A stretch of 64,000 nt of DNA, from contig CBDEVD010000005.1 in the NCBI GenBank assembly GCA_965243645.1, positions 23,258 to 87,257 of the forward strand. The letters are read 5' to 3'. Position 1 is the first letter of the stretch. The number at the start of each line of letters is the position of its first letter. Shown here piece after piece: positions 1 through 64,000 of this stretch. Under the pieces are notes generated by a model. That model did not search any database, was not told where the DNA came from, and saw only the letters and a program-made list of their open reading frames with translations. The DNA comes from Arenicellales bacterium. Its GTDB lineage: Bacteria; Pseudomonadota; Gammaproteobacteria; Arenicellales; JAJDZL01. The position numbers were made by a program, and so were the translations under genes.

Positions 1-1081
1 TCTCGACACCATCACCTGTTATCGAAGACAGCCAAATCTTTCGCACTTCGCCTGCTTCATTGGTTTTGGTCTTTGCGGTGATATCCAATAAATCAATTTT
101 GTTGTAAACAGCGAGTCTAGGAATATCCTGCGCACCGATCTCGTCCAGCACTGACTCAACATCGGCGATTCTCTGGTCAGCATCCTCACTGGACGCATCA
201 ATCACATGCAGCAGCAACGAAGCACTTGAGACTTCTTCAAGCGTTGCATGAAAGGACGAAACCAAGCCGTGCGGCAACTCCCTGATAAAGCCCACCGTGT
301 CTGACAGAATCACCGGACCGTAATCGGGAAGCTCAATCCTGCGCATGGTCGTATCCAAGGTTGAAAAAAGTGCGTCTTGCGACAAAACACCCGCACCGCT
401 CAAGCGATTAAAGAGCGATGACTTACCAGCATTGGTGTATCCCACCAAGGCAACTGTAGCAATCGGCACTTTCTTTCGACTGTGTCGACGAAGCTCGCGT
501 TGGGTTGAAACCTTGTCCAAGCGTTTAACCAGCGTTTTGATACGCTGCCCGATCAATCGTCGGTCAGTTTCCAGCTGAGTTTCGCCAGGGCCGCGCAGAC
601 CGATACCCCCTTTTTGGCGCTCAAGGTGCGTCCAACCGCGCACCAGCCGGGTTGACAGGTGCCGCAGTTGCGCCAACTCCACTTGCAATTTACCCTCTTT
701 ACTGGAGGCGCGGCTCGCAAAAATATCCAGTATCAGTCGCGTGCGATCAATCACGCGACACTGCACCGTACCCTCGAGATTGCGTTCCTGGATGGGTGAG
801 ATTGCATGATCCACAATTACGAGCGAAGCATGAGTTTGAGCGGCTAAGGCCTTGAGTTCCTCGACTTTTCCTGAGCCGATAAATGTTGAACTGCTCGGCG
901 TACGGCGCTTTGACAGGATCACGCCGACCACTTCAGCACCCGCCGACTGCGCAAGCAATTGAATCTCTTCAAAGGGGCCCAACTCGTCAACTTGCTGACC
1001 TGCTTCCTGTCGAACCAGAATCGCACGCTCCGTATCAGTTGCGTTGGGAGAAGTCGTATTACTAGCTAGAAATCCGGTCAA
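1..1081 (-). CDS. hflX: GTPase HflX, N-terminal ~360 codons (3' end lies beyond the left edge)
   Basis: The reverse frame reads ERAILV...LVRGWTHLERQKGGIGLRGPGETQLETDRR...VALVGYTNAGKSSLFNRL...DTVGFIRELPH...YNKIDLL, which is the HflX N-domain plus G motifs. It is missing from the ORF track because it has no stop inside the window. There is no in-frame ATG; TTG at 1079-1081 is the first plausible start, so the start is uncertain. Confidence 0.85.
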   Translation of the reverse strand, partial: MTGFLASNTTSPNATDTERAILVRQEAGQQVDELGPFEEIQLLAQSAGAEVVGVILSKRRTPSSSTFIGSGKVEELKALAAQTHASLVIVDHAISPIQERNLEGTVQCRVIDRTRLILDIFASRASSKEGKLQVELAQLRHLSTRLVRGWTHLERQKGGIGLRGPGETQLETDRRLIGQRIKTLVKRLDKVSTQRELRRHSRKKVPIATVALVGYTNAGKSSLFNRLSGAGVLSQDALFSTLDTTMRRIELPDYGPVILSDTVGFIRELPHGLVSSFHATLEEVSSASLLLHVIDASSEDADQRIADVESVLDEIGAQDIPRLAVYNKIDLLDITAKTKTNEAGEVRKIWLSSITGDGVE

Positions 1082-1132
1082 TCGTTCAGGCGGTTGGAAT
1101 GTAACGCGGTGGGTAGAATAAATGGAATTGCT

Positions 1133-1142
1133 GGGGGGGGGG
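1133..1142. repeat. G10 (C10 on the hflX strand) homopolymer tract about 50 nt upstream of the putative hflX start
   Basis: Read directly: ...ctgggggggggg ttaaaaaa... Confidence 0.9.
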
Positions 1143-1578
1143 TTAAAAAATCACCTTCTGTCAGCACGGCAGGTGTGATGGATCAACTCACTACAGTATG
1201 GATTCATTCCGTTCAGTATATCCCAAAGCTGCTACAGCTTTTGACGCAACACTGCCGATCGAGTCAAACTGCCATAGATCGGCAGTAAACTTACCAAAAA
1301 ACATAACCAGCGATTACGCGCCGAAATCGAAAGATTCTGTCTGCATGGGTAGCGGTCAAAGTACCAATCGATCAATTTCGATAATTCGATTTCAACTCAC
1401 CGATTACATTTTTTATGGCTTTGGCAGACGCAACGCGATAGCTGAAATCGCCTGATGAAATGGTTTGTGCCATTCCTAGCCATTCGCTAGGCCGAAAACG
1501 CAATCAATCAGGCAGTTTCAAAGCTTGGCATTTCAAAATTCAGCATCGTGAGTTAACCGAAGTCAAGAATTCATAAGC

Positions 1579-2078
1579 TTACAATTCACGTTCAGCGACG
1601 AAATTCAAATAAGGAGCAAAGGCTTCGTTAACTGATTCCGGTGTCAAATCATAATCGTTCAGATCGAAACTGTGTCGCGGTTCGTTGCGACGTTGTTCCT
1701 CTTGCAATATGAGCCACTCCTGCATTTGATCGATCGCAGTTGTCTGCAAAGATCAATTCAATTGCGAATAAATGTCATGAACCACAGCCATCGGATCCCG
1801 AACCAAATCGCTGTACCGCACATCCACCCAGCGTTTTTCAATCTCAGGATGGTCTAATCTGAATTGAATCGCGTTGTTGAGCATATCGCACATCAGCACG
1901 ACCTTGAGCAGCGCACAATGAAAGGCTGCCGCTTCCATGTGCCCAACATTACTCTTCACACTCGATATTCGCAACGGCAATGCCCGTTCGGTACTACTGA
2001 AGGCGGTCGCGAGTGCATTGCCTTCAATCGGGTCTCCAACGGGCGTACCCGTCGCATGGGCTTCGATGTAATCGAATT
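1579..2078 (-). pseudogene. Fossil: C-terminal part of a ketosynthase domain fused by deletion (~1836) to the C-terminal part of a sulfotransferase, with an in-frame TGA at 1753-1755
   Basis: [18 protein letters not shown]...[14 protein letters not shown]...LLKVVL is a KS C-terminal motif. It runs directly into ...[39 protein letters not shown]...FAPYLNFVAEREL, a sulfotransferase-type tail. The same frame continues through the TGA. Confidence 0.7.
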
Positions 2079-2260
2079 GGGACTTATAGACCTTACTTGA
2101 CAAAATCAAGTAAATGCATACTCTCTTGACGGATCATCGAGGTTACCTAGGTAATCGCCTCTCCCACGTCCAATCGCCCGAGTCCCCAAGGCTTTAATAT
2201 TCAATGCAGCATTCACATCTGCATTGTCCGAATGATCACAGACCACACACCGGAATACCG
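2079..2260 (-). ncRNA. Putative TnpB omega (right-end) RNA region; extent is a guess
   Basis: By analogy with characterised TnpB systems, where the guide RNA scaffold overlaps the 3' end of tnpB and ends at the element's right end. Only the hairpin at 2093-2113 is actually visible. Confidence 0.25.
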
Positions 2261-3329
2261 CCTGACTCCGGCGATTGTCTGCATCAATGTGTCCACACGT
2301 ATGACACCGGCGACTGGTATTGATCGCACTGACTTCTATCACTTCAGTTTTATATGCCAGCTTCTGCTTCAATCCATACCAGCCGGTGTTCAATATCTCG
2401 CGATTCAATCCCGACTTGGCCGCTACATTCACTCCGGGTTCTTCGACTGTGCCTTTGGCTGATTTTGTCATCCCTTGGGTGCTTAAATCCTCTACCACTG
2501 CATACTGATAATCATTGGCAATGGCTCGGGATTCCTGGTGATGCCAGTTCGAACGAATGTGCTTGATCTTACGTGAGGCTTTCTTCGCGCGTTTGCGGGT
2601 TTTCAAATACCGGTTCGAGGGCTTGATCCCCTGTTTGTGAATCGGTCTTTGCTGACGCGCCATCCGGCGCTGATAACGGTTGCGCTTCGCTTCAAGTGTC
2701 TTGACATCCGGTAAGTGTCTGATCTCACCCTCACTGGTTGCAAACTGACCCACATTCATGTCAATGCCAACAGCTCTACCGTTATCTGTTACTTGAATCA
2801 ATTCCTCACTGACTTCATAACACACGGTTGCATAATACTTGTCTTCTTCCCGTTTGATCACCACTTGCTTGGTGTTACAACCGTCGTAGGGATTGGAACC
2901 GCTCAACACCACCTGACCGATTCTTTGCAAATGTAGACTGGTACCGCTTAGTTTAAAAGAACCTTCCGGAAATGTGACTGAATCATCGTGGTAGATTTTG
3001 GACTTGAACTTGGGATAGCCTTTCTTGGATTTGAAAAACTGCTGCCAGGCATCAGCTTGATATTTTAGTGCGTAGCGTATGGGGGCATACGGCAGTGTCT
3101 TGAGCCATTCGGTTTGCTTGCGCAGTTCGGTGAAACATTTACCGAGAGAGAAGAAACTTGTTTCAGGACGCGGCAAGGACTGATCATCCTCATGGGCGCG
3201 CATCATTTGCTGGTTGATACCAAGGAAGTGATTCCACACAAAGCGGGTGGCACCCAGGCACTGGTTGAGTAAATTGGCCTTGGTGCGGGTCAGTGGATAC
3301 AGGCGATAACGAATGTTTCGGTGAGGCAT
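2106..3329 (-). CDS. tnpB: TnpB (OrfB) RNA-guided endonuclease-family protein
   Basis: 407 aa. RuvC-like segments (AVGIDMNVG..., YAVVEDLS..., [11 protein letters not shown]) and a zinc ribbon CHTCGH...FRCVVCDH near the C-terminus. Typical OrfB_IS605 layout. Confidence 0.85.
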
Positions 3330-3733
3330 GGATATATAACCGATCTTATAGGATTGTATTATATATCATTGTTATTATGTTTATTATTAATGTTGTCAAC
3401 TTATCTATATAGTGCGCCGTGGAAAGGTGCTTGTCTCTAGTGGGTGCGAATCCCACCCAACAGTTGTCGTTGTCGGTTGGTAGCGACTGAAACGGATCAT
3501 GGAGGTAACGACATGGTTTGAAGCATTTCAGATAGAAGGGTTGCGTAAGGCAACTCAGCGACCATACGGGCCAGAACGCGAGTGAACGTTGAGCAGGCCT
3601 CGAAAATAGTAATGCGGAAGCTGATTCTGTCTATATTCAGAAGAAAGCCGGTGGCATCTTGGGAAGTAAGCGACATCAGCACTGAGATGTTTCCGCCGGG
3701 GTATTGACGCTGGCTGTAGGTAACGGTTGAATC

Positions 3734-3765
3734 TCCCCACTATGTTGCCCACTACATAGTGGGGA
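3734..3765. repeat. 32-nt 12-8-12 palindromic junction site of RIT element 1 (TCCCCACTATGT tgcccact ACATAGTGGGGA)
   Basis: Read directly. The outer 6 nt (TCCCCA) belong to IS21 repeat L1. The same hexamer ends the opposite IR at 7184-7189. Confidence 0.85.
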
Positions 3766-3798
3766 CTATCTCGCCAACCGAACTATGTAGCGTAGTTT
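3760..3798. repeat. RIT1 terminal inverted repeat, left copy
   Basis: TGGGGACTATCTCGCCAACCGAACTATGTAGCGTAGTTT is the exact reverse complement of 7151-7189. Confidence 0.95.
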
Positions 3799-3878
3799 CT
3801 GAAGGCAACGTTATCATGTTGAAAAGAAATAATAATAGTGTACGAATTTTCGAACAACGCTACATAGTATTTCTACGC

Positions 3879-4889
3879 TCACAAGCTGTCGAGAAACTTC
3901 ATCAGTTGATCATCTGCGGTAAAGCGCGTTGGTTTTTGCGAAAGTGGCGTCACTTTGGCGAGTGCCTGAATTTTCATCTCCATCGTCGCTTCTACGTAGA
4001 TCTGAGTAGTTTCAACATGCTCGTGCCCTAACCACAATGCAATGGTTGACCGGTCTACGCCACCTTGCAACAACTCCATTGCCGCGGTGTGCCGCAATAG
4101 GTGGACGCTGAGTTGTTTAATTGCGAGTGTAGGGCATTGTATGGCTGCCTTTTTTTGATGTTTTTTCAACATGTACTGAACACCGTGGATCGTTAACGAG
4201 TCACCGCGAAAATTTGGAAACAATTGCTTAGAGTTTCCACGGTCCGGTTCCCGCATCCAGCGGGTCAGCACTGAACGAGTGGATTTTGCCAGCGGTGTAC
4301 AACGTTGCTTACGTCCTTTACCGAAAACCCGCAAGTGAGAACTTTCACCCAAAATGACATCTTCGCGCTTCAGTGCGGTCATCTCCGATACCCGAAGCCC
4401 AGTTTGTACTGCCGTGAGAATAAAGGCGTGATCGCGCCGCCCAATCCACGTACTGCGCACGGGAGCGTTCAGCAACGCGACCACCTCTTCCCGGCGAAGA
4501 AAGCCAATTTGTTTGTGCACAAAACGTTTGGCCGGAATAGCCAGCACTTTTTGAATTTGTACTGAATGTTCGGGGAACGTCTGCTCAAATGCGTAGCGGA
4601 AAAACGACTGAATTGCAGTCAATCTCAGATTTCGGGTGCGGATACTGACCTTACGGGCAGTTTCCAGATCATCAAGAAACGCTGAGATTAAAGTTTCATC
4701 AAGCTGATTGAACAGTAACTTGGAAGGTTCCTGTCCCAAGTATTTGGCTGCAAAATCGAACAGTTGTCGAAATGTATCGCGATATGACTTGACCGTATGA
4801 TGGCTTGCTTGACGTTGGTTGGTCAGGCGTTGAAAAAAGTACTGCTTGATCAGAACGGTCAATTCATTGGGGGTGGTGTGAGGATTCAT
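3879..4889 (-). CDS. ritC: Tyrosine recombinase, third gene of trio 1
   Basis: Phage-integrase fold motifs (...GLRVSE..., HLLRHTAAMELL, LGHEHVETTQIYVE). The ATG at 4889 overlaps the upstream stop (ATGA). The ORF track's longer start at 4904 is less likely. Confidence 0.85.
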   Translation of the reverse strand: MNPHTTPNELTVLIKQYFFQRLTNQRQASHHTVKSYRDTFRQLFDFAAKYLGQEPSKLLFNQLDETLISAFLDDLETARKVSIRTRNLRLTAIQSFFRYAFEQTFPEHSVQIQKVLAIPAKRFVHKQIGFLRREEVVALLNAPVRSTWIGRRDHAFILTAVQTGLRVSEMTALKREDVILGESSHLRVFGKGRKQRCTPLAKSTRSVLTRWMREPDRGNSKQLFPNFRGDSLTIHGVQYMLKKHQKKAAIQCPTLAIKQLSVHLLRHTAAMELLQGGVDRSTIALWLGHEHVETTQIYVEATMEMKIQALAKVTPLSQKPTRFTADDQLMKFLDSL

Positions 4890-5830
4890 AACACACCTTC
4901 CCAACGACGTTCGAGTTTTCGCATGGCCTGTGACATCAACCCAGGATTACTTTCCAGATACCAGTAGGTATTGCCAATGCGCACATGGCCCAGGTAGGCC
5001 GAAAGCACGGGCAATATCTTTTCCGGATCGGCATCGCTGCGATAACAATTCTCCAGAGCTCTGACTGCGAAGCGGTGTCTGAAATCTTGCAGACGTGGTC
5101 CATGGGAATCATGCGTTTTGCGCAGACCAGACTGGATTGTCAAAGCGCGGAAAGTGTCTTGTACCAGCCCTTTGGATAATCGTGTGCCGTTGCGCGTTAC
5201 AAACAACTGTTCGGCCACTGGGTGGCCGCACCAATATTGTGCCCGCCGCTGTATATACTCCTCAAGCGCTGTACAGGTCGACTCATGGATTGGAACAAGA
5301 CGCGTACGATCGTATTTTTCCGCATGAACTGTGATCAATGCACGATTTAAATCGACATCCTTGAGTTTTAGTCCGCAGGCCTCACCGGGCCGCATTCCTG
5401 TAACGCACAGCAATCCAATCAAACAATAGTAGGTCCATGGACGCAATGCATCATGTCGTGTTCGACAAGGCATATTTTGTGCGCTCTGCATCAAGATGCA
5501 CACTTCTTCTTCCGTGTACAGATATGGTTTCGGTCGACTACGCTTTGCCGACAGTACATGGAAAGCAGGAATTTCGGTTCTTGGATCAGCAATTTGTCGA
5601 TAACGCGCAAATTCTCGTACCATGCCAAGACGGGCAACCGCCCAAGCAGGCTTTGCTTCGCCCGGCAACTGCGCCCATTTGACCGCCCATGCTTCGGTGA
5701 TATACGATTGCTTGTGCTGCTCGAGATACATGACAAATTGCGTCAAATACCGTTCTGCATCAGACAGTTTAAATCCGAGGCTACGTCTGAGGTTCACGTA
5801 ATCGTGAACCGCCTGTTTCATTGTATTCAT
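4886..5830 (-). CDS. ritB: Tyrosine recombinase, second gene of trio 1
   Basis: GMRPGEAC..., FRHRFAVRAL, LGHVRIGNTYWYLE. The ATG at 5830 overlaps the ritA stop by 1 nt (TGATG). Confidence 0.85.
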   Translation of the reverse strand: MNTMKQAVHDYVNLRRSLGFKLSDAERYLTQFVMYLEQHKQSYITEAWAVKWAQLPGEAKPAWAVARLGMVREFARYRQIADPRTEIPAFHVLSAKRSRPKPYLYTEEEVCILMQSAQNMPCRTRHDALRPWTYYCLIGLLCVTGMRPGEACGLKLKDVDLNRALITVHAEKYDRTRLVPIHESTCTALEEYIQRRAQYWCGHPVAEQLFVTRNGTRLSKGLVQDTFRALTIQSGLRKTHDSHGPRLQDFRHRFAVRALENCYRSDADPEKILPVLSAYLGHVRIGNTYWYLESNPGLMSQAMRKLERRWEGVL

Positions 5831-7059
5831 CAGCTTACTCCCGGCCACCGCAGTGTCAAACCACGCAGTGCATCAATATCGACCTTGGTGTAAATATGCG
5901 TGCTCTCAAGGTCGCGGTGGCTGAGCAAGTTTCCAATCTGTTCCAGTGAGGCACCTTGGCTCAACATTGTGGTGGCAACCGCATGTCGTAATTGATGGCT
6001 CCCGCGGGTTGGCGCATCGATGCCAGCGCGCTGGATTTGACGACTGACCAGGCTGCAAACACCGACTGAAGTTTTAAATCCGTCGTATGGCGCATTGACA
6101 CGCAAAAACACGCGTCGGCTGTGACTTTTCGGACGCGCATTTTGCAGATAATCAACCATCGAATCACCGATTTGTTGGGTTAACGGATAGCGACTTTGAC
6201 GCCCACTTTTTAACGTTACGGTCAGCGTTGAAGTGCTCCAGTCAATATCATCAAGTGTCAAGAATGCCACCTCGCAAGCACGTAATCCCAACCGTGCGAG
6301 CAACAAAATGATTGCGTAGTCTCGCTTTCCGGTCGCCGTAGTGCAGTCAACGCTGTCCAATAGCTTTTCCACCTGTTCGGATGCCATTGCGCGCGGCAAC
6401 GATTGCTGTGACCAGCCCGCCACCGAAGGTACTTGAGAGATTGTTTCAGTCAGTTTTCCGGTTTGACGATTCACATAGCGCAGAAACGAACGTAATGCAA
6501 CGGCAATAGCTTGTACGCTTGCAACTTGATTCAATAGTTTGGCTTTATGACGCAAATAACTAATCACGCCTTCGGTGCATAATGAATCAAAATCCACAGC
6601 TTCATTGCCAAATTGATAATGGAGGAATTCTCGAACGACTGCGCGATAACACCGAATGGTGCCTCCGGCCAGATTCCTTTGTACTCGCAAATACTGCGCA
6701 TACTGCGCAACACAATGGTCCACCGATGACAAGACTTGAACTGTGCAAGTCAAAGCTGGAAGTCCTTCCGATTGTAAATAGATGGATAAATGCCCAATCG
6801 CATTGCGTGCATGCGTTCGCACGATGCCTTTCTTGGTTTCCAAATAGCGTTCGGTCTGTTCTTCCGAAAATGTGTCGAGTCCAATTTGCTGCTCTGCCAA
6901 CCATTCGCTGAATCGGGCAACGTGACGCGATATGCAATAAACAGTTACCGGTGCATACTGTTTTGCGCGTAATACCTCAGCAAATTGGGACAAATGTGAA
7001 GCGAACGGTCCAATTGCTGGCCGTCGAAACGTAATTTGATCATAATTCCGATTACTCAT
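5830..7059 (-). CDS. ritA: Tyrosine recombinase, first and largest gene of trio 1
   Basis: GLRACEV..., HQLRHAVATTML, LSHRDLESTHIYTKV. The ATG at 7059 is preceded by GGCAGGAGC. Confidence 0.85.
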   Translation of the reverse strand: MSNRNYDQITFRRPAIGPFASHLSQFAEVLRAKQYAPVTVYCISRHVARFSEWLAEQQIGLDTFSEEQTERYLETKKGIVRTHARNAIGHLSIYLQSEGLPALTCTVQVLSSVDHCVAQYAQYLRVQRNLAGGTIRCYRAVVREFLHYQFGNEAVDFDSLCTEGVISYLRHKAKLLNQVASVQAIAVALRSFLRYVNRQTGKLTETISQVPSVAGWSQQSLPRAMASEQVEKLLDSVDCTTATGKRDYAIILLLARLGLRACEVAFLTLDDIDWSTSTLTVTLKSGRQSRYPLTQQIGDSMVDYLQNARPKSHSRRVFLRVNAPYDGFKTSVGVCSLVSRQIQRAGIDAPTRGSHQLRHAVATTMLSQGASLEQIGNLLSHRDLESTHIYTKVDIDALRGLTLRWPGVS

Positions 7060-7150
7060 AATATAGCTCCTGCCCATAAACGGGCTGTGATTGAAGCCTA
7101 TACTATGTCGTCATCGATTTGATTTTTTACAATTAAATTAGGATGTTAAT

Positions 7151-7189
7151 AAACTACGCTACATAGTTCGGTTGGCGAGATAGTCCCCA
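7151..7189. repeat. RIT1 terminal inverted repeat, right copy
   Basis: Exact reverse complement of 3760-3798. Confidence 0.95.
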
Positions 7190-7228
7190 ATATAAACGGT
7201 TGAAATTCCCCAGTTGTGGGAACAAAGG

Positions 7229-7264
7229 TTTGCCTTCCTGCCTTTTAAAAGGCAGGAAGGCAAA
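7229..7264. repeat. 36-bp perfect loop-less palindrome (TTTGCCTTCCTGCCTTTT/AAAAGGCAGGAAGGCAAA) between the IS21 left-end repeats and istA
   Basis: Read directly. It may be a read-through insulator or terminator-like hairpin of the IS. Confidence 0.8.
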
Positions 7265-7320
7265 ATCGATAATTTTGCTCTATGGTTCGGGTTTTCCACA
7301 CCTCAACCTAGAACACAACC

Positions 7321-9389
<2,069 letters not shown>

Positions 9390-10026
9390 CGCGCTCCTTG
9401 GGCTCAAGCGCAAACTGAAATGTTGACACAATTGAATGTCGAACAATTTAAAAATAATAATCTCAGGAGGCTCTGATCTACAATAACGGCTGATCACCGA
9501 TTCACCCGAAAGTGGGGATTTTCAATCGCGACTTTTGGGGATTTTGAGACCGTTACCTACACTGGCACGTGTGGAAGAGGAGAGAGGTGGCAACACGGGA
9601 AGCCCTGGCAGTGGTGAAGCACACACCAAACTGGTAATCCGCGAGGACTGGACTGGGCTGTCAGGGTGGGTACGCCAGGCTAACTGGCATAAGGGTAGTC
9701 GGTGAAAGTCCGATGGATAGTAAATGTTAACCACATGCTGTCGCCGCGAGCCGTGCGCTGATACTCGTGAGGGTATTGGTGAAGTGTCGGTAGCGGTACG
9801 CATAGCCGCGATGATAGAGCATCGAAAAACAGGTCTTTTAGAGAGTCGAGACTTTTCACCCGGTCGAAGACAATATCGGCTGTACTGTAATGGTGAGGTA
9901 CATTTGATCTCTGCGGTGTCGAAGGAATCGATGGATGTGCGCATGCCCTATGTTGGGACCTGGGAGGGGTTTATCTTTCCTTGACGGTCGTGTCAAGGAC
10001 GCTGAAAGAAAGGAGGTATTCTGAAT

Positions 10027-11514
10027 TTGAAGATGAACGGGATAAACCAGTCGGATGCAGGCATAGTACTGATGACAGCGGCGAACAAAGAGGTGCAAGC
10101 CTTGGCGGAGTCGAACGAGGGAAGGGCTGCAACCAAAGGGAATCTGCAAAGCCAAAGCACGTGCCGCACACGGGGGCGGGAGAGCGTGTCACAGGCGGTG
10201 GAGCGGATACGGCAGGCTGTGAAGAGAAATCCGAAGGAGAAACTCACTGCGCTGTTGCACCATATATCGGTAGATACGCTTTGCTGGTCGTTTTACTCAT
10301 TGAAGAAGAACGCAGCGGCAGGTGTTGACGGTGTTGTATGGGAAGAGTACGAGCAGGAGTTGGACAGTCATTTGGCTGACCTGCACCGGCGCGTACATAC
10401 AGGTGCGTACCGGGCGCTGCCATCGCGGCGGGTGAATATCCCCAAAGCCGATGGTGGGACACGACCGCTCGGCATTGCTGCATTGGAGGACAAGATTGTC
10501 CAAAAGGCGGTGGTGGAGTTGATTCTTACGCCGATTTACGAGGCGGAGTTTCTTGGATTCAGTCATGGATTCCGGCCGGGACGGGGAGCGCATGATGCGC
10601 TCGATGTGCTGGCTTACGGAATCACGGAGCGCAAAGTCAACTGGATAGTAGACGCAGACATTCGTGCATTCTTTGATCGTATAGACAGAGACTGGCTGGT
10701 TCGGTTTCTGGAGCACCGTATCGGGGACAAGCGGGTGATTCGCCTGATTATCAAGTGGCTGAACGCTGGTGTAATGGAAAGTGGTAAATGGCAGGACGAC
10801 TTACGCGGAGTTCCACAAGGAGCGATTGTGAGCCCCGTTCTGGCTAACGTTTACCTACATTATGTGCTGGATTTGTGGTTTCACAAAAAGTGGAGGCCGA
10901 ATCAGGCACGGGGGCAGGCGATGATAGTTCGCTATGCGGATGACTTTGTGGTCTGTTTCCAATACCAACAGGACGCACAGCGGTTTGTGTGCGATCTGGA
11001 GAAACGACTAAGGGATTTTGCATTGGAGTTGCATCCTGACAAGACCCGCATGATCGAGTTTGGGCGTTTTGCTTGGCAAGACCGCACGGCTCGTGGTGAG
11101 GGTCGTCCTGAGACGTTTGACTTTCTGGGTTTTACGCACTATTGTCGTAAAACAAGAAAAGGCAAATTTGGGCTGGGACGTAAACCGATTGCAAAACGGG
11201 TTAACCGCACACTTAATCGGATTAAGGCTGAGTTGCGGCGGCGGATGCACCATGATGTGTATGAAGTTGCCCGCTGGCTGGGACAAGTGCTGCGTGGCTG
11301 GTTAGGCTACTATGCTGTACCCACCAGTGGACCGTCCCTGAATTCTTTCGTTCACTGCATCAAAGCAATTTGGCTGAGAGTTCTGCGTCGACGGTCTCAA
11401 AAAGACCGTTTCTGCGGTATCCGTCTCGACCAGATTGTTCAAACGTGCTGGCCGCCTGTGAAGATATTACACCCATGGCCGGATCAACGGTTTGCCGTCA
11501 AACACCTAAGGTAG
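10027..11514 (+). CDS. Group II intron reverse transcriptase/maturase (intron 1)
   Basis: RT motifs AAGVDG, PKADGGTRPLGI, VPQGAIVSPVLANVYL, RYADDFVV, and the X/maturase region LRGWLGYY. No obvious HNH domain. Confidence 0.9.
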   Translation: MKMNGINQSDAGIVLMTAANKEVQALAESNEGRAATKGNLQSQSTCRTRGRESVSQAVERIRQAVKRNPKEKLTALLHHISVDTLCWSFYSLKKNAAAGVDGVVWEEYEQELDSHLADLHRRVHTGAYRALPSRRVNIPKADGGTRPLGIAALEDKIVQKAVVELILTPIYEAEFLGFSHGFRPGRGAHDALDVLAYGITERKVNWIVDADIRAFFDRIDRDWLVRFLEHRIGDKRVIRLIIKWLNAGVMESGKWQDDLRGVPQGAIVSPVLANVYLHYVLDLWFHKKWRPNQARGQAMIVRYADDFVVCFQYQQDAQRFVCDLEKRLRDFALELHPDKTRMIEFGRFAWQDRTARGEGRPETFDFLGFTHYCRKTRKGKFGLGRKPIAKRVNRTLNRIKAELRRRMHHDVYEVARWLGQVLRGWLGYYAVPTSGPSLNSFVHCIKAIWLRVLRRRSQKDRFCGIRLDQIVQTCWPPVKILHPWPDQRFAVKHLR

Positions 11515-11547
11515 GAGCCGTATGCGTTAGCGCGCACGTACGGATTC
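11515..11547 (+). ncRNA. Group II intron domain V (intron 1)
   Basis: GAGCCGTATGCGTTAGCGCGCACGTACGGATTC. AGC triad, two-part helix, starts right after the RT stop. Confidence 0.8.
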
Positions 11548-11677
11548 TGTGCGGGGGGAAGGCAGTAATGCTTTTCCCTACCGCGACCGGAGAGGTTCGT
11601 AGTACCGGAGAAGTCGGGTAATGCCGATGGAGGGAAGGGACCTTGATTCGGAAGCAGTATGTAAAGGCAGAAAGGAC

Positions 11678-12400
11678 ATGACAACTGACGAAAGTCTAAC
11701 AGGGTCAGATAAGGTTCAGAGACTACGGCGCATACTACATGCCAAAGCGAAGGCAGAACCGAAGTTAAGATTTCATGCGTTGTATGACAAGGTGTGGCGG
11801 ATGGATTTTCTCACCGAAGCGTACCGGCAGGTGCGCCGCAACGGCGGTGCTGCCGGTGTGGACGGGGAGACGTTCGCGAACATTGAGGCATACGGGGTTG
11901 AGAGCTGGCTTGGGGAACTGGCGCGGGAACTTAAAGACAAGACCTATATACCCGGAGCGGTGCGACAGGTCTTGATTCCAAAGAAGCAAAAGGGCAAGTT
12001 TCGCCCACTGGGCATTCCTTGCTTGCGAGACCGGGTGGTTCAGACCTCGGCGATGTTAGTTTTAACACCGATCTTTGAGGCTGATCTCGGTGAGGAGCAA
12101 TATGCCTATCGGGCGGGCAGGAGTGCGCACGATGCGGTCAATCGTATTCATGCGCTCCTGAACACGGGACACAATGAAGTGGTGGATGCTGATTTATCCA
12201 ATTATTTCGGTGAGATTCCCCATGCTGAGTTGATGAAGAGTTTAGCCCGTCGCATCAGCGATGGTGCGATGCTCAGATTGATCAAGTCATGGTTGGAGAT
12301 GCCGGTCGAAGAGGATAATGGCAAGGGCGGCAAACGCTGCACGAACCAGGCGAAGAAGTGGCGTAAGGGCAGCCCACAGGGTTCGCCCATATCGCCGCTG
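11678..12400 (+). pseudogene. Group II intron RT (intron 2), N-terminal fragment
   Basis: GAAGVDGETF, PKKQKGKFRPLGIP, SPQGSPISPL, then the reading frame runs into RIT2 sequence. Confidence 0.85.
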
Positions 12401-12426
12401 TTATGGGAACTTTCCCATAACAGCGG
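12395..12426. repeat. 32-nt 12-8-12 palindromic junction site of RIT element 2 (CCGCTGTTATGG gaactttc CCATAACAGCGG)
   Basis: Read directly. The outer 6 nt (CCGCTG) are RT2 codons Pro-Leu. The same hexamer ends the opposite IR at 16114-16119. Confidence 0.85.
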
Positions 12427-12511
12427 TAATGGGAACCTTATGATTATGGGAACCTAGACTATCCTGATCTTTGATTATCAATGGTATAGGCTAGAATCAG
12501 GTTCCCATAAG
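12421..12511. repeat. RIT2 terminal inverted repeat, left copy (contains TATGGGAAC sub-repeats)
   Basis: Exact reverse complement of 16029-16119, checked base by base. Confidence 0.95.
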
Positions 12512-12522
12512 ATTATTTCACT

Positions 12523-13515
12523 TCAGACCTCTGCGAGCATAGCAAGCAACTCATCCTGAACTCCTTTGAACTTGCCTTTGCGTAGACTCACGGGTCGCCA
12601 CTTCTCGAGTGTATTCAACTTATCAGCCGGGTCCGATCGAAGATACATCTCGGTAGTCTGGATACTCGAGTGTCCCAACCACGCTGAGACTTTTCTAACG
12701 TCTCCGGTTGCTTCAAGAGTGTGAAGCGCGCAAGCATGCCTCAAAAGATGGGGCGTTACAGTCTTTTTTGCAATGGATGGTACATTTTGTGCCGCAGTTT
12801 GCGCATGTACGACAAGACGTTTTGCAAAACCGCGTCGAGTCATCCCTGTGCCCATGGAATTTAAGAAAAAATGTCGGTCGTTACTGTCATGTCGAACAGC
12901 CAGCCAGTCGCGCAGAGCACCGCGGGTGTCCGTCCAAAGCGGTTGAATACGTTGCCGTCGACCTTTACCCAAAATATGCACCTCATCAAGAGCTGGCATC
13001 TTCAGATCATCAAGCGCAAGCCCAACCAACTCCGAAACACGCAGGCCAGCGTTGTAGGTCAAGTACAGCATTGCCCGGTCCCGAATCCCAGTCGTAGTTT
13101 TCGGATTCGGCGCATTCAGCAGCGCACGCACTTCCTTGCGATCCAAAGAGCCAATGAGTGGTACGATGCCCTTCTTTATGGGGATTTCACGAACTTGTCC
13201 AGCAAGCGCAAGATACGCTGGATTGCGGAACTCGAGAAACCGAAAAAAAGCCTTGATCGCCGCGAGCCGAGCATTGCGTGTATTGACACTGTTGCCTCGC
13301 TCTGTTTCGAGATGCTCAAGAAACTTGAGAATGGTTTCAACATTCAGGTGCCCGATCTCAAGCTCACAGGGTCGGGCACCGTGTAGATTGGCAGTAAAAA
13401 CGATCAACAGCTTAAAGCAAAGAGCATAGCTTTCTACGGTATGCCGACTCGTACCTTTGTCGCGTGGCAGGTATTCGCGCAAAAACTTTTCAAGTGAACA
13501 GGCAAGGTTACTCAT
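12523..13515 (-). CDS. ritC: Tyrosine recombinase, third gene of trio 2
   Basis: GLRVSELV..., HLLRHACALHTL, LGHSSIQTTEMYL. The ATG at 13515 overlaps the ritB stop (ATGAGTAA). The 393-aa ORF-track version starts implausibly far upstream. Confidence 0.85.
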   Translation of the reverse strand: MSNLACSLEKFLREYLPRDKGTSRHTVESYALCFKLLIVFTANLHGARPCELEIGHLNVETILKFLEHLETERGNSVNTRNARLAAIKAFFRFLEFRNPAYLALAGQVREIPIKKGIVPLIGSLDRKEVRALLNAPNPKTTTGIRDRAMLYLTYNAGLRVSELVGLALDDLKMPALDEVHILGKGRRQRIQPLWTDTRGALRDWLAVRHDSNDRHFFLNSMGTGMTRRGFAKRLVVHAQTAAQNVPSIAKKTVTPHLLRHACALHTLEATGDVRKVSAWLGHSSIQTTEMYLRSDPADKLNTLEKWRPVSLRKGKFKGVQDELLAMLAEV

Positions 13516-14434
13516 TACACCCTCCCTGCCGATACAACCGTTCGGTTTGTTCAGAGATCTGTCGCAGCAACACCGGCGTTGCTTCAAGGTACCAATACGT
13601 GCCTGCAGCATTGGAATGTCCCAGATAAGTCGACAGTGCCAGCATGTGACGCCCCACATCTTCACGATCATTGGACAGCATGTTCTCGAGCGAACGAGTT
13701 GCAAACCCGTGCCTCAAATCGTGAAGACGCGTTCCCGGTTCGCCTGTCCCAGCTCGAAGACCACACTGTCGGGCCAATTTGACAAACACGGTGGACAGAT
13801 AGACCGGACGCATCGGTCGACCAGTCGACAGTACAAACAGGTGTTCGCTGGGTCCGCCGAGTCGCTTCCTGTCTCGTAGGTATTCATCCATCGCTTGATG
13901 AACACTATCGCTCAACGGCACCAGACGGGACTTGCCGAACTTCGTGTTTCTGATCAACAGTCCATCTTCTGTCAAGTCTTTCAGCAACAGATTGGCTGCT
14001 TCCGATCGACGTAATCCGGTCGCAGCGATTAGACCCACGATGTAATGGAAAGTCAATGGCGTGATTGAGCCTGCTGGCCCCAATTGCAATGCCGCGTCCA
14101 TGATCTGCGTGACCTCTGCCAGTGACAGCAAACAGGGTGTTGGCCGTCGTGAGATGGTTTTACCCAAAGCAGTGCGATCCGGGACTTCATGGCGTTCATC
14201 GTCGGCGTGCAAAACGCAAGCCAGGTCGCAAACATAGCCCAGTTTGCTCTGCCTCTGCCGGGAAGACGGTGTATTCGATAACCAATTAAATACAGTACTG
14301 CAACGCACGAACTGGTCGCCACAATCCATGGCGTAAGTCGCATAATCGTTCAACACACGCGCCTGTTGATCATACTTGTATCCGAGGGCTTTTCTGAAAC
14401 TGACATAATCATTGACCTTTTCTAAGAGTGTCAT
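13508..14434 (-). CDS. ritB: Tyrosine recombinase, second gene of trio 2
   Basis: GLRRSEAA..., LHDLRHGFATRSL, LGHSNAAGTYWYLE. The ATG at 14434 overlaps the ritA stop (ATGA). Confidence 0.85.
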   Translation of the reverse strand: MTLLEKVNDYVSFRKALGYKYDQQARVLNDYATYAMDCGDQFVRCSTVFNWLSNTPSSRQRQSKLGYVCDLACVLHADDERHEVPDRTALGKTISRRPTPCLLSLAEVTQIMDAALQLGPAGSITPLTFHYIVGLIAATGLRRSEAANLLLKDLTEDGLLIRNTKFGKSRLVPLSDSVHQAMDEYLRDRKRLGGPSEHLFVLSTGRPMRPVYLSTVFVKLARQCGLRAGTGEPGTRLHDLRHGFATRSLENMLSNDREDVGRHMLALSTYLGHSNAAGTYWYLEATPVLLRQISEQTERLYRQGGCNE

Positions 14435-15981
14435 TGCAGACCTCCTGCGGTCGGCCAAGGCTGGGCAACATCACGAAGCATTCGGATATCGACCCTTGCA
14501 TAAACGGCTGTAGTTGTCATTGATTGATGGCGCAGCAGAGCACTGATCACTTCGAGTGGCGTATGGTCATGTAGCAAGTTCGTTGCTGCAGAATGTCTAA
14601 ATAGATGCGCGGCAGGCAGCCCGTCGGCTTTGATACCGACGCGCTTGATCGCCGCTCCTGCGACGGCGGAAACGCCACCGCTTGACAGTGCTTGATCAAT
14701 TGGTGGGGGCATGCGTAAGAATACCTTTTCAGTCGCGGAAACAAGTCTGGCATGCACGATGTAATTTCTGAGCGCGTCGCCGACATCCTGCGGCAGAGGC
14801 AACGCTGCCGCACACCGCGACTTGCCGCTGACGCGGACCAGTGCATTGTCCCAATCGATGTCTTGCAACTCAAGGTTAGCCACATCTCCGGCACGCAGGG
14901 CGAGTCTGGCCAGAAGCAACAAAATGGCGCGGTCTCTGATCCCCATCGCAGTTGTCAGATCGCACGATGCAATAATGCGTTCGATATCTTCCTGCGGCAA
15001 ATGACGAGGCAATGTCGAGAATCTTTGCCTCGGAATCATGGGAACCGCAGCAGCCAGTCCCGGGCGGCAAAGACCATTTAATGTGAGAAAACGCAGATAC
15101 TGTCGAAATGCTGAGACTTGACGGCGGACCAGTTCACGCGACGCGGTCTCAAGGCGGCGTTGGACAGCAGTTCTGATGAGTGTGGCACTGTACCGATCAG
15201 GTTCATCACCCAGATGAACAATAAACAATTCAACAGCCTTGCGGTAGCTTTGTACAGTTTTCTCCTGAATATTGCGGTAGTTACGTAGCCAGTTCTGATA
15301 TTGCGCCAGGTATTGTCCTGTCTCCTCGGATGTTGGACACACGCGCGGCGAAACGATGCCTGTGTCTCTGAGATACTTAATGAATACCCGGATTTTGATA
15401 TGACTGTTGTCACAACCCGAAAATCTATTGCCTCTGATAAAAAAATGCGGATGCACACAGGTGCACTGATGCGAAAGAAACTGAGTTAAAGTATCGTCAC
15501 TGATTTTGACTAATTTGATGTCTTGTAGATAAAGCCAGACAATCAAGTGCCGGCAACGCTTGCGGTACGCGACAACCGAATCTTGCACATACCCTTTTGC
15601 CGCAAGTGTTTTCAAAAACGACTCCACCGCGTGGCTGTCAATCTCAATCTGCTCGGGCAACCGGGCTACTCCTGCCTCCATTAAAAAGCCGAGGAACTGG
15701 TGCAACTGCCAATTCATACGTTGTAAGTTCTTGCGATAACCGTGCGGACCGGGGCAAGTACAGTCGTGATTGAGGAATTGATCTAAGACACGAATGTCGA
15801 GCAACTCGATCGGAATCCCTTTTGCTGACAACCATGTCATCAGGTGAATGACGACTCGGACACACTTGGCAAGGAAGCTTTCGCAATATCCCATCGCCTG
15901 CAAGTGTGCTTTGTAATTGTGAACAATATCCAACTCGCATCCGTCTGCGCGTTGTATTGCATTGATGACCTTCGAAGGCAT
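14431..15981 (-). CDS. ritA: Tyrosine recombinase, first and largest gene of trio 2
   Basis: ALRAGDV..., HLFRHSAATNLL, LRHQSMTTTAVYARV. The ATG at 15981 is preceded by AGGAGA. Confidence 0.85.
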   Translation of the reverse strand: MPSKVINAIQRADGCELDIVHNYKAHLQAMGYCESFLAKCVRVVIHLMTWLSAKGIPIELLDIRVLDQFLNHDCTCPGPHGYRKNLQRMNWQLHQFLGFLMEAGVARLPEQIEIDSHAVESFLKTLAAKGYVQDSVVAYRKRCRHLIVWLYLQDIKLVKISDDTLTQFLSHQCTCVHPHFFIRGNRFSGCDNSHIKIRVFIKYLRDTGIVSPRVCPTSEETGQYLAQYQNWLRNYRNIQEKTVQSYRKAVELFIVHLGDEPDRYSATLIRTAVQRRLETASRELVRRQVSAFRQYLRFLTLNGLCRPGLAAAVPMIPRQRFSTLPRHLPQEDIERIIASCDLTTAMGIRDRAILLLLARLALRAGDVANLELQDIDWDNALVRVSGKSRCAAALPLPQDVGDALRNYIVHARLVSATEKVFLRMPPPIDQALSSGGVSAVAGAAIKRVGIKADGLPAAHLFRHSAATNLLHDHTPLEVISALLRHQSMTTTAVYARVDIRMLRDVAQPWPTAGGLQ

Positions 15982-16028
15982 GCTGATTCTCCTGTTTAGG
16001 GTTAAACCCCCAAAGGATACCAGCAATT

Positions 16029-16119
16029 CTTATGGGAACCTGATTCTAGCCTATACCATTGATAATCAAAGATCAGGATAGTCTAGGTTCCCATAATCAT
16101 AAGGTTCCCATTACCGCTG
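16029..16119. repeat. RIT2 terminal inverted repeat, right copy
   Basis: Exact reverse complement of 12421-12511. Confidence 0.95.
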
Positions 16120-16737
16120 CTCAGTTCCGTCTACATGCGACGGTTCATTGTCGGTTGGAAACATCTGGGCTTGGCTCACAGATTCCAGTCCCACATTGTC
16201 AATTACGCAGATGACATCTGCATCCTGGGTAAAGCACCGGCGGCGCAAATGCAGTCAGCCTTTACGCGGATAATGGCGCAGCTGAAATTGCCAGTGAATG
16301 TGGACAAGACCCGGTGTTTAAGGTGTCCGGAGGCGGCTTTGGAGTTCTTGGGTTATCGGATCGGAATGAACTATCGGTATGACGGAACAGGGGCCTATAT
16401 CGGTACCCGTCCGAGCAAGTCGAGCATTCAGCTGATCTGCCGTAAAGTGAGTGAGCAGACCGCAAGTCGATACGGGTTTCTGGACGATGATGAGATGGTT
16501 AGGCGTTTGAACTGGATGTTGTCTGGTTGGGCGAATTACTTTCATTTGGGACAGGTATCCCCGGCTTATGCGGCGGTCGATGCGCACACCAGAAAACGGC
16601 TGCGTCAGTGGCTGTGTCGGAAACACAAGGTGAAAAGTGGGAAATATGTGCGCTTTTCCATTGCGAAGTTGTATGATTCATACGGCCTGGTTCACCTTGC
16701 GTCTACCACCACGAGCCTGCCGTGGGCGAAGGTATGA
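16120..16737 (+). pseudogene. Group II intron RT/maturase (intron 2), C-terminal fragment
   Basis: LSSVYMRRFIVGW..., NYADDICILG, LSGWANYF, ending ...TSLPWAKV (a typical maturase tail). Confidence 0.85.
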
Positions 16738-16747
16738 TTTCGGATGA

Positions 16748-16780
16748 AAGCCGGATGCGGGAAATCCGCCCGTCCGGTTT
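16748..16780 (+). ncRNA. Group II intron domain V (intron 2)
   Basis: AAGCCGGATGCGGGAAATCCGCCCGTCCGGTTT, with a GAAA tetraloop, just after the RT2 stop. Confidence 0.75.
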
Positions 16781-16830
16781 GACGAGCGGCTACTGGAAAC
16801 GGACAATATGGCGTGGAGTGAGGCACTGGC

Positions 16831-16907
16831 GTACTGTGAAAACTGCCAGCAACAGTTTCCCCCATCGACCTAATTTATACCGCGCCAGTAGTCGACTCTA
16901 CAGTCCC
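16831..16907. other. Terminal segment of the outer element (possible far end of the tnpB element)
   Basis: Ends ...GTAGTCGACTCTACAGTCCC with an imperfect palindrome GTAGAGTCGACTAC on the other strand. It abuts the 8-bp repeat. The assignment is inferential. Confidence 0.35.
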
Positions 16908-17858
16908 ATCGAATTCATGGGCGCTACGACCGGCACGTGCCATCGCTGTGCGCATGAGCGACAGCTGACCATGATGAGTTGGCGCACTGATAAAACGCCC
17001 AGGCGCATGCCCGCTTGAGCCATCGCCAGTACCCGCAGCGTTTACCGCAGTCGCTTCGATGACTGCGTGGATCATATCTCCGTCGAGTTCAGCTGCTGCC
17101 AGCGGTTTGATAGCAAACACAAATGCTCCTTCGGCGCGCATGTAACCGTTCGCGCTGGCATCAAACGAATAACACTTGCCGTCGGGACTGATGATTCCCA
17201 TCAGGTTGAAACTGCTGCTCAGCCTCGCGCTACCCAAATAGGTAACACTACCCACCAGTGCTTGCGTGCAATCGCCACAGGCAATGGCATTGATCGCCGC
17301 ATGCAAGGCACTCAAACCAGCGGAACAAGCCGTGCAGTAGGTTGCCGATGATCCCATGAGGTTAAAGTGATACGAGATTCGATTGGCCAACATCGCCAGA
17401 CTGGTGCCTGGAACCGTATACTCTGTCACACCTAACTGCGGTCTCCAATTGGCGATGGCCGGCACCTGAGCTCCAACAAAAACTCCGGTGGCACTGTTAC
17501 GCAGTGAGGAAAGGTCCCAACCCGCGTGTTCAATCGTCTCCCACGCACAATTCAGCAGCATCCTCACCTACGGTTCAGTCTGCAGCAATTCATTGTGAGA
17601 CATGCCAAAGAATGCTCGATCGAAGAGCAGTTCGTCTTCGTTTCGAATGAGCCCTTCGTAGGGACTGACTAAACGCCCAGGGCCCGAGAACCTCCCAATC
17701 GGCCCGTGGCCTCGACCATACCGATCATTGATCGGCTCCTGAACTATGTCGCGTTCGCTGAGCAAATGCCAGAAGTCTTCATCTGAATTGATGCCGCCTG
17801 GCATGCGGTGGCTGTAGCTCACGATGGCTACGGGGTTGCCAGACGAAGCTTCCTGCAC
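16908..17858 (-). pseudogene. Ketosynthase domain, N-terminal two-thirds, with an in-frame TAG at 17568-17570
   Basis: VAIVSYSHRMPGG...FW...; ...LLQTEP*VRMLLNCAWETIE (compare KS consensus DPQQRLLLE); active-site TACSAGL; ...SAPTHHGQLSLMRTAMARAGRSAHEFD. It continues at 2078. Confidence 0.8.
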
Positions 17859-18002
17859 GATATTGATTTATTCCGTGGTTGTCGATAGTGAAATTACGAT
17901 GACATCGTCTATGTTACACTGATTCATAAAATCGCAATTTTTTCGATGTATTGCATTACATCAGACAAAATAATGCGTACCCTGATTGGCGATCAAGGAA
18001 AA

Positions 18003-21000
18003 TTACTCACGTCGACCTTCAAACAGCATGATCAGGTTGGGTAATAAGAACAGGGTGAACAGACTGGCCAATACGAGTCCACCGAGTATGCTGACTACAA
18101 ATGGCACAAAGAGCAACAGTTCTTCACTGCGTTCGTAGAGTAGTGGCGACAGTGCGAGCATCGTCGTAAGCGTTGTCAGGAAAACCGCCCGAAATCTTGA
18201 GTGCATTGCCGCGGATGCCGCTGCAATTGCAGGCAAATCTGCCCGACTACTGCGCGTCTTGTTGTATTTATCGAGTAACACCAGCGCATCGTTGACGATC
18301 ACCCCTAGAACCCCCACGACTCCAAACAGTGACATTCCACTGAAGTTCCAACCCATTATCCAGTGTGCGATAACCGCACCCGAGAATGCAATTGGAATGC
18401 CAAAAACTACAACCAGCGGTTTCCAGTAACTTCTAAGGAAAGTTGCAACCAGCACATACATGGCGAGCAATGCAAACGGCACAAGAATTGCCATGGTCTT
18501 CAACACGGCTCTTTCTTCGCGCACTGAGCCTTCTGGTTCTACACTGAGACCGGGATATCTTTCAAGAAGTTGCGGTGCGAAAGTGTCGGCGACTTTCTTA
18601 CGCACCCGACGCGGTGTCGAGAGGGTCGAATCTATAAATCCTTCAACGAATACTGCCTGATTGCCATCAATACTCGTTAGCGAAGCCAACTCCCGAGAGT
18701 CATTGATATCAGCGATGTAATGAAACGGAATCTCGCTGTTTTTCGAGACGCGCAAGCGTTCCGTCAGCAGCTCATTTAAATCGTCACGCCTGTCCCGCGG
18801 GTATCGAATGATGGCTTTTAACTCTTCATGCCCGCGTTGGATGCGTTGGACATTCAGTCCCTGGAACGCCGCTTTAAGTTGCAGACCGACCTCTAGCGGC
18901 GTAAGCCCAACTGCCCTGCCTTCCGGAGTGAGCTCGATCTCAAAATGGAGTTTTCCCAAAGTTGTATTATCAGACAGTCCGTAAACGGCGGGTTCGATGG
19001 ACAGCATATTCCTTAAATCGCGCGCCGCCCTAAGGAGAACATCGCGATCGTTGTGCTGTAGCGAATATGCGATAGTCGGACGAGTTGGATTACGTGTGGA
19101 TTGTACGTGTATTTTTTCAACGGTGGGTACACTACCCATCTGTTGGCGCCAAGCCTTTTCGAACTCCAGCGCAGAAATCGACCGCTTTGACTGTTCAACT
19201 AAGTTGACACGGACAGAGGCGATATGAGTGGTATCAGTCCTCGATTTGTGAATGCTCTGCCGTGGCAGCATAATCGGCAGCCCTACGACCATACTAACTG
19301 AATTTACATTGCCACCCCCCAAGCTAGTTTCTGCCAGATGCGCTGCCTTGGCAATTTCTGTGGCTGTCGCTAAGGTTACCGAGAACGGGGTGCCGGGAGG
19401 AAAGTAGATATCGGTTTGCACACTACCCGCCGTATTGGTGTCGCGATCATTAACGATAACAGGGACAGTGTCCGTCGCAAGCAATGCGAAGGCAAAGACA
19501 ACAACCGCCAGGCCAATAACTGGAGTGAGTACCATACGTTGGATTGCCCAAACGATAGCGGGTCCAATAATCTGATTCCGTAGTTGTTCGATGCGCAGAC
19601 CGACTTTATTTTGCCAGCGTCGCAGCGGGGACAGGCTCAATGGTTTGGCAGGAGATAAGTGAGCCGGAAGGATCAGGAAAACTTCAATCCACGATATCAG
19701 CAGTACAAAAAATGCGACGTAGGGGATTGCGGTAACGATCTGGTAGCGTTCTGCAGTGACAAAAAGTAGTGGTACAAATGCAATAGCGGTGGTTGCAACC
19801 CCGATCGTGATAGGCCAGAACATCGATCTTGCACCGGAAATTGCTGCCTCCAACGCGTCTTTGCCACGCGCTCGTTGCGCGGCGATGCTCTCTCCTACGA
19901 CGATTGCATCATCAACGACAATGCCAACGAGTAGAAAAAAAGCAAATATAGTGCCAACATTCAAACTCAAATCTGCAATTCCAAACAGCAGCAATGAACC
20001 GATGAATGATATGGGAATACCGACCGTAATCCATATTGCAAATCGAAGATCAAATACGGCAACCAAACAAATGAATACCAAAATAATTCCGATTATTCCG
20101 TTGGCAATAATTTCACCAATGCGCTTGATTGAAGGTTCCGCCCGATCATTCCAGACATCAATTGTGATGTGTGATGGCATCGGTTTACTCGCCAGCCAAG
20201 ATTTAACCTGATTGCCGATCTTTGCAATGGATTGTGCTTCATCTGCATTGACTCGAACAAACGCGGTCGGAACGTCATTTAATTGCGAACTAATGTCCCG
20301 ATCGACAAAACCATCTGTGACCGTCGCGATATCACCAAGGGTAATCATCGTGCCGTCCAAACCAGTCAGTAGCGGGATATTCGCAAACGCGTCACCTGTT
20401 TCGCGCTTCGAAATGGTGTGGAGAACCATTCCCCCAGTCTCGGTGCGCAGCTCACCGAATGAAAGATTGACGGATTCCTGTTTGATCTTCCGTTCGATAC
20501 GAGACAGCGTTAGATTGTGCCGACGCAGTTGCTCTTCGTCAATCTCAATCGTGATTTCTCGATCGCGCACACCGTATAGTTCCACATGGGTGATTGCAGG
20601 CAGCGCCAGCAGCTCGCTCTGCAGCTGTTCGGCAACCTGCCGCAATTCATCCTCGGTTGCACTGGCAGACGAAACCGCCAGTGTCAGTACCTCGTAGTTG
20701 ATTTTGATCAGCCTGATATCAGGGGCTTCGGCCCCGGCAGGTGGAAATTTTGCGATACCATCCACCGCACTTTTCACTTCATCCAGAACGGCATTGGCAT
20801 CGGCAAACGTATGCATCTCAATCTTGATTCGCCCGACGCCCTGCTGGGCAGTCGAGACGACGCGCTTAACGCCTCTCAGACCGATGACTCTTTCTTCGAT
20901 TCGACGGTTGACGTCTTGTTCAATTTCCTTGGGCGACGCACCAAGAAATTGAACAGACATACTGATTGTTCTCAAATCAACCTTGGGGAACAGCTGCACG

Positions 21001-21146
21001 GGAAGAAAAAAAGCACTGGCCAATCCCCCGACCAGTAAAAACACCATGAGCAGGTTTGCAGCAACCCGGTTTCCAGCAAAATATGCAATCATTCCCTTAT
21101 TCAAAATGGTACCTGCTGAAGCGAACCGATCTCGGGTCGTTGTCAC
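18003..21146 (-). CDS. RND efflux transporter permease (AcrB/AcrD/AcrF family)
   Basis: 1047 aa with the 12-TM RND layout and a typical N-terminus (...FFLPVQLFPKVDLRTISMSVQFLGASP...). Confidence 0.9.
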   Translation of the reverse strand: MTTTRDRFASAGTILNKGMIAYFAGNRVAANLLMVFLLVGGLASAFFLPVQLFPKVDLRTISMSVQFLGASPKEIEQDVNRRIEERVIGLRGVKRVVSTAQQGVGRIKIEMHTFADANAVLDEVKSAVDGIAKFPPAGAEAPDIRLIKINYEVLTLAVSSASATEDELRQVAEQLQSELLALPAITHVELYGVRDREITIEIDEEQLRRHNLTLSRIERKIKQESVNLSFGELRTETGGMVLHTISKRETGDAFANIPLLTGLDGTMITLGDIATVTDGFVDRDISSQLNDVPTAFVRVNADEAQSIAKIGNQVKSWLASKPMPSHITIDVWNDRAEPSIKRIGEIIANGIIGIILVFICLVAVFDLRFAIWITVGIPISFIGSLLLFGIADLSLNVGTIFAFFLLVGIVVDDAIVVGESIAAQRARGKDALEAAISGARSMFWPITIGVATTAIAFVPLLFVTAERYQIVTAIPYVAFFVLLISWIEVFLILPAHLSPAKPLSLSPLRRWQNKVGLRIEQLRNQIIGPAIVWAIQRMVLTPVIGLAVVVFAFALLATDTVPVIVNDRDTNTAGSVQTDIYFPPGTPFSVTLATATEIAKAAHLAETSLGGGNVNSVSMVVGLPIMLPRQSIHKSRTDTTHIASVRVNLVEQSKRSISALEFEKAWRQQMGSVPTVEKIHVQSTRNPTRPTIAYSLQHNDRDVLLRAARDLRNMLSIEPAVYGLSDNTTLGKLHFEIELTPEGRAVGLTPLEVGLQLKAAFQGLNVQRIQRGHEELKAIIRYPRDRRDDLNELLTERLRVSKNSEIPFHYIADINDSRELASLTSIDGNQAVFVEGFIDSTLSTPRRVRKKVADTFAPQLLERYPGLSVEPEGSVREERAVLKTMAILVPFALLAMYVLVATFLRSYWKPLVVVFGIPIAFSGAVIAHWIMGWNFSGMSLFGVVGVLGVIVNDALVLLDKYNKTRSSRADLPAIAAASAAMHSRFRAVFLTTLTTMLALSPLLYERSEELLLFVPFVVSILGGLVLASLFTLFLLPNLIMLFEGRRE

Positions 21147-21181
21147 AGGATGTATTCGGTATCAACTGGTGTTTTGGTCCT

Positions 21182-22264
21182 TTAGTTGGCTATTTGAACT
21201 GCGTATCCTTCTGTCGCACCGGGTACCGGGCCGATAACAATGCCATCCGCCGTATCGAACGATTCGACAGCCCAGTCTGAGTCGGAATAGCCGATTGAAT
21301 CAGGAACGTAAGAACTTAAGGAGCCGTTTTTCACAACCCAGACTTTATTGCTGGATTGCACGGCAGAATGGGGCAGCACAAATACATTGTCGTAGTTTGG
21401 TCCATCAAGCACAATTTCAGCAAACATTCCAGGGAACAGGAAAGTGTCGTTTATTGCTTCGTCAGGAAGTTCAAGAAAAATCGGAATGAGGCGCGTCTCA
21501 GGTTTGACCAATGAAGACACGCGCTTGATTGCTGCTTCGAACCTTTTTTCTCCAACTGTTACAGTCGCACTTGCACCAATTAGCGGGTCAATTTTCTCCA
21601 GCAGTTCGGGTTCAATAGAAGCAGATACCTGGAGTGCCTCGGGTCGATAGCCGACCGCTAAAACCGCAGCTTCCCGACCCATGTAATCAACAGGGCCAAC
21701 CAACTCACCAACTTCGACCCCTGCCCGGGTAACTCGAATAGCGTACGGCAGAGACAGTTCGGTTTGAGCCAGTTTGAGTTTGGCTAACTCTAAACGGGTT
21801 TGCAGCAATTCAACACGAAGCACGTCTGCTTCAGAATCAGAACCTTTCAGTTTGGCCAAATCCAACCGCGCTTGTGCTTCATCCACACGCAATTGGTATT
21901 CTGCAGGGTCAATCCTAAGAAAAACTTCGTTTGCCGAGATTACCCCGCCACCGACCAACTTCTCTGACACCCATAAAACCCGGCCGCGCGCTTCGGAAAT
22001 AATAAAAACCCGGTCTTGGAGCGTAACGTTTCCTGTGAGTTTGACGGGCAAAGCAAACGACGTCGCTGCGGGTCTAATCACTTCAACAACAGGGCTGATA
22101 ACCTGAACCTCGGAGACCGTCCCGAAATCCTGTCCAATTTGACTGGGTGCTCTGGCAAATATGAGGGCAACAATAATGACCGCAACGATCAGTACGAGTT
22201 GCAGGTACCCCGCAAAGGGTGTGCTAGCACCTTGATTTTCAGTATGATCTGATCCCTGAGCCAT
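21182..22264 (-). CDS. RND efflux periplasmic adaptor (membrane fusion protein)
   Basis: 360 aa with an N-terminal TM anchor, a coiled-coil hairpin (QARLDLAKL...RLELAKLKLAQ) and beta-barrel domains. Lies immediately upstream of the RND pump. Confidence 0.8.
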   Translation of the reverse strand: MAQGSDHTENQGASTPFAGYLQLVLIVAVIIVALIFARAPSQIGQDFGTVSEVQVISPVVEVIRPAATSFALPVKLTGNVTLQDRVFIISEARGRVLWVSEKLVGGGVISANEVFLRIDPAEYQLRVDEAQARLDLAKLKGSDSEADVLRVELLQTRLELAKLKLAQTELSLPYAIRVTRAGVEVGELVGPVDYMGREAAVLAVGYRPEALQVSASIEPELLEKIDPLIGASATVTVGEKRFEAAIKRVSSLVKPETRLIPIFLELPDEAINDTFLFPGMFAEIVLDGPNYDNVFVLPHSAVQSSNKVWVVKNGSLSSYVPDSIGYSDSDWAVESFDTADGIVIGPVPGATEGYAVQIAN

Positions 22265-22389
22265 TAATCTAATTGTCTGCCAAAAGACTAATTCTGAGTT
22301 TCCTTTTTAATGGCATTATAGTACGCTAGCTGACACTCGAAAAAAATGTAACATTATCAAATCAATGCTGCGCCGACACTCTGTGCAGA

Positions 22390-22803
22390 TTATTGTCCAA
22401 TCGGTTGATTTAACTCAATTCGGTATCCGTTTGGATCTTTGATAAAGGCGATCACTCGAGTGCCGCCTTTCATTGGACCCGGTTCGCGTACGAATTCAAC
22501 ACCCTGCGATTTTAAATACTCTGAGGTCGCATAGACATCCGACACTTTCAGTGCCAGGTGTCCCCAGGCGTTGCCCATATCATAAGGCTCTTGCTGGTCC
22601 CAGTTGTACGTCATTTCAATGGTGGTTCCTTCATCCTCGCCCTGGTAACCGATGAAAGTATTGGTAAATCGACCTTCGGGATATTCATTCTGACGCAATA
22701 TTTTCATACCCAGAATGCGGGTGTAAAAATCCAAAGTTTTTTCCTGGTCAAAGATTCGAATCATGGTGTGGTCAAGTCGAAAGTCAGGCTTCTGACCGCT
22801 CAT
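22390..22803 (-). CDS. gloA: Lactoylglutathione lyase (glyoxalase I)
   Basis: HTMIRIFDQEKTLDFYTRILGMK...TTIEMTYNW...GNAWGHLALKV...GGTRVIAFIKDPNGYRIEL, a close match in pattern to GloA. Confidence 0.85.
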   Translation of the reverse strand: MSGQKPDFRLDHTMIRIFDQEKTLDFYTRILGMKILRQNEYPEGRFTNTFIGYQGEDEGTTIEMTYNWDQQEPYDMGNAWGHLALKVSDVYATSEYLKSQGVEFVREPGPMKGGTRVIAFIKDPNGYRIELNQPIGQ

Positions 22804-22818
22804 TGTTTACCTCCTAAA

Positions 22819-23943
22819 TTAAGCTTGTTGTAGCGCCGGCCGCAGCGCGGCAGCCACGAGTTCTTGAAATCTACGCACGCTGTTTTCCCAGTGTGGTGAT
22901 AACACACCACCGAATTCAGCAAGCGGCGAGTGCCGCCCTTGTTGCAGTCGTACGCACATTTCATGATCTTCCAGGTGAACGCTGTGCCAAAGCTCCGCGA
23001 TATCGTTAACCTGCACGTCACTGTAACTGGAATCTTTGTGAACGTAGATCACCCGCTTTTGGTCCGTGCATTCAGCACCTAGCGGCGTATGTAAATAGAC
23101 CCCAATCTGGTCTGGCTGGTATGTGCCCAGCACGAAATTGGGAAACAAAGTCAGGTAGTGCGAAGTCACGCCCAGTGTGCCCACGCGCACCTTGGCAAAC
23201 TGTTTCTCACCCAACTCAACCGCACTGCCGAGACAGTGCTCGTCGACCACAGTATAGTGGTTTTCCAATGGCTGATCGGTTGTATTTCGATGGACGAACT
23301 GAACATGGTAAGGTTCAATAAAGTTCTCCATCAATAACTTCCAGTTGCACGCGACCGCACCAAATTCCAACGTCGCAACCGGCTCAAATTCGGTGATATC
23401 ATTGGCGCCCAACTGGCGCTTTATGGGTGCGAGAAAATCTTCAAAAGAACTGGGCTCGGGTGCTAAATTGACAAAAATCCAGTCATGCCAGACTTCACAT
23501 CGAACCGGTCGCAAACTGTTGTCCTCATAGCGAAAATCAGCCGGCAATTCGCGAATGCCACCGCCAAAATAAGGCGCATTCTTCAGTGCCCCACAAAGAT
23601 CGTAACTCCAACTGTGGTACGGGCAGCGAATCAATCGACCCGTATTGCTGTCCGCATCAATCAACTTCAGATTGCGGTGGCGGCAGGCATTGTGAAATGC
23701 CGATATTGTTCCGTCCGGACCCCGCAATAGGAATAGGGGTAAACCACCCACCTCAATCGGGCGCGCATCACCCTCATTCTCCATTTGGTGCGCATAGCCG
23801 ACAAATATCCAGTTACCGCCAAACAACTGGGATTGCTCGAGTCGATAAAGATCGTTATCCGTGTAGGCTTGTCCGGGTAAGCCATGCAGCGTTTCACCCG
23901 TCTTATCAAAATGTTCCAACAACGTTGAGTAGGACTGTAACAC
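22819..23943 (-). CDS. Rieske [2Fe-2S] non-heme-iron oxygenase, alpha-subunit type
   Basis: Rieske motif CRHRNLKL...CPYHSWSY. The C-terminal catalytic domain contains EPYHVQFVH. Confidence 0.8.
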   Translation of the reverse strand: MLQSYSTLLEHFDKTGETLHGLPGQAYTDNDLYRLEQSQLFGGNWIFVGYAHQMENEGDARPIEVGGLPLFLLRGPDGTISAFHNACRHRNLKLIDADSNTGRLIRCPYHSWSYDLCGALKNAPYFGGGIRELPADFRYEDNSLRPVRCEVWHDWIFVNLAPEPSSFEDFLAPIKRQLGANDITEFEPVATLEFGAVACNWKLLMENFIEPYHVQFVHRNTTDQPLENHYTVVDEHCLGSAVELGEKQFAKVRVGTLGVTSHYLTLFPNFVLGTYQPDQIGVYLHTPLGAECTDQKRVIYVHKDSSYSDVQVNDIAELWHSVHLEDHEMCVRLQQGRHSPLAEFGGVLSPHWENSVRRFQELVAAALRPALQQA

Positions 23944-24007
23944 ACATACCTCCCAAGAGCTACTTGAATTCGTATGAAATTACGTATTCCGCAAATATTT
24001 CGCCTGA

Positions 24008-24030
24008 TATTTTGCATTATCTGCAAAATA
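24008..24030. promoter_or_regulatory. Palindrome TATTTTGCA-ttatc-TGCAAAATA in the divergent Rieske/Lrp intergenic region; candidate regulator-binding site
   Basis: Read directly, in an AT-rich context. The function is inferred only from position. Confidence 0.3.
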
Positions 24031-24090
24031 ATTTGCTATTTTTTATTTTTTCGTTAATAATCCAACAATATTTTTCACGAAACCATAATT

Positions 24091-24594
24091 ATGGCATCGA
24101 TGGCCGATCAACCCGACAAGATGAAGTGGAACGGCATTGCCTCATTAGACAACAGTTTGAATCGAGAAATTGTCAAACTGCTGCAAAATGATGGCCGTCA
24201 ACCTTACCGCGACATCGCCAAAGCACTCAATGTATCAGAAGGTACAGTACGCAACCGGGTGCAATCGATGAAACAGGCGGGGGCCCTCAGAATTGTCGCA
24301 TTGGTCGACCCAACTGAAGTTCGTTACGAAGCTGATGCCATGATTGGCGTCAAGGTTGCGTCGGGATACTCCGTGGAACAGGTCTCAGAGCGACTGAGTG
24401 AATCACCCGATGTTGTCTATATCCTGTGGGTCAGCGGCCGTTATGATCTGCTGGTCGAAATCGTCACCAACGATCGGCGCGGCCTGCATGATTTTCTGGA
24501 AAGAGAAATTCACACGCAGCCGGATATCGCATCGAGCGAAACGATGGCGGGGCTGAAAAATTTCAAGAACCAATTTTTACTGAAGTACAACTGA
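24091..24594 (+). CDS. Lrp/AsnC-family transcriptional regulator
   Basis: N-terminal wHTH (LDNSLNREIVKLLQNDGRQPYRDIAKALNVSEGTVRNRV) plus a C-terminal RAM/AsnC_trans_reg domain. Confidence 0.85.
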   Translation: MASMADQPDKMKWNGIASLDNSLNREIVKLLQNDGRQPYRDIAKALNVSEGTVRNRVQSMKQAGALRIVALVDPTEVRYEADAMIGVKVASGYSVEQVSERLSESPDVVYILWVSGRYDLLVEIVTNDRRGLHDFLEREIHTQPDIASSETMAGLKNFKNQFLLKYN

Positions 24595-24644
24595 ACTACA
24601 ACCGACAATCTTTTGAATCGATCTAATGTCAAGGAGAATCGTCA

Positions 24645-26060
24645 ATGACAACTTACATTGAAAACTTTAACGATGCGTTGCCCTCAGATACTCGCATAGC
24701 CGAAGTTCGCAAGCAACTTGAAGACGCGGGCGTCAAGTACGTCCTGTCGAGCTGGATTGACCTTTTTGGAATCCCCAAAACCAAACCGGTCCCGATGAGT
24801 GATTTCGAGCTGCTTTGCAAAGGTAAGGGTCCGCAGTTCGCGGTGCATTCGATCTCATTTGTACCGGAGTTGACACCCGCTGATTCTGATCAGATCATGG
24901 TTCCTGATCTTGATGCCGTTTACATCTGTCCCTGGGACAACAGCATGGCAATCATATTCGCGGATCTGTTCTGGGAAGGCAAGCCTTACGATCACTGCCC
25001 TCGTCAGGCACTGAAACGGGCAATTCGCGATGCGGAGCAGGCCGGGTACGTCGGCTACGCAGGCATTGAACCGGAATTCATCGCCATGCGCTACGACGAG
25101 GACGGCAATCCGGTCAAGGCCATTGACAATGACCCGCAAGATGGCATTCGCCCCCGTCGCCAGGCGTTTGGCTATGACGTCGAGTATTCCCTGGACTCCA
25201 TGCCTTTTTTCAAGGATATGATCGACATTCTCGAGGATCTTGGCTGGAACCTGCACGATGTTGTAGCCGAAGGTGCGTACTCGCAGTTTGAACTCGATTT
25301 CCACTACACCAACCTGCTGGAGATGGCCGACCGACTGGTGTTCTTGCGCATACTGCTCAAGGAAATCGCCAAACAACACGATATGTTCATCACGTTCATG
25401 CCCAAACCCACAATTGGCGACTGGCGGTCCGGTGCACATATTAATTTCTCCTTGCAGTCAGTTGACCAACCCGGTGAAAACCTGTTCGGCTCAAACGAAA
25501 CAGGTTGGACTGAAACGGTGCGGCACGCAGTAGGCGGTCTTATGAAGCACGCCGATGCACTGACGGCGATTACGTGTACAACCGTGAACTCCTACAATGG
25601 TTTGGTGCCCAGGGTAGGCGGATTTGAAGGCGGCACCGTGACTTGGGCACCGACCAACATTACGTACGGACATAACAACCGTTCTGCGCAGTTTCGATTG
25701 CCGCAAAGCCGATTTTGCATTGAAAATCGTGCGGCCGATATGTGCATGAATGTTTACTTAGGCCTGGCGATGACTCTGAAAGCCGCGCTCAAGGGCATCG
25801 TCAACAAAATCGATCCTGGCGCCGCAACCGATCGCGACCTGTACCAGATGACCAACCAGGAATTGCAGGACGCAGGCATTCGCCGCCTGCCACGCAATCT
25901 TAGTGCAGCAATCGAAGCCCTGGGAAAAGACGATCTGGCTGGGGAGGTCATGGGCGAAGGCATGCGTCGATCCTATACTGCATACAAGGTCGATGAATGG
26001 GAACGATACCATCAGGCCGTTACCGACTGGGAGGTGCAGGAGTATTTACGGCTCTACTAA
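24645..26060 (+). CDS. Glutamine synthetase-family ligase (probable gamma-glutamyl-amine synthetase)
   Basis: 471 aa. GS beta-grasp (DLFGIPKTKPVP) and catalytic-domain motifs (GIEPEFI, EGAYSQFELDF, KPTIGDWRSGAHINFSL, NRSAQFRLP). Confidence 0.8.
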   Translation: MTTYIENFNDALPSDTRIAEVRKQLEDAGVKYVLSSWIDLFGIPKTKPVPMSDFELLCKGKGPQFAVHSISFVPELTPADSDQIMVPDLDAVYICPWDNSMAIIFADLFWEGKPYDHCPRQALKRAIRDAEQAGYVGYAGIEPEFIAMRYDEDGNPVKAIDNDPQDGIRPRRQAFGYDVEYSLDSMPFFKDMIDILEDLGWNLHDVVAEGAYSQFELDFHYTNLLEMADRLVFLRILLKEIAKQHDMFITFMPKPTIGDWRSGAHINFSLQSVDQPGENLFGSNETGWTETVRHAVGGLMKHADALTAITCTTVNSYNGLVPRVGGFEGGTVTWAPTNITYGHNNRSAQFRLPQSRFCIENRAADMCMNVYLGLAMTLKAALKGIVNKIDPGAATDRDLYQMTNQELQDAGIRRLPRNLSAAIEALGKDDLAGEVMGEGMRRSYTAYKVDEWERYHQAVTDWEVQEYLRLY

Positions 26061-26200
26061 CCTACAAATCAATGGACTGAGCGTCGCGCGACCCTGCAGA
26101 CGAAGGGCAGAAATGCGATATCTACCGGAAACGCATGTCGTATTCATGATGACTTTGGATACCGATGTGATGCCGGTATTGCTGCGTCATCCAGGCTGTC

Positions 26201-27049
26201 ATGCCTAATGAAACGCTGAATCAAGACATGGCTGCGGCACCACTGAATGGGGGCCGTAAGGACCGGTTGTTTGAATTCAACCGCCCCATCTCGCTGGGGA
26301 GCACACTGATTTTAGGATTTTCTGCCTGGTGTGCTTTTTTCGGGCTGTGGGAACTGGCAGTATTGATGAAACTGACCAATGCAGTGCTGTTGCCGGGACC
26401 GGTAACAGTACTGACAAGTTTTGTTGAGCTCTTTACTGAGAAAAACTACCTCGTCGATATTGGCTTCAGTCTCTATCGCATATTGGTCAGCTTTTTTCTG
26501 GCATGTCTACTCGCAGTGCCACTCGGCATACTGATGGGAACGTTTAAACGGGTCGAAGCATTCTTTAATCCGCTGGTTTCCGCATTTCGGTATCTGCCGG
26601 CACCATCGTTTATCCCATTGCTGCTGATGTGGCTTGGTGCTGGAGAAGAACAAAAACTGGCCTTGCTGTTTCTTGGCGTCGTGTGGTTTCTGATTACATT
26701 GATCATGGATTATGCGAAATCCTTGCCCGCGGACTTCATTAACTCAGCGCTCACGCTGGGCGGTAATCGCTGGCAGGTTTTGTGGACCGTGATCGTCCCG
26801 GCGATGCTGCCAAATATTGTGACTGCGATGCGACAAATGCTTGCCGTCAGTTGGACTTATCTGGTAATCGCAGAAATCATTGCAGCAGACTCCGGTATTG
26901 GTGCGATGATGATGCGGGCCAAGCGTTTTGTTCATATCGATGAGATTATGGCAGGTATTATTACCATCGGACTACTGGGGTTGATCTTCGACATTGTGCT
27001 ACGCCAAATGCGGCGCGTTTTGTTCCCCTATCTGGATGATCGCGATTGA
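26201..27049 (+). CDS. ABC transporter permease (NitT/TauT-like)
   Basis: Six-TM BPD_transp_1 pattern with an EAA-like loop (ALTLGGNRWQVLWTVIVPAMLP). Confidence 0.8.
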   Translation: MPNETLNQDMAAAPLNGGRKDRLFEFNRPISLGSTLILGFSAWCAFFGLWELAVLMKLTNAVLLPGPVTVLTSFVELFTEKNYLVDIGFSLYRILVSFFLACLLAVPLGILMGTFKRVEAFFNPLVSAFRYLPAPSFIPLLLMWLGAGEEQKLALLFLGVVWFLITLIMDYAKSLPADFINSALTLGGNRWQVLWTVIVPAMLPNIVTAMRQMLAVSWTYLVIAEIIAADSGIGAMMMRAKRFVHIDEIMAGIITIGLLGLIFDIVLRQMRRVLFPYLDDRD

Positions 27050-27156
27050 TTTCATAACACTGACATTAAAGACTTGAAAAGACTACACTAATATTTCACA
27101 ATCGGCATATCAATGTGCCGTGTAATCATTGTCAACAACTTGAACGGAGGAAGGAA

Positions 27157-28209
27157 ATGTCCATCAAGAAATTAGCGATTCGACTAGTCATCGCATCCTC
27201 GTTAATATTGGCCTGGGTGTCACCACTGCAGGCGGCCGAAGAAGTCAAAATTTCCGGATTCACCTGGCCGGGATACGGTTTCTGGTTTATCGCAAAGGAA
27301 AAGAACCTGGCACCCAACCTGGAAATCGACTACCAAACCATCGAAGACCCATATGAAAGCTATAACCTGGTAACGGCGGACCAGATGGATGTGGTTTCCA
27401 GTACGATTGAATTCTCGCCCATCGCCGCGGAACGGAATATGCCACTCAAACTGGTGTCCTTCGGTAACCTGTCCTATGGCACCGACAAAATCATTGTTGG
27501 CCCGGGAATTGATGGCCCTGCCGATCTTGCCGGGGAAAAGGTCGCCGTGGTCGAAGGCGGATTAGCACAAATTTATGTGGCCATGTGGTTGGAGCGCAAT
27601 GGTTTTCCATTCGACTCGGTCCAATACACCAATATCATCGCTGACGATGCATTCGCAGCCATGATCGGAGGTGATGTCGTGGCATCTGAATTCTGGGAGC
27701 CTTACGGCAGCAACGTGCTCAAAGCCCTTGAAGGATCGAAAGCTCTATCCCATTCGCGCGAAGACTACTGGACTTCACAGGCTGTGCTATCGGACGGTCT
27801 TTACATGAACACCAAGTTTATCGAAGAGCGACGTGACGTTGCGCTCGATACCGTGCGAGCACTGTATGATGCCATTTCATGGTGGAAGGAAAATCCAACC
27901 GAAGGCAATGAGATCATCGCCAAAGGTATGAAGATGAGCGTTGCAGATGTCGAACTTGTCATCGGTAAGGATGGCTCCCGTGTCGATGGCGGACTCTATG
28001 TCTATGATTTTATGGAAGCTGCTCGGTTTTGTGGTGCTGCACCGGGTGATCCACCATTCAACCAGTCCAATGGGCAGATGCGAGATCATTACGATCTGAT
28101 GAGCGACTGGTGGTTGAAATTCGGGTTCCTGGAAGAACGCAATCCGTTCGAGAAAGGTGTGGACTGCGGTCTGCTGAAGGAACTCCACGATAGTGGCTAT
28201 CGAGGCTGA
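27157..28209 (+). CDS. ABC transporter periplasmic substrate-binding protein (NMT1/TauA-like)
   Basis: Signal peptide MSIKKLAIRLVIASSLILAWVSPLQA. GGAGGAAGG lies upstream of the ATG at 27157. Sits between the permease and ATPase genes. Confidence 0.7.
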   Translation: MSIKKLAIRLVIASSLILAWVSPLQAAEEVKISGFTWPGYGFWFIAKEKNLAPNLEIDYQTIEDPYESYNLVTADQMDVVSSTIEFSPIAAERNMPLKLVSFGNLSYGTDKIIVGPGIDGPADLAGEKVAVVEGGLAQIYVAMWLERNGFPFDSVQYTNIIADDAFAAMIGGDVVASEFWEPYGSNVLKALEGSKALSHSREDYWTSQAVLSDGLYMNTKFIEERRDVALDTVRALYDAISWWKENPTEGNEIIAKGMKMSVADVELVIGKDGSRVDGGLYVYDFMEAARFCGAAPGDPPFNQSNGQMRDHYDLMSDWWLKFGFLEERNPFEKGVDCGLLKELHDSGYRG

Positions 28210-28289
28210 CTCAATGTTGGTGCGGGCAAGGAATTCATCTCGCCCGCACCTGCTTCAAACCTGATCACGGTTCTGGGTCACAGGCGGCT

Positions 28290-29084
28290 ATGTCACAACG
28301 CGACCGACTGGAATTGGACCAAGTATCCAAGACCTATACGGTCAGGCGCGGTGAAAATGTGCTCGCGGTCAGTGACATCTCCTTTCGTGTCGTCGACAAT
28401 GAGGTCTGTGTACTTCTCGGCCCATCGGGTTGTGGTAAAACGACCGTTCTACACATGATGGCGGGACTGGTTCGTCCGTCTGCCGGACAACTGAGTCTCG
28501 ATGGTAAATTGATCGATGGTCCAAGTCGGGATCGCGGCATGGTTTTTCAGAGCTACACTTCGTTTCCATGGCTGACTGTCGAACAAAACGTTGAATATGG
28601 TATGCGACTGAACAAGGTGCCAGTCGCTGAACGGCGTGAACGGGTCGACTTTTTTATCAATAAAGTGAAGCTGTCTCGGTTTAGGAACGCCTACCCAAAA
28701 CAATTATCAGGCGGGATGAAACAGCGCGTCGCCATTGCCCGTATGCTGGCCAATGCACCGGCGATTTCACTCATGGATGAACCTTTTGGGGCACTGGATG
28801 CAGAAACTCGCTGGCATATGCAGGAGTTGCTGCTCGACATCATCAACGATACGCAAATGACGGCTGTATTGGTAACCCACGATATTCCCGAAGCGCTGTT
28901 TCTTGCTGACCGCATTGTGTTCCTGTCGAGTCACCCGGGCAGAATCCGGGAAATTCTGGCTATGGAATTCAAGCAAGGGCGCCGAATTCCGAGTAAGGAG
29001 GAACTGATCGAAACGCCGGGCTATGTCGAGATTGAGCGTGAAATTTTGCACATGATGCGCGAAGAAGCAAGCAGCGACGAATAA
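28290..29084 (+). CDS. ABC transporter ATP-binding protein
   Basis: Walker A GPSGCGKTT, signature LSGGMKQR, Walker B SLMDEPFGALD, H-loop VTHD. Confidence 0.9.
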   Translation: MSQRDRLELDQVSKTYTVRRGENVLAVSDISFRVVDNEVCVLLGPSGCGKTTVLHMMAGLVRPSAGQLSLDGKLIDGPSRDRGMVFQSYTSFPWLTVEQNVEYGMRLNKVPVAERRERVDFFINKVKLSRFRNAYPKQLSGGMKQRVAIARMLANAPAISLMDEPFGALDAETRWHMQELLLDIINDTQMTAVLVTHDIPEALFLADRIVFLSSHPGRIREILAMEFKQGRRIPSKEELIETPGYVEIEREILHMMREEASSDE

Positions 29085-29125
29085 GCACACTCCCAGACAA
29101 CAAACCGATTACCCAGTTAATAACG

Positions 29126-30136
29126 ATGACTGCTGACTACCAAGTATTTGAACTAGGTGACTTTGAACTGCAGTACGGCACAGTACTGTCAAGTGCGAAA
29201 CTCGCCTACAAAACGTACGGTGAACTCAATATAAACCGGGACAACGTGGTATTGCTGCCGACGTTTTACACCGGTAGCCACATGCGCAACGAAGGGTTTT
29301 TTGGTGCCGGTCGCGCAATTGATCCGAATCGACATTTCATTGTTTCGGTTAATCTTTTCGGTAACGGTATTTCCTCATCGCCCAGCAATGCGGCAGCACC
29401 CTACATGGGGGCAGCCTTTCCTGTGATCACTCTTTATGATAACGTTCGGGCTCAATACCAATTACTAACCGAAGTACTTGGCATCGATCAACTCGCGCTG
29501 GTGACCGGTTGGTCAATGGCGGGCTGCCAGTCATTTCAGTGGGGCGCTCAATATCCCGAATTTGTCAATGCAATTTTGCCGTTTTGCGGGTCGGCAAAAA
29601 CATCGGAACATAACATCGTTTTCCTGGAAGGTGTAAAAGCTGCATTAACCGCCGATTCTGTCTATGACGGTGGTAACTATCAATCACCGCCGACCAAGGG
29701 ACTCAAAGCATTCGGGCGCGTCTATGCAGGCTGGGCGTTCTCACAAACCTTTTATCGTGAGCAAATGTATCGACTCAAGGGCTTCAACACTGCAGAAGAA
29801 TTGCTGCAGGACTGGGAGCAGGATCATTTGGATTGGGATGCAAATGATTTATTGTGTAAGTTAAAGACCTGGCAACTCGGTGACATCAGCGCCCAACCCC
29901 TTTACGATGGTAACTTTACAGCAGCACTCAATGCAATTGAAGCGAAATCCATTGTCATCGCCTGCGACAACGATCTTTATTTCCGTCCCGAAGACAATCA
30001 GATTGAAATCGAACATATTCCCAATGGTGAGTTGCGTGTTTACGAATCACCGTGGGGACATTGCGTTGCGTCACCGGGCAACGATCCTGAATTCGAACGG
30101 TATTTGGACCAAGCGATTCGCGAACTGATCGACTGA
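29126..30136 (+). CDS. MetX (homoserine O-acetyltransferase)-like alpha/beta hydrolase
   Basis: 336 aa. The nucleophile elbow GWSMAG and the overall MetX-like pattern (...LLPTFYTGSH...). Substrate unknown. Confidence 0.6.
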   Translation: MTADYQVFELGDFELQYGTVLSSAKLAYKTYGELNINRDNVVLLPTFYTGSHMRNEGFFGAGRAIDPNRHFIVSVNLFGNGISSSPSNAAAPYMGAAFPVITLYDNVRAQYQLLTEVLGIDQLALVTGWSMAGCQSFQWGAQYPEFVNAILPFCGSAKTSEHNIVFLEGVKAALTADSVYDGGNYQSPPTKGLKAFGRVYAGWAFSQTFYREQMYRLKGFNTAEELLQDWEQDHLDWDANDLLCKLKTWQLGDISAQPLYDGNFTAALNAIEAKSIVIACDNDLYFRPEDNQIEIEHIPNGELRVYESPWGHCVASPGNDPEFERYLDQAIRELID

Positions 30137-30277
30137 ACGGCATAGCGCCTGCGCATAGCGTAATACTTCCTGCACCAGACTTAAACGAAATCAATACGTA
30201 AAGTTCATATTTTCAACCTGGCATCCTTGATGTTATTTACACAGACGGGAAAATCAATCGAATTTACAAATGGTGCA

Positions 30278-30715
30278 CTAATCAGCTACGGCAAGATGCA
30301 TTTGCGTCACACAGCTTGCAATAAGGTCTCCCACGACCTCTGAAACAGCACTATCCCCTGGCGGTAAGCCGAGAATTAGTGCGTGCGATGGGTCAGCATC
30401 GGAAATGTCTGTTGCTTCAAGTGGGTCGCGAACTACCTTCAAAGAACCCTGTCCCTCCGTCAAGCAATTCTTGACCGCTTCAATATTTAATTTTGCAAAT
30501 CATCCATTAGGACTCCGCTTTAAACGACACAAACGTCGCACTTCGTTAAGTTGCAAGTGCTTTTCCAAATTAAACGCCCCAAGCCAATTCGTAGACAACC
30601 CCATCTCATCGGTTTGGCCGACGCGTAGCTGAAAATTCGAGCCACCTGCAATTCCATCATCCCCAATCAGAATTGGTTTGATATAGCGAACGATCTGCTC
30701 CGTTCCTGGTAGGAT
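30278..30715 (-). pseudogene. Unknown ~145-codon ORF with an in-frame TGA (30500-30502) and no canonical start
   Basis: One frame reads ILPGTEQIVRYIKPILIGDDGIAGG...LKRSPNG*FAKLNIEAVKNCLTEGQGSLKVV...MHLAVAD. It begins 6 nt after the stop of the upstream ORF. No family recognised. Confidence 0.4.
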
Positions 30716-30723
30716 TTACCCTT

Positions 30724-31134
30724 TCATTCATACAGTAAAGAGTCTATTTTCGAAGCTTCGATTTGATGCTGAATTCCGTCAAGATGATCTGTTCCATGGG
30801 TATAGGCAATAGGCTGTCCAAGTTCGCGCCGGTTTAAGAACACATACTGAATCATTTCCTCTCCAAGGAACTGTAATCCCAATTGTGTGTCCTGACCATC
30901 TCGCCAAATCAATCGAAGATTACCGTTCTCCAATAACACGAGAATACCTTTTCTAATATTCGGCATCGAATTCACGAATTTCTTGAAATCTTGATGGGAG
31001 CGGTTATTAAGCATACAGTTTTCAAATGCTGCTTCATTTTTTAGATACTCCAATCGACTTAAATACATTTCGTACGGCGCAGATGGATTGAGCTGTCCGG
31101 CGCTGGGATTAGAGTTCATTGATACGGGGTCCAA
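30724..31134 (-). CDS. Hypothetical protein (about 130 aa), family not recognised
   Basis: Open frame with a TTG start (31134) or ATG start (31119). It has coding-like composition, and a second ORF follows 6 nt after its stop. Confidence 0.45.
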   Translation of the reverse strand: MDPVSMNSNPSAGQLNPSAPYEMYLSRLEYLKNEAAFENCMLNNRSHQDFKKFVNSMPNIRKGILVLLENGNLRLIWRDGQDTQLGLQFLGEEMIQYVFLNRRELGQPIAYTHGTDHLDGIQHQIEASKIDSLLYE

Positions 31135-31542
31135 AATTGGATTGAATTGACCGTCTTGTCCATAACCGCCAAATTTAGAATTCTGCCTGAATTCGCGTGC
31201 GATACAAGTTGAACCTCTCTGTTTCCTTTTAATCCATCCATTTCTTCTTAGTCAAAGATTAATTTGTAGAAACTTGGTTATTTCCATTTCCTCAAACGAA
31301 GCAGCAGTGAGACCAAGTTCGCCGGTAGGCTTTGCAGAAACCATCCCAATATCCAAACTCAATTTGCTCGCGCGCGTACGTCAAGACCTTACAACCGTGA
31401 AGTCTTTACGGTGGGAACAATCTCTCGACAACCTCAGTGATTCAGTCTCACCCATGACAGCGAGACGAATCCGAATGCCTGACAACAGGCACCCTGTTAA
31501 TTGGATTAAATCAATGAGGTCGATTTAGTACTGAACGGCGAT

Positions 31543-31797
31543 TTACTGTGAGGGAAATCGAAACGACGGGTCTGGAACGATCGTTGAAATTGCGTGCTTG
31601 TACACAATTTGTGTGACGCCAGCTTTCAACTGAATGACGAACCGATCAAATGACTCTATCTGTCCCTGAAGTTTGATGCCATTGACCAGGTAAATCGATA
31701 CCTTGGTATTCTGCTTTCGCAACTCATTTAGGAAAGGTTCCTGCAGCAATGATCCCTTTTGTTGATTGCCTGTATATGTTTCCATCTCTAATATCAT
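31543..31797 (-). CDS. hfq: RNA chaperone Hfq
   Basis: [41 protein letters not shown]...[13 protein letters not shown]. The start may be the second ATG (31785). Confidence 0.95.
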
Positions 31798-31879
31798 CTA
31801 TGCATTAAATTTACGAATATTCAAATGATATTTTATTCTCAGGTGCCATCTTCACCAGAATTAACTACATTAACAAAAT

Positions 31880-32848
31880 TTATAAATTGATGTTGCTATC
31901 GTTTTGAAGTATTGAATTAAACAGTTGCGCCATTCTACTTGCAGATGAGTGGTCGCCGTAAACATTCCAAATTACTCCGGCTTGATTACGAATCCACGTC
32001 AGTTGTCGTTTTGCGATACTGCAGGTTTCCCGAATCGCTTCGGTTACCATTTGTTCATAATTAAGCTCACCTCGAAAATATTGCCATGCTTGCTGATAAC
32101 CAACGCTGCGCATGGATGGCAACGACGGGTCAAATTCTGTCGAGCAATATAATCGTTGCGCTTCTGCCATCAACCCCGCATCAAGCATTGCCAAAAATCG
32201 CTGCTTGATCACCTGATTCTGTAGATTTCGATCGGCTCTTGCAACTGCCAACTTAACAAGCTGATAAGGCAAAGGTTCAGCTGTATTGCTATGTTTTATT
32301 TCGCTTGCTGGTCGCCCCTGAGATACACACACCTCAAGTAATCTCAAAATTCGTTGTGAATCATTGGGGGAAACCTGTTGTGCCGCGACCGCATCCAGTT
32401 TCATTAGCTTCTGGTGTAAATGCGGCCACCCGTGCGCTTCGGCTTCTTCAAGCAGTGCTTGGCTAATCTCATCGCTACGCGGCGGTAAGTCTGAGAGGCC
32501 TTCTTCCAGCGCCCAAAAATAAAATGATGTGCCACCCACCAGTAATGGCACGCGGCCACACCCTAGGGATAGTTTGATTTCAACCAGCGCATCGTTACGA
32601 AACCGTCCCGCAGAATATCGCTCCCAAGGACTCAAGATGTCGATCAGTTTGTGGGGTACGCGCTGCAGCACAGCGCGCGATGGTTTAGCAGTGCCAATGT
32701 TCATTTCTCGATAAACCTGCCCCGCATCAACACTAATCACATCAACCGGGAAACGGGCAGCCAATTGCATCGCCAACTCGGTTTTCCCTGTTGCTGTTGG
32801 GCCCATCAGGAAAATGACAGGCGGCATGGACTGTAATCGCTCTCGCAT
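31880..32848 (-). CDS. miaA: tRNA dimethylallyltransferase
   Basis: P-loop GPTATGKT and DVISVDAGQVYREMNIGTAKP. Synteny between mutL and hfq. Confidence 0.9.
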   Translation of the reverse strand: MRERLQSMPPVIFLMGPTATGKTELAMQLAARFPVDVISVDAGQVYREMNIGTAKPSRAVLQRVPHKLIDILSPWERYSAGRFRNDALVEIKLSLGCGRVPLLVGGTSFYFWALEEGLSDLPPRSDEISQALLEEAEAHGWPHLHQKLMKLDAVAAQQVSPNDSQRILRLLEVCVSQGRPASEIKHSNTAEPLPYQLVKLAVARADRNLQNQVIKQRFLAMLDAGLMAEAQRLYCSTEFDPSLPSMRSVGYQQAWQYFRGELNYEQMVTEAIRETCSIAKRQLTWIRNQAGVIWNVYGDHSSASRMAQLFNSILQNDSNINL

Positions 32849-32866
32849 CAGCGATTCATCTCAACG

Positions 32867-34699
32867 CTACCGACCGCGATAAAACAAGCGATCCAGTTCT
32901 TTCATAGTGATTTGATTCCAAGTCGGCCGGCCGTGACTGCAGTACCCTGATAGGCCGGTCGCTTCCATTTGTCTGAGCAGGGCATCCATCTCCGGCAACG
33001 AAAGCTGCTGATTGGCATGAATGGCACTGTGGCAAGCCAGCGTTGCCAACAGTTCGTTTCTAACATGTTCCACTCGATTGGAACTGCCATGCTCGATCAG
33101 ATCTGCAATAACATCGCGTATCAGCTTTTCAATATCACATTCTTTGAGAATTCTGGGAACCGTGCGAACTGTCAGTACAGTGTCACTTGCCAGCGATATT
33201 TCAAACCCCAGCCCCGACAGCAATTCCTGATTTGCGACGGCTACTTCTATTTCTTCGGCAGATAATTTGAACACAAACGGCACCATCAATGTCTGCACCT
33301 GAAGCGCGGTCGAATCAAATTCGTTTTTCAGTCTTTCATAATTCAGCCGTTCATGCGCCGCGTGCATATCGACGATAATCAGTCCTTCCTTGTTTTCCGC
33401 CAGGACGTAAGCACCACCAAGCTGAGCCAGCGCAAATCCGAGCGGCGGGACAACCGATGGCTCCCTTGTTATGTCCTCCTTTTTATTAGCCGCTGGCAAT
33501 CTGGAAGATTCTCGAAACGTCGTTTCCGGCCAACCGCTATTTAGCGGCAATGGCATGGTGCCTTGCTGCGGACTTGGAAACGTGTTTGGCTCCTGCACGG
33601 CAACCGAATCAAGTGCCGATTTAGCCATCTTTCGAGTGCCGGGACGGTCACCGGACAGTGCGCCTCGAATCGTTCGAATGACGAACCAGTACATATCGCG
33701 CGGTTGTTTGAATCTTACCTCAGCCTTCGCCGGATGAACATTAACATCCGCAAGCGCTGGATCAAAGTCCAGGTACAAGGTAAATATTGGAAATCTTGAT
33801 GAATCGAACAGCACGTCAAGGTAGGCTTGCTTGACTCCATGTGCAAGACTTCGATCCCTGATTCCCCGTCCGTTGACGAATAAAAACTGCTGATCGGGCT
33901 GAGACCGGGTGTAATCGGGCGGCCCCACCCATCCGCTGGCACGTATTCCATCTTCTTCCCACTCTACTCGAATGGCGTTATCAGCGAAATGCGCATCGAA
34001 CGCGGTGCGTAAGCGAGACTTCAATGTACTGTCGGAAACTGCTGCAGGATAGTAGTCGACCTTGCGGGTGTTATGCTGCAACAGAAATTCGATTCCGGTG
34101 CGACTCAGGGCCATTTGTCGAACTAATTTCCGAATATGTGAAAACTCAGTCGATGCGGTTCGTAAGAACTTTCTGCGTGCTGGAACATTAAAAAAAAGAT
34201 CCTGTACCGCAATCTCGGTTCCGATGCGTTGCTGTGCCGGTTCTGGATCGCTGACTGAACCCCCGCCATCGCCGACAACGCACCAGCCGTGTGCATCATC
34301 AGCCGTGCGCGTGGTCACAGTCAGCCTTGAAACTGATGCGATACTAGGCAGTGCTTCGCCGCGAAAACCAAGCGATTGAATTTGTTCCAGGCCATCAAAT
34401 TCTACCAGTTTACTGGTAGCATGCCGCGACAGCGCCAGTCTGATTTCATCACGCCGAATTCCACAGCCATCATCACGAACCAGGATTCCCTGCAGTCCAC
34501 CAGCGCGAATTTCGATTTCGATTGACTTGGCCCCGGCATCGATACTGTTCTCAATTAACTCCTTGAGAACTGAAGCAGGTCTTTCGACCACTTCGCCGGC
34601 GGCGATTTTGTCAATGACATTATCCGCCAGCCTGCGAATGGCGGCAGGTGGTGAGTTGGCGTCACCCGATGGTTTTACTGGGTGCGTGCGGTTCTCCAT
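32867..34699 (-). CDS. mutL: DNA mismatch repair protein MutL
   Basis: GHKL ATPase N-terminus (IAAGEVVERPASVLKELIENSIDAGA..., DDGCGI, GFRGEAL) and C-terminal dimerisation domain. 610 aa. Confidence 0.95.
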   Translation of the reverse strand: MENRTHPVKPSGDANSPPAAIRRLADNVIDKIAAGEVVERPASVLKELIENSIDAGAKSIEIEIRAGGLQGILVRDDGCGIRRDEIRLALSRHATSKLVEFDGLEQIQSLGFRGEALPSIASVSRLTVTTRTADDAHGWCVVGDGGGSVSDPEPAQQRIGTEIAVQDLFFNVPARRKFLRTASTEFSHIRKLVRQMALSRTGIEFLLQHNTRKVDYYPAAVSDSTLKSRLRTAFDAHFADNAIRVEWEEDGIRASGWVGPPDYTRSQPDQQFLFVNGRGIRDRSLAHGVKQAYLDVLFDSSRFPIFTLYLDFDPALADVNVHPAKAEVRFKQPRDMYWFVIRTIRGALSGDRPGTRKMAKSALDSVAVQEPNTFPSPQQGTMPLPLNSGWPETTFRESSRLPAANKKEDITREPSVVPPLGFALAQLGGAYVLAENKEGLIIVDMHAAHERLNYERLKNEFDSTALQVQTLMVPFVFKLSAEEIEVAVANQELLSGLGFEISLASDTVLTVRTVPRILKECDIEKLIRDVIADLIEHGSSNRVEHVRNELLATLACHSAIHANQQLSLPEMDALLRQMEATGLSGYCSHGRPTWNQITMKELDRLFYRGR

Positions 34700-35835
34700 T
34701 TATCCTGACCCCAAGGGTACTTTTCGGCATACTGGACAATGCCATTTTTTATTTCTTTGACGATTTTTTTCTGATAGGATTTGGTTTTGAGCTTGCGCTC
34801 TTCCTTGGGATTTGAAATGAAACCGACTTCGACGAGAATTGAGGGAATGCTTGGCGCTTTTAGGACCACAAAACCCGCCCGTTCTACGTCATGTCCGTGT
34901 AAGCGGCCGACGTTCGATAAACGCATACGGACCAGTGACCCCAGCGAATCACTGCGTTCATCCTTACCATCGAACGATAATCCCGCCAGCACTTCTGCGA
35001 CATCTGGCTCCTTATGCGCGAGGTTTTCACCAGCAACCACATCGGCAGCGTTTTCCTTGTTGGCAAGCACTCTAGCCCGCTCGCTGGTCGCGCCTCTTTC
35101 CGAAAGCGTAAATACCGAGATTCCGTTTGCACTCCTGCGCGTGAATGCATCCGCGTGAATTGATACGAACAGATCCGCTTCCAAGTTGGTCGCAATTTGT
35201 GTGCGCTTTCTGAGCGGAACGTAGTAGTCCCCCTTGCGCGTCAATTCTGCCCGGATACCCGGTACCGCATCGAGTTCTTTCTTTAGCAATTTAGCGATTC
35301 GAAGCACCAAATCTTTCTCGAGTGTTCTTTTTGCGCCAACTGCACCAGGGTCTTCGCCGCCGTGACCGGCATCGATCACCACAACCAGTTTGTCATCAGC
35401 TGTTCGACGCTTAACCTCTTTTTTGGTTTTAGACGTTGGATAAACATCGACAACCAGTCGATCGCCATAAGTGTCATTGGGTTTCAGGGTGAAATGTTCA
35501 CTGCGCGTTTTGGATCGAAGATCCAATACAAAACGGGTGCCGTTGCCGCGTTTTGCAGTGCGCATGCGAAGCACGCGCTCACCGAGTTTGGATTGCGTCG
35601 GTACTTTACTGGTGAATTTCGCTTTGGCTACATCAATGACAACCCGGTCCGGGTTTTCCAGTGAAAAAATCTTGTACTGAATCGGCCCGCTTAAGTCGAA
35701 TACCACACGGGTGCGCTCGGGTGAGTTCCAAACCCGAATATCACTTACGCTCGCGGCAACTGCGTTGACCGCTGCCAGTGCCAGACTCACCGAGACCAGC
35801 CAACCAAACCAAACATGAAGATTTTGCTTGATCAT
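34675..35835 (-). CDS. amiB: N-acetylmuramoyl-L-alanine amidase (AMIN domain plus Amidase_3)
   Basis: Signal peptide, AMIN region (RVVFDLSGP...), and catalytic VVIDAGHGGEDPGA...SIHADA...E. Position upstream of mutL. Confidence 0.85.
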   Translation of the reverse strand: MIKQNLHVWFGWLVSVSLALAAVNAVAASVSDIRVWNSPERTRVVFDLSGPIQYKIFSLENPDRVVIDVAKAKFTSKVPTQSKLGERVLRMRTAKRGNGTRFVLDLRSKTRSEHFTLKPNDTYGDRLVVDVYPTSKTKKEVKRRTADDKLVVVIDAGHGGEDPGAVGAKRTLEKDLVLRIAKLLKKELDAVPGIRAELTRKGDYYVPLRKRTQIATNLEADLFVSIHADAFTRRSANGISVFTLSERGATSERARVLANKENAADVVAGENLAHKEPDVAEVLAGLSFDGKDERSDSLGSLVRMRLSNVGRLHGHDVERAGFVVLKAPSIPSILVEVGFISNPKEERKLKTKSYQKKIVKEIKNGIVQYAEKYPWGQDKWRTARTQ

Positions 35836-35924
35836 TGAACCAAATATTGAGTCAAATCTCTAATTCTAAAAAAGCGGATCAGACCATCAAATCCGCGGAG
35901 AGTTGAGTTTTCCGTCACTACCGT

Positions 35925-36578
35925 CTACTTTAGACTCTCGACAGGTACTGACTGTGATGCAACGCTTGCCTGACTTGGCAGATCTTGGTGAACCGTATGT
36001 GGTAACCACAGATCACCCAGATCAAATTCGATCGCTTCAAAAGGTGGCAGCGATACAGTCGCATCTTCATAGACCTCGTCAATCAGCAGCCATTCAGTAC
36101 CCACTCGTTGGTAGGCAGCCAACGAGCGTTCATCGGGGTCTACAAACCAGTGGTAGGCAACACCAGCGCGGGCATAAACCGCCAGCTTACCACCCAGGTC
36201 CAGTTTGCGTGTGGATGGTGACAGTACCTCGCAAACCCAGTCTGGAGCCAGCGTGAAGTACGCCACCTTGGGCATGACAGGCATGCGTGCACGTCGCCAA
36301 CCGGCGATATCAGGCACAACCACATCTTCACCGAAGTGAAGTTCCGGTTCAAAAAGGATCCACCAACCACCTGGGCCATCGCGGCCGTAGTGAAATGGGG
36401 CTACAATCGAGGCTGCTAGCCCAGGGTATACCAGCGCGTGCGGCGGTGCAGGCCTGGAGTGAGTGTATAACTTGCCATCAATAATTTGCGCAACCTTGTG
36501 TGGTGGCGCATCCATCACGTCTTGATACGTCGCCCGAGGTGAAGTACCCTCAGTATTGGTTGATTTGAGTTTACTCAT
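35925..36578 (-). CDS. Uma2-family (DUF820) putative endonuclease
   Basis: ...PDIAGWRRARMP...APDWVCEVLSPST...D...K...Y...GV..YWFVDPDERSL..Y, the PD-(D/E)xK pattern typical of Uma2. Confidence 0.75.
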   Translation of the reverse strand: MSKLKSTNTEGTSPRATYQDVMDAPPHKVAQIIDGKLYTHSRPAPPHALVYPGLAASIVAPFHYGRDGPGGWWILFEPELHFGEDVVVPDIAGWRRARMPVMPKVAYFTLAPDWVCEVLSPSTRKLDLGGKLAVYARAGVAYHWFVDPDERSLAAYQRVGTEWLLIDEVYEDATVSLPPFEAIEFDLGDLWLPHTVHQDLPSQASVASQSVPVESLK

Positions 36579-36905
36579 TGACCAACATTGGCTTGCAAGT
36601 AGATTGGTGTCATTTTATTGCATCAGTAAGTCGTGCTTCACTCGTAATTTCCGCCAAGCGACAGTATTTGTAAGTATCAGGTATAACAAAGTGAATCGAA
36701 ATTTCACGAACGAAGGGTTCCATGGTTAGCGCACTGGTGGAATTCAACTTCGCGCAACATAAAACCGAATCAACGATGACCCATAAATTCGAGAATTCCG
36801 ACAAACTGTAAGCAGTCCAAAACAGGTTATAGCAAGGGGAAAACCTACACAAAATTTCCTTACGACCCAATGGCACGTTCAATCAGACGCCAACCCCCTG
36901 TCAAT

Positions 36906-37361
36906 TCATCGACTCCTGATACTGACACTCCTTGCATTACCCTGATATTCCAATCGGATACAGACATCCGGCGGTGGAATCACATCGGCTCCGCGTTCCG
37001 GCCACTCGATTAACCATGTACAGTTCGAATCAATGAAATCCTCAATTCCAATGAATAATAATTCGGCCGGATTATCAATTCGGTACAAGTCCACATGCAG
37101 GAGTTCCAAACCGCTCCCTGCAATGTAGGGCTTTAAAATCGAAAATGTTGGGCTGAGCACTGAATCGCTGACCCCCAAGGTCTGGCAAATACCTTGTATC
37201 AGTGTCGTTTTCCCCGCACCCAATTCACCCTCAAAGTAAAGTACCCGGTTTGGTTTGACAAGTTCAGCGAGACGATCAGCAATGGCTTGCATCTCATCAA
37301 GAGAATGTGCGACCTGGGGCCAATTTGAAGACTCAACAGATGGATCGCGTGTCTGCATCAT
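36906..37361 (-). CDS. tsaE: tRNA t6A37 biosynthesis ATPase TsaE
   Basis: Walker A GELGAGKTT, ...SPTFSI..., HVDLYR. Confidence 0.9.
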   Translation of the reverse strand: MMQTRDPSVESSNWPQVAHSLDEMQAIADRLAELVKPNRVLYFEGELGAGKTTLIQGICQTLGVSDSVLSPTFSILKPYIAGSGLELLHVDLYRIDNPAELLFIGIEDFIDSNCTWLIEWPERGADVIPPPDVCIRLEYQGNARSVSIRSR

Positions 37362-38841
37362 TCATTGCCCTCGCCAGATTCGATCGAATGCCGCTCAACA
37401 GATCCGTCGCGATCATGCCGATTTCACCGCCTGCCTGCGCACTGTCTTCCCCCGCACAAGCGTGTAACCAAACACCCAGGCAGGCAGCTTCCTCAGCGGT
37501 CAATCCCTGTGCCCAGAGTGCACAAATCACCCCGGTCAGTACATCACCCATACCGCCGGTAGCCATGCCAGGATTACCGCGATCGCAAAGCCAGGTTCGC
37601 TTGCCCCCGGCCACAATCGTACCCGAGCCCTTGAGCACACAAATACCACCATATCGTTCCACGATCGCAGCGGCCGCACGCATTCGATCTTCCTGGACTT
37701 CCAGGGTCGAACAGTTCAATAAACGACCCGCTTCGCCCGGATGCGGTGTCAAAATCCAGTCGTCAGAGCGCTGGGGATGGCGGGCGAGCAGGTTAAGGGC
37801 ATCGGCATCGACGACCAAACGAAGCTGTGCTTTTAGCACTGTCTCCCACATCTCATTGGCCCGAGCATCCTGACCCAATCCGGGACCCACACCGGCAACA
37901 TCGCAGGTTTCTAATAATTCCAAAAGCGCAGCCGCATTATTAACCGGAAATCCCCGGATCTGCGGCGCACTCGCGGTAATCATCTCAGCCGAACCCGAAA
38001 TCGTTGCCAGCGAAACCAGCCCGGCACCGGCACGACAAGCCGCCTGTCCCGCCATCAACGCGGCACCTTGCATGGTATTGTTGCCACCAATGATCAAGAC
38101 GCGGCCGGCACTGCCTTTGTGCGCCGACGCGTTACGCTTTAGCTTTTGAGCCGCTACGGTTCTGGTGTCAATTAAAGTTGCAATCTCGGCAACTTGATCG
38201 TAAGCGGTAGCTGGAATTTGCAGTGTGTCAAGTTCCAAAATGCCACGATAATCTTTGCCCTCAGCCGTTACAAGTCCCAATTTCGTTGAAATGAATGTAA
38301 TTGTGACATCGGCTTGCAGTGCGACACCTCGAACTTTGCCCGTATCACCGTCCAGTCCCGATGGAATGTCGAGTGCAAGAACGGGTGTGCTGCTGGCATT
38401 GGCATTCTGAATCACCCGTCGCAACTCGCCTTCGATATCGCGTCCAAGGCCGCTGCCAAATAAACCATCAACCACCACATCGTAAGATTCAAAGGGTATG
38501 GCTTCGCGAATGGGTTCGACGATGCCACCTGACTCACGAAACTCGTTATAGGCTCTTTCGGCATCCGGGGTAGTTGGTTCACCCATCCAATAGACCTGAG
38601 TGCAGATTCCGGCTTTGATTGCACACGCTGCCACGATATAGCCATCGCCACCATTGTTTCCACGGCCACATAAAACCGCGAGCTTGCGGTACTCCGGCCA
38701 GTGTTTTTGCAAGCGATTAAATGCCGCGCAGCCAGCCCTCGACATCAATTCGAAACCTGCTATGCCATATTTTTCTATGACCAGAAGATCAAGATCTCGA
38801 GATTGTTGACAGCTATGAACTGAATGAGAAGACACTGACAA
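37333..38841 (-). CDS. nnr: Bifunctional NAD(P)H-hydrate repair enzyme (epimerase/dehydratase)
   Basis: YjeF_N (GRGNNGGDGY) and the carbohydrate-kinase-like C-domain (...GMATGGMGDVLTG...). 502 aa. Overlaps the tsaE start. Confidence 0.9.
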   Translation of the reverse strand: MSVSSHSVHSCQQSRDLDLLVIEKYGIAGFELMSRAGCAAFNRLQKHWPEYRKLAVLCGRGNNGGDGYIVAACAIKAGICTQVYWMGEPTTPDAERAYNEFRESGGIVEPIREAIPFESYDVVVDGLFGSGLGRDIEGELRRVIQNANASSTPVLALDIPSGLDGDTGKVRGVALQADVTITFISTKLGLVTAEGKDYRGILELDTLQIPATAYDQVAEIATLIDTRTVAAQKLKRNASAHKGSAGRVLIIGGNNTMQGAALMAGQAACRAGAGLVSLATISGSAEMITASAPQIRGFPVNNAAALLELLETCDVAGVGPGLGQDARANEMWETVLKAQLRLVVDADALNLLARHPQRSDDWILTPHPGEAGRLLNCSTLEVQEDRMRAAAAIVERYGGICVLKGSGTIVAGGKRTWLCDRGNPGMATGGMGDVLTGVICALWAQGLTAEEAACLGVWLHACAGEDSAQAGGEIGMIATDLLSGIRSNLARAMNDADTRSIC

Positions 38842-39059
38842 AAACGGATACGAATACGTTTTTGAATTCGTGGAGTACGAATTCGAATGAGTACTGAATT
38901 ATACAACTCAAGCCTTTGAACTGCTGTCCAGACAGCATTTGCAAACTCGTTTTTAGTTCCTTTATCTTTCTGTAATGATTGGGTTATTAATCGATACCAA
39001 AGGGATCTTTTGGGGTTCATCAGGTTGGTGAACGCAGGTAAGAATGAACGCTCACAAGC

Positions 39060-40031
39060 TTACAGATCCAATGTCAGTGCAGGGGTTTTCGACCGCGCGC
39101 AGCAGATCAGGACATATTCTTCGTGATCTTCTTCGTCCAGTATTTGATCCCGATGTTCGGGCTCACCATCAAGATAGCGCGTCAGGCAAGTGCCACAAAA
39201 ACCTTCTTCACAGGACGTATCAACAGCTATGCCGTTTTCCCTGAGCACTTCGACAATCGATTTGTCTGAGGGTACGGTAAATTCCGCGCCGCTGCGAGCG
39301 ACACGAACCAGAAATTCACCCGACCCGGTGTTCAAGTCATCAGTGCTAATTTCCAGCGAATCGGCACTGAAGTGTTCGCAATGCACAGTCCCCTCGGGCC
39401 AGTGTGCAGAACCGGCTTTGGCCGCTGCCATCAGTCCAGGGGGACCACAATAATATAAATGCGTTCCCGTACTCACCGAGCTCAGTACCGTCTCTAACTT
39501 GATTCCGTTTCGGGGAATGCCGCCATCGAAATGAAAAATCAACCGATCTTGCTGAACCAAATCGTTCAGTTCTTGTCGGAATGCGGCATCTTCCGGTGTG
39601 CGGGTACAGTAATGGGCCACGAAACTTGCCTGTTCTCGCTTCAATGTCTGCACCATCGACAATATTGGTGTGATACCAATCCCACCGGCAATCAACAAGT
39701 GATGCTCAGCATCGGCGGCCAGCTTGAATAGATTTTTTGGTTCAGAAACCGTCAACAGGTCGCCGACTTGAACCTGGTCGAACATGTAGGCTGAACCTCC
39801 GGAACCCGGCGACTCCCGTAACACAGCAATCCGGTAGTGGGATTGATCAGCATCTGAATTACATAAAGAATACTGACGAATTAATCCGTTTCCCAGATAA
39901 ACATCGATGTGTGCGCCAGCACTGAATGGCGGCAAGGGATTGCCACCCGGGTCTGATAAAGTGAAGCTCCTGATCCATTCGGTTTCATAGCCGACAGACT
40001 GAACCTGAACAGGAAATGTCCTAAGTGGCAT
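39060..40031 (-). CDS. PDR/VanB-type oxidoreductase (FMN/NAD-binding plus plant-type [2Fe-2S])
   Basis: RQYSL flavin motif, GGIGITP NAD motif, and the C-terminal CEEGFCGTC...C cluster. Confidence 0.85.
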   Translation of the reverse strand: MPLRTFPVQVQSVGYETEWIRSFTLSDPGGNPLPPFSAGAHIDVYLGNGLIRQYSLCNSDADQSHYRIAVLRESPGSGGSAYMFDQVQVGDLLTVSEPKNLFKLAADAEHHLLIAGGIGITPILSMVQTLKREQASFVAHYCTRTPEDAAFRQELNDLVQQDRLIFHFDGGIPRNGIKLETVLSSVSTGTHLYYCGPPGLMAAAKAGSAHWPEGTVHCEHFSADSLEISTDDLNTGSGEFLVRVARSGAEFTVPSDKSIVEVLRENGIAVDTSCEEGFCGTCLTRYLDGEPEHRDQILDEEDHEEYVLICCARSKTPALTLDL

Positions 40032-40178
40032 CGTGCACCATCAAGACCGAATACCAACTATGCGACGCTGAGCTACAGAATTTGCACCGCGGCCAACACC
40101 GACCGAACCCAGTCTTCTCACTCACGCCACAGTGCATCATTAGATTGACCGTAAAACCATCCCAATGGATGTGAAGCA

Positions 40179-41333
40179 TCAGTCAAGCCGATCAATCAGG
40201 TTATCCATAAAGGCTTCGCATTTATGCACCTGTTCAACCGCGATGAACTCGTTCGGTTTGTGTGCCTGATCGATATAACCCGGACCACAAACAACCGATG
40301 GGATGCCGATGCCTTCAAACAGACCGCCCTCTGTACCAAAACTCACACAGGCTGTGCCCGCAGAATCAGAAAGATCCTGGGCCAATTTGATCAAGTCTGC
40401 ATCGCTTGTCGCAAGTTCCGGGATCGTTGATAACTCTTGCCACTCAATGCGTGCTTCGGAAAAAACCGCGTGCATTTCGGGTAGTATTTCTGTATTGATA
40501 TAGTGCTGCAACCGATCCCATACCAATTGTGGGTCATCGCCCGGCAAGTGGCGAATTTCAGCTTCAAATTCACAATACTTGGGCACAATGTTGAGTGCCG
40601 TTCCGCCGCGCACCACGCCGGTGTGAACAGTCGTATAGGACGGACTGAATTCTTCGTCAAACGGGCCCTGGTTGCGAAACTTGCGGGCTTCGGCTTTCAG
40701 GAAAGCGATGATCTCTGCAGCAGCTTCAACCGCATTAACGCCAATATGCGCCAGGCCTGAATGGGATTCAAGGCCGTGAATCGAACAGCGCTTGGATATT
40801 TTTCCTTTGTGTGCTCGAACCACCCGCATTCCAGTTGGCTCACCAATGACACAGGCCCGTGGCTTGTTTTGTCGATTGACAAGCTCGCGAAGCAGAGTGC
40901 GCACACCGACGCAACCGATTTCCTCGTCATAAGAAAATGCCAAATGCACTGGAGTTTCTAGATTTCTGTCGATAATCTCAGGCACTTTCGCGAGGCAAAC
41001 GGCGATAAAACTCTTCATGTCTGAAGTGCCGCGCCCGTACAAAAGGCCGTCATTTTCACTGACCACATAAGGATCGGTTGACCAGTTCTGTCCGTCAACC
41101 GGGACAACGTCTGTGTGCCCGGACAGTGCGATTCCACCTTTGTCATCAGCGCCAATGGTCGCAAAAAGATTGGCTTTCTTACCCGTCGCGTCGTAAACCA
41201 ATTCCGAGCGCAGGCCAAATTCTTCCAGGTAACCCTGGATGAATTCAATAATCTGGAGATTTGAATTTCTGCTGGTTGTATCGAATCCTACCAGATCTTC
41301 AATCAGTTGAATGGTGGTCTTGTTCGGTTTCAT
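40179..41333 (-). CDS. argE: Acetylornithine deacetylase-type M20 peptidase
   Basis: LSGHTDVVPV..., GRGTSDMK, EEIGCVG, and the pattern and length (384 aa) of ArgE. The exact substrate is not provable by eye. Confidence 0.7.
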   Translation of the reverse strand: MKPNKTTIQLIEDLVGFDTTSRNSNLQIIEFIQGYLEEFGLRSELVYDATGKKANLFATIGADDKGGIALSGHTDVVPVDGQNWSTDPYVVSENDGLLYGRGTSDMKSFIAVCLAKVPEIIDRNLETPVHLAFSYDEEIGCVGVRTLLRELVNRQNKPRACVIGEPTGMRVVRAHKGKISKRCSIHGLESHSGLAHIGVNAVEAAAEIIAFLKAEARKFRNQGPFDEEFSPSYTTVHTGVVRGGTALNIVPKYCEFEAEIRHLPGDDPQLVWDRLQHYINTEILPEMHAVFSEARIEWQELSTIPELATSDADLIKLAQDLSDSAGTACVSFGTEGGLFEGIGIPSVVCGPGYIDQAHKPNEFIAVEQVHKCEAFMDNLIDRLD

Positions 41334-41948
41334 GGTTTAACCATTTTCAAAGTTGTTGTAGCAAAGAGGCTATTTTAATGGCGGGACAAGAAAAAGAAGT
41401 AAACCATGCTGTCAACGGCACATTCAACACCGAAAACATAACCATTGATCACTGGCAATGGATTTTGAAATTTAGGCTCAATAGATACTGGGAATTCGCA
41501 AAATACAGCACTGTCTGCACCATAATTTCTCGCGCACCATGACTTTAGTACATGCTCCGATATAGTATAGTAGGATCGAATATTTCAAAAGGTATTGACA
41601 ATCGATTCGAGTGCAAGGATCTCAATCATTTTTTAACAGCCCGGTGATCACTAAATTATTTGAGAACGTTGATATTACACAGGAAAGCAACGAACCAAGA
41701 GTTGAATAAATGGCGTAGGGATTCGATGAATTGTCCAACGACGTTATGCGAAGACTTGACGGTTGAGATCAATCGATGACCAAGGGTGACTTTCTCATAG
41801 ACAACGCAGTAACCATGGCAAGAACAATCCAGCAGTACATGACCGATGCCGATTTGTCTGCTGTTCAAGTCGATTAAGCATCAATTCGAACTGATTAAGT
41901 TCCAATCACGCTCGTTGGAATCTCGCTGCTAACTCAAAATCGATCGCT

Positions 41949-42974
41949 GTGCAACATTCCGGATCCAATACGTCGCTGAATACCATCCTCGCCCTGGCAG
42001 CGTTTGTCATCATCGTTGCCGGCATGAAGGTTTCTAGCCCAATTCTGGTACCCATCCTGTTGGCAATTTTCATCGCAACACTCAGTGCACCACCACTGCT
42101 GTGGCTGGAAAACAAGGGACTCCCAACAATATTGGCGCTACTGGTTGTCATCTCGATGATTTTTGCCGTAGGACTGCTGCTGGCTTCATTGGTGGGTAAA
42201 TCCATCAATGATTTCCAAAGCCAGCTACCTGTTTACGAACAACGCCTGCAAACACTATTTGACGCGTCACAGGCAACTATGGTACAGCTGGGTATACAAG
42301 TCCAGTTTGCGGACATCGCCAATGCCATCAATCCCCAATCGGTTGCAACGGCAGTGGGTCGTTTGGCTAACGAAGTCGGTGCGATCGTGGCGAATGCGTT
42401 TTTGATTTTCCTGATGGTCATCTTCATGCTGTTCGAGGTTTCCACCTTACCGGACAAACTTGCCAAGATTACCAAACGACCGGTCGACTCGATCGAACGC
42501 CTGTCCAATTTCAAGAAAAATTTGCAGCGCTACCTGGTGATTAAGACACTCGCCAGCATGGCAACTGCCCTGATGGTCTGGATCATGCTGACAATTCTCG
42601 GCGTCGATTTTGCAATTTTGTGGGCGCTACTCGCGTTCTTTTTGAATTTTGTGCCCAATATCGGTTCGATCATCGCGGCTGTTCCAGCGGTACTGATTAC
42701 CGTTCTTCAAATTAATATTTCAACAGGGCTGGGAGTCGCAGCTGGTTATTTTTTCATCAATTTTCTGATCGGCTCAGTGATTGAACCGCGCGTGGCCGGA
42801 CGCCACTTGGGGCTGTCACCGTTAATTGTCTTTATGTCCTTGATTTTTTGGGGCTGGGTACTGGGTCCGGTGGGCATGTTCCTGTCAGTACCGTTGACTA
42901 TGATGGTGCGGTTGGTCGCTGAGAGTAGCGAAAATTTACGGTGGCTTGCTGTCGTGCTGAGCGATCGAGCATGA
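41949..42974 (+). CDS. AI-2E family (PerM-like) membrane transporter
   Basis: 341 aa, multi-TM, with the conserved ...FLNFVPNIGSIIA... and ...GLSPLIVFMSLIFWGWVLGPVGMFLSVPLT segments. Confidence 0.8.
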   Translation: MQHSGSNTSLNTILALAAFVIIVAGMKVSSPILVPILLAIFIATLSAPPLLWLENKGLPTILALLVVISMIFAVGLLLASLVGKSINDFQSQLPVYEQRLQTLFDASQATMVQLGIQVQFADIANAINPQSVATAVGRLANEVGAIVANAFLIFLMVIFMLFEVSTLPDKLAKITKRPVDSIERLSNFKKNLQRYLVIKTLASMATALMVWIMLTILGVDFAILWALLAFFLNFVPNIGSIIAAVPAVLITVLQINISTGLGVAAGYFFINFLIGSVIEPRVAGRHLGLSPLIVFMSLIFWGWVLGPVGMFLSVPLTMMVRLVAESSENLRWLAVVLSDRA

Positions 42975-45082
42975 ATCTGAAGTCTGCTCCTGTAAAGCTT
43001 GCCAGGAGAATCAAAGCCCAGACGAAGCCCCGGCCTCAACCCCCTGCTGCCCCACGCCATGACCACACGCATGTGACTCATGGGGATGCCCGTGAAGATC
43101 CGTTTTATTGGCTTCGTGAGCGCAACAATCCTGAGGTTACCCACTACCTGAATGCAGAAAACGCCTATGCACAGGATTGGCTTGCACGGCTGGAACCACT
43201 GCGCGAAGAGCTGGTCAGTGAAATGTACGACCGCGTTGTGGAAACTGATTCCTCAGTGCCGGTTAAATTGGATCAGTACGAGTACTTCAGTAAGGACCGG
43301 CAACAAGACGATTATCGTTCACACTGGCGTCGCCACCTCGATCGGCCCGATACTGACGAGTTGCTTCTCAATGAGAATGAATTGGCGGCCGGACACAAAT
43401 ACTTTGATCTCGAGAGTCTTGAGGTCAGTCCCAACCACTATTTAATGGGTTATGCAACTGATTTTAAGGGCGATGAAATTTATACGATTGAGGTATTGGA
43501 TCTGCAAAACCGGACCTTGCTGGCAGATCGAATCGATAATGCCTCCGGTAATTTTGTCTGGAGCCAAGACAGTCGTAGCATCTATTACACCACCTTGAAT
43601 TCGATGCACCGACCTTATCGGGTTTACCGACACCGCCTCGGAACTGATCGAACTGACGATGAACTCGTATTCGAAGAACTCGATGAAGCATTCTACGTAT
43701 CACTGTCTGCATCAGACAGCCGAAAGTTCATTCAGATTGAGGTCAACAATAAGATTACTTCGGAAGTCTACCTCCTGGATACTTTCGATAACGAAGCCAT
43801 GCCACAGTCGGTATTGGCGCGCAGGGCAGACATCCGCTACGAAGTTCAAGACTACGGGGATTCTCTTTACATTCTAACCAATGACGATGCAGTGAATTTT
43901 CGACTGGTCAAAACTAGACTGAACAATCCTGATCGCACGCATTGGGTGGACGTGGTTCCCGCACATGACCGGGTCACGCTGACTGGCTTTGCGGTATTCA
44001 AGGATTTCATCGCGCTTGAAGAACGGCGCGATGGCTTACCGACTGTTCGAGTGCTGACTCACGAAGCAGACGACGGATACCTCGTCAACAAGCCGCCAAA
44101 AATACAGGAACTCCGGCTTGGTCCCAATTGGGAGTTTGATACCAGTATTTGTCGATTGGGCGGTAATGCCCTGGACATGCCTTACTCGTCTTACGATTTG
44201 GATATGGCTACCGGTGAAACAACTCATCTAAAGACACAACCTGTGGGTGGTCACTTCGACCCAACCGACTACGTAACAGAAAAACATCTGGCGCAATCAC
44301 ACGAGGGTGAAGCGATTCCGATCTACCTTGTGTATAACCGCAACGCCACCACCCAAAAGCCCGCTCCGCTGCTGCTCTATGGCTACGGATCATATGGGCT
44401 GAATTCCAGTCTTTATTTTTCTTCCCGACGGCTGTCGCTGCTGGATCGCGGGATTATCTTTGCGATCACACAGATTCGGGGCGGCAGTGAGATGGGCAGG
44501 AGCTGGTACCTGAATGGGAAACTGGACAAGAAGAAAAACACTTTTTACGACTTTCATGCCTGTGCAGATTATTTATTAGCCAATGAAATTACCAGTCCGC
44601 AGCAAATGGCCATCATGGGCGGAAGTGCCGGTGGCCTGGTCGTCGGTCATTTTCTCAATTCAGACAGACAGCAATGCAAGGCTGCGCTGGCACTGGTGCC
44701 ATTCGTTGATATCGTTACAACAATTCTGGATGACACGCTGCCGCTGTCAATTGTTGAACGGGACGAATGGGGAGACCCCAATGATCCCGCGATGTATGAA
44801 TACATGAAATCGTATTCACCTTATGACAATGTTCGATCAGGGGACTACCCGGCCCTCTATATCACTGGCGGACTGAATGATTCGCGGGTGGGATTCTGGG
44901 AGCCGGCCAAGTGGGCGGCCAGAATTCGACAATGCAAGACTGACGACAATCCAGTGCTGTTGGTTACCGAGATGGATTCCGGACATTCCGGTGCTTCGGG
45001 CAGGTTGGACTCTTTACGCGACACCGCGCGCGAGTATGCGTTTATCGTCGATCAGTTGTTACCCGACCCGGTATCGCAATAA
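42971..45082 (+). CDS. ptrB: Oligopeptidase B / S9 prolyl-oligopeptidase-family serine protease
   Basis: DPFYWLRERNNPEVTHYLNAENAY N-terminus, catalytic GGSAGGL, and ...GHSG... near the C-terminus. The start is set at the internal ATG (MNLKS...) because the longer ORF overlaps perM. Confidence 0.8.
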   Translation: MNLKSAPVKLARRIKAQTKPRPQPPAAPRHDHTHVTHGDAREDPFYWLRERNNPEVTHYLNAENAYAQDWLARLEPLREELVSEMYDRVVETDSSVPVKLDQYEYFSKDRQQDDYRSHWRRHLDRPDTDELLLNENELAAGHKYFDLESLEVSPNHYLMGYATDFKGDEIYTIEVLDLQNRTLLADRIDNASGNFVWSQDSRSIYYTTLNSMHRPYRVYRHRLGTDRTDDELVFEELDEAFYVSLSASDSRKFIQIEVNNKITSEVYLLDTFDNEAMPQSVLARRADIRYEVQDYGDSLYILTNDDAVNFRLVKTRLNNPDRTHWVDVVPAHDRVTLTGFAVFKDFIALEERRDGLPTVRVLTHEADDGYLVNKPPKIQELRLGPNWEFDTSICRLGGNALDMPYSSYDLDMATGETTHLKTQPVGGHFDPTDYVTEKHLAQSHEGEAIPIYLVYNRNATTQKPAPLLLYGYGSYGLNSSLYFSSRRLSLLDRGIIFAITQIRGGSEMGRSWYLNGKLDKKKNTFYDFHACADYLLANEITSPQQMAIMGGSAGGLVVGHFLNSDRQQCKAALALVPFVDIVTTILDDTLPLSIVERDEWGDPNDPAMYEYMKSYSPYDNVRSGDYPALYITGGLNDSRVGFWEPAKWAARIRQCKTDDNPVLLVTEMDSGHSGASGRLDSLRDTAREYAFIVDQLLPDPVSQ

Positions 45083-45132
45083 AATTGGAGCAACGATCGC
45101 GGCGCAATTTCACCCCACCTTAATACCCATTC

Positions 45133-45996
45133 ATGGCTTCGGTTCTACAACGTCAATTCAATCAATCGGCACCGGATATCAGAATCCAGGATCCGGTGTG
45201 TTTCGCGACCAGCCGGGGTCAGGAATCGGGGTTTGTCGCAGCAATCAGTGGTCGGAAAGCCGATGTGGTGGCATTGTCTGGCGATGAATATGTCGTGCCC
45301 CTATTCATGCTCGCGCGCAGGCCCGGTGAATCTCCCAAACGCGTGTTTACGACCGATCAAATGCTGCGCTGTGCATTTCGAATCAATGACACAGTTTCTT
45401 TCCAAAATAAGGGGAAAAAGATCACCGGTGCAATTAATCAACTTAACCCGACGCGGGCACGGGTCACCGATGAGGACACCCATTGGAACGTACCTTACTC
45501 AATGCTGCACGGGGAGCAGGCCGAAACGCGCAAACAACACAGTCTCGAAAAATTGACTGCGACTGCGCAGTTGGCAGACCGGTTGCTTGAGCAACACGGG
45601 CTTAAGGAGTGGCGCTTCACTTATGACAATGCCAACAAACGTGCCGGGAGCTGCGATCATACCAGACAAATTATCTCGATGGCTGAACAGTTTTGCCTCA
45701 CTGTCGATGCGGATCAGATCGCGGACACCTTATTGCATGAAATTGCGCACGCACTGGTCGGTGCTCGGCATGGGCATGATGCAATATGGCAGGCTAAAGC
45801 CCGTGAGATCGGTTGTAGTGCGGAACGAACCCATTGCATCAATTTTTCCGCACCACGCTATATCGTGTCCTGTAAATCATGCGGAACGTATGGCGCACGC
45901 GATAAACGCGGTAAGAATCAGGTTTGCAAGCGCTGTAAGACACCGATTACCTATGAGCTCTACTCGGAGGCACTGTGGAACGCGTATCAGAAGTAG
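45133..45996 (+). CDS. SprT-like zinc metalloprotease-domain protein
   Basis: HEIAHAL zinc motif and the C-terminal zinc ribbon CKSCG...CKRC. Confidence 0.7.
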   Translation: MASVLQRQFNQSAPDIRIQDPVCFATSRGQESGFVAAISGRKADVVALSGDEYVVPLFMLARRPGESPKRVFTTDQMLRCAFRINDTVSFQNKGKKITGAINQLNPTRARVTDEDTHWNVPYSMLHGEQAETRKQHSLEKLTATAQLADRLLEQHGLKEWRFTYDNANKRAGSCDHTRQIISMAEQFCLTVDADQIADTLLHEIAHALVGARHGHDAIWQAKAREIGCSAERTHCINFSAPRYIVSCKSCGTYGARDKRGKNQVCKRCKTPITYELYSEALWNAYQK

Positions 45997-46520
45997 TCCA
46001 CCGCGACTGGCTGTTTGATTGGCATAGCAAAGCCACTGAACCGAAAGAGGGCTTCGAAATTCAGCACGATGGCGAGCTGCTTCGCGTGGTGTTGCGGACG
46101 AACGCCGCGTCGAATCGTCAAGCACTCTTGATTTGCGTGCTATTTCTATCGTGCGCTGCAATTGCCATCGCTATAATATTTGCTTTATTTGGAGCATGGC
46201 TGATCCTGCCTTTTGCAGGGCTGGAAGTCTTGTTACTTGCAATTGGTGCAGTGGCTGCCTGTTCCCATACCGGTGATGCTGACCTGCTGGTCATCAGTCG
46301 GAACTATGTTCATCTGACACAGAGGCGTCGATCGAAGCGGTCTGTAACCTCGTATATCAGGGAATGGACAAGATTCGTTTTGGTGCCTGGAAAAACGAGC
46401 CATGAACCGGCTCGTTTGCTGATTGTCAACCGAGTTCAGGAACTCGAAATTGGAGAATTTTTGATCGAAAGTTCGAAAGTGCGCCTATATCACCAGCTGA
46501 CCGAACTGGTCAGAAATTAA
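45975..46520 (+). CDS. DUF2244-type integral membrane protein (commonly precedes coxB)
   Basis: Two adjacent TM helices followed by a soluble tail. Position immediately upstream of coxB. Confidence 0.55.
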   Translation: MERVSEVVHRDWLFDWHSKATEPKEGFEIQHDGELLRVVLRTNAASNRQALLICVLFLSCAAIAIAIIFALFGAWLILPFAGLEVLLLAIGAVAACSHTGDADLLVISRNYVHLTQRRRSKRSVTSYIREWTRFVLVPGKTSHEPARLLIVNRVQELEIGEFLIESSKVRLYHQLTELVRN

Positions 46521-46559
46521 GTATAAATTACAGCAAATAATCGCCCGTATGGGAGCCCA

Positions 46560-47753
46560 TTGATGTCACGAATGTATCGTAGAGCGAGAAACTTGCTGCG
46601 CATTGTCGCAGTCTCGATCGCACTGTTTCCTCTGAACGTCTATTCGGAATGGGGGCTGAATCTGCCGCCACCATCATCTCCAGTAGCCGCCCGGATTCTG
46701 GACTTGCACAATGCCATCATGATCGTGTGTCTCGTGATTTTCGTTGTCGTATTTGGGGTGATGTTTTATTCGCTTTATGCCCATCGCAAAAGCCGCGGTC
46801 ATCAGGCGCACCAATTCAGCCATAACTCGAAACTCGAAGTGGTTTGGACCGTTATTCCCTTCCTGATCCTGGTGGGCATGGCCATACCTTCAACCGCCAC
46901 CTTACTCTACATGGAGGATACTACTGAATCGGATTTGACAGTGAAAATTACCGGTTACCAGTGGAAGTGGCATTATGAATATCTCGATCACGATATCGGT
47001 TATTTCAGTAATCTGTCGACACCGCGTGCACAAATTGAAAATCGCGAACCCAAGGGCGAACACTACCTCTTGGAAGTTGACAATCCAGTCGTCATTCCCG
47101 CTAATCGGAAAGTCAGGTTCTTGCTTACCTCAAATGACGTGATTCATGCCTGGTGGATTCCAAAGTTCGGCGTTAAGAAAGATGCCATTCCGGGCTACAT
47201 CAACGAATTTTGGACGAATGTTGACTCACCTGGAACTTACCGGGGACAATGTGCGGAGCTTTGCGGTAAGGATCACGGATTCATGCCCATTGTGGCTGAA
47301 GTGCTAACGCCAGAAGAGTTTGATGCCTGGGTGGAGGCCAATCAACCCAAACAGGTTGCTGCAGTTGCGCCGATGACAACTGAGACAGAAACTGCATCTG
47401 ATGCGGCGCCAGAGCAAGTCGCCGCGGCCGCCGAACCGGCCCGCGAATGGACCATGGACGAGTTGATGGAACACGGCCAGACCGTGTATTTTCAATGCAT
47501 TGCCTGTCACGGCCCCGAAGGCCAAGGTGTCCCACCGACCTTTCCGCCACTCACGGGCAGTGAAATCACAACAGGCCCGATAGATGCACACATTGACATC
47601 GTCCTCAACGGCAGACCGAATACAACAATGCTGCCCTTCGCGCTGCAACTGAGTGATGAAGACATCGCTGCGGTCATAACCTATGAACGCAACGCACTCG
47701 GCAACAGCGTGGGTGATATGGTCCAACCAGCCGACATTGCGGCCAGACGCTAA
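46560..47753 (+). CDS. coxB: Cytochrome c oxidase subunit II with a C-terminal cytochrome c domain
   Basis: CuA motif HAWWIPKFG...CAELCGKDHGFM and haem c motif CIACHG. Confidence 0.95.
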   Translation: MMSRMYRRARNLLRIVAVSIALFPLNVYSEWGLNLPPPSSPVAARILDLHNAIMIVCLVIFVVVFGVMFYSLYAHRKSRGHQAHQFSHNSKLEVVWTVIPFLILVGMAIPSTATLLYMEDTTESDLTVKITGYQWKWHYEYLDHDIGYFSNLSTPRAQIENREPKGEHYLLEVDNPVVIPANRKVRFLLTSNDVIHAWWIPKFGVKKDAIPGYINEFWTNVDSPGTYRGQCAELCGKDHGFMPIVAEVLTPEEFDAWVEANQPKQVAAVAPMTTETETASDAAPEQVAAAAEPAREWTMDELMEHGQTVYFQCIACHGPEGQGVPPTFPPLTGSEITTGPIDAHIDIVLNGRPNTTMLPFALQLSDEDIAAVITYERNALGNSVGDMVQPADIAARR

Positions 47754-47818
47754 ATAGGTAGGTAACGTGACCATCATTCGAACCGATAACATTTTTTCTT
47801 ATACAGGGTAAAAATACT

Positions 47819-49402
47819 ATGTCCGCTGCGCACACCGAAGCACACGACCATCATCACGACCACCGTCCGAGCGGCATCATGCGTTGGTTGACAACAACCA
47901 ACCACAAGGACATAGGCACGATGTACCTGATTTTCTCGCTGACGATGTTTTTTGTCGGCGGGGTCATGGCACTCGCGATTCGTGCTGAGCTGTTTCAACC
48001 CGGTTTGCAGGTTGTCAACCCTGAGTTATTTAATTCACTGACAACCATGCATGCACTGATCATGATTTTTGGTGCCATCATGCCGGGGTTTGTGGGGTTT
48101 GCCAACTGGCTGATTCCCATGATGATTGGTGCGCCTGATATGGCACTGCCCAGAATGAACAACTGGAGTTTCTGGATTTTGCCATTTGCATTCGCCATGC
48201 TGCTGGGAAGTCTCTTTACCGTCGGCGGTGGACCCGCTTCCGGCTGGACACTCTATGCACCGCTATCGGTTCAAGGCGGTGTTGGCGTTGATATGACCAT
48301 TCTTTCCATTCACATGATGGGAATCTCCTCCGTTCTTGGCGCAATCAATATCATCGTAACAATCATGAACATGCGCGCACCTGGCATGAATCTGATGAAA
48401 ATGCCGCTGTTCGTTTGGACCTGGCTGATCACTGCATTCCTGCTCATTGCCGCAATGCCTGTCCTGGCCGGTGCTGTAACCATGCTGCTCACCGACCGAC
48501 ACTTTGGCACTGCTTTCTTTGACCCGGCCGGTGGCGGCGATCCGGTACTCTTTCAGCATATCTTTTGGTTTTTTGGGCATCCAGAAGTGTACATTCTGAT
48601 CTTGCCCGCGTTTGGTATCGTCTCGCAGATAGTGCCGACGTTTTCCCGCAAACCCCTGTTTGGTTATGATTCCATGGTGTTTGCCACCGCAGGTATTGCA
48701 TTCTTGTCATTCATCGTGTGGGCGCATCATATGTTCACCGTAGGCATGCCACTGGCTGGTGAGCTGTTTTTCATGTATGCAACAATGCTGATTGCAGTAC
48801 CAACAGGCGTTAAGGTCTTCAATTGGGTGGCCACGATGTGGCGCGGTTCAATTACGTTTGAAACGCCCATGCTGTTTGCGCTTGCGGTTGTGTTCCTGTT
48901 TACCATTGGCGGGCTGTCCGGATTAATGCTGGCCATCGTACCAGCGGATTTCCAATATCACGATACGTATTTTGTGGTCGCACACTTTCACTATGTGTTG
49001 TTCGCCGGCTCGATCATGTCAATGATGGGTGCAGCTTATTACTGGCTGCCCAAATGGACTGGCCGCATGTACAGCGAAAGACTGGGTAAGACCCATTTCT
49101 GGTTGACCACGATTTTCTTTAACGTGACCTTTTTCCCGCAGCACTTCCTAGGGCTGGCCGGTATGCCGCGCCGAATTCCTGATTATGCGTTGGAGTTTAC
49201 TGAATTCAACGTGATATCGTCCATTGGTGCTTTCGGACTAGGACTGGCACAGCTTCTGTTCGTTTACATCATCATCCAAGCGGTGCGCGGTAAAAACGAA
49301 AAAGCGACCGCACAGGTTTGGGAAGGCGCAGACGGGCTTGAGTGGACAGTGGATTCACCACCACCGTACCATACGTTTGAAACGCCGCCAACCGTTAAGT
49401 AA
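47819..49402 (+). CDS. coxA: Cytochrome c oxidase subunit I
   Basis: TTNHKDIGTMYL, WFFGHPEVYILILP, HHMF, and 12 TM helices. Confidence 0.95.
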   Translation: MSAAHTEAHDHHHDHRPSGIMRWLTTTNHKDIGTMYLIFSLTMFFVGGVMALAIRAELFQPGLQVVNPELFNSLTTMHALIMIFGAIMPGFVGFANWLIPMMIGAPDMALPRMNNWSFWILPFAFAMLLGSLFTVGGGPASGWTLYAPLSVQGGVGVDMTILSIHMMGISSVLGAINIIVTIMNMRAPGMNLMKMPLFVWTWLITAFLLIAAMPVLAGAVTMLLTDRHFGTAFFDPAGGGDPVLFQHIFWFFGHPEVYILILPAFGIVSQIVPTFSRKPLFGYDSMVFATAGIAFLSFIVWAHHMFTVGMPLAGELFFMYATMLIAVPTGVKVFNWVATMWRGSITFETPMLFALAVVFLFTIGGLSGLMLAIVPADFQYHDTYFVVAHFHYVLFAGSIMSMMGAAYYWLPKWTGRMYSERLGKTHFWLTTIFFNVTFFPQHFLGLAGMPRRIPDYALEFTEFNVISSIGAFGLGLAQLLFVYIIIQAVRGKNEKATAQVWEGADGLEWTVDSPPPYHTFETPPTVK

Positions 49403-49425
49403 TCCGTTATAGAGTGATTGTTCAC

Positions 49426-49530
49426 GTGTCAAAAGATCAACGCGATAGCGTAAAGCGTACTGCCTGGATTCTGGGTTGCGTGGCAATGGTGTTTTTCGTG
49501 GCAATTATGGTGGTCGAGTACATCCGGTAA
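49426..49530 (+). CDS. Small (34 aa) single-TM protein between coxA and cox11; candidate oxidase small assembly protein
   Basis: GTG start. (M)SKDQRDSVKRTAWILGCVAMVFFVAIMVVEYIR. Below the ORF-track size cutoff; called from position and hydrophobic core only. Confidence 0.4.
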   Translation: MSKDQRDSVKRTAWILGCVAMVFFVAIMVVEYIR

Positions 49531-49547
49531 GCGATGGGTCAGATTTG

Positions 49548-50111
49548 ATGAATACCAAACGATCCAATACCCGCTGGCTGGTGATGCTCTCTGGAGCCGT
49601 GGTGTTAATGTTTGGTTTCGGCTATGCGCTGGTGCCGCTATATGACCTGTTTTGTGAAATAACAGGAATCGGCGGCAAGCCGACCGTTGCAAAATTGCAA
49701 CTGGAGGAATCCAATGTTGCGATCGATACCAGCAAAGAAGTCACAATCGAGTTTACCGCAACTGCCAACAATAACATGCCGTGGAAAGTTACGCCCCTGG
49801 TTCGAAAAACCAAAGTTCACCCTGGTGAAGTCCACGTCGTTAATTACCTGGTGGAAAACGCGGCGAATAAACTGATGGTTGGACAGGCGATACCAAGCAT
49901 TTCCCCGATGCAGGCCGGCAGACACATGGTCAAACTCGAGTGTTTCTGTTTTGACAATCAGACACTCGCGGCAGGTGAAAAGCGGGAAATGCCGGTGCGG
50001 TTTTATATTGATTCGGAACTGCCCGATGACATCAAAACGCTGACTTTGTCTTACAGCTTTTTTCAGTTGAAGACACAGCCGACTGATGATGCTGTAGAAG
50101 TGAAAAGCTAA
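49548..50111 (+). CDS. ctaG: Cytochrome c oxidase assembly protein Cox11/CtaG
   Basis: VPLYDLFCEITGIGG and the copper-site CFCF motif. The start is set at MNTKRSN (49548). Confidence 0.9.
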   Translation: MNTKRSNTRWLVMLSGAVVLMFGFGYALVPLYDLFCEITGIGGKPTVAKLQLEESNVAIDTSKEVTIEFTATANNNMPWKVTPLVRKTKVHPGEVHVVNYLVENAANKLMVGQAIPSISPMQAGRHMVKLECFCFDNQTLAAGEKREMPVRFYIDSELPDDIKTLTLSYSFFQLKTQPTDDAVEVKS

Positions 50112-50167
50112 TTTCCTATATACAGCACACCCCGAATGCTATTCAAACATACTAATGAGGATAACCG

Positions 50168-51046
50168 ATGAGCGCTTCGAACGGCGATTATTATCTCCCT
50201 GATCCCAGCCCATGGCCCTTAGTGGCATCCGTCGGGCTTTTTACCTTGGCCGGCGGATTCGTAATGCTGGTGAACGACGTTAATATGGCGCCATGGGTTA
50301 TGTTAGTCGGAGGCCTGATCATCGCTTTCATGATGTTCGGCTGGTTTGGCGTGGTTGTGCTGGAAAGTGAAGCGGGCAAATACAACGCCCGAGTGGATAT
50401 CTCCTTTCGCATGGGGATGCTGTGGTTCATCTTCTCTGAGGTTATGTTTTTTGCGGGCTTCTTTGGCGCATTGTTTTACTTGAGAAATCTCGCGGTGCCT
50501 TGGCTGGCAGAAACCGATATTCTGTGGATGGGGTACGAGGGCGGCTGGCCGACTGCTGGACCCATGGGCCAAGAGCTGATTGCTGGTGATACTCCGACAT
50601 CGGATCCCGGGAAGTTTTCAACCATTGGTGCCTGGGGAATTCCGGTTTGGAACACACTGATATTACTGACTTCCAGTGTTACTGTCACATTTGCGCATTG
50701 GGATCTTAAAAAGAACAATCGGACTGGTCTCATCATTTGGCTGTTTCTGACTGTTGTGCTTGGGTTCCTGTTTCTCTTCCTACAGGCGGAGGAATACATC
50801 CATGCCTATGCTGATCTCGGGCTGACTTTGGGTACTGGGGTTTATGGTGCGACGTTCTTTATGTTGACCGGATTTCACGGTGCACATGTCACAATCGGTG
50901 CGATCATATTAACTGTTATCCTGATTCGCGCCATTCGCGGACACTTCAAACCCGACCATCACTTCGGGTTCGAAGCAGCAGCCTGGTATTGGCATTTCGT
51001 TGATACGGTTTGGGTGGGACTCTTTATCTTTGTTTACGTCGTCTGA
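50168..51046 (+). CDS. coxC: Cytochrome c oxidase subunit III
   Basis: 7-TM pattern, ...FMLTGFHGAHVTIG..., WYWHFVD. Confidence 0.95.
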   Translation: MSASNGDYYLPDPSPWPLVASVGLFTLAGGFVMLVNDVNMAPWVMLVGGLIIAFMMFGWFGVVVLESEAGKYNARVDISFRMGMLWFIFSEVMFFAGFFGALFYLRNLAVPWLAETDILWMGYEGGWPTAGPMGQELIAGDTPTSDPGKFSTIGAWGIPVWNTLILLTSSVTVTFAHWDLKKNNRTGLIIWLFLTVVLGFLFLFLQAEEYIHAYADLGLTLGTGVYGATFFMLTGFHGAHVTIGAIILTVILIRAIRGHFKPDHHFGFEAAAWYWHFVDTVWVGLFIFVYVV

Positions 51047-51065
51047 CGACTAAACCAACCCGCTA

Positions 51066-51317
51066 TTATTCGCTTGATGCAGATTTAGGTGGAATCGGCA
51101 CCGTATTGCTGGGAGTAATCCAGCCGGTGTAAATTCCGCCAACGATCAAGCCAAATAACACAATCCAAATCGAGATTCGGGCGGTCAGTGCTTTGACCGT
51201 TCGCGTTCCGGAGCCGCGGTCTTTCAGCATGTACCAGAATGCTGAGACCAGCGTGCCAATCATCACTAGCACGAATAATATGATTATCACCTTTTGTGCG
51301 GTCATTCCTTTATTCAA
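51066..51317 (-). CDS. Twin-transmembrane-helix small protein (DUF2909)
   Basis: 83 aa with two TM helices. Conserved position after coxC. Confidence 0.7.
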   Translation of the reverse strand: MNKGMTAQKVIIILFVLVMIGTLVSAFWYMLKDRGSGTRTVKALTARISIWIVLFGLIVGGIYTGWITPSNTVPIPPKSASSE

Positions 51318-52050
51318 CCCATAATTGTTTTATTTGTTCCTGCAAATTGGTGATACGTAGCGTGGTTTATCGGAGTGAATAAACTGAACTCGTCAAATCG
51401 AAATAGTAAGCCTACAGTAGACGTTCTCTCACTCGTCAAGCAATCAACTGGGGACATTCAAAATTCCGATTTAATCCCTGCTGTTGACACAAGTTGAATT
51501 ATAGGAGGCGGGCGGCGATTACGAACTCATTCCGCATTGAATCCTCCAAAATCACTGATCATCTGAGGAACAAACTGAGGTCGAGTGACACAGGAGTGTT
51601 GCATTGTCAACCATATCTCACTTAGTTGATAAGTAATGTATACAAATAGCGATTTGCGTATGGGAAATTTGGAAGGGCCCGACTGTTTTTCGACATCGCG
51701 TAAACTTGAATTCCGGGGCCTGTCTTACATATTCCATATCCAAAGTAATAGGCCGGTCAAGAATACTGAAAGGGTGTAGTCTTCCGAAGCCGATGTGACC
51801 AATTGATCATTCTCTTGATGATTGGCTTATCGCTAACCCGTCAGAGCCGGTAGCGGACATTCGCCACGAAGGAAGGGGATATATAGTTGTACACTAACCT
51901 CTAAATTGCATAAACGTTAGAATGATCGTTCCACGATGATATAATTCAATCTGTGCATTACAGAAGCATAATTGTGTTTCAATTAAAGTTATTCATATAA
52001 CTTATTAATATAGAATTACTAATCATCAGTATTGTAAGGGAGATTACACG

Positions 52051-52329
52051 ATGGATCAAGACCTGCATCACAGAATTGAAGACTTGGAATTACTGTGCAG
52101 GCAAACACTCAAAGCTGTCAATAGCCTCAGAATGGATATAAATAGTCTGAGAGAAGAACAAATAATCATGAGAGAAGAACAAAAAATCATGAGAGAAGAA
52201 CAAAAAGAACAAGTAGCTCAAACTCATGCACTATTGAAACAACTTGGAGCACGCGTTGGCAGTGTCGAGGGACGGATGTCTGCTGTCGAGGAAAGATTGA
52301 AAGCAGTTGAGGATGTGGTATTTGCCTAA
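52051..52329 (+). CDS. Small (92 aa) coiled-coil protein containing 21-bp tandem repeats
   Basis: GGGAGA RBS 8 nt upstream. Heptad-like sequence. REEQ(I/K)IM repeated (52150-52210). Followed by a strong terminator. Confidence 0.55.
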   Translation: MDQDLHHRIEDLELLCRQTLKAVNSLRMDINSLREEQIIMREEQKIMREEQKEQVAQTHALLKQLGARVGSVEGRMSAVEERLKAVEDVVFA

Positions 52330-52355
52330 ACTGCTTGTCACAATATATTTTCTTT

Positions 52356-52397
52356 GAATGGCGGTTAGTTTCTCATAAACCGCCATTCTTTTTTTTG
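52356..52397 (+). terminator. Rho-independent terminator after the coiled-coil ORF
   Basis: GAATGGCGGTT-loop-AACCGCCATTC followed by T9. Confidence 0.8.
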
Positions 52398-52415
52398 ATA
52401 CAGCGTGCTCTGGTG

Positions 52416-52450
52416 CGCAAAACAGAAACGGGGTATTACTGCACCCCGTT
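52416..52450 (-). terminator. Rho-independent terminator after the autotransporter gene
   Basis: On the minus strand: AACGGGGT-gcagtaat-ACCCCGTT followed by TCTGTTTTG. Confidence 0.65.
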
Positions 52451-52489
52451 CCATATCGTCGTCAAATTTGACGAATGTTCTTGAAAAGA

Positions 52490-54790
52490 TCAAAACCTCA
52501 TCTGATAGGCCGCCACTGCGGCATGGTAATACTCACCATCTGCTTCAAGTCCTGCATATCCAAATCGCCACTCGCCCCGATTGGACTTTGACGATTTAAC
52601 ACTGGCGCCAAAACTCAAGGCACTGACTACTTCAGGCATGGCTTGTATTGTTGCACCTGAATTGAAACTCAACGCACCTATCTTATCCCTCTGTCTTAAA
52701 CTGATATCTCCATTCCTTTCTGAATCAGTGCGGATCTGATCCAACTGTAAGTGTGATTTCCACTTCGTTTCCTCTGAAAGATTCAACCACTCTCCGGCAC
52801 TCATCTTCAATCCCACTCGCAATGCAGAGTAATCCTGTGTATATGCAGGTACCTCTGCACTCAGTGCTGCACCTTGTGCTTCATGCGCTGAATAATCAAA
52901 GCTTCCTGCCTGGATTGATACTGAAGGTACGAACTCCAACCCACTGACACTTAACTTCGTACCGGCCGTAAACTGGGCTTGGGTGTGTGTTACTTCAGAG
53001 TCACTTACCAAAGCACTGTTCACCACTGGATTATTCATGATTGAATTAAAGTCATAGTCACCGTGTGAGAGTTTCACACCGGCAAAGTAACGATCATTGC
53101 GCCAGCCACTGCTCAATGCGTACACCTCACCTTGTGCCTGCTGGTTCAGTGCATTGACTTGTGCTGTGACATTCTGTGCACTTGAGGCTTCAATGTAGAA
53201 GTCATCGGTGCGATAAAGGGATAAACCAATCTCAGTGCCACTGGCCCCTGAGCTTGAGACTCCAGCCAAATTCAGAGTTTCATTCTGACCGGTACGAATC
53301 CAAACCTGGTAGGGTTGATTGCCGGATTCACGGATGGTAAGCCTATTGCGATCATCGATGGAGGCGTAGTAAGCAGACTGTGGAGTATTGAAGGCGTACT
53401 CATCAGCAAAGCTGGAGCCGCCAAATAAACCATCACCCCAGTAAAGGGCAATCAGTACTGCCACCAGACCTAATCCGAGTAGCACATCGTTGTCGTTGTC
53501 ATCGCCACCCGCGGCTGTAGTTGTTGCGGGGGTGGTCTTTTTCTCGGGTGGATCAGGATTGAGTTTAGCAATCTGATCAACCTTGTCTTCCTCAAAGGTT
53601 GCCGTTCCAACACCACTCTCATATGCAATTGAACCAACCTTAGCCGTCTTGCCATCGACATCCACTGTTTTGATGGACAAACTTTCTACATCTGTGGAAG
53701 TACCATCAATTTCACTGGTAATAGCTGTAACTTGTAACAACTGATGAGTATTGTCAGTGTCAGTGAGTTCGGTATTCGCAGCAGTGATTTGTACAGTCGT
53801 AAGATCATCATTCAACTGCGCATACACCGAGACCTCCTCGGCTTTGACGTCATTAAATTCCATTTTCGCCGCGATGATTTTACCGGTGCTACCACCCTTA
53901 CCAATCTCAAACACGACCTTACCGGGCTTGTGGACAGTTACCGTACCCGTGCCTACATTCATTTCCTTAACGATTACTATTGCGCCTTCACGCAGATTCA
54001 GTGCTGCATTGGCATTATTAGGCTCAAACTCTACATTACCTCCAAAACGCGCATAACCCTTGCCTCTTTTGGTTAAAGTTGTCAGACCGGTGATGTCCTT
54101 AGTAACTTCGAACCGTCGACCGTCATCGAGGTCAATGTCCATGGTGTCATTACCGGCTTCAAACTTAATCCCTCCATCAATCATGACGTTGTTCTTGATA
54201 TTTAAAACATCGTCTTGGGCAGTAAACATAATATTGCCAACCAGATTGCTGCCATCAATGTCCAGAGTTCCCGTACCAGCGCCGTCGAACTGTACGACAT
54301 TACCTTCCTCTTCAGGATCAGATATTGAAACCTCTTTCAGATTACTGATCTCAAAGCGAGAGTTCTTGGACGCCGTTGTTTCGACCTTAAAGGCGATACT
54401 TCCAATCACAATTGTTTTGGTGGAATCTGTATTGATCGTCACCGCTTCTTCTGCACCGGTAACCTTACTGAGGTCGATGATGACCTTTGATCGATTTGTT
54501 GCGAAGTTGGTTTGTGAAGTTAGAAGGGCCTGGAAATCGGTGCCATCAACCTCAGAAAATTCACCTTCGCAAGTAATTTGGAAGTCATTGCCTGATGATT
54601 CGTCGACAGTGAATGTATTGGTTTCACCAATTCTGCCTTGAACGACAGAGCATGGACCTTCATCCTGTGCCAGTGTTGGCTGTGGCATGGTTAACTGTAC
54701 GCCAAATAACAATGCAGCGCATAAGACTAGCTTGAGCCTCAACAGCCAGACTGCCTTAGCTAATAGACTTTTGTTAAATTGTTTGTTCAT
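52490..54790 (-). CDS. Autotransporter-type outer-membrane protein
   Basis: Signal peptide (...TMPQPTLAQ). Repetitive beta-helix-like passenger (G/T/N/V-rich). A ~280-aa C-terminal beta-barrel pattern ending ...AAYQMRF (terminal aromatic residue). Confidence 0.65.
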   Translation of the reverse strand: MNKQFNKSLLAKAVWLLRLKLVLCAALLFGVQLTMPQPTLAQDEGPCSVVQGRIGETNTFTVDESSGNDFQITCEGEFSEVDGTDFQALLTSQTNFATNRSKVIIDLSKVTGAEEAVTINTDSTKTIVIGSIAFKVETTASKNSRFEISNLKEVSISDPEEEGNVVQFDGAGTGTLDIDGSNLVGNIMFTAQDDVLNIKNNVMIDGGIKFEAGNDTMDIDLDDGRRFEVTKDITGLTTLTKRGKGYARFGGNVEFEPNNANAALNLREGAIVIVKEMNVGTGTVTVHKPGKVVFEIGKGGSTGKIIAAKMEFNDVKAEEVSVYAQLNDDLTTVQITAANTELTDTDNTHQLLQVTAITSEIDGTSTDVESLSIKTVDVDGKTAKVGSIAYESGVGTATFEEDKVDQIAKLNPDPPEKKTTPATTTAAGGDDNDNDVLLGLGLVAVLIALYWGDGLFGGSSFADEYAFNTPQSAYYASIDDRNRLTIRESGNQPYQVWIRTGQNETLNLAGVSSSGASGTEIGLSLYRTDDFYIEASSAQNVTAQVNALNQQAQGEVYALSSGWRNDRYFAGVKLSHGDYDFNSIMNNPVVNSALVSDSEVTHTQAQFTAGTKLSVSGLEFVPSVSIQAGSFDYSAHEAQGAALSAEVPAYTQDYSALRVGLKMSAGEWLNLSEETKWKSHLQLDQIRTDSERNGDISLRQRDKIGALSFNSGATIQAMPEVVSALSFGASVKSSKSNRGEWRFGYAGLEADGEYYHAAVAAYQMRF

Positions 54791-54906
54791 TGATTTGATT
54801 CTCCCTATGCTGTACGTACCTGTACGAATCGAGTTGTATGTTCAAAACAAAAAGGGGCACTGCCTAAACAATGCCCCTTTGTTTCAATTCTTGCTAACGC
54901 AAGGCG

Positions 54907-56727
54907 TTAGAAGTTGACACCAAACGCAACGTGTGTTGTACCACCGCTGTCATCATCCGCGTTGGTGTGTTCAACGAAAGTAAAAGCACCGCCGCCTAAA
55001 CTTTTGTTGATACCGACCATCCAGGGATTAGTTTTGGTTCCACTAGGCGCTTCTACGCTTCGACCCCAAGCCAGCCAGTTCAAACCCGTATCACCCAGAC
55101 TGCCTTGCATACCAAGGTAGTTGGTTTTGGTTTTGCCAGTCACCATGGGATCGTTGCTTTCCTCTTGAGAATGCCCAAGTCCAAGGGTTACAGCACCAAG
55201 CCCAAACTCAGCTGATATATGAGTTTTGTTTGCGCCGTAAACTGTATCCGTCACATTACCCATTGCGGTATGTGCGATTGAATACGCAGGGGTTCTGTTT
55301 TCTGAAACTGCAGCAGTTGCAACGGCATCTAATACCTGTTGCGCTGTGACAGTTGCGCTAGCAACGCCAGCTTCAGCAGAACCATCTGCAGACCCATCCT
55401 TATTGAACATAAGGTTTGCGGTCTTGTCTGTTGCCGCTTCTGCTAACTTAACCAACTCTTGAGTAACTAGAACAATATCGTTTGAGGTATCTGGGTCATC
55501 GTCAAGATCTAGCGTGATATACACCAACCCTTCAGCTTCGTCTGCCTTGTAGTATGGTCGTGCATAGCTATTTATAGCAAAATCATTGATGTAACCATCC
55601 AAATCAGCTTCTGAAAGGGTGGAAGGAACTTCAATGACATTCAGATACCGCCCCATCGAATCAATACGATCACCACGGTCATCAACATTTGAGCCCCACT
55701 TGCTCTTTACCTCTACGTAATCCATATTGGCAAGCATTGCGCCATTGGCAGCAGGCGTATAGGCGTGGTATGTGTTTGAAGTGGTATCTTTGCCTTTCGT
55801 TGATTCTTTCGTAGTGGTGGTCACATACTGAACGGAAGATACTGGTTTACCAGTGCCTGTGCATACATTAGCGAGCAACGCTCCCTTTGCATCTACGCAC
55901 GATCCCTTATCGTAAAACTTACCGCCAATCTTGACAACTTCATTCGTGTCAATATCTGTTTGACCTGCTGCTGCAATTACAACTTCAAGCGTAGCAGTAT
56001 TAGACTTACCGGTTGCCCTATCGGTAATCGTATGGGTAGCGACTGCATCACTTATAGCCATTCGACCGTCCTTTGTTCTGAAAACCAGCGTGCTGCCGGT
56101 CTTGTCAACTTTGCCGTTCGTGACGGTAAGTTTCAACGCGTCTTCGCCAGCCACCATTGACGGCGTAGCACCCATCATGGCCATCGTTGTAGTGGCATCT
56201 TCCCTTTTCTCATAACCAACTGAAAGTTTACCAATATCACCCAGCGCGGCTGTCATGCCAAATGCTGATCCATCAATACTCTTGCCTGTATCAGTAGCGC
56301 CGTCCATTATTAGATCGAGCTGTGCGCTAACCGATCCCGCAGAGATTGCATAAGAAAGTGCTTCGTAGCGTCCACCCAGAAGTTCATCACCATGGGATTC
56401 CCAGTACGCTTGATTGCGCATTCCGTTGTGAACATTAATTGCACCAGGGATCTTACCCAAAGTCAGGTTGCCGAAGCCGCCTGAAAGACCAACATAGAGT
56501 TGGTTGGCACTTTGGTTGGAACTGCTGCCAATCCTTGTTTCAAATTTGTAGACTGCGGTTAGCCCTTCACCTGCCTCGCTCGAGCCTTTAATGCCCCAGC
56601 GTGATCCATAGTTACTGGTTTTGGCATCTTGATCGCTTTTAAACTGGACACCGCCCCGAAGCGAACCGTACCAACTGGCGTCTGCGAAGATAACAGAGGG
56701 TATACTCAGGTTTGTAAATACTACCAA
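54907..56727 (-). CDS. Gram-negative porin with a very large internal insertion (606 aa)
   Basis: The N-terminus WYGSLRGGVQF...SRWGIKGSSEAGEGLTAVYKFE and the C-terminus ...THVAFGVNF are classic porin strands. The middle ~280 aa has no porin counterpart. TTG start, short uncharged leader. Confidence 0.7.
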   Translation of the reverse strand: MVVFTNLSIPSVIFADASWYGSLRGGVQFKSDQDAKTSNYGSRWGIKGSSEAGEGLTAVYKFETRIGSSSNQSANQLYVGLSGGFGNLTLGKIPGAINVHNGMRNQAYWESHGDELLGGRYEALSYAISAGSVSAQLDLIMDGATDTGKSIDGSAFGMTAALGDIGKLSVGYEKREDATTTMAMMGATPSMVAGEDALKLTVTNGKVDKTGSTLVFRTKDGRMAISDAVATHTITDRATGKSNTATLEVVIAAAGQTDIDTNEVVKIGGKFYDKGSCVDAKGALLANVCTGTGKPVSSVQYVTTTTKESTKGKDTTSNTYHAYTPAANGAMLANMDYVEVKSKWGSNVDDRGDRIDSMGRYLNVIEVPSTLSEADLDGYINDFAINSYARPYYKADEAEGLVYITLDLDDDPDTSNDIVLVTQELVKLAEAATDKTANLMFNKDGSADGSAEAGVASATVTAQQVLDAVATAAVSENRTPAYSIAHTAMGNVTDTVYGANKTHISAEFGLGAVTLGLGHSQEESNDPMVTGKTKTNYLGMQGSLGDTGLNWLAWGRSVEAPSGTKTNPWMVGINKSLGGGAFTFVEHTNADDDSGGTTHVAFGVNF

Positions 56728-56921
56728 CCAATTTTCCTAAACTGAATTTGCTGAATTCCGAAATCATCACTATCTGTCAGTGCTTGAATTGGGTATAGGC
56801 TGAGCAAGAGCTGCTTCCTAAATCAAATCCTAGGGTAAGCTAAAAATAGCTACTGTAGAACACGTTATTTACGGAAGCTTTCTTGATAATCCGCCGCGTT
56901 TCAATTTTATTGTTATACTAT

Positions 56922-56958
56922 TTAATATATTAATGTTTATTTATATATATTAATATAT
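56922..56958. promoter_or_regulatory. Two perfect AT palindromes (TTAATATATTAA at 56922-56933; ATATATTAATATAT at 56945-56958) just upstream of the HTH gene; candidate operators
   Basis: Read directly. The second ends 4 nt before the ATG at 56963. Confidence 0.4.
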
Positions 56959-56962
56959 CAAT

Positions 56963-57550
56963 ATGAACTACGAAACAGAAGAAATCACCAGAACATTAAG
57001 GGATGTACGAAGACAAAAGGGACTGAGCCAACGGGCCCTTAGCACTTTAGTAGGTTTGCCACAATCCCATATTTCAAAAATTGAGAAAAACGCGGTTAAC
57101 TTACGTATTTCCAACCTTATAGCGATTGCGCATGCACTTGATTTGGAAATTGCGCTTGTCCCACACAAGGCAGTTCCTGCTGTCAAATCCATAACCCAGA
57201 GCGTAACGACCTCACCGATGACCGATCCAGCAATCGGGAAGGAGTTTCGCAAGGTTGAAAAAACACTGAGATCCGTCAATCCCCATCTTGAAGTGCTTGT
57301 GAAATTTAACCAACTACAACGAAACTTCAAGGAAATTAGTCAGTTTCAAAATCTCGTCAAAGACGTCGATCGGTTACGCGACATTAGAAAGTCTCTTGAG
57401 AATTTCAAAACTAAAGGCGATAACGAATCCATCGATATTGTGATCGAACAAATAAATACCCTGCGCATATCTCTGGCTGATACACAAAGCGACGCTGATT
57501 CCATTCGCCCCGCGCGCCCCGCTTATCGATTGGACGGTGATGATGGCTGA
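56963..57550 (+). CDS. XRE-family HTH protein, HipB-like antitoxin candidate with a long C-terminal extension (195 aa)
   Basis: HTH KGLSQRALSTLVGLPQSHISKIEKN. Overlaps the downstream hipA-like gene by 14 nt. Confidence 0.75.
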   Translation: MNYETEEITRTLRDVRRQKGLSQRALSTLVGLPQSHISKIEKNAVNLRISNLIAIAHALDLEIALVPHKAVPAVKSITQSVTTSPMTDPAIGKEFRKVEKTLRSVNPHLEVLVKFNQLQRNFKEISQFQNLVKDVDRLRDIRKSLENFKTKGDNESIDIVIEQINTLRISLADTQSDADSIRPARPAYRLDGDDG

Positions 57551-58775
57551 TGTTACCGTACTCGATGTACTATTGCATAACCAGCGTATCGGCAGCTTGA
57601 CAAATATTGGCGGGGATCGAACGATCTTTTCTTTTAACGATGCCTACGTTAATGATCCGGACCGACCGACGCTCAGTCTTGGTTTCAAGGATGAGTTCGG
57701 TGCGCTGATAACGGAATTCAGGTCCTATCAAACGCGTGTCATGCCGTATTTCTCGAATCTTCTACCCGAAGGTCACCTACGCACCTATCTCGCGAAAAAA
57801 GCAAATATCAACGAAGGTCGAGAATTCTACCTGCTCTGGGCGTTGGGCCAAGATTTACCAGGAGCAGTAACTATTCGCCCCACTGCTGACGAAATACGGC
57901 CTCACGTGCTTAGCGATGGCAGTGATGATGATCAAATTAGCGACACTGATGTTCAGGAAAATGCACTTCGATTTTCGCTTGCGGGAATCCAACTCAAGTT
58001 TTCCGCCGTACTGGAAGCCAGCGGCGGACTGACCATCCCTGCTCATGGCGTCGGTGGATCATGGATTGTAAAACTGCCCTCACGCGCTTATTCAGGTGTT
58101 CCAGAGAATGAATTTTCAATGATGCGAATTGCCGACTTGATCGGCATGAACGTTCCAGCCATCGATCTCGTTGATCTCACCTTAATAAGGAATATCCCGG
58201 ACGGAATCGATAAGATTGGTGGTAAGGCTTTTGTTATTAAACGCTTCGACCGACTCGAAGACGGTACACGCATCCACACCGAAGATTTCGCACAAATTTA
58301 CGGCGTCTATGCTGAAGACAAATACAAGAATGCCAGTATGCGCAACATCGCCCAGGTTCTCGCTGCTGAGGGAAATGATGCAGATATCGCTGAATTCATC
58401 CGCCGACTAACTTTCAACGTCCTGATCGGTAACGGTGACATGCACCTCAAAAACTGGTCAGTCATTTATCCCGACCGCCGCACTGTCTCGTTAGCACCTG
58501 CTTACGACTTTGTCTCGACAATCCCTTACATTCCCGGTGATCGATTCGCACTGAACATCTCGCGCTCAAAGCAATTTTCGAATTTCAACGAAGACGAACT
58601 TAAGCACCTGTCGGCAAAAGCGGCACTGCCGGCCAAGCTCGTACATGATACCGCTCTTGAAACAGTCGATCTCTTCCACCAGCATTGGCAAGCCGAAAAA
58701 CACCACTTACCCATGTTCAAAAATGTTCGAAACGCCATTGAACTTCACCTTAAATCCGTGTTCAAGTTACAATAG
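57537..58775 (+). CDS. hipA: HipA-family serine/threonine kinase (type II toxin candidate)
   Basis: HipA N-terminal coupling region (LLHNQRIGSL...FSFNDAY), ...SLAGIQLKFS..., and the catalytic loop GNGDMHLKNWSVIY...APAYDFVST. Confidence 0.85.
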   Translation: MMMADVTVLDVLLHNQRIGSLTNIGGDRTIFSFNDAYVNDPDRPTLSLGFKDEFGALITEFRSYQTRVMPYFSNLLPEGHLRTYLAKKANINEGREFYLLWALGQDLPGAVTIRPTADEIRPHVLSDGSDDDQISDTDVQENALRFSLAGIQLKFSAVLEASGGLTIPAHGVGGSWIVKLPSRAYSGVPENEFSMMRIADLIGMNVPAIDLVDLTLIRNIPDGIDKIGGKAFVIKRFDRLEDGTRIHTEDFAQIYGVYAEDKYKNASMRNIAQVLAAEGNDADIAEFIRRLTFNVLIGNGDMHLKNWSVIYPDRRTVSLAPAYDFVSTIPYIPGDRFALNISRSKQFSNFNEDELKHLSAKAALPAKLVHDTALETVDLFHQHWQAEKHHLPMFKNVRNAIELHLKSVFKLQ

Positions 58776-58895
58776 CAACGCGTAGCACATCGGCAGAAAT
58801 GCCGGAAAATCAGACCGAACACCTACTTCGATGAATATGTGCCCTGACCTTAAAAACACTAATACAATTTTTGCTGCGAACTTCCTAAACGAGAC

Positions 58896-59768
58896 ATGTC
58901 TGAATTTGGAAAAATAGCAGGTTTGATCGTCGAAGACTTCTATCGCGGGCGCTTTGATTTGTCTGCGAGAAACAATGTACCTTCGACAACTTCCTGGGCA
59001 ACCATGCCCCAGGTCGAATGCGTGCAATACCTGCGCGATGCGGAGACCTCGGATCGAACCGTTTTGCTCTATCTGACATTTCTCGCCGCGATCGATCGCG
59101 CCAGGGACTCTGAACGCCTGTGGTGGAACGGGCTGGAATTGTTGGAAAGTCACCCGAAAGTTTTTGACCCGCTCGGACTGTTGGGCCTCAATTGTGAACA
59201 GCTCACGGAAATCCTCAATGATTGCAACGTTTCAAACAATAACGAACAGGATTCTCAAGCCTGGCTGGACATTGCTCAAACCATTGCACTCGAAAGCAGC
59301 TGCCCTGTCAGTCGCGTGATCTATGGTAAAACTGTCGATGCCAAGCATCTGCTCAAAGACTTAAATACGCGTGGCGACAACGGTAAAAATCGTTTCCCGC
59401 TGCTCAGTGGTGCTAAAACAACCCGATCCTGGATTCGCCTGCTGGCCCGTCCCGGTAACGCCAATATTGCACACCTCGATGCACTGCCCATTGCCGTTGA
59501 TGCACATGTCAGTCTGGCAACACACAATTTGGGAATGGTGAAGAAAGAAAATCTCGAAAAAACACAATTCAACGATTACATTCAATCAGTCTGGCGAAGC
59601 GCAGTTGCAACAATCAAGGTTGAAGAGCCTGACGACTTTCAGTCGACTTGCGCGGGACTTGATCCTGCCCTTTCTTTTTTTGGCCGCTATGGTTGCAGCC
59701 ACTGTGACAAAGTTGGTCAACCCGTGCGCATGGGTCTTGCTTGTAACCACTGTAAGCTATTCCTGTAA
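58896..59768 (+). CDS. Hypothetical protein with weak EndoIII/HhH-GPD-like features and a C-terminal CxxC...CxxC cluster
   Basis: ...LPIAVDAHVSLATHNLGMV resembles the (V/I)DTHV.RV..RLG helix of HhH-GPD glycosylases. C-terminal GCSHCDKVGQPVRMGLACNHC. Family assignment is tentative. Confidence 0.35.
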   Translation: MSEFGKIAGLIVEDFYRGRFDLSARNNVPSTTSWATMPQVECVQYLRDAETSDRTVLLYLTFLAAIDRARDSERLWWNGLELLESHPKVFDPLGLLGLNCEQLTEILNDCNVSNNNEQDSQAWLDIAQTIALESSCPVSRVIYGKTVDAKHLLKDLNTRGDNGKNRFPLLSGAKTTRSWIRLLARPGNANIAHLDALPIAVDAHVSLATHNLGMVKKENLEKTQFNDYIQSVWRSAVATIKVEEPDDFQSTCAGLDPALSFFGRYGCSHCDKVGQPVRMGLACNHCKLFL

Positions 59769-59858
59769 TTCACTCGTGCGCGCTGCTTTGGTATCCATAT
59801 CGATTACCCGAGGCAAGCACGCTTTAGTTTCAAGTCTCATCACCCCTCAAACCGATTC

Positions 59859-60581
59859 GTGAAACTCGAATTCAGATTCCGCCTCATTCCGACTCTGTGT
59901 ACGCTCGCGCTGCTGCCAGCTTTGATGGGTTTGGCGTTTTGGCAACTGGACCGGGCCGAACAGAGAATGGATATTCAAGACCTCTATCAAAGTCGGGCTG
60001 ATGCAACTCCCATTTCGATCGGTGCGACAATTGAATCACCGCGGGAACTCGAATTCCACCGTCTCCGGGCGAAAGGTGTCTGGGACGCCAATTACGAATT
60101 TCTTCTGGACAACCGTATCCGCAACGGTCAACCCGGATTTCACGTGATCACGCCATTGGTCTTTCGCGGCGAAAAATCGGCCATACTGGTCAACCGCGGA
60201 TGGATACCTGGCGTACCAGATCGAAGCCAACTGCCCACAGTCGAAACCGTCGCTGGCGAATCGACCGTAACAGGTTCAGCAGTTATCCCACCACAAGACC
60301 CATTTGTATTGAAAGATCCACCACCCATACAACCGGGAAATTGGCCAAGAATCTGGCAAACCCTGGACCTTGAGCGGTTCGCAAATGCAGTCCCCTACCA
60401 GATTCAAGGCGTAGTCATCTTACTGGACAACACTCATCCTGATGGATTTGAACGTGCGTGGCCACCACCTGACAGTAGTTGGATCGCGCGGCACAAAGCC
60501 TATGCATTCCAGTGGTTTGCACTCGGTGCGACTTTGCTTGTGATATACTTTTTGCTGGCATTTCGGCCTCGCCGAAGTTAA
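59859..60581 (+). CDS. SURF1-family cytochrome oxidase assembly protein
   Basis: GTG start. N-terminal TM plus GLAFWQLDRAEQ..., ...LVNRGWIP..., and a C-terminal TM. Confidence 0.85.
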   Translation: MKLEFRFRLIPTLCTLALLPALMGLAFWQLDRAEQRMDIQDLYQSRADATPISIGATIESPRELEFHRLRAKGVWDANYEFLLDNRIRNGQPGFHVITPLVFRGEKSAILVNRGWIPGVPDRSQLPTVETVAGESTVTGSAVIPPQDPFVLKDPPPIQPGNWPRIWQTLDLERFANAVPYQIQGVVILLDNTHPDGFERAWPPPDSSWIARHKAYAFQWFALGATLLVIYFLLAFRPRRS

Positions 60582-60730
60582 AGTAGTTTGTCTGCGTTCC
60601 GCCTGCATAACACAATCTTCAATCGTTTGTTCATTTTCATTAATTTGTGCTCATTTGCCCAGTGAGACACCGTTCGTTTTGACCGAATTCCAGTCGCACT
60701 AAAACCAATTTCCAATGTAGCTGATCAGCG

Positions 60731-61657
60731 ATGAGTTTGAATGTATCCAATCCCCCTGCGACTACCGGACAGATCCCGGGTCGCGGAATTCTGCAGGAGT
60801 ACTATCGGATTACCAAGCCACGAGTTGTCGCCCTGATCATGTTCACCGCGATCGCAGGGATGTTTCTTGCAGTACCCGGCATGCCTGATATGCTTACCCT
60901 GCTGTTTGCGACGCTGGGCATAGGACTGGCCGCAGCTTCGGGTGCAGCAGTCAATCACGTGCTAGACGAGGACAAAGATGCCCGAATGATGCGTACTCGC
61001 AACCGGCCCATTCCTTCGGGTCGAATTCGAACGCAATCAGCTTTGATTTTTGCTTGCATTTTGGCAGCTGTTTCGATGCTGATACTGACAGTCGCAGTCA
61101 ACACATTAACCAGTCTCCTCACATTCGCTTCCCTAATCGGATATGCGGTGATTTATACCGTTTTCTTAAAGCACGCAACACCACAGAATATCGTCATTGG
61201 CGGTGCAGCGGGTGCGATGCCGCCGGTACTGGGTTGGACTGCAATGACCGGTGCATTGAGTTCCGATGCATTTTTACTGTTCTTGATCATATTCTGCTGG
61301 ACACCACCCCACTTTTGGGCACTGGCACTGTACCGGCACAAAGACTACCAAAACGCGAATATTCCCATGCTACCCGTCACGCATGGACAGGAATTCACCC
61401 GCCTGCACATTCTGCTCTACACGGTATTGTTAATCGCTGTTTCGATAATGCCATTCGCAACCGGGATGTTTGGATGGCTCTACCTGGCAGCCTCAATTTC
61501 ACTTGGTGCTATCTTTTTCGGCTATGCACTTCGGCTTTTCAAAAACTATAGCGATCACACGGCACGCAAGATGTTCCGTTATTCGATCCAGTATCTCGGC
61601 TTGCTGTTTGCAGTCATGCTGATTGATCACTACCTTGTTGCAGTAATGGTGGTGTAG
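60731..61657 (+). CDS. cyoE: Protoheme IX farnesyltransferase (heme O synthase)
   Basis: UbiA-family motifs (...NHVLDEDKDARMMRTRNRP..., ...YTVFLK...) and multiple TM helices. Confidence 0.9.
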   Translation: MSLNVSNPPATTGQIPGRGILQEYYRITKPRVVALIMFTAIAGMFLAVPGMPDMLTLLFATLGIGLAAASGAAVNHVLDEDKDARMMRTRNRPIPSGRIRTQSALIFACILAAVSMLILTVAVNTLTSLLTFASLIGYAVIYTVFLKHATPQNIVIGGAAGAMPPVLGWTAMTGALSSDAFLLFLIIFCWTPPHFWALALYRHKDYQNANIPMLPVTHGQEFTRLHILLYTVLLIAVSIMPFATGMFGWLYLAASISLGAIFFGYALRLFKNYSDHTARKMFRYSIQYLGLLFAVMLIDHYLVAVMVV

Positions 61658-61712
61658 TTCGTTCCGCCCAACGACAGGGAAATCAATCGACTGATCAGTC
61701 CCCCCCTGAACG

Positions 61713-63089
61713 ATGAACATAACCGAAGCCACCGCTGTTTACGCCGTCTCACCGCTTGATGGGCGGTATTTTGACAAGGTTGACGCGCTGCGCACAATAT
61801 TCAGTGAATACGGACTAATCAAACTGCGACTGCACGTCGAAGTTGAATGGCTGATTCATCTCGCACAACATCCTGGATTAACAGAGCTCCAGCCCCTCTC
61901 CAACGAAGCGATAACCAGTCTCCGCCAACTTGTTGAGAATTTCTCGGTAGAAGATGCGCTGGCAGTCAAAGAAATCGAATCCCAAATTAATCACGATGTC
62001 AAAGCCCTTGAGTACTTTCTCAAGGATCGTTCGCAAGCGATCACGGAGTTATCCAAGACCAGGGAATTCATCCACTTTGGCTGCACGTCCTATGATATTA
62101 ACGACAACTGCTTCGGGTTGATGCTGCAATCAGCTCGGAATACCATACTGCTACCTGAAATCGCCCAACTCACCGAAGACCTGTCGCAACTGGCAATCAA
62201 GTTTGCTGACACAAGAATGCTCGCCCGAACACATGGACAACCCGCTTCTCCAACCACCGTTGGTAAGGAATTTCGGGTGTTTGCCGATCGAATGACAAGT
62301 CAATTGTCTGTATTGAATGCAGTGCCAATTAAGGGAAAACTCAGTGGCGCTGTCGGCAATTTCAATTCACTTCATGTAGCCAACCCTGAAGTCAACTGGC
62401 CCGCCACCGCGAAACAGTTTGTCGAATCTCTCGGACTGGAATATAGCCCGGTTACCACCCAAACCGAAGCACATGATTACATCGCAGAATATTGTCATGC
62501 ACTGCAACGAGTCAATACTGTCTTGCTGGATCTTTGCCGCGATGTGTGGTCGTATATTTCGATCGGCTACTTCAAGCAAAAAGTCATTCAGCGAGAAGTC
62601 GGCTCATCGGCCATGCCGCACAAAGTCAACCCCATCGACTTCGAAAACGCCGAAGGCAATCTGGGCGTCGCCAATGCACTGTTCAGTCACCTGGCCGATA
62701 AACTTCCAATCAGCCGCTGGCAAAGAGACCTTAGTGATTCCACCGTGCTCAGAAATCTCGGCGTCCCTATCGGTCACAGCCTGATCGCCTACAAATCGAT
62801 CCAGCGAGGATTGGCCAAACTTGAGATCAATGCCCAGCGCTTGAATGCCGACTTGGATAATGCATGGGAGGTGTTGAGTGAGGCCATCCAAACAGTCTTA
62901 AGAAAACAAGGCGGTGAGTTGCCCTACGAGCGAATGAAAGCACTGACCCGCGGTGTTACAGTATCAGAAATCGAGATTCGGGAATTTATCAGCGGCCTGG
63001 ACCTGCCCCAATCCGATCGGGATAAGCTGCTCAAACTGGTACCACGCGATTACATTGGCTACGCGGCAACCATCGCGCGCGGTGATTAG
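61713..63089 (+). CDS. purB: Adenylosuccinate lyase
   Basis: SPLDGRY..., fumarate-lyase signature GSSAMPHKVNP. 458 aa. Confidence 0.95.
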   Translation: MNITEATAVYAVSPLDGRYFDKVDALRTIFSEYGLIKLRLHVEVEWLIHLAQHPGLTELQPLSNEAITSLRQLVENFSVEDALAVKEIESQINHDVKALEYFLKDRSQAITELSKTREFIHFGCTSYDINDNCFGLMLQSARNTILLPEIAQLTEDLSQLAIKFADTRMLARTHGQPASPTTVGKEFRVFADRMTSQLSVLNAVPIKGKLSGAVGNFNSLHVANPEVNWPATAKQFVESLGLEYSPVTTQTEAHDYIAEYCHALQRVNTVLLDLCRDVWSYISIGYFKQKVIQREVGSSAMPHKVNPIDFENAEGNLGVANALFSHLADKLPISRWQRDLSDSTVLRNLGVPIGHSLIAYKSIQRGLAKLEINAQRLNADLDNAWEVLSEAIQTVLRKQGGELPYERMKALTRGVTVSEIEIREFISGLDLPQSDRDKLLKLVPRDYIGYAATIARGD

Positions 63090-63115
63090 CCGTAAGCCTG
63101 AGTGTATCTTGGGGC

Positions 63116-63643
63116 TTACTGCTCCACCTGCATATTGCACAAATCCTGGTAGGTGCCCACAACCAAGTATTCCTCGCCCGTCAATTCAATCGTACCACTC
63201 ACTTCGCCTTGCTCGATAAAAAACTCGAACTTCGTTGCACTGGCACTCCCCAATCCACGCAATGTATTGAAGTATCCGTCATTTCCAGGACTGATATGAT
63301 TTGACATGAACGTATCTGTTCCAGTTGCAGCAATCCAGACATCAGAATACACTTCATGTCCGAAATCAGTGTTTACTCTGCGAATTTTAGCGGGATCACT
63401 AATCGATGGGTGGCTGAGAAGCACAGCTTGGTACTGTTCAAAGCACACAAAGGAAACGTATGGATGGGGATTGTCCTCAACATAGGGATGGAGTTTCCCG
63501 CAATACAAAAAGCCAGGCGCTGCAACCCAGCAACTGCCACCTTGTACCCAATCGAGTTTTTCTGGCGCATCCTGTGCCGACGACAGGTTCATGCAGCCAG
63601 CAAAAATTGCAGCTGCCAAACTAACACATATTCTTTTTCTCAT
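63116..63643 (-). CDS. Hypothetical lipoprotein
   Basis: Lipobox-like MRKRICVSLAAAIFAGC. The start is set at the internal ATG (63643). Confidence 0.5.
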   Translation of the reverse strand: MRKRICVSLAAAIFAGCMNLSSAQDAPEKLDWVQGGSCWVAAPGFLYCGKLHPYVEDNPHPYVSFVCFEQYQAVLLSHPSISDPAKIRRVNTDFGHEVYSDVWIAATGTDTFMSNHISPGNDGYFNTLRGLGSASATKFEFFIEQGEVSGTIELTGEEYLVVGTYQDLCNMQVEQ

Positions 63644-63751
63644 ATACTCTTTGCTGAATTGGGGTGAGCAATAACACGATCGCATCGCGATGTGTAAGCT
63701 TATTATGATTTAGACTGCTCGGAATATTTTTGTTCCAATAAATCTCAGAAA

Positions 63752-64000
63752 GTTGATCAGACTAGCAAAATATCTATCGCAACAGGGCATTTGCTCGCGT
63801 CGCGAAGCCGATTATTTTATCCAGCAGGGATGGCTGCAGGTTAACGGAAAAATAGTCGTCGAACCAGGCACGATGGTAACCGATAGCTGTGACGTCGTTC
63901 TAGACCCACAAGCTAAATCTTATCAGAAAAACCTGTTGACCATCCTGCTCCACAAACCGATTGGTTACGTTTCCGGACAACCCGAAAAACACTATCGACC
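63752..64000 (+). CDS. S4-domain pseudouridine synthase (RluF/RsuA-like), N-terminal fragment running off the right edge
   Basis: LIRLAKYLSQQGICSRREADYFIQQGWLQVNGK...LLHKPIGYVS. A TTG start at 63752 is assumed. Confidence 0.7.

Follow-up and report, generated by a model that had tools for sequence, protein, structure and literature searches.

Two RIT elements inside other mobile elements

The window (the whole stretch of 64,000 nucleotides that was analysed) contains two elements, RIT1 and RIT2, each with three adjacent tyrosine-recombinase genes on the minus strand, in the order A-B-C, surrounded by long terminal inverted repeats (IRs). RIT elements were reportedly first described in 2009, and surveys in the literature report them from many phyla. 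In both window trios the genes overlap by 4-8 nt at their likely starts. All six Rit proteins match PF00589, have the C-terminal H..T..Y motif and gave their best scores with XerC/XerD models, i.e. they are Xer-like. Homology to known RIT trios of the Cupriavidus pHG1/CH34 type was seen, RIT1 RitB being 52% identical to the middle gene of a pHG1 trio; searches yielded thousands of RitB homologues. An extra core-binding domain in RitA and a RitB without a SAM-like hit are features of the RIT subfamily (PMC8138268). Both signatures were found here, the extra RitA domain being N-terminal and the RitB hits those of Pfam; RIT1 RitA has SAM-like hits at 29-80 and 124-205, and RIT1 RitB matches PF00589 only. 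Between the IRs of RIT1 and RIT2 there was no DDE or HUH enzyme and no fourth ORF, only the three Xer-like recombinases.

RIT1 has IRs of ~44 nt and interrupts an IS21-family element; its ritA, ritB and ritC ORFs are intact, each with the C-terminal motif. Its features are as follows.

3715..9561, plus strand: target, an IS21-family element with terminal repeats L1, L2 / R2, R1; istA 7321-8565, istB 8562-9389
3734..3739, plus strand: outer hexamer H, TCCCCA, the terminal 6 nt of IS21 repeat L1; putative crossover (overlap) sequence
3740..3759, plus strand: 20-nt module CTATGTTGCCCACTACATAG, composed of the 10-nt arms CTATGTTGCC and CACTACATAG, back to back
3760..3803, plus strand: ritC-proximal IR, with H' (TGGGGA) at 3760-3765
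3766-3775, plus strand: arm a1, CTATCTCGCC, within the ritC-proximal IR
3783-3792, plus strand: arm a2, CTATGTAGCG, within the same IR, 17 nt beyond a1
about 3853-3868: inverted arm copy, deeper inside than a1 and a2
3879..7077, minus strand: trio; ritA 7077/7059..5830, ritB 5830..4886, ritC 4889..3879
7146..7189, plus strand: ritA-proximal IR, ending in arm GGCGAGATAG (7174-7183), then hexamer TCCCCA (7184-7189)

RIT2 splits a group II intron reverse transcriptase (RT), whose profile matches are distributed accordingly: RVT_1 positions 1-134 lie upstream of RIT2, and positions 142-205 and GIIM downstream.

11621..16737, plus strand: target, group II intron RT/maturase ORF, now in two parts, 11621-12400 and 16120-16737
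12395..12400, plus strand: outer hexamer H, CCGCTG, Pro-Leu codons of the interrupted RT
12401..12420, plus strand: 20-nt module TTATGGGAAC / TTTCCCATAA
12421..12512, plus strand: ritC-proximal IR, 92 nt, perfect, with H' (CAGCGG) at 12421-12426
12427-12436, 12444-12453 and about 12500-12509: arms a1 and a2 and the inverted arm in the ritC-proximal IR
12523..16026, minus strand: trio region; ritA 15981..14431, ritB 14434..13508, ritC 13515..12523
16028..16119, plus strand: ritA-proximal IR, ending in arm GTTCCCATTA, then hexamer CCGCTG (16114-16119)

The strings and coordinates originally given for the two elements were all confirmed. Each element lies within another mobile element and has perfect IRs and an intact set of genes. 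The outer arm of the module matches the IR arm at 8/10 positions in RIT1 (CTATCTCGCC) and at 9/10 in RIT2 (TAATGGGAAC).

The 20-nt module belongs to the RIT element and not to the host, as had been proposed; three observations demonstrate this. First, an exact empty site is known: the flanks of the RIT copy L003 recur, with 0 mismatches over 42 nt, in an intact IS66 copy (L135) that contains a single ACCTGC and no module. Second, joining the two parts of the RT restores the reading GSPISPL|LSSVYM, for which one CCGCTG suffices. Third, deletion of 3740-7189 in silico leaves an IS21 left end, L1-5 nt-L2, that is the mirror of the right end, R2-5 nt-R1. In addition, both termini of the metagenome contig L125 itself lie exactly at the hexamers. 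No empty site was found beside an occupied site in the same sample.

A family-wide plan of RIT ends

RIT loci were sampled from plasmids, genomes and metagenomes; 59 independent loci were evaluable, and 35 distinct elements were used for per-element counts. The module was present, in the same register, on exactly one side in 41 of the 59 loci, in the arrangement host–6-nt H–20 nt–H'–IR…IR–hexamer–host, compared with a false-positive rate of 0.2% per side in shuffled flanks, and the IR probes of RIT1 and RIT2 matched element ends only. The geometry shared by RIT1 and RIT2 is thus not due to chance, in agreement with the original prediction, and the same hexamer/20-base/hexamer layout is a family-wide plan of RIT ends. 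In all 41 loci the module palindrome is centred 6-16 nt beyond the detected edge of the IR, most commonly 10 nt; a 19-nt version of the module was present in at least 5 further loci and occurs in a Rhizobiales family. A second IR arm at +17 matched at 6.5/8 positions, the background value being 2.0 (n=31). Judged from its sequence, the 20-mer is composed of two back-to-back 10-nt candidate recombinase arms that resemble the first IR arm.

The 32-mers of RIT1 and RIT2 fold with z = -6.2 and -9.4, respectively, which likewise speaks against chance. Both had been described as perfect 12-8-12 palindromes and interpreted as loxP-like sites, exchange being placed in the asymmetric 8 nt at the middle of the joined ends. 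The RIT1 palindrome is indeed a perfect 12-8-12, and the arm and spacer sizes of loxP and FRT are similar. However, the RIT2 palindrome is a 15-2-15, its supposed 8-nt centre (GAACTTTC) being self-complementary apart from the middle CT, and RIT1 is one of only two elements among the 35 with an 8-nt centre: 14 elements have an unpaired centre of 0 nt and another 14 one of 2 nt. A perfectly symmetric centre could not provide directionality. Furthermore, exchange in the centre would divide the 20-mer between the two ends, whereas the 20-mer is always whole at one end, and the breakpoints are at the hexamers, 10 nt away from the centre in each direction. All inferred junctions lie at a hexamer and none at the centre of the 20-mer; a core site of the loxP/FRT type, with a conserved asymmetric 6-8-bp spacer containing the crossover, was not found, the junctions being outside the 20-mer. 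A loxP-like site is therefore extremely improbable.

The module had also been expected always on the ritC side. Among the 35 distinct elements, 19 carry it beside ritA and 16 beside ritC, and identical elements at an identical site were found in both arrangements (L007/8/12 versus L009/10; L013/16 versus L014/15). In the second of these sets, the asymmetric module centre (CA) has the same polarity with respect to the rit genes in both arrangements. This constant polarity is supported by two families (P0174 and a sphingomonad family) and weakly contradicted by the pHG1 copies and by L095/L096, with one mismatch each. Exceptional copies carry two modules (L089) or none (L002, L021, L087).

Hexamers and a model for RIT transposition

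The direct repeat is exactly 6 nt. The hexamer in the flank was expected always to equal that of the far IR; this is the usual situation (6/6 identical in 21/35 distinct elements, at least 5/6 in 27/35) but not a rule, as the two flanking hexamers differ in 14/35. One family was compared in 25 metagenome copies: its arms do not vary, not even at positions that the search left free, and are accompanied by 9 H alleles and 6 H' alleles. In the P0072 family, TGTCGG, TGCCGT and the hybrid TGCCGG assort over the three hexamer positions at one conserved target; hexamers are thus polymorphic and shuffled between positions. The element hexamer also changes together with the RT codons at its target (CCGCTG in RIT2, CCGTTG in the P0129 family). 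Hexamers usually, not always, match the target.

An ordinary 6-bp target-site duplication, made by staggered cleavage and repair and having an internal palindrome unrelated to transposition chemistry, would account for identical flanking hexamers in 21/35 elements, for a target that holds one copy, and for the internal hexamers H' that are unrelated to both flanks. However, RITs encode tyrosine recombinases only, with no DDE or HUH enzyme, and H' is the reverse complement of H in 21/35 elements, where 1 in 4096 is expected, which excludes a simple target-site duplication. Moreover, the flanks of L105 and L102 differ at 3/6 nt in identical target surroundings, and one flank matches H'. We find this explanation scarcely credible. 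The hexamers appear instead to behave as 6-bp crossover (overlap) sequences, as deduced from their distribution.

We consider the following model probable, with some reservation: the arms bind recombinase, the hexamers are exchanged, and the joined ends integrate conservatively. An element is organized as host–H(6)–a(10)–a'(10)–H'(6)–IR[a1–7 nt–a2 … inverted a3]–ritABC–IR–H(6)–host. The 10-mers would be recombinase-binding arms, and strand exchange would take place within the hexamers, which would serve as 6-bp overlap regions. Once the two ends meet in a circle or a synapse, the missing arms would come from the 20-mer, and the junction a1'-H-a a'-H'-a1 would form two full 10-6-10 core sites, abutting and in opposite orientation. 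Integration would be a conservative crossover between one junction hexamer and the target hexamer, a match being usual and identity not obligatory; as originally proposed, this is the simplest reading of the layout. The core site chosen would determine whether the 20-mer is placed beside ritA or beside ritC, and its nearly equal occurrence at both ends fits two opposed sites of which either can be used. A circle that opens at one of the two hexamers, H or H', predicts the constant polarity of the module centre. Hexamers would travel from insertion site to insertion site, like the 6-bp sequences of Tn554 and SE elements. The elements L004, L038 and L041, whose flanking hexamers differ at 3-5 of 6 positions, count against the model, since a homology-dependent crossover should disfavour such a mismatch.

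Both arrangements could also arise by in situ inversion at hexamers. If this were the main activity, elements would be mostly static, the inverted hexamer sites would flip the core and, separately, the 20-mer, and the 6-nt direct repeats would be relics of a single old insertion. Identical elements at identical sites in both orientations in one metagenome, H/H' and H'/H as inverted repeats around the 20-mer and the core, and the existence of double-module and module-less copies agree with such an invertase system. Conversely, one family is present at many different sites with different hexamers, an exact empty site is known, and the two window elements are intact insertions in other mobile elements; L013 versus L014 would take two separate inversions. 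An invertase leaves the spread of the elements unexplained, although inversion may well occur too, and as the main explanation we judge it decidedly unlikely.

The integration model can also be formulated for a single strand. One strand of the joined ends would fold into a hairpin, with IR:IR, H:H' and a:a' paired and a single Xer-like 10-6-10 site at its tip; after one strand had been exchanged with the target hexamer, replication would complete the insertion, and stem pairing or repair would keep the IRs perfect and H' complementary to H. Consistent with this, the hypothetical joined ends of RIT1 and RIT2 are perfect hairpins of about -32 kcal/mol (computed), the Rit proteins are Xer-like, and the two IRs of an element show 100% identity over 92-98 nt, in elements that differ from family to family. 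The complementarity of H' to H includes novel hexamers (L125, TGAGCG/CGCTCA; L134, TGCGCG/CGCGCA), and where flanks differ, the module-side hexamer pairs with H' more often than the other (about 9-11 versus 3-5 cases). On the other hand, H' is unrelated to H in at least 6 elements (e.g. L003, L005, L025, L028), the bias in which junction retains the target hexamer is not strict (exceptions are L099, L060, L072 and L083), and a single-stranded substrate is indistinguishable from a double-stranded one in these data. A folded substrate seems to us rather unlikely.

Joined ends (IR-H-20mer-H'-IR) were absent from the metagenome contigs, a collection with just 25 matching integrated ends in which this absence is to be read with caution because long palindromes assemble badly. 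As no circle junction was found, we infer the mechanism, that is the circular intermediate, the assignment of proteins to arms, and the order and number of strand exchanges, from sequence. Exonuclease-resistant (circular) DNA is enriched for ritABC regions, without a resolved junction (PMC5737581). In the literature searched, RIT transposition is stated never to have been reproduced, and its target rule is given as "not tested" (PMC10214605).

In conclusion, these results point to a cut-and-paste route that is testable but not lox-like. The plan, part of which may already be in print, fixes the exact ends of the element, the 6 bp that would be exchanged, candidate 10-mer binding sites and a predicted joined-end junction; it makes exact boundary annotation possible and reduces the open question of the RIT mechanism to a few direct experiments. 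It would also explain RITs inside conserved genes of other mobile elements, and would account for copies with modules at both ends or at neither.

Relation to known recombination systems

The closest analogues of RIT ends are Tn554 and the SE elements. These transposons are driven by several tyrosine recombinases. In their joined form, a circular (copy-out) intermediate, imperfect inverted motifs from the termini surround a 6-bp spacer. They make no true target duplication, the 6 bp of the previous site being found at one junction and those of the target at the other (PMC10214605). RIT hexamers travel and shuffle alike, giving differing flanks of which one matches the target allele. In contrast to Tn554 and SE elements, RITs have three Xer-like recombinases without a Tfp, Srap or TnpC partner, long perfect IRs in which arms are repeated, and an extra 20-nt double arm, which would give the joined ends two opposed core sites; they are found opened at either site, and any strand bias is not strict.

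Cre/loxP, FLP/FRT and XerCD/dif sites have inverted arms of ~10-13 bp around a 6-8-bp overlap, and the RIT sequence a'-H-a has the same form. However, the RIT unit is a 10-6-10 centred on the hexamer, not a 12-8-12 on the 20-mer, and the target has little or no arm similarity (3.0/10 matches on the left flank, none on the right). In Tn916, the 6-bp flanks may mismatch, pair as a heteroduplex in the joint and end up at one junction or the other; the hybrid hexamer TGCCGG and both segregation patterns were observed in RITs. Tn916 differs in having one Int plus Xis and neither long IRs nor a palindromic double arm, and RIT insertions mostly have matched hexamers.

In CTX attP(+) and integron attC, a hairpin folded from two inverted half-sites presents the core site; the exchange involves a single strand, and its product is resolved by replication. 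The joined ends of RITs, as modelled, would be a near-perfect long palindrome, and the folded-strand reading, if true, would make RITs the third case of tyrosine recombination on a hairpin substrate, here transposon-borne, after integron attC and the CTX phage. RIT hairpins would nevertheless be almost fully paired and would lack the extrahelical bases or bubbles by which attC and attP(+) are defined.

The 20-nt segment at the ends of RIT1 and RIT2

The two RIT (recombinase-in-trio) transposons of the window, RIT1 inside an IS21 and RIT2 inside the reverse transcriptase (RT) gene of a group II intron, each carry three intact overlapping tyrosine-recombinase genes, ordered ritA-ritB-ritC on the minus strand. 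RIT1 RitB is 52% identical to RitB of a Cupriavidus pHG1 trio and only about 33% identical to that of RIT2. All end sequences of the original prediction were found at their coordinates. In the following, H is the outer hexamer, H' the inner hexamer at the start of the inverted repeat (IR), and the module is the 20 nt between them.

Ends of the window RIT elements (window positions)
3734-3739: host TCCCCA, H of RIT1
3740-3759: 20-nt module of RIT1, followed by an IR starting with TGGGGA
3766-3792: direct arm pair of RIT1, 17 nt apart
7184-7189: TCCCCA, end of the far IR of RIT1
12395-12400: CCGCTG, H of RIT2
12401-12420: 20-nt module of RIT2, followed by a perfect 92-nt IR starting with CAGCGG
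12427-12453: direct arm pair of RIT2, 17 nt apart
16114-16119: CCGCTG, end of the far IR of RIT2

Mobile elements make a patchwork of the window's first 17 kb; the IS21::RIT1 composite has, just upstream, an IS605 OrfB/TnpB-like ORF (2106-3329, minus strand; OrfB_IS605, Cas12f1-like TNB and HTH domains).

RIT2 divides the RT gene, with RVT_1 profile positions 1-134 upstream and positions 142-205 plus the maturase domain downstream; joining 12400 to 16120 restores the frame as GSPISPL|LSSVYM, with one CCGCTG. RIT1 occupies the left end of its IS21, the right end of which reads R2-5 nt-R1-ACCTAC; the left end mirrors it (GTAGGT-L1-5 nt-L2) only when 3740-7189 is taken out. An exact empty site was found for a related element on a Bradyrhizobium plasmid (L003): in an uninterrupted IS66 of another plasmid (L135), the two flanks meet through a single ACCTGC, with 0 mismatches across 42 nt, and the module is absent. 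The 20 nt are thus part of the RIT element and not host DNA, as predicted. No reconstructed empty site was found among all fetched loci, nor any near-identical empty site for L001 and L004 in plasmids.

In a circular-overlap check of element-sized contigs only one stood out, a metagenome contig of 3378 nt (L125) that lacks flanking DNA and whose two ends are exactly the hexamer TGAGCG, a 6-nt overlap; it may be several copies collapsed into one unit, or a circle joined in assembly through this overlap alone.

General layout of RIT ends

Neither window element had a megablast match in plasmids, and the contig index matched neither the window RitB proteins nor their nearest cluster representatives. 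Because these RitB look-ups gave no contigs, related families were used in place of further RIT1 and RIT2 copies. Loci were collected from plasmids, from one RitB-alignment scan of species-representative genomes, and from contigs that carry the genes of particular RitB proteins. The IRs were located automatically by a parser, which then scored palindromic 10-mer pairs at every offset outside them, also demanding likeness to the 10-mer 6 nt further in. A module was present on exactly one side in 41 of 59 evaluable loci, its centre 6-16 nt beyond the detected IR edge, 10 nt being the most frequent distance; on shuffled flanks the false-positive rate was 0.2% per side. The 'negative' loci were mostly mis-detected IRs, degenerate copies, or members of a Rhizobiales family with a 19-nt module. 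Essentially all elements (31 others and both window elements) repeat the arm in direct orientation 17 nt further inward, matching at 6.5 of 8 positions where the background is 2.0, and have an inverted copy about 73 nt in. The one-sided module, the conserved second arm and the inverted arm together give the general plan, in which a and a' are the 10-nt arms of the module, a1 and a2 the direct arm copies and a3 the inverted one:

host – H(6) – a(10) – a'(10) – H'(6) – a1 – 7 nt – a2 … a3' – ritABC – mirror-image IR – H(6) – host

When module and spacer lengths were scanned as free parameters the result was ambiguous; (16,10), (18,8) and (20,6) describe one register, because the outermost one or two arm positions vary. 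The spacer was put at 6 nt on two other grounds: the length of the direct repeat in the flanks, and the size of the block in which copies differ while being identical elsewhere. RitA of RIT1 has two SAM-like/core-binding domains (residues 29-80 and 124-205); speculatively, one RitA could span a1 and a2, with their 17-bp period, through these two domains.

The module was predicted to be always ritC-proximal; in 35 distinct elements it lay on the ritA side in 19 and on the ritC side in 16. In two families one and the same element is found both ways round at a single host site: L007/8/12 versus L009/10 (IS3 transposase codons YLYL|VAVMD) and L013/16 versus L014/15. In the latter, the central CA, the sole asymmetry of the module, holds its polarity relative to the rit genes, as expected for a circle opened at H or H'; with the core alone inverted, TG would be expected. 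In a sphingomonad family the count also favours kept polarity (1 versus 3 mismatches); in each of two diverged pairs (pHG1 and L095/L096) a single mismatch speaks for the opposite. Kept polarity is supported but not settled. One locus between inverted IS66 fragments (L089) has hexamer-20-mer-hexamer at both ends (modules at 220 and 3672), and three (L002, L021, L087) have a module at neither; these look like the two reciprocal outcomes of recombination between RIT copies of opposite arrangement.

Hexamers and core sites

In 25 metagenome copies of one family the arms are identical, even at positions left free in the search pattern, while H has 9 alleles and H' has 6; the variable blocks are therefore exactly 6 nt. 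In the P0072 family, at one conserved target, TGTCGG, TGCCGT and the hybrid TGCCGG assort across the three hexamer positions, and the right-flank allele follows the adjacent hexamer. The hybrid is the far-end hexamer of L102; it is the outcome expected from heteroduplex correction or from exchange at a point within the 6-bp overlap. RIT2-like elements in other hosts occupy the same RT motif with hexamers that match the local codons (CCGTTG in L097/98/100, CCGCTG/CCACTG in L017).

The flank hexamer was predicted always to equal the distal IR terminus. The two flanking hexamers were identical in 21 of 35 distinct elements, differed by one base in 6, and differed further in the others, so that identity is frequent but not a rule. 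In 21 of 35, H' complements H exactly; this is far above chance and incompatible with an ordinary target duplication. Where the flanks differ and the target allele can be deduced (L105, L017, L004 and four sphingomonad copies), the target's hexamer stays at the module-less end and the module-side hexamer matches H'. L099 and some others have the opposite pattern, so the target's hexamer may pass to either junction. That the module-side hexamer always comes from the element was discarded as a rule, since L099, L060, L072, L083 and L113 break it. Taken together, the variation, shuffling and target matching of the hexamers mark them as the putative exchanged sequence.

The junction had been read as a lox-like 12-8-12 core site. 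Of 35 distinct modules, 14 have no unpaired centre in the 20-mer (0 nt), 14 have one of 2 nt, and just two, RIT1 among them, have one of 8 nt; the RIT2 palindrome is actually 15-2-15. Furthermore, the 20-mer is never divided between two element ends, therefore the circle (or synapse) opens at a hexamer, 10 nt off centre. Each half of the 20-mer resembles the first IR arm (8/10 in RIT1; 9/10 in RIT2, L007 and L083). The ends are better parsed into a pair of 10-6-10 units, a1'-H-a and a'-H'-a1, which lie back to back and opposed when the ends join. In conclusion, the end feature is real and general, and its first reading was wrong in one detail.

Targets, mechanism and known systems

RITs recur within conserved coding motifs that belong to other mobile elements (window 3715-9561 and 11621-16737; L003, L004, L007-L012, L035-L049, L062-L073, L089, L097-L100); they may truly prefer such sites, or may survive and hitch-hike there as in safe havens.

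Targets of RIT elements
IS21: end repeats
Group II intron RT: motif SPL|L
IS3 transposase: YLYL|VAVMD
IS66 transposase: IDNN and LIETCK regions
IS91-type: zinc-finger motif AYNSC
Conjugative plasmids: strawberry-notch gene

Target flanks resemble the arm weakly on the left side (3.0 versus 2.4 of 10) and not at all on the right; a pseudo-core-site target was dropped on these grounds. In L099 the right flank past the hexamer (about 5514-5530) is RT target TTATCGAACG (codons LSN), similar to the element's own arm TTATCGGAAC (7/10); this natural target imitates 'hexamer + arm', a likeness seen neither at the window RIT2 target nor across the data set.

On the most economical reading, RIT would be a tyrosine-recombinase transposon whose joined ends carry two opposed core sites. 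A putative circular form would undergo conservative crossover with a target hexamer at either element hexamer, identity between the two being favoured but not obligatory, and hexamers would travel with the element from site to site. The predicted joined ends are ...GGCGAGATAG TCCCCA CTATGTTGCCCACTACATAG TGGGGA CTATCTCGCC... for RIT1 and ...GTTCCCATTA CCGCTG TTATGGGAACTTTCCCATAA CAGCGG TAATGGGAAC... for RIT2; the predicted empty sites are ...AATCTCCCCAATATAAACGG... in IS21 (RIT1) and ...ATATCGCCGCTGCTCAGTTCC... in the RT gene (RIT2). A search of metagenome contigs for the joined-end pattern of the GGGAAC-arm family found 0. In a mobilome study, exonuclease-resistant DNA was enriched in ritABC, the junction not being resolved (PMC5737581). 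Of note is a variant in which a folded single strand would be the substrate, with one 10-6-10 site at the hairpin tip of the joined ends; for both window elements these ends are computed to form near-perfect hairpins (about -32 kcal/mol), and this pathway would account for the perfect long IRs and for the complementarity of H and H'.

RIT transposition has not been reproduced and its target specificity is untested (PMC10214605). The end structure is not described in the searchable literature; part of the anatomy may be in Ricker et al. 2013, which lies outside it. The end plan, read as two opposed core sites, opens an old mechanistic question to direct testing. The hexamers behave as the 6-bp 'fingerprint' or 'footprint' of Tn554 and SE elements (PMC10214605), and in part as the coupling sequences of Tn916; RIT elements differ from all of these in their protein set, long IRs, double arm and use of either site.

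Follow-up and report, generated by a model that had tools for sequence, protein, structure and literature searches.

Positions 12401-16119 of the window (the whole 64-kb stretch of DNA that was analysed) hold a 3,719-bp RIT element, which consists of the genes ritA-ritB-ritC and their recombination sites and carries no cargo. The element splits RT2, the reverse transcriptase (RT) gene of a group II intron (intron B). The features of the locus are as follows.

3410-3714, plus strand: 5' ribozyme part of intron B (RF02003, 69 bits, at 3438-3581)
11621-12400, plus strand: N-terminal half of RT2, ending ...PQGSPISPL (RVT_1; TIGR04416 profile positions 3-189)
12395-12400, plus strand: X' copy 1, CCGCTG, a direct repeat of 16114-16119 and the Pro-Leu codons of the target
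12401-12420, no strand: pal, a 20-nt palindrome (TTATGGGAAC/TTTCCCATAA) of two inverted half-sites, part of the element
12421-12512, plus strand: ritC-side IR, with a layout conserved across the family: X CAGCGG (12421-12426), S1 TAATGGGAACC (12427-12437), a 6-nt spacer, S2 TTATGGGAACC (12444-12454), about 45 nt, and the inverted S3 GGTTCCCATAA (12500-12510)
12523-13515, minus strand: ritC, 330 aa (Phage_integrase, E 3.5e-29, plus a SAM-like domain)
13508-14434, minus strand: ritB, 308 aa (Phage_integrase, E 7.8e-20), with an 8-nt overlap with ritC (ATGAGTAA)
14431-15981, minus strand: ritA, 516 aa (Phage_integrase, E 2.8e-25), with a 4-nt overlap with ritB (ATGA)
16028-16119, minus strand: ritA-side IR, with S3 (16030-16040), S2 (16086-16096), S1 GGTTCCCATTA (16103-16113) and X' copy 2, CCGCTG (16114-16119)
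16120-16737, plus strand: C-terminal half of RT2, LSSVYMRRF...YADD... (maturase domain GIIM, E 9.6e-15; TIGR04416 profile positions 191-353)
16746-16901, plus strand: domain V/VI of intron B (RF00029, 39.5 bits against a gathering score of 40, E 3.7e-5)

The catalytic R-K-H-R-H-Y residues of the tyrosine recombinases are all present in RitA, RitB and RitC, based on alignments to XerD (1a0p) and the XerC-like 4a8e in which the columns GLR, GK, HxLRH and LGH...Y are kept, and the catalytic positions are invariant in a 22-sequence RitA alignment. RitA has two tandem N-terminal helical repeats, with an HxCxC motif in each, and a SAM-like core-binding domain. RitB is a Xer-like tyrosine recombinase in which the SAM-like N-terminal domain is not recognisable, and the Xer-like RitC extends ~37 aa at its C-terminus past the 1a0p alignment. 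An initial annotation of this DNA had described three intact ORFs joined by the two overlaps listed above; both overlaps are there, and 1,154 codons contain no stop or frameshift. An AGGAGG-like ribosome-binding site lies upstream of each rit start, while no convincing promoter was found for the trio.

RIT elements have been described to encode long RitA, RitB and RitC in this order from overlapping genes, and to have variable, unconvincing ends (Van Houdt 2009/2012, PMC3414803). The RitA subfamily has extra core-binding domains and the RitC subfamily an added C-terminal segment (PMC8138268). The window element agrees with this description: its three tyrosine-recombinase genes are adjacent on the same strand with 4-8 bp overlaps; the RitA, RitB and RitC subfamilies come in order, as assigned by described features and not by direct comparison with the archetype Rmet_1271-1273; and terminal inverted repeats of 92 nt enclose nothing but the trio in an element of about 3.5 kb (3,719 bp). 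The spacing of the rit genes is the same in L081-L083 and on the Sphingobium plasmid p3, and RitB homologues are encoded by the middle gene in the trios of 565 plasmids, which come from the taxa in which RITs were defined. The overlapping trio, the size of ~3.5-3.7 kb, the absence of cargo and IRs with an overlapping palindrome are common to the archetype and our element, whereas RitA has 516 aa with an extra N-terminal repeat here and ~410 aa in the archetype. Described RITs occur in several identical copies per genome, which counts as a sign of mobility, and sometimes inside transposase genes, and so do the relatives of the window element. The earlier identification of a RIT element, with its catalytic trio, IRs and exact RT junction, is upheld.

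Three other assignments were rejected. The chromosomal XerC/XerD models TIGR02224 and TIGR02225 gave at best ~136 bits for RitA, 62 for RitB and 166 for RitC, against equivalog cut-offs of ~330 bits. The best match to GmtY of the Gamma-mobile-trio (GMT; GmtY/GmtZ/GmtX) reached 18.9 bits, with an NCBIfam cut-off of 340. GInt and SE elements by definition have cargo, asymmetric ends and a conserved set of four genes, one of them not a recombinase (GinC/Tfp, Srap), whereas our element has three genes only, all of them recombinases, with symmetric ends and no cargo.

The two IR arms are 100% complementary over 92 nt (they had been given as perfect, correctly, and as 91 bp long) and form the longest repeat within the 64-kb window. 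CCGCTG occurs at 12395-12400, its complement at 12421-12426 and a third copy at 16114-16119, and we read 12395-12400 as the crossover (overlap) region of the pal-side junction. Positions 12401-12420 are part of the element and no spare sequence, as the conserved palindrome is present in related loci, where its sequence co-varies with the 11-mers of the IR; with the flanking X' and X it makes a perfect 15+2+15 palindrome over 12395-12426 (32 nt). The repeated 9-mers proposed as sub-sites in the IRs are indeed enriched in the element ends by match counts. Five of the six exact matches to TATGGGAAC in the window fall there, and so do 9 of the 24 matches with at most one mismatch, for which 11.5 +/- 3.2 would be expected in the window.

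Deletion of 12401-16119 yields a full-length group II intron RT/maturase that matches TIGR04416 in a single stretch with 310.6 bits (cut-off 300). When the joined RT2 was aligned to 120 uninterrupted homologues (70-86% identity), a gap within the 38 residues around the junction was seen in only one of the 121 aligned sequences, which places the junction at ...SPL|LSS..., where the initial annotation had it. The insertion had also been called 'in frame'. The junction does lie on a codon boundary, but 3,719 bp is not divisible by three and the term can mean no more than that. The RT/maturase ORF lies within a ribozyme, between domains I-IV on its 5' side and V-VI on its 3' side: 16746-16901 has homology to the DNA that follows intact RTs, and the 5' part resumes at 9564-9669 and 11588-11620, three pieces that adjoin one another in L008, L009 and L019, which are uninterrupted homologues. 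The RIT insertion kills the RT of its host intron. The region as a whole is a pile of nested mobile elements, and intron B holds many other insertions.

We compared the window element (WIN) with about 90 related loci. The break in the RT gene comes directly after ...PQG..S-P-(L/I/T/M/V) in 19 distinct cases, counted as RT genes or as N-terminal junctions, and in 11 loci the RT matches end at RT2 residues 259-263, exactly at the RIT ends. In an independent metagenome scan the N-terminal half of an RT adjoins pal in all 8 hits. RIT copies that are ~98-100% identical within one genome sit in unrelated RTs among these relatives: L009, L010 and L011 are mutually 98.4-99.8% identical and L003 and L018 are 99.8% identical, with RT flanks of different RT classes. 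The window element has ~70% DNA identity to these copies and uses the same target site. An unoccupied site is seen in the intact RT of L008, which carries AGC CCG CTG TTG. The polarity is constant as well, since all pal-side junctions read (11 loci, 19 distinct sequences) adjoin the N-terminal half, and none of the 12 C-terminal junctions read has pal (WIN, L003, L004, L006, L008, L010, L011, L013, L017, L018, L019 and L082). The trio is antisense to the RT in all seven complete RT insertions (WIN, L003, L004, L010, L018, L019 and L082) and has either orientation across the whole family. Judged from the junctions, the RIT lineage is specific for one codon pair, which it occupies in many unrelated RT genes of introns, and the window insertion occupies its preferred target and is not a one-off. 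The 6-mer CCGCTG cannot account for this specificity because it occurs 42 times in the window, and no strong DNA consensus for the target arms was derived from the 19 RT junctions beyond codon-level conservation. Same-lineage copies outside RT genes are L002, L081 (in an adh_short gene) and perhaps L001. Sister lineages are inserted in IS110, IS91, IS66, rve and YhgA transposase genes, each at its own single position.

Members of the family are laid out as target-X'-pal-X-IR-ritCBA-IR'-X'-target. The 6-bp overlap X is found at both junctions, with an inverted copy between pal and IR, and about 45 related loci share the X/pal/IR arrangement. The spacing S1-6-S2-45-S3 does not vary across the family. 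Every X is flanked by inverted 11-mers (S1 / X / pal half; target arm / X / pal half; S1 / X / target arm), each arrangement giving an 11-6-11 layout like that of a dif core site. The IR pair of any one element has 0-9 mismatches in about 90 nt while the IR spacers are very different between lineages, which points to concerted evolution of the two arms. Since near-identical arms are found family-wide, perfect IRs are weak evidence for the recent insertion previously drawn from them; recency itself is favoured by the otherwise undamaged halves of the split RT. All X' start with CC. Often the element's X stands at one junction and the target's own codons at the other, with variant X' at one junction only in L018 (CCCATA), L004 (CCCGTG), L019 (CCACTG) and L006 (CCTCTG), and L081 has three different X sequences. 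This pattern fits a heteroduplex overlap that would later be separated by replication. L009 has RT N-terminal halves on both flanks with pal on both sides, and L017 has C-terminal halves on both flanks without pal, the expected products of recombination between two copies.

We consider it probable that a complete RIT entered the group II intron RT gene by site-specific recombination of the tyrosine-recombinase type, as the junction comparison suggests. The outer X' copies would recombine and release a double-stranded circle, whose joint IR'-X'-pal-X-IR would be one long palindrome with two back-to-back core sites. Either core site could pair with the RT-gene target TCN|CCNNNN|YTN, strands would be exchanged at both edges of the 6-bp overlap with homology required at the leading CC only, and the mismatched overlap would be separated at replication, leaving the element's X at one junction and the target codons at the other. 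The symmetry of the joint would explain why pal always adjoins the RT N-terminal half and why the trio has either orientation across the family; the antisense trio in all seven complete RT insertions is not predicted by a fully symmetric joint. We speculate that one Rit protein binds the repeated 11-mers and the two others read the two unlike target arms, a division of labour that is pure inference. The RIT would gain a target that exists in many copies and travels horizontally, and the host should pay little for its disruption.

The same element and target could instead be joined through a single-stranded or hairpin intermediate: by copy-out, as proposed for SE elements, by a folded strand that rebuilds a duplex core site, as in CTX phage and the integron attC, or by DNA with hairpin ends, formed at pal much as a telomere resolvase would form them. 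IR'-X'-pal-X-IR could fold to a hairpin of ~108 bp in which pal and the X arms make the perfect 32-nt palindrome, copying from arm to arm would keep the IRs of one element near-identical while lineages diverge, and genomes with up to ~10 copies need a replicative step. RIT movement has never been reproduced (PMC10214605). A mobilome study detected RIT DNA that was protected from exonuclease, but no reads across a circular junction (PMC5737581), and in the loci we compared we did not directly observe a circle, an empty site or an inversion. The conservative circle, however, predicts all the observed junction features equally well, the Rit proteins are of the ordinary Xer-like kind and have complete catalytic sets, and an insertion with one X from the element and one from the target is what two staggered strand exchanges classically leave behind, so we regard the hairpin route as unlikely. 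A different doubt is whether the window copy still moves or is an immobile relic whose genes look intact but which has no current activity in its host. The window's own genome, of which 64 kb was covered, gave neither a second copy of the element nor an intact RT2 of 100% identity, and look-ups of the exact proteins had no match; the host intron is riddled with other insertions, and the promoter search bears on this point too. Against a relic stand the open codons and kept catalytic residues, the perfect IRs, the three identical X copies and a disrupted RT that is otherwise undamaged; on balance we hold the relic somewhat doubtful.

Two readings would do away with target choice, and both appear extremely improbable. 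If RITs inserted widely and survived only inside other mobile elements, where they are harmless to the host, the nested elements of the window would be a natural setting, insertions in dead elements being neutral; but selection cannot put 19 independent insertions at one dinucleotide of a ~1.4-kb gene with the same polarity, nor give each sister lineage its single position in a different transposase gene. If a single ancient RT insertion had instead spread as cargo of the intron, its site would be inherited. The window RT is 59-75% identical to the L019 and L009 RTs and the element ~70%, where co-divergence would be possible for these loci alone. Near-identical RITs in unrelated RT classes of one genome contradict such inheritance, with RIT/RT incongruence evident for L003/L018 and L009/L010/L011; X follows each target's own codons, and with a 3.7-kb insert in its RT gene an intron no longer has an RT of its own. 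Site-specific recombination into the RT gene remains our preferred reading.

This recombination resembles several known systems. XerC/XerD-dif and IMEX (CTX phage) also use simple Xer-like enzymes on two inverted arms of ~11 bp around a 6-bp centre, and a palindromic or foldable attP is possible in both and in RIT. Unlike XerC/XerD-dif, RIT encodes its own three enzymes, its target is a coding motif of a mobile element and not dif, and there is no sign of FtsK control. In Tn916 and CTnDOT the 6-bp overlap differs between element and target, as in RIT, and the element keeps a 'memory' of earlier sites. Their short invariant overlap homology is GC for IntDOT versus CC in RIT, and they have a single integrase with an arm-binding domain, Xis and large cargo, whereas RIT combines symmetric ends with three simple recombinases. 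Tn554, SE and GInt share with RIT several tyrosine recombinases, site specificity and a 6-bp donor-flank footprint that is carried along (PMC10214605). SE and GInt, however, need a fourth, non-recombinase protein and have asymmetric ends and cargo, Tn554 has TnpC, and none of the three has the architecture of a 92-nt IR with pal. Group IIC-attC introns, IS1111 in attC or REP and R1/R2 in rDNA likewise live in a conserved multi-copy safe harbour; the harbour of RIT differs in being the DNA of a conserved catalytic-region motif in another element's enzyme, which the insertion destroys.

RIT elements have been known since 2009 from many bacterial phyla. The type of element is not new, and it is the site anatomy and the RT target that are defined here by comparison. 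Target specificity, empty-site formation and movement mode of RITs are 'not tested' in a 2023 review table (PMC10214605), and no att-site anatomy, target rule or crossover site was found in the literature searched. We tentatively suggest that RITs in general may parasitise other mobile elements in a site-specific way, with the net effect of switching off rivals. Common to them may be a double core site that is symmetric, a 6-bp overlap for which two matching bases suffice and whose sequence changes with every move, and three recombinases, one for the 11-mers and two for the two target arms. Each RIT lineage would then home to the DNA of an enzyme motif, here group II intron RT motif 4 and in sister lineages that of an IS110, IS91, IS66, rve/Mu or YhgA-type transposase, and this would account for the requirement of three recombinases, which has long been a puzzle. 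The destroyed intron RT is a case of parasitism between mobile elements, and in three related loci the core site of the RIT has in its turn been entered, exactly, by an IS91-like element. The concrete site model (6-bp overlap, 11-mer arms, pal and a target of ~30 bp in a well-known gene) makes the system testable, and the two-base overlap homology, with the target read mainly by protein-DNA contacts, might be a start for integration tools.

RIT element 2 (12401-16119), a recombinase-in-trio element, splits the reverse transcriptase (RT)/maturase gene of a group II intron, RT2, at a site that its relatives also use. The inverted repeats (IRs) of this element are perfect (100% complementary), as the initial annotation had it, though they are 92 nt (12421-12512 / 16028-16119) and not 91 bp long; they form the longest repeat within the 64-kb window. 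The repeated TATGGGAAC noticed in the element ends is real, and these ends contain five of its six exact matches in the 64-kb window. The three overlapping recombinase ORFs described between the IRs are intact, each with a Phage_integrase catalytic domain and a ribosome-binding site at its start, and both reported overlaps, ATGA and ATGAGTAA, are present. Promoter and terminator matches in a scan were no more numerous than in shuffled sequence. The genes are:

14431-15981, minus strand: ritA, 516 aa from ATG; Phage_integrase and SAM-like core-binding domains
13508-14434, minus strand: ritB, 308 aa from ATG; Phage_integrase domain
12523-13515, minus strand: ritC, 330 aa from ATG; Phage_integrase and SAM-like core-binding domains

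The proposal that deleting the element restores the RT holds. The flanking ORFs match TIGR04416 (group II intron RT/maturase) at profile positions 3-189 and 191-353, and when joined they form one stretch with a score of 310.6 bits (cut-off 300). The alignment with uninterrupted RT homologues proposed as a check was run with 120 sequences of 70-86% identity that span the RT2 junction, and just one sequence among the 121 in the alignment shows a gap at this point. The target DNA around the insertion site reads ...CCACAGGGTTCGCCCATATCGCCGCTGCTCAGTTCCGTC..., and an intact RT in the related locus L008 (67% identical) has GTG AGC CCG CTG TTG AGC TCC ATC TAC ATG, which is an unoccupied version of the site. 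The protein database holds no intact RT2 at 100% identity, the best match being 86%, and exact-protein look-ups (RitC; 100% RitA cluster) gave no other copies or empty sites for the window's own genome.

The ends of the element follow a layout that is common among its relatives. We searched with a RitA alignment and collected 80 loci from marine bacterial MAGs, most of which have IRs of ~90 nt around ~3.7 kb. With the ends lined up in the ritA-to-ritC direction, the layout is flank - X - IR - ritABC - IR' - X' - pal - X - flank, where X is an overlap of ~6 nt, X' its complement and pal a 20-nt palindrome. The pal half-sites resemble the 11-mers of the IR, and the two change together from one lineage to another. 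The window element has CCGCTG as X' and 12401-12420 as pal, which together with the X arms makes a perfect 32-nt palindrome (12395-12426); the 20 nt left unexplained in the initial annotation are thus a conserved part of the element. The IR itself has a fixed plan of X, S1 (11 nt), 6 nt, S2 (direct), ~45 nt and S3 (inverted), S1 to S3 being 11-mer sites, and this plan is kept even where RitA is only 37-70% identical. Given this plan and the pal half-sites, each X therefore lies between two inverted 11-mer-like arms, in the same 11-6-11 arrangement as the Xer/dif core site. On a cultured Sphingobium plasmid there is a 515/304/334-aa trio with ~95-nt IRs and a 20-nt pal, which links the family to the RIT elements described in the literature. 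Among the loci whose IRs were compared, the two IRs of any one element differ by 0-9 mismatches in ~90 nt while the ~45-nt spacer inside them is very different from lineage to lineage, which indicates concerted evolution of the two arms.

Other readings of these end sequences were considered. That CCGCTG is a target-site duplication made by a transposase was rejected, because the element has an internal inverted copy of X and because the variation of X is that of an overlap region. That pal is a terminator or leftover target DNA was rejected too, because pal and the IR 11-mers co-vary from lineage to lineage and from target to target. Its half-sites could also mimic the arm on the C-terminal side of the RT (TTATCGGAAC vs TTA TCG AAC, 'LSN'); this likeness is suggestive in the L003 group and absent in the window element, and we treat it as no more than a lead.

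The clade closest to the window element inserts mainly into intron RT genes. Using tblastn with RT2, we found 11 loci of this clade in which the RT matches stop at RT2 residues 259-263, exactly at the RIT ends, and direct reading of junctions added further cases. The closest relative of the window element, L082 (RitA 69% identical), interrupts an RVT_1/GIIM gene at this position, with CCGCTT as X'. Independently, JGI metagenomes were scanned with the pattern S1-N6-pal; there were 8 matches, and ...PQG..SP(T/M/I/L) is encoded beyond pal in all of them. This brings the number of distinct RT N-terminal junctions to 19. RIT copies in the same genome (L009/L010/L011 and L003/L018) are 98.4-99.8% identical and are flanked by different RT classes, e.g. 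...SPL|LSNILLTPFDWEM vs ...SPI|LANVYLHYVLDLW, and the window element, with ~70% DNA identity to this group, has the same insertion site; hence the RT insertions are separate events. Uninterrupted RTs of the same loci and RT1, the RT of a second intron in the window, have CCGATC, CCGGTT or CCCGTT at this position. A few copies of the same clade lie outside RT genes, namely L002, L081 (within an adh_short gene) and possibly L001. Further RitA lineages have an X of their own and lie inside transposase genes (L014/L015, L016, L043-L045, L065/L066 and L070), the reconstructed targets being YhgA-type Transposase_31, IS110 DEDD, IS91 Y2, rve/Mu-C and IS66. Paired copies from a single genome in these lineages have homologous targets with pal on the same side and opposite trio orientations.

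The junctions are polar on the target side and variable in the overlap. Pal always adjoins the N-terminal half of the RT and is found at none of the 12 C-terminal junctions read. Across the family the trio points either way with respect to pal and target; in L014/L015, L024/L026, L043/L044 and L047/L048 the targets are homologous and pal is on the same side, with the trio flipped. X' always begins with CC, and its positions 3-6 vary and match the target codons. Often one junction has the X of the element and the other that of the target, as in L018 (CCGCTG / CCCATA), L004 (CCCGTG / CCGCTG) and L019 (CCGCTG / CCACTG), and L081 has three different X sequences. Two different RT N-terminal halves border L009, which has pal on either side, and L017 lies between two identical RT C-terminal halves (417-nt perfect IR) and lacks pal. 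These look like the two outcomes of inversions by recombination between a pair of inserted copies, and RITs may thus drive chromosomal rearrangements.

From these sequences we infer a movement through a circle. The element would leave as a circle whose joint, IR'-X'-pal-X-IR, would contain two inverted core sites, either of which could recombine with a target. Strand exchange would take place at the two edges of the 6-bp overlap with mismatches tolerated beyond CC, and the heteroduplex overlap would then be resolved by replication. If the circle, the two core sites and the mismatch-tolerant overlap all hold, they would account for the polarity, the flipped trios, the variable overlap and the rearranged copies. 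Mismatch-tolerant overlaps are known from Tn916 and CTnDOT, whose exchange is of the same kind as that proposed here. Tn554 and SE elements leave 6-bp footprints, which resemble the proposed overlap behaviour (PMC10214605). Two observations do not fit neatly into the circle model. The trio is antisense to the RT in all seven complete RT insertions, and the target arms have little in common beyond codon-imposed bases, though CCGCTG by itself occurs 42 times within the window. A hairpin or copy-out route is a possible alternative, as the circle joint would be a palindrome of ~216 nt and there is concerted evolution between the two IRs of each element.

The three Rit proteins could share the work between element and target. 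RitA, RitB and RitC all align to XerD or a XerC-like structure and keep the Arg, Lys, His-x-x-Arg, His and Tyr columns, and none of them reaches the XerC/XerD equivalog cut-offs. Since the element arms are one repeated 11-mer and the target arms are unlike each other, we propose a division of labour in which one Rit protein may act on the element sites and two may read the target. RitA begins with two tandem helical repeats of ~90 aa (residues 20-212; window 15346-15924, minus strand), 27% identical with E 5e-10, followed by the usual core-binding domain. Each repeat has an H-x-C-x-C motif (H72/C74/C76 and H171/C173/C175) that is invariant in a 22-sequence alignment and may be a metal site. 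No solved structure matched the repeats by sequence; the AlphaFold model of RitA (mean pLDDT 64, catalytic domain poor) is usable for the N-terminal helical domains only.

RIT elements are a known kind of element, to which the window copy belongs. Van Houdt 2012 described only a short IR with an 'overlapping palindromic sequence', ends that vary, and one insertion each in a transposase gene and a radC gene (PMC3414803). Target specificity and movement were listed as 'not tested' in a 2023 paper (PMC10214605). In the searchable literature, which excludes the main 2013 survey (Ricker 2013), we found neither the att anatomy or crossover position of RITs nor a link to group II intron RT genes; Ricker 2013 might mention RT/transposase targets. 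Taken together, the relatives give a target rule, which makes RIT mobility directly testable.

The host intron of RT2, intron B, is spread over ~13.5 kb (3410-16901) by four insertions, namely IS21, RIT element 1 within it, a second group II intron and RIT element 2. Apart from RIT element 2, the parts are:

3410-3714, then 9564-9669, then 11588-11620: 5' ribozyme part of intron B, leading into RT2; one continuous stretch in L008, L009 and L019, which are intact homologues
3715-9563: IS21, with terminal repeats
~3740-7194: RIT element 1, between the first two left-end repeats of IS21
9670-11587: second group II intron, RT1 intact; D1-D4 9705-9928, D5/6 11513-11587
16746-16901: domains V/VI of intron B, 3' of RT2

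RIT element 1 has a 415/320/341-aa trio and a 48-nt IR, and its ritC end bears a small palindrome (CCCCACTATGT...ACATAGTGGGG) that gives no clean fit to the X-pal-X scheme. It sits between IS21 left-end repeats (AACGGTTGAAtcTCCCCA at 3722 and AACGGTTGAAatTCCCCA at 7195), so the 18-bp 'direct repeat' around it is the repeated binding site of IS21 and no duplication. A TnpB/OrfB_IS605 gene (2106-3329, minus strand) lies just upstream of intron B. A truncated ketoacyl-synthase fragment (16875-17567, minus strand; profile positions 91-250 only) abuts its 3' end, and hence a gene for a polyketide or fatty-acid synthase may have been interrupted here by the intron or by its neighbours.

Many metagenome contigs with these RitA genes (including L007, L012, L064, L068 and L084) are 3.4-3.7 kb long, i.e. 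the element alone, as would be expected for collapsed multi-copy repeats or free forms in short-read assemblies. In at least three loci the RIT core site is interrupted by an IS91-like element at the exact boundary of X and S1 (L001 9561-12159; L008 ~1277-5868; L034 upstream of 5871; inverted in L013 and L021), so the RIT recombination site is itself the target of another element. This IS91-like element has genes for a Zn-domain Y2 transposase and a small tyrosine recombinase, and its ends are TTGAACTGAGCCGCGTTCCGCGG... and ...GATAAGAGCCTATTCA.
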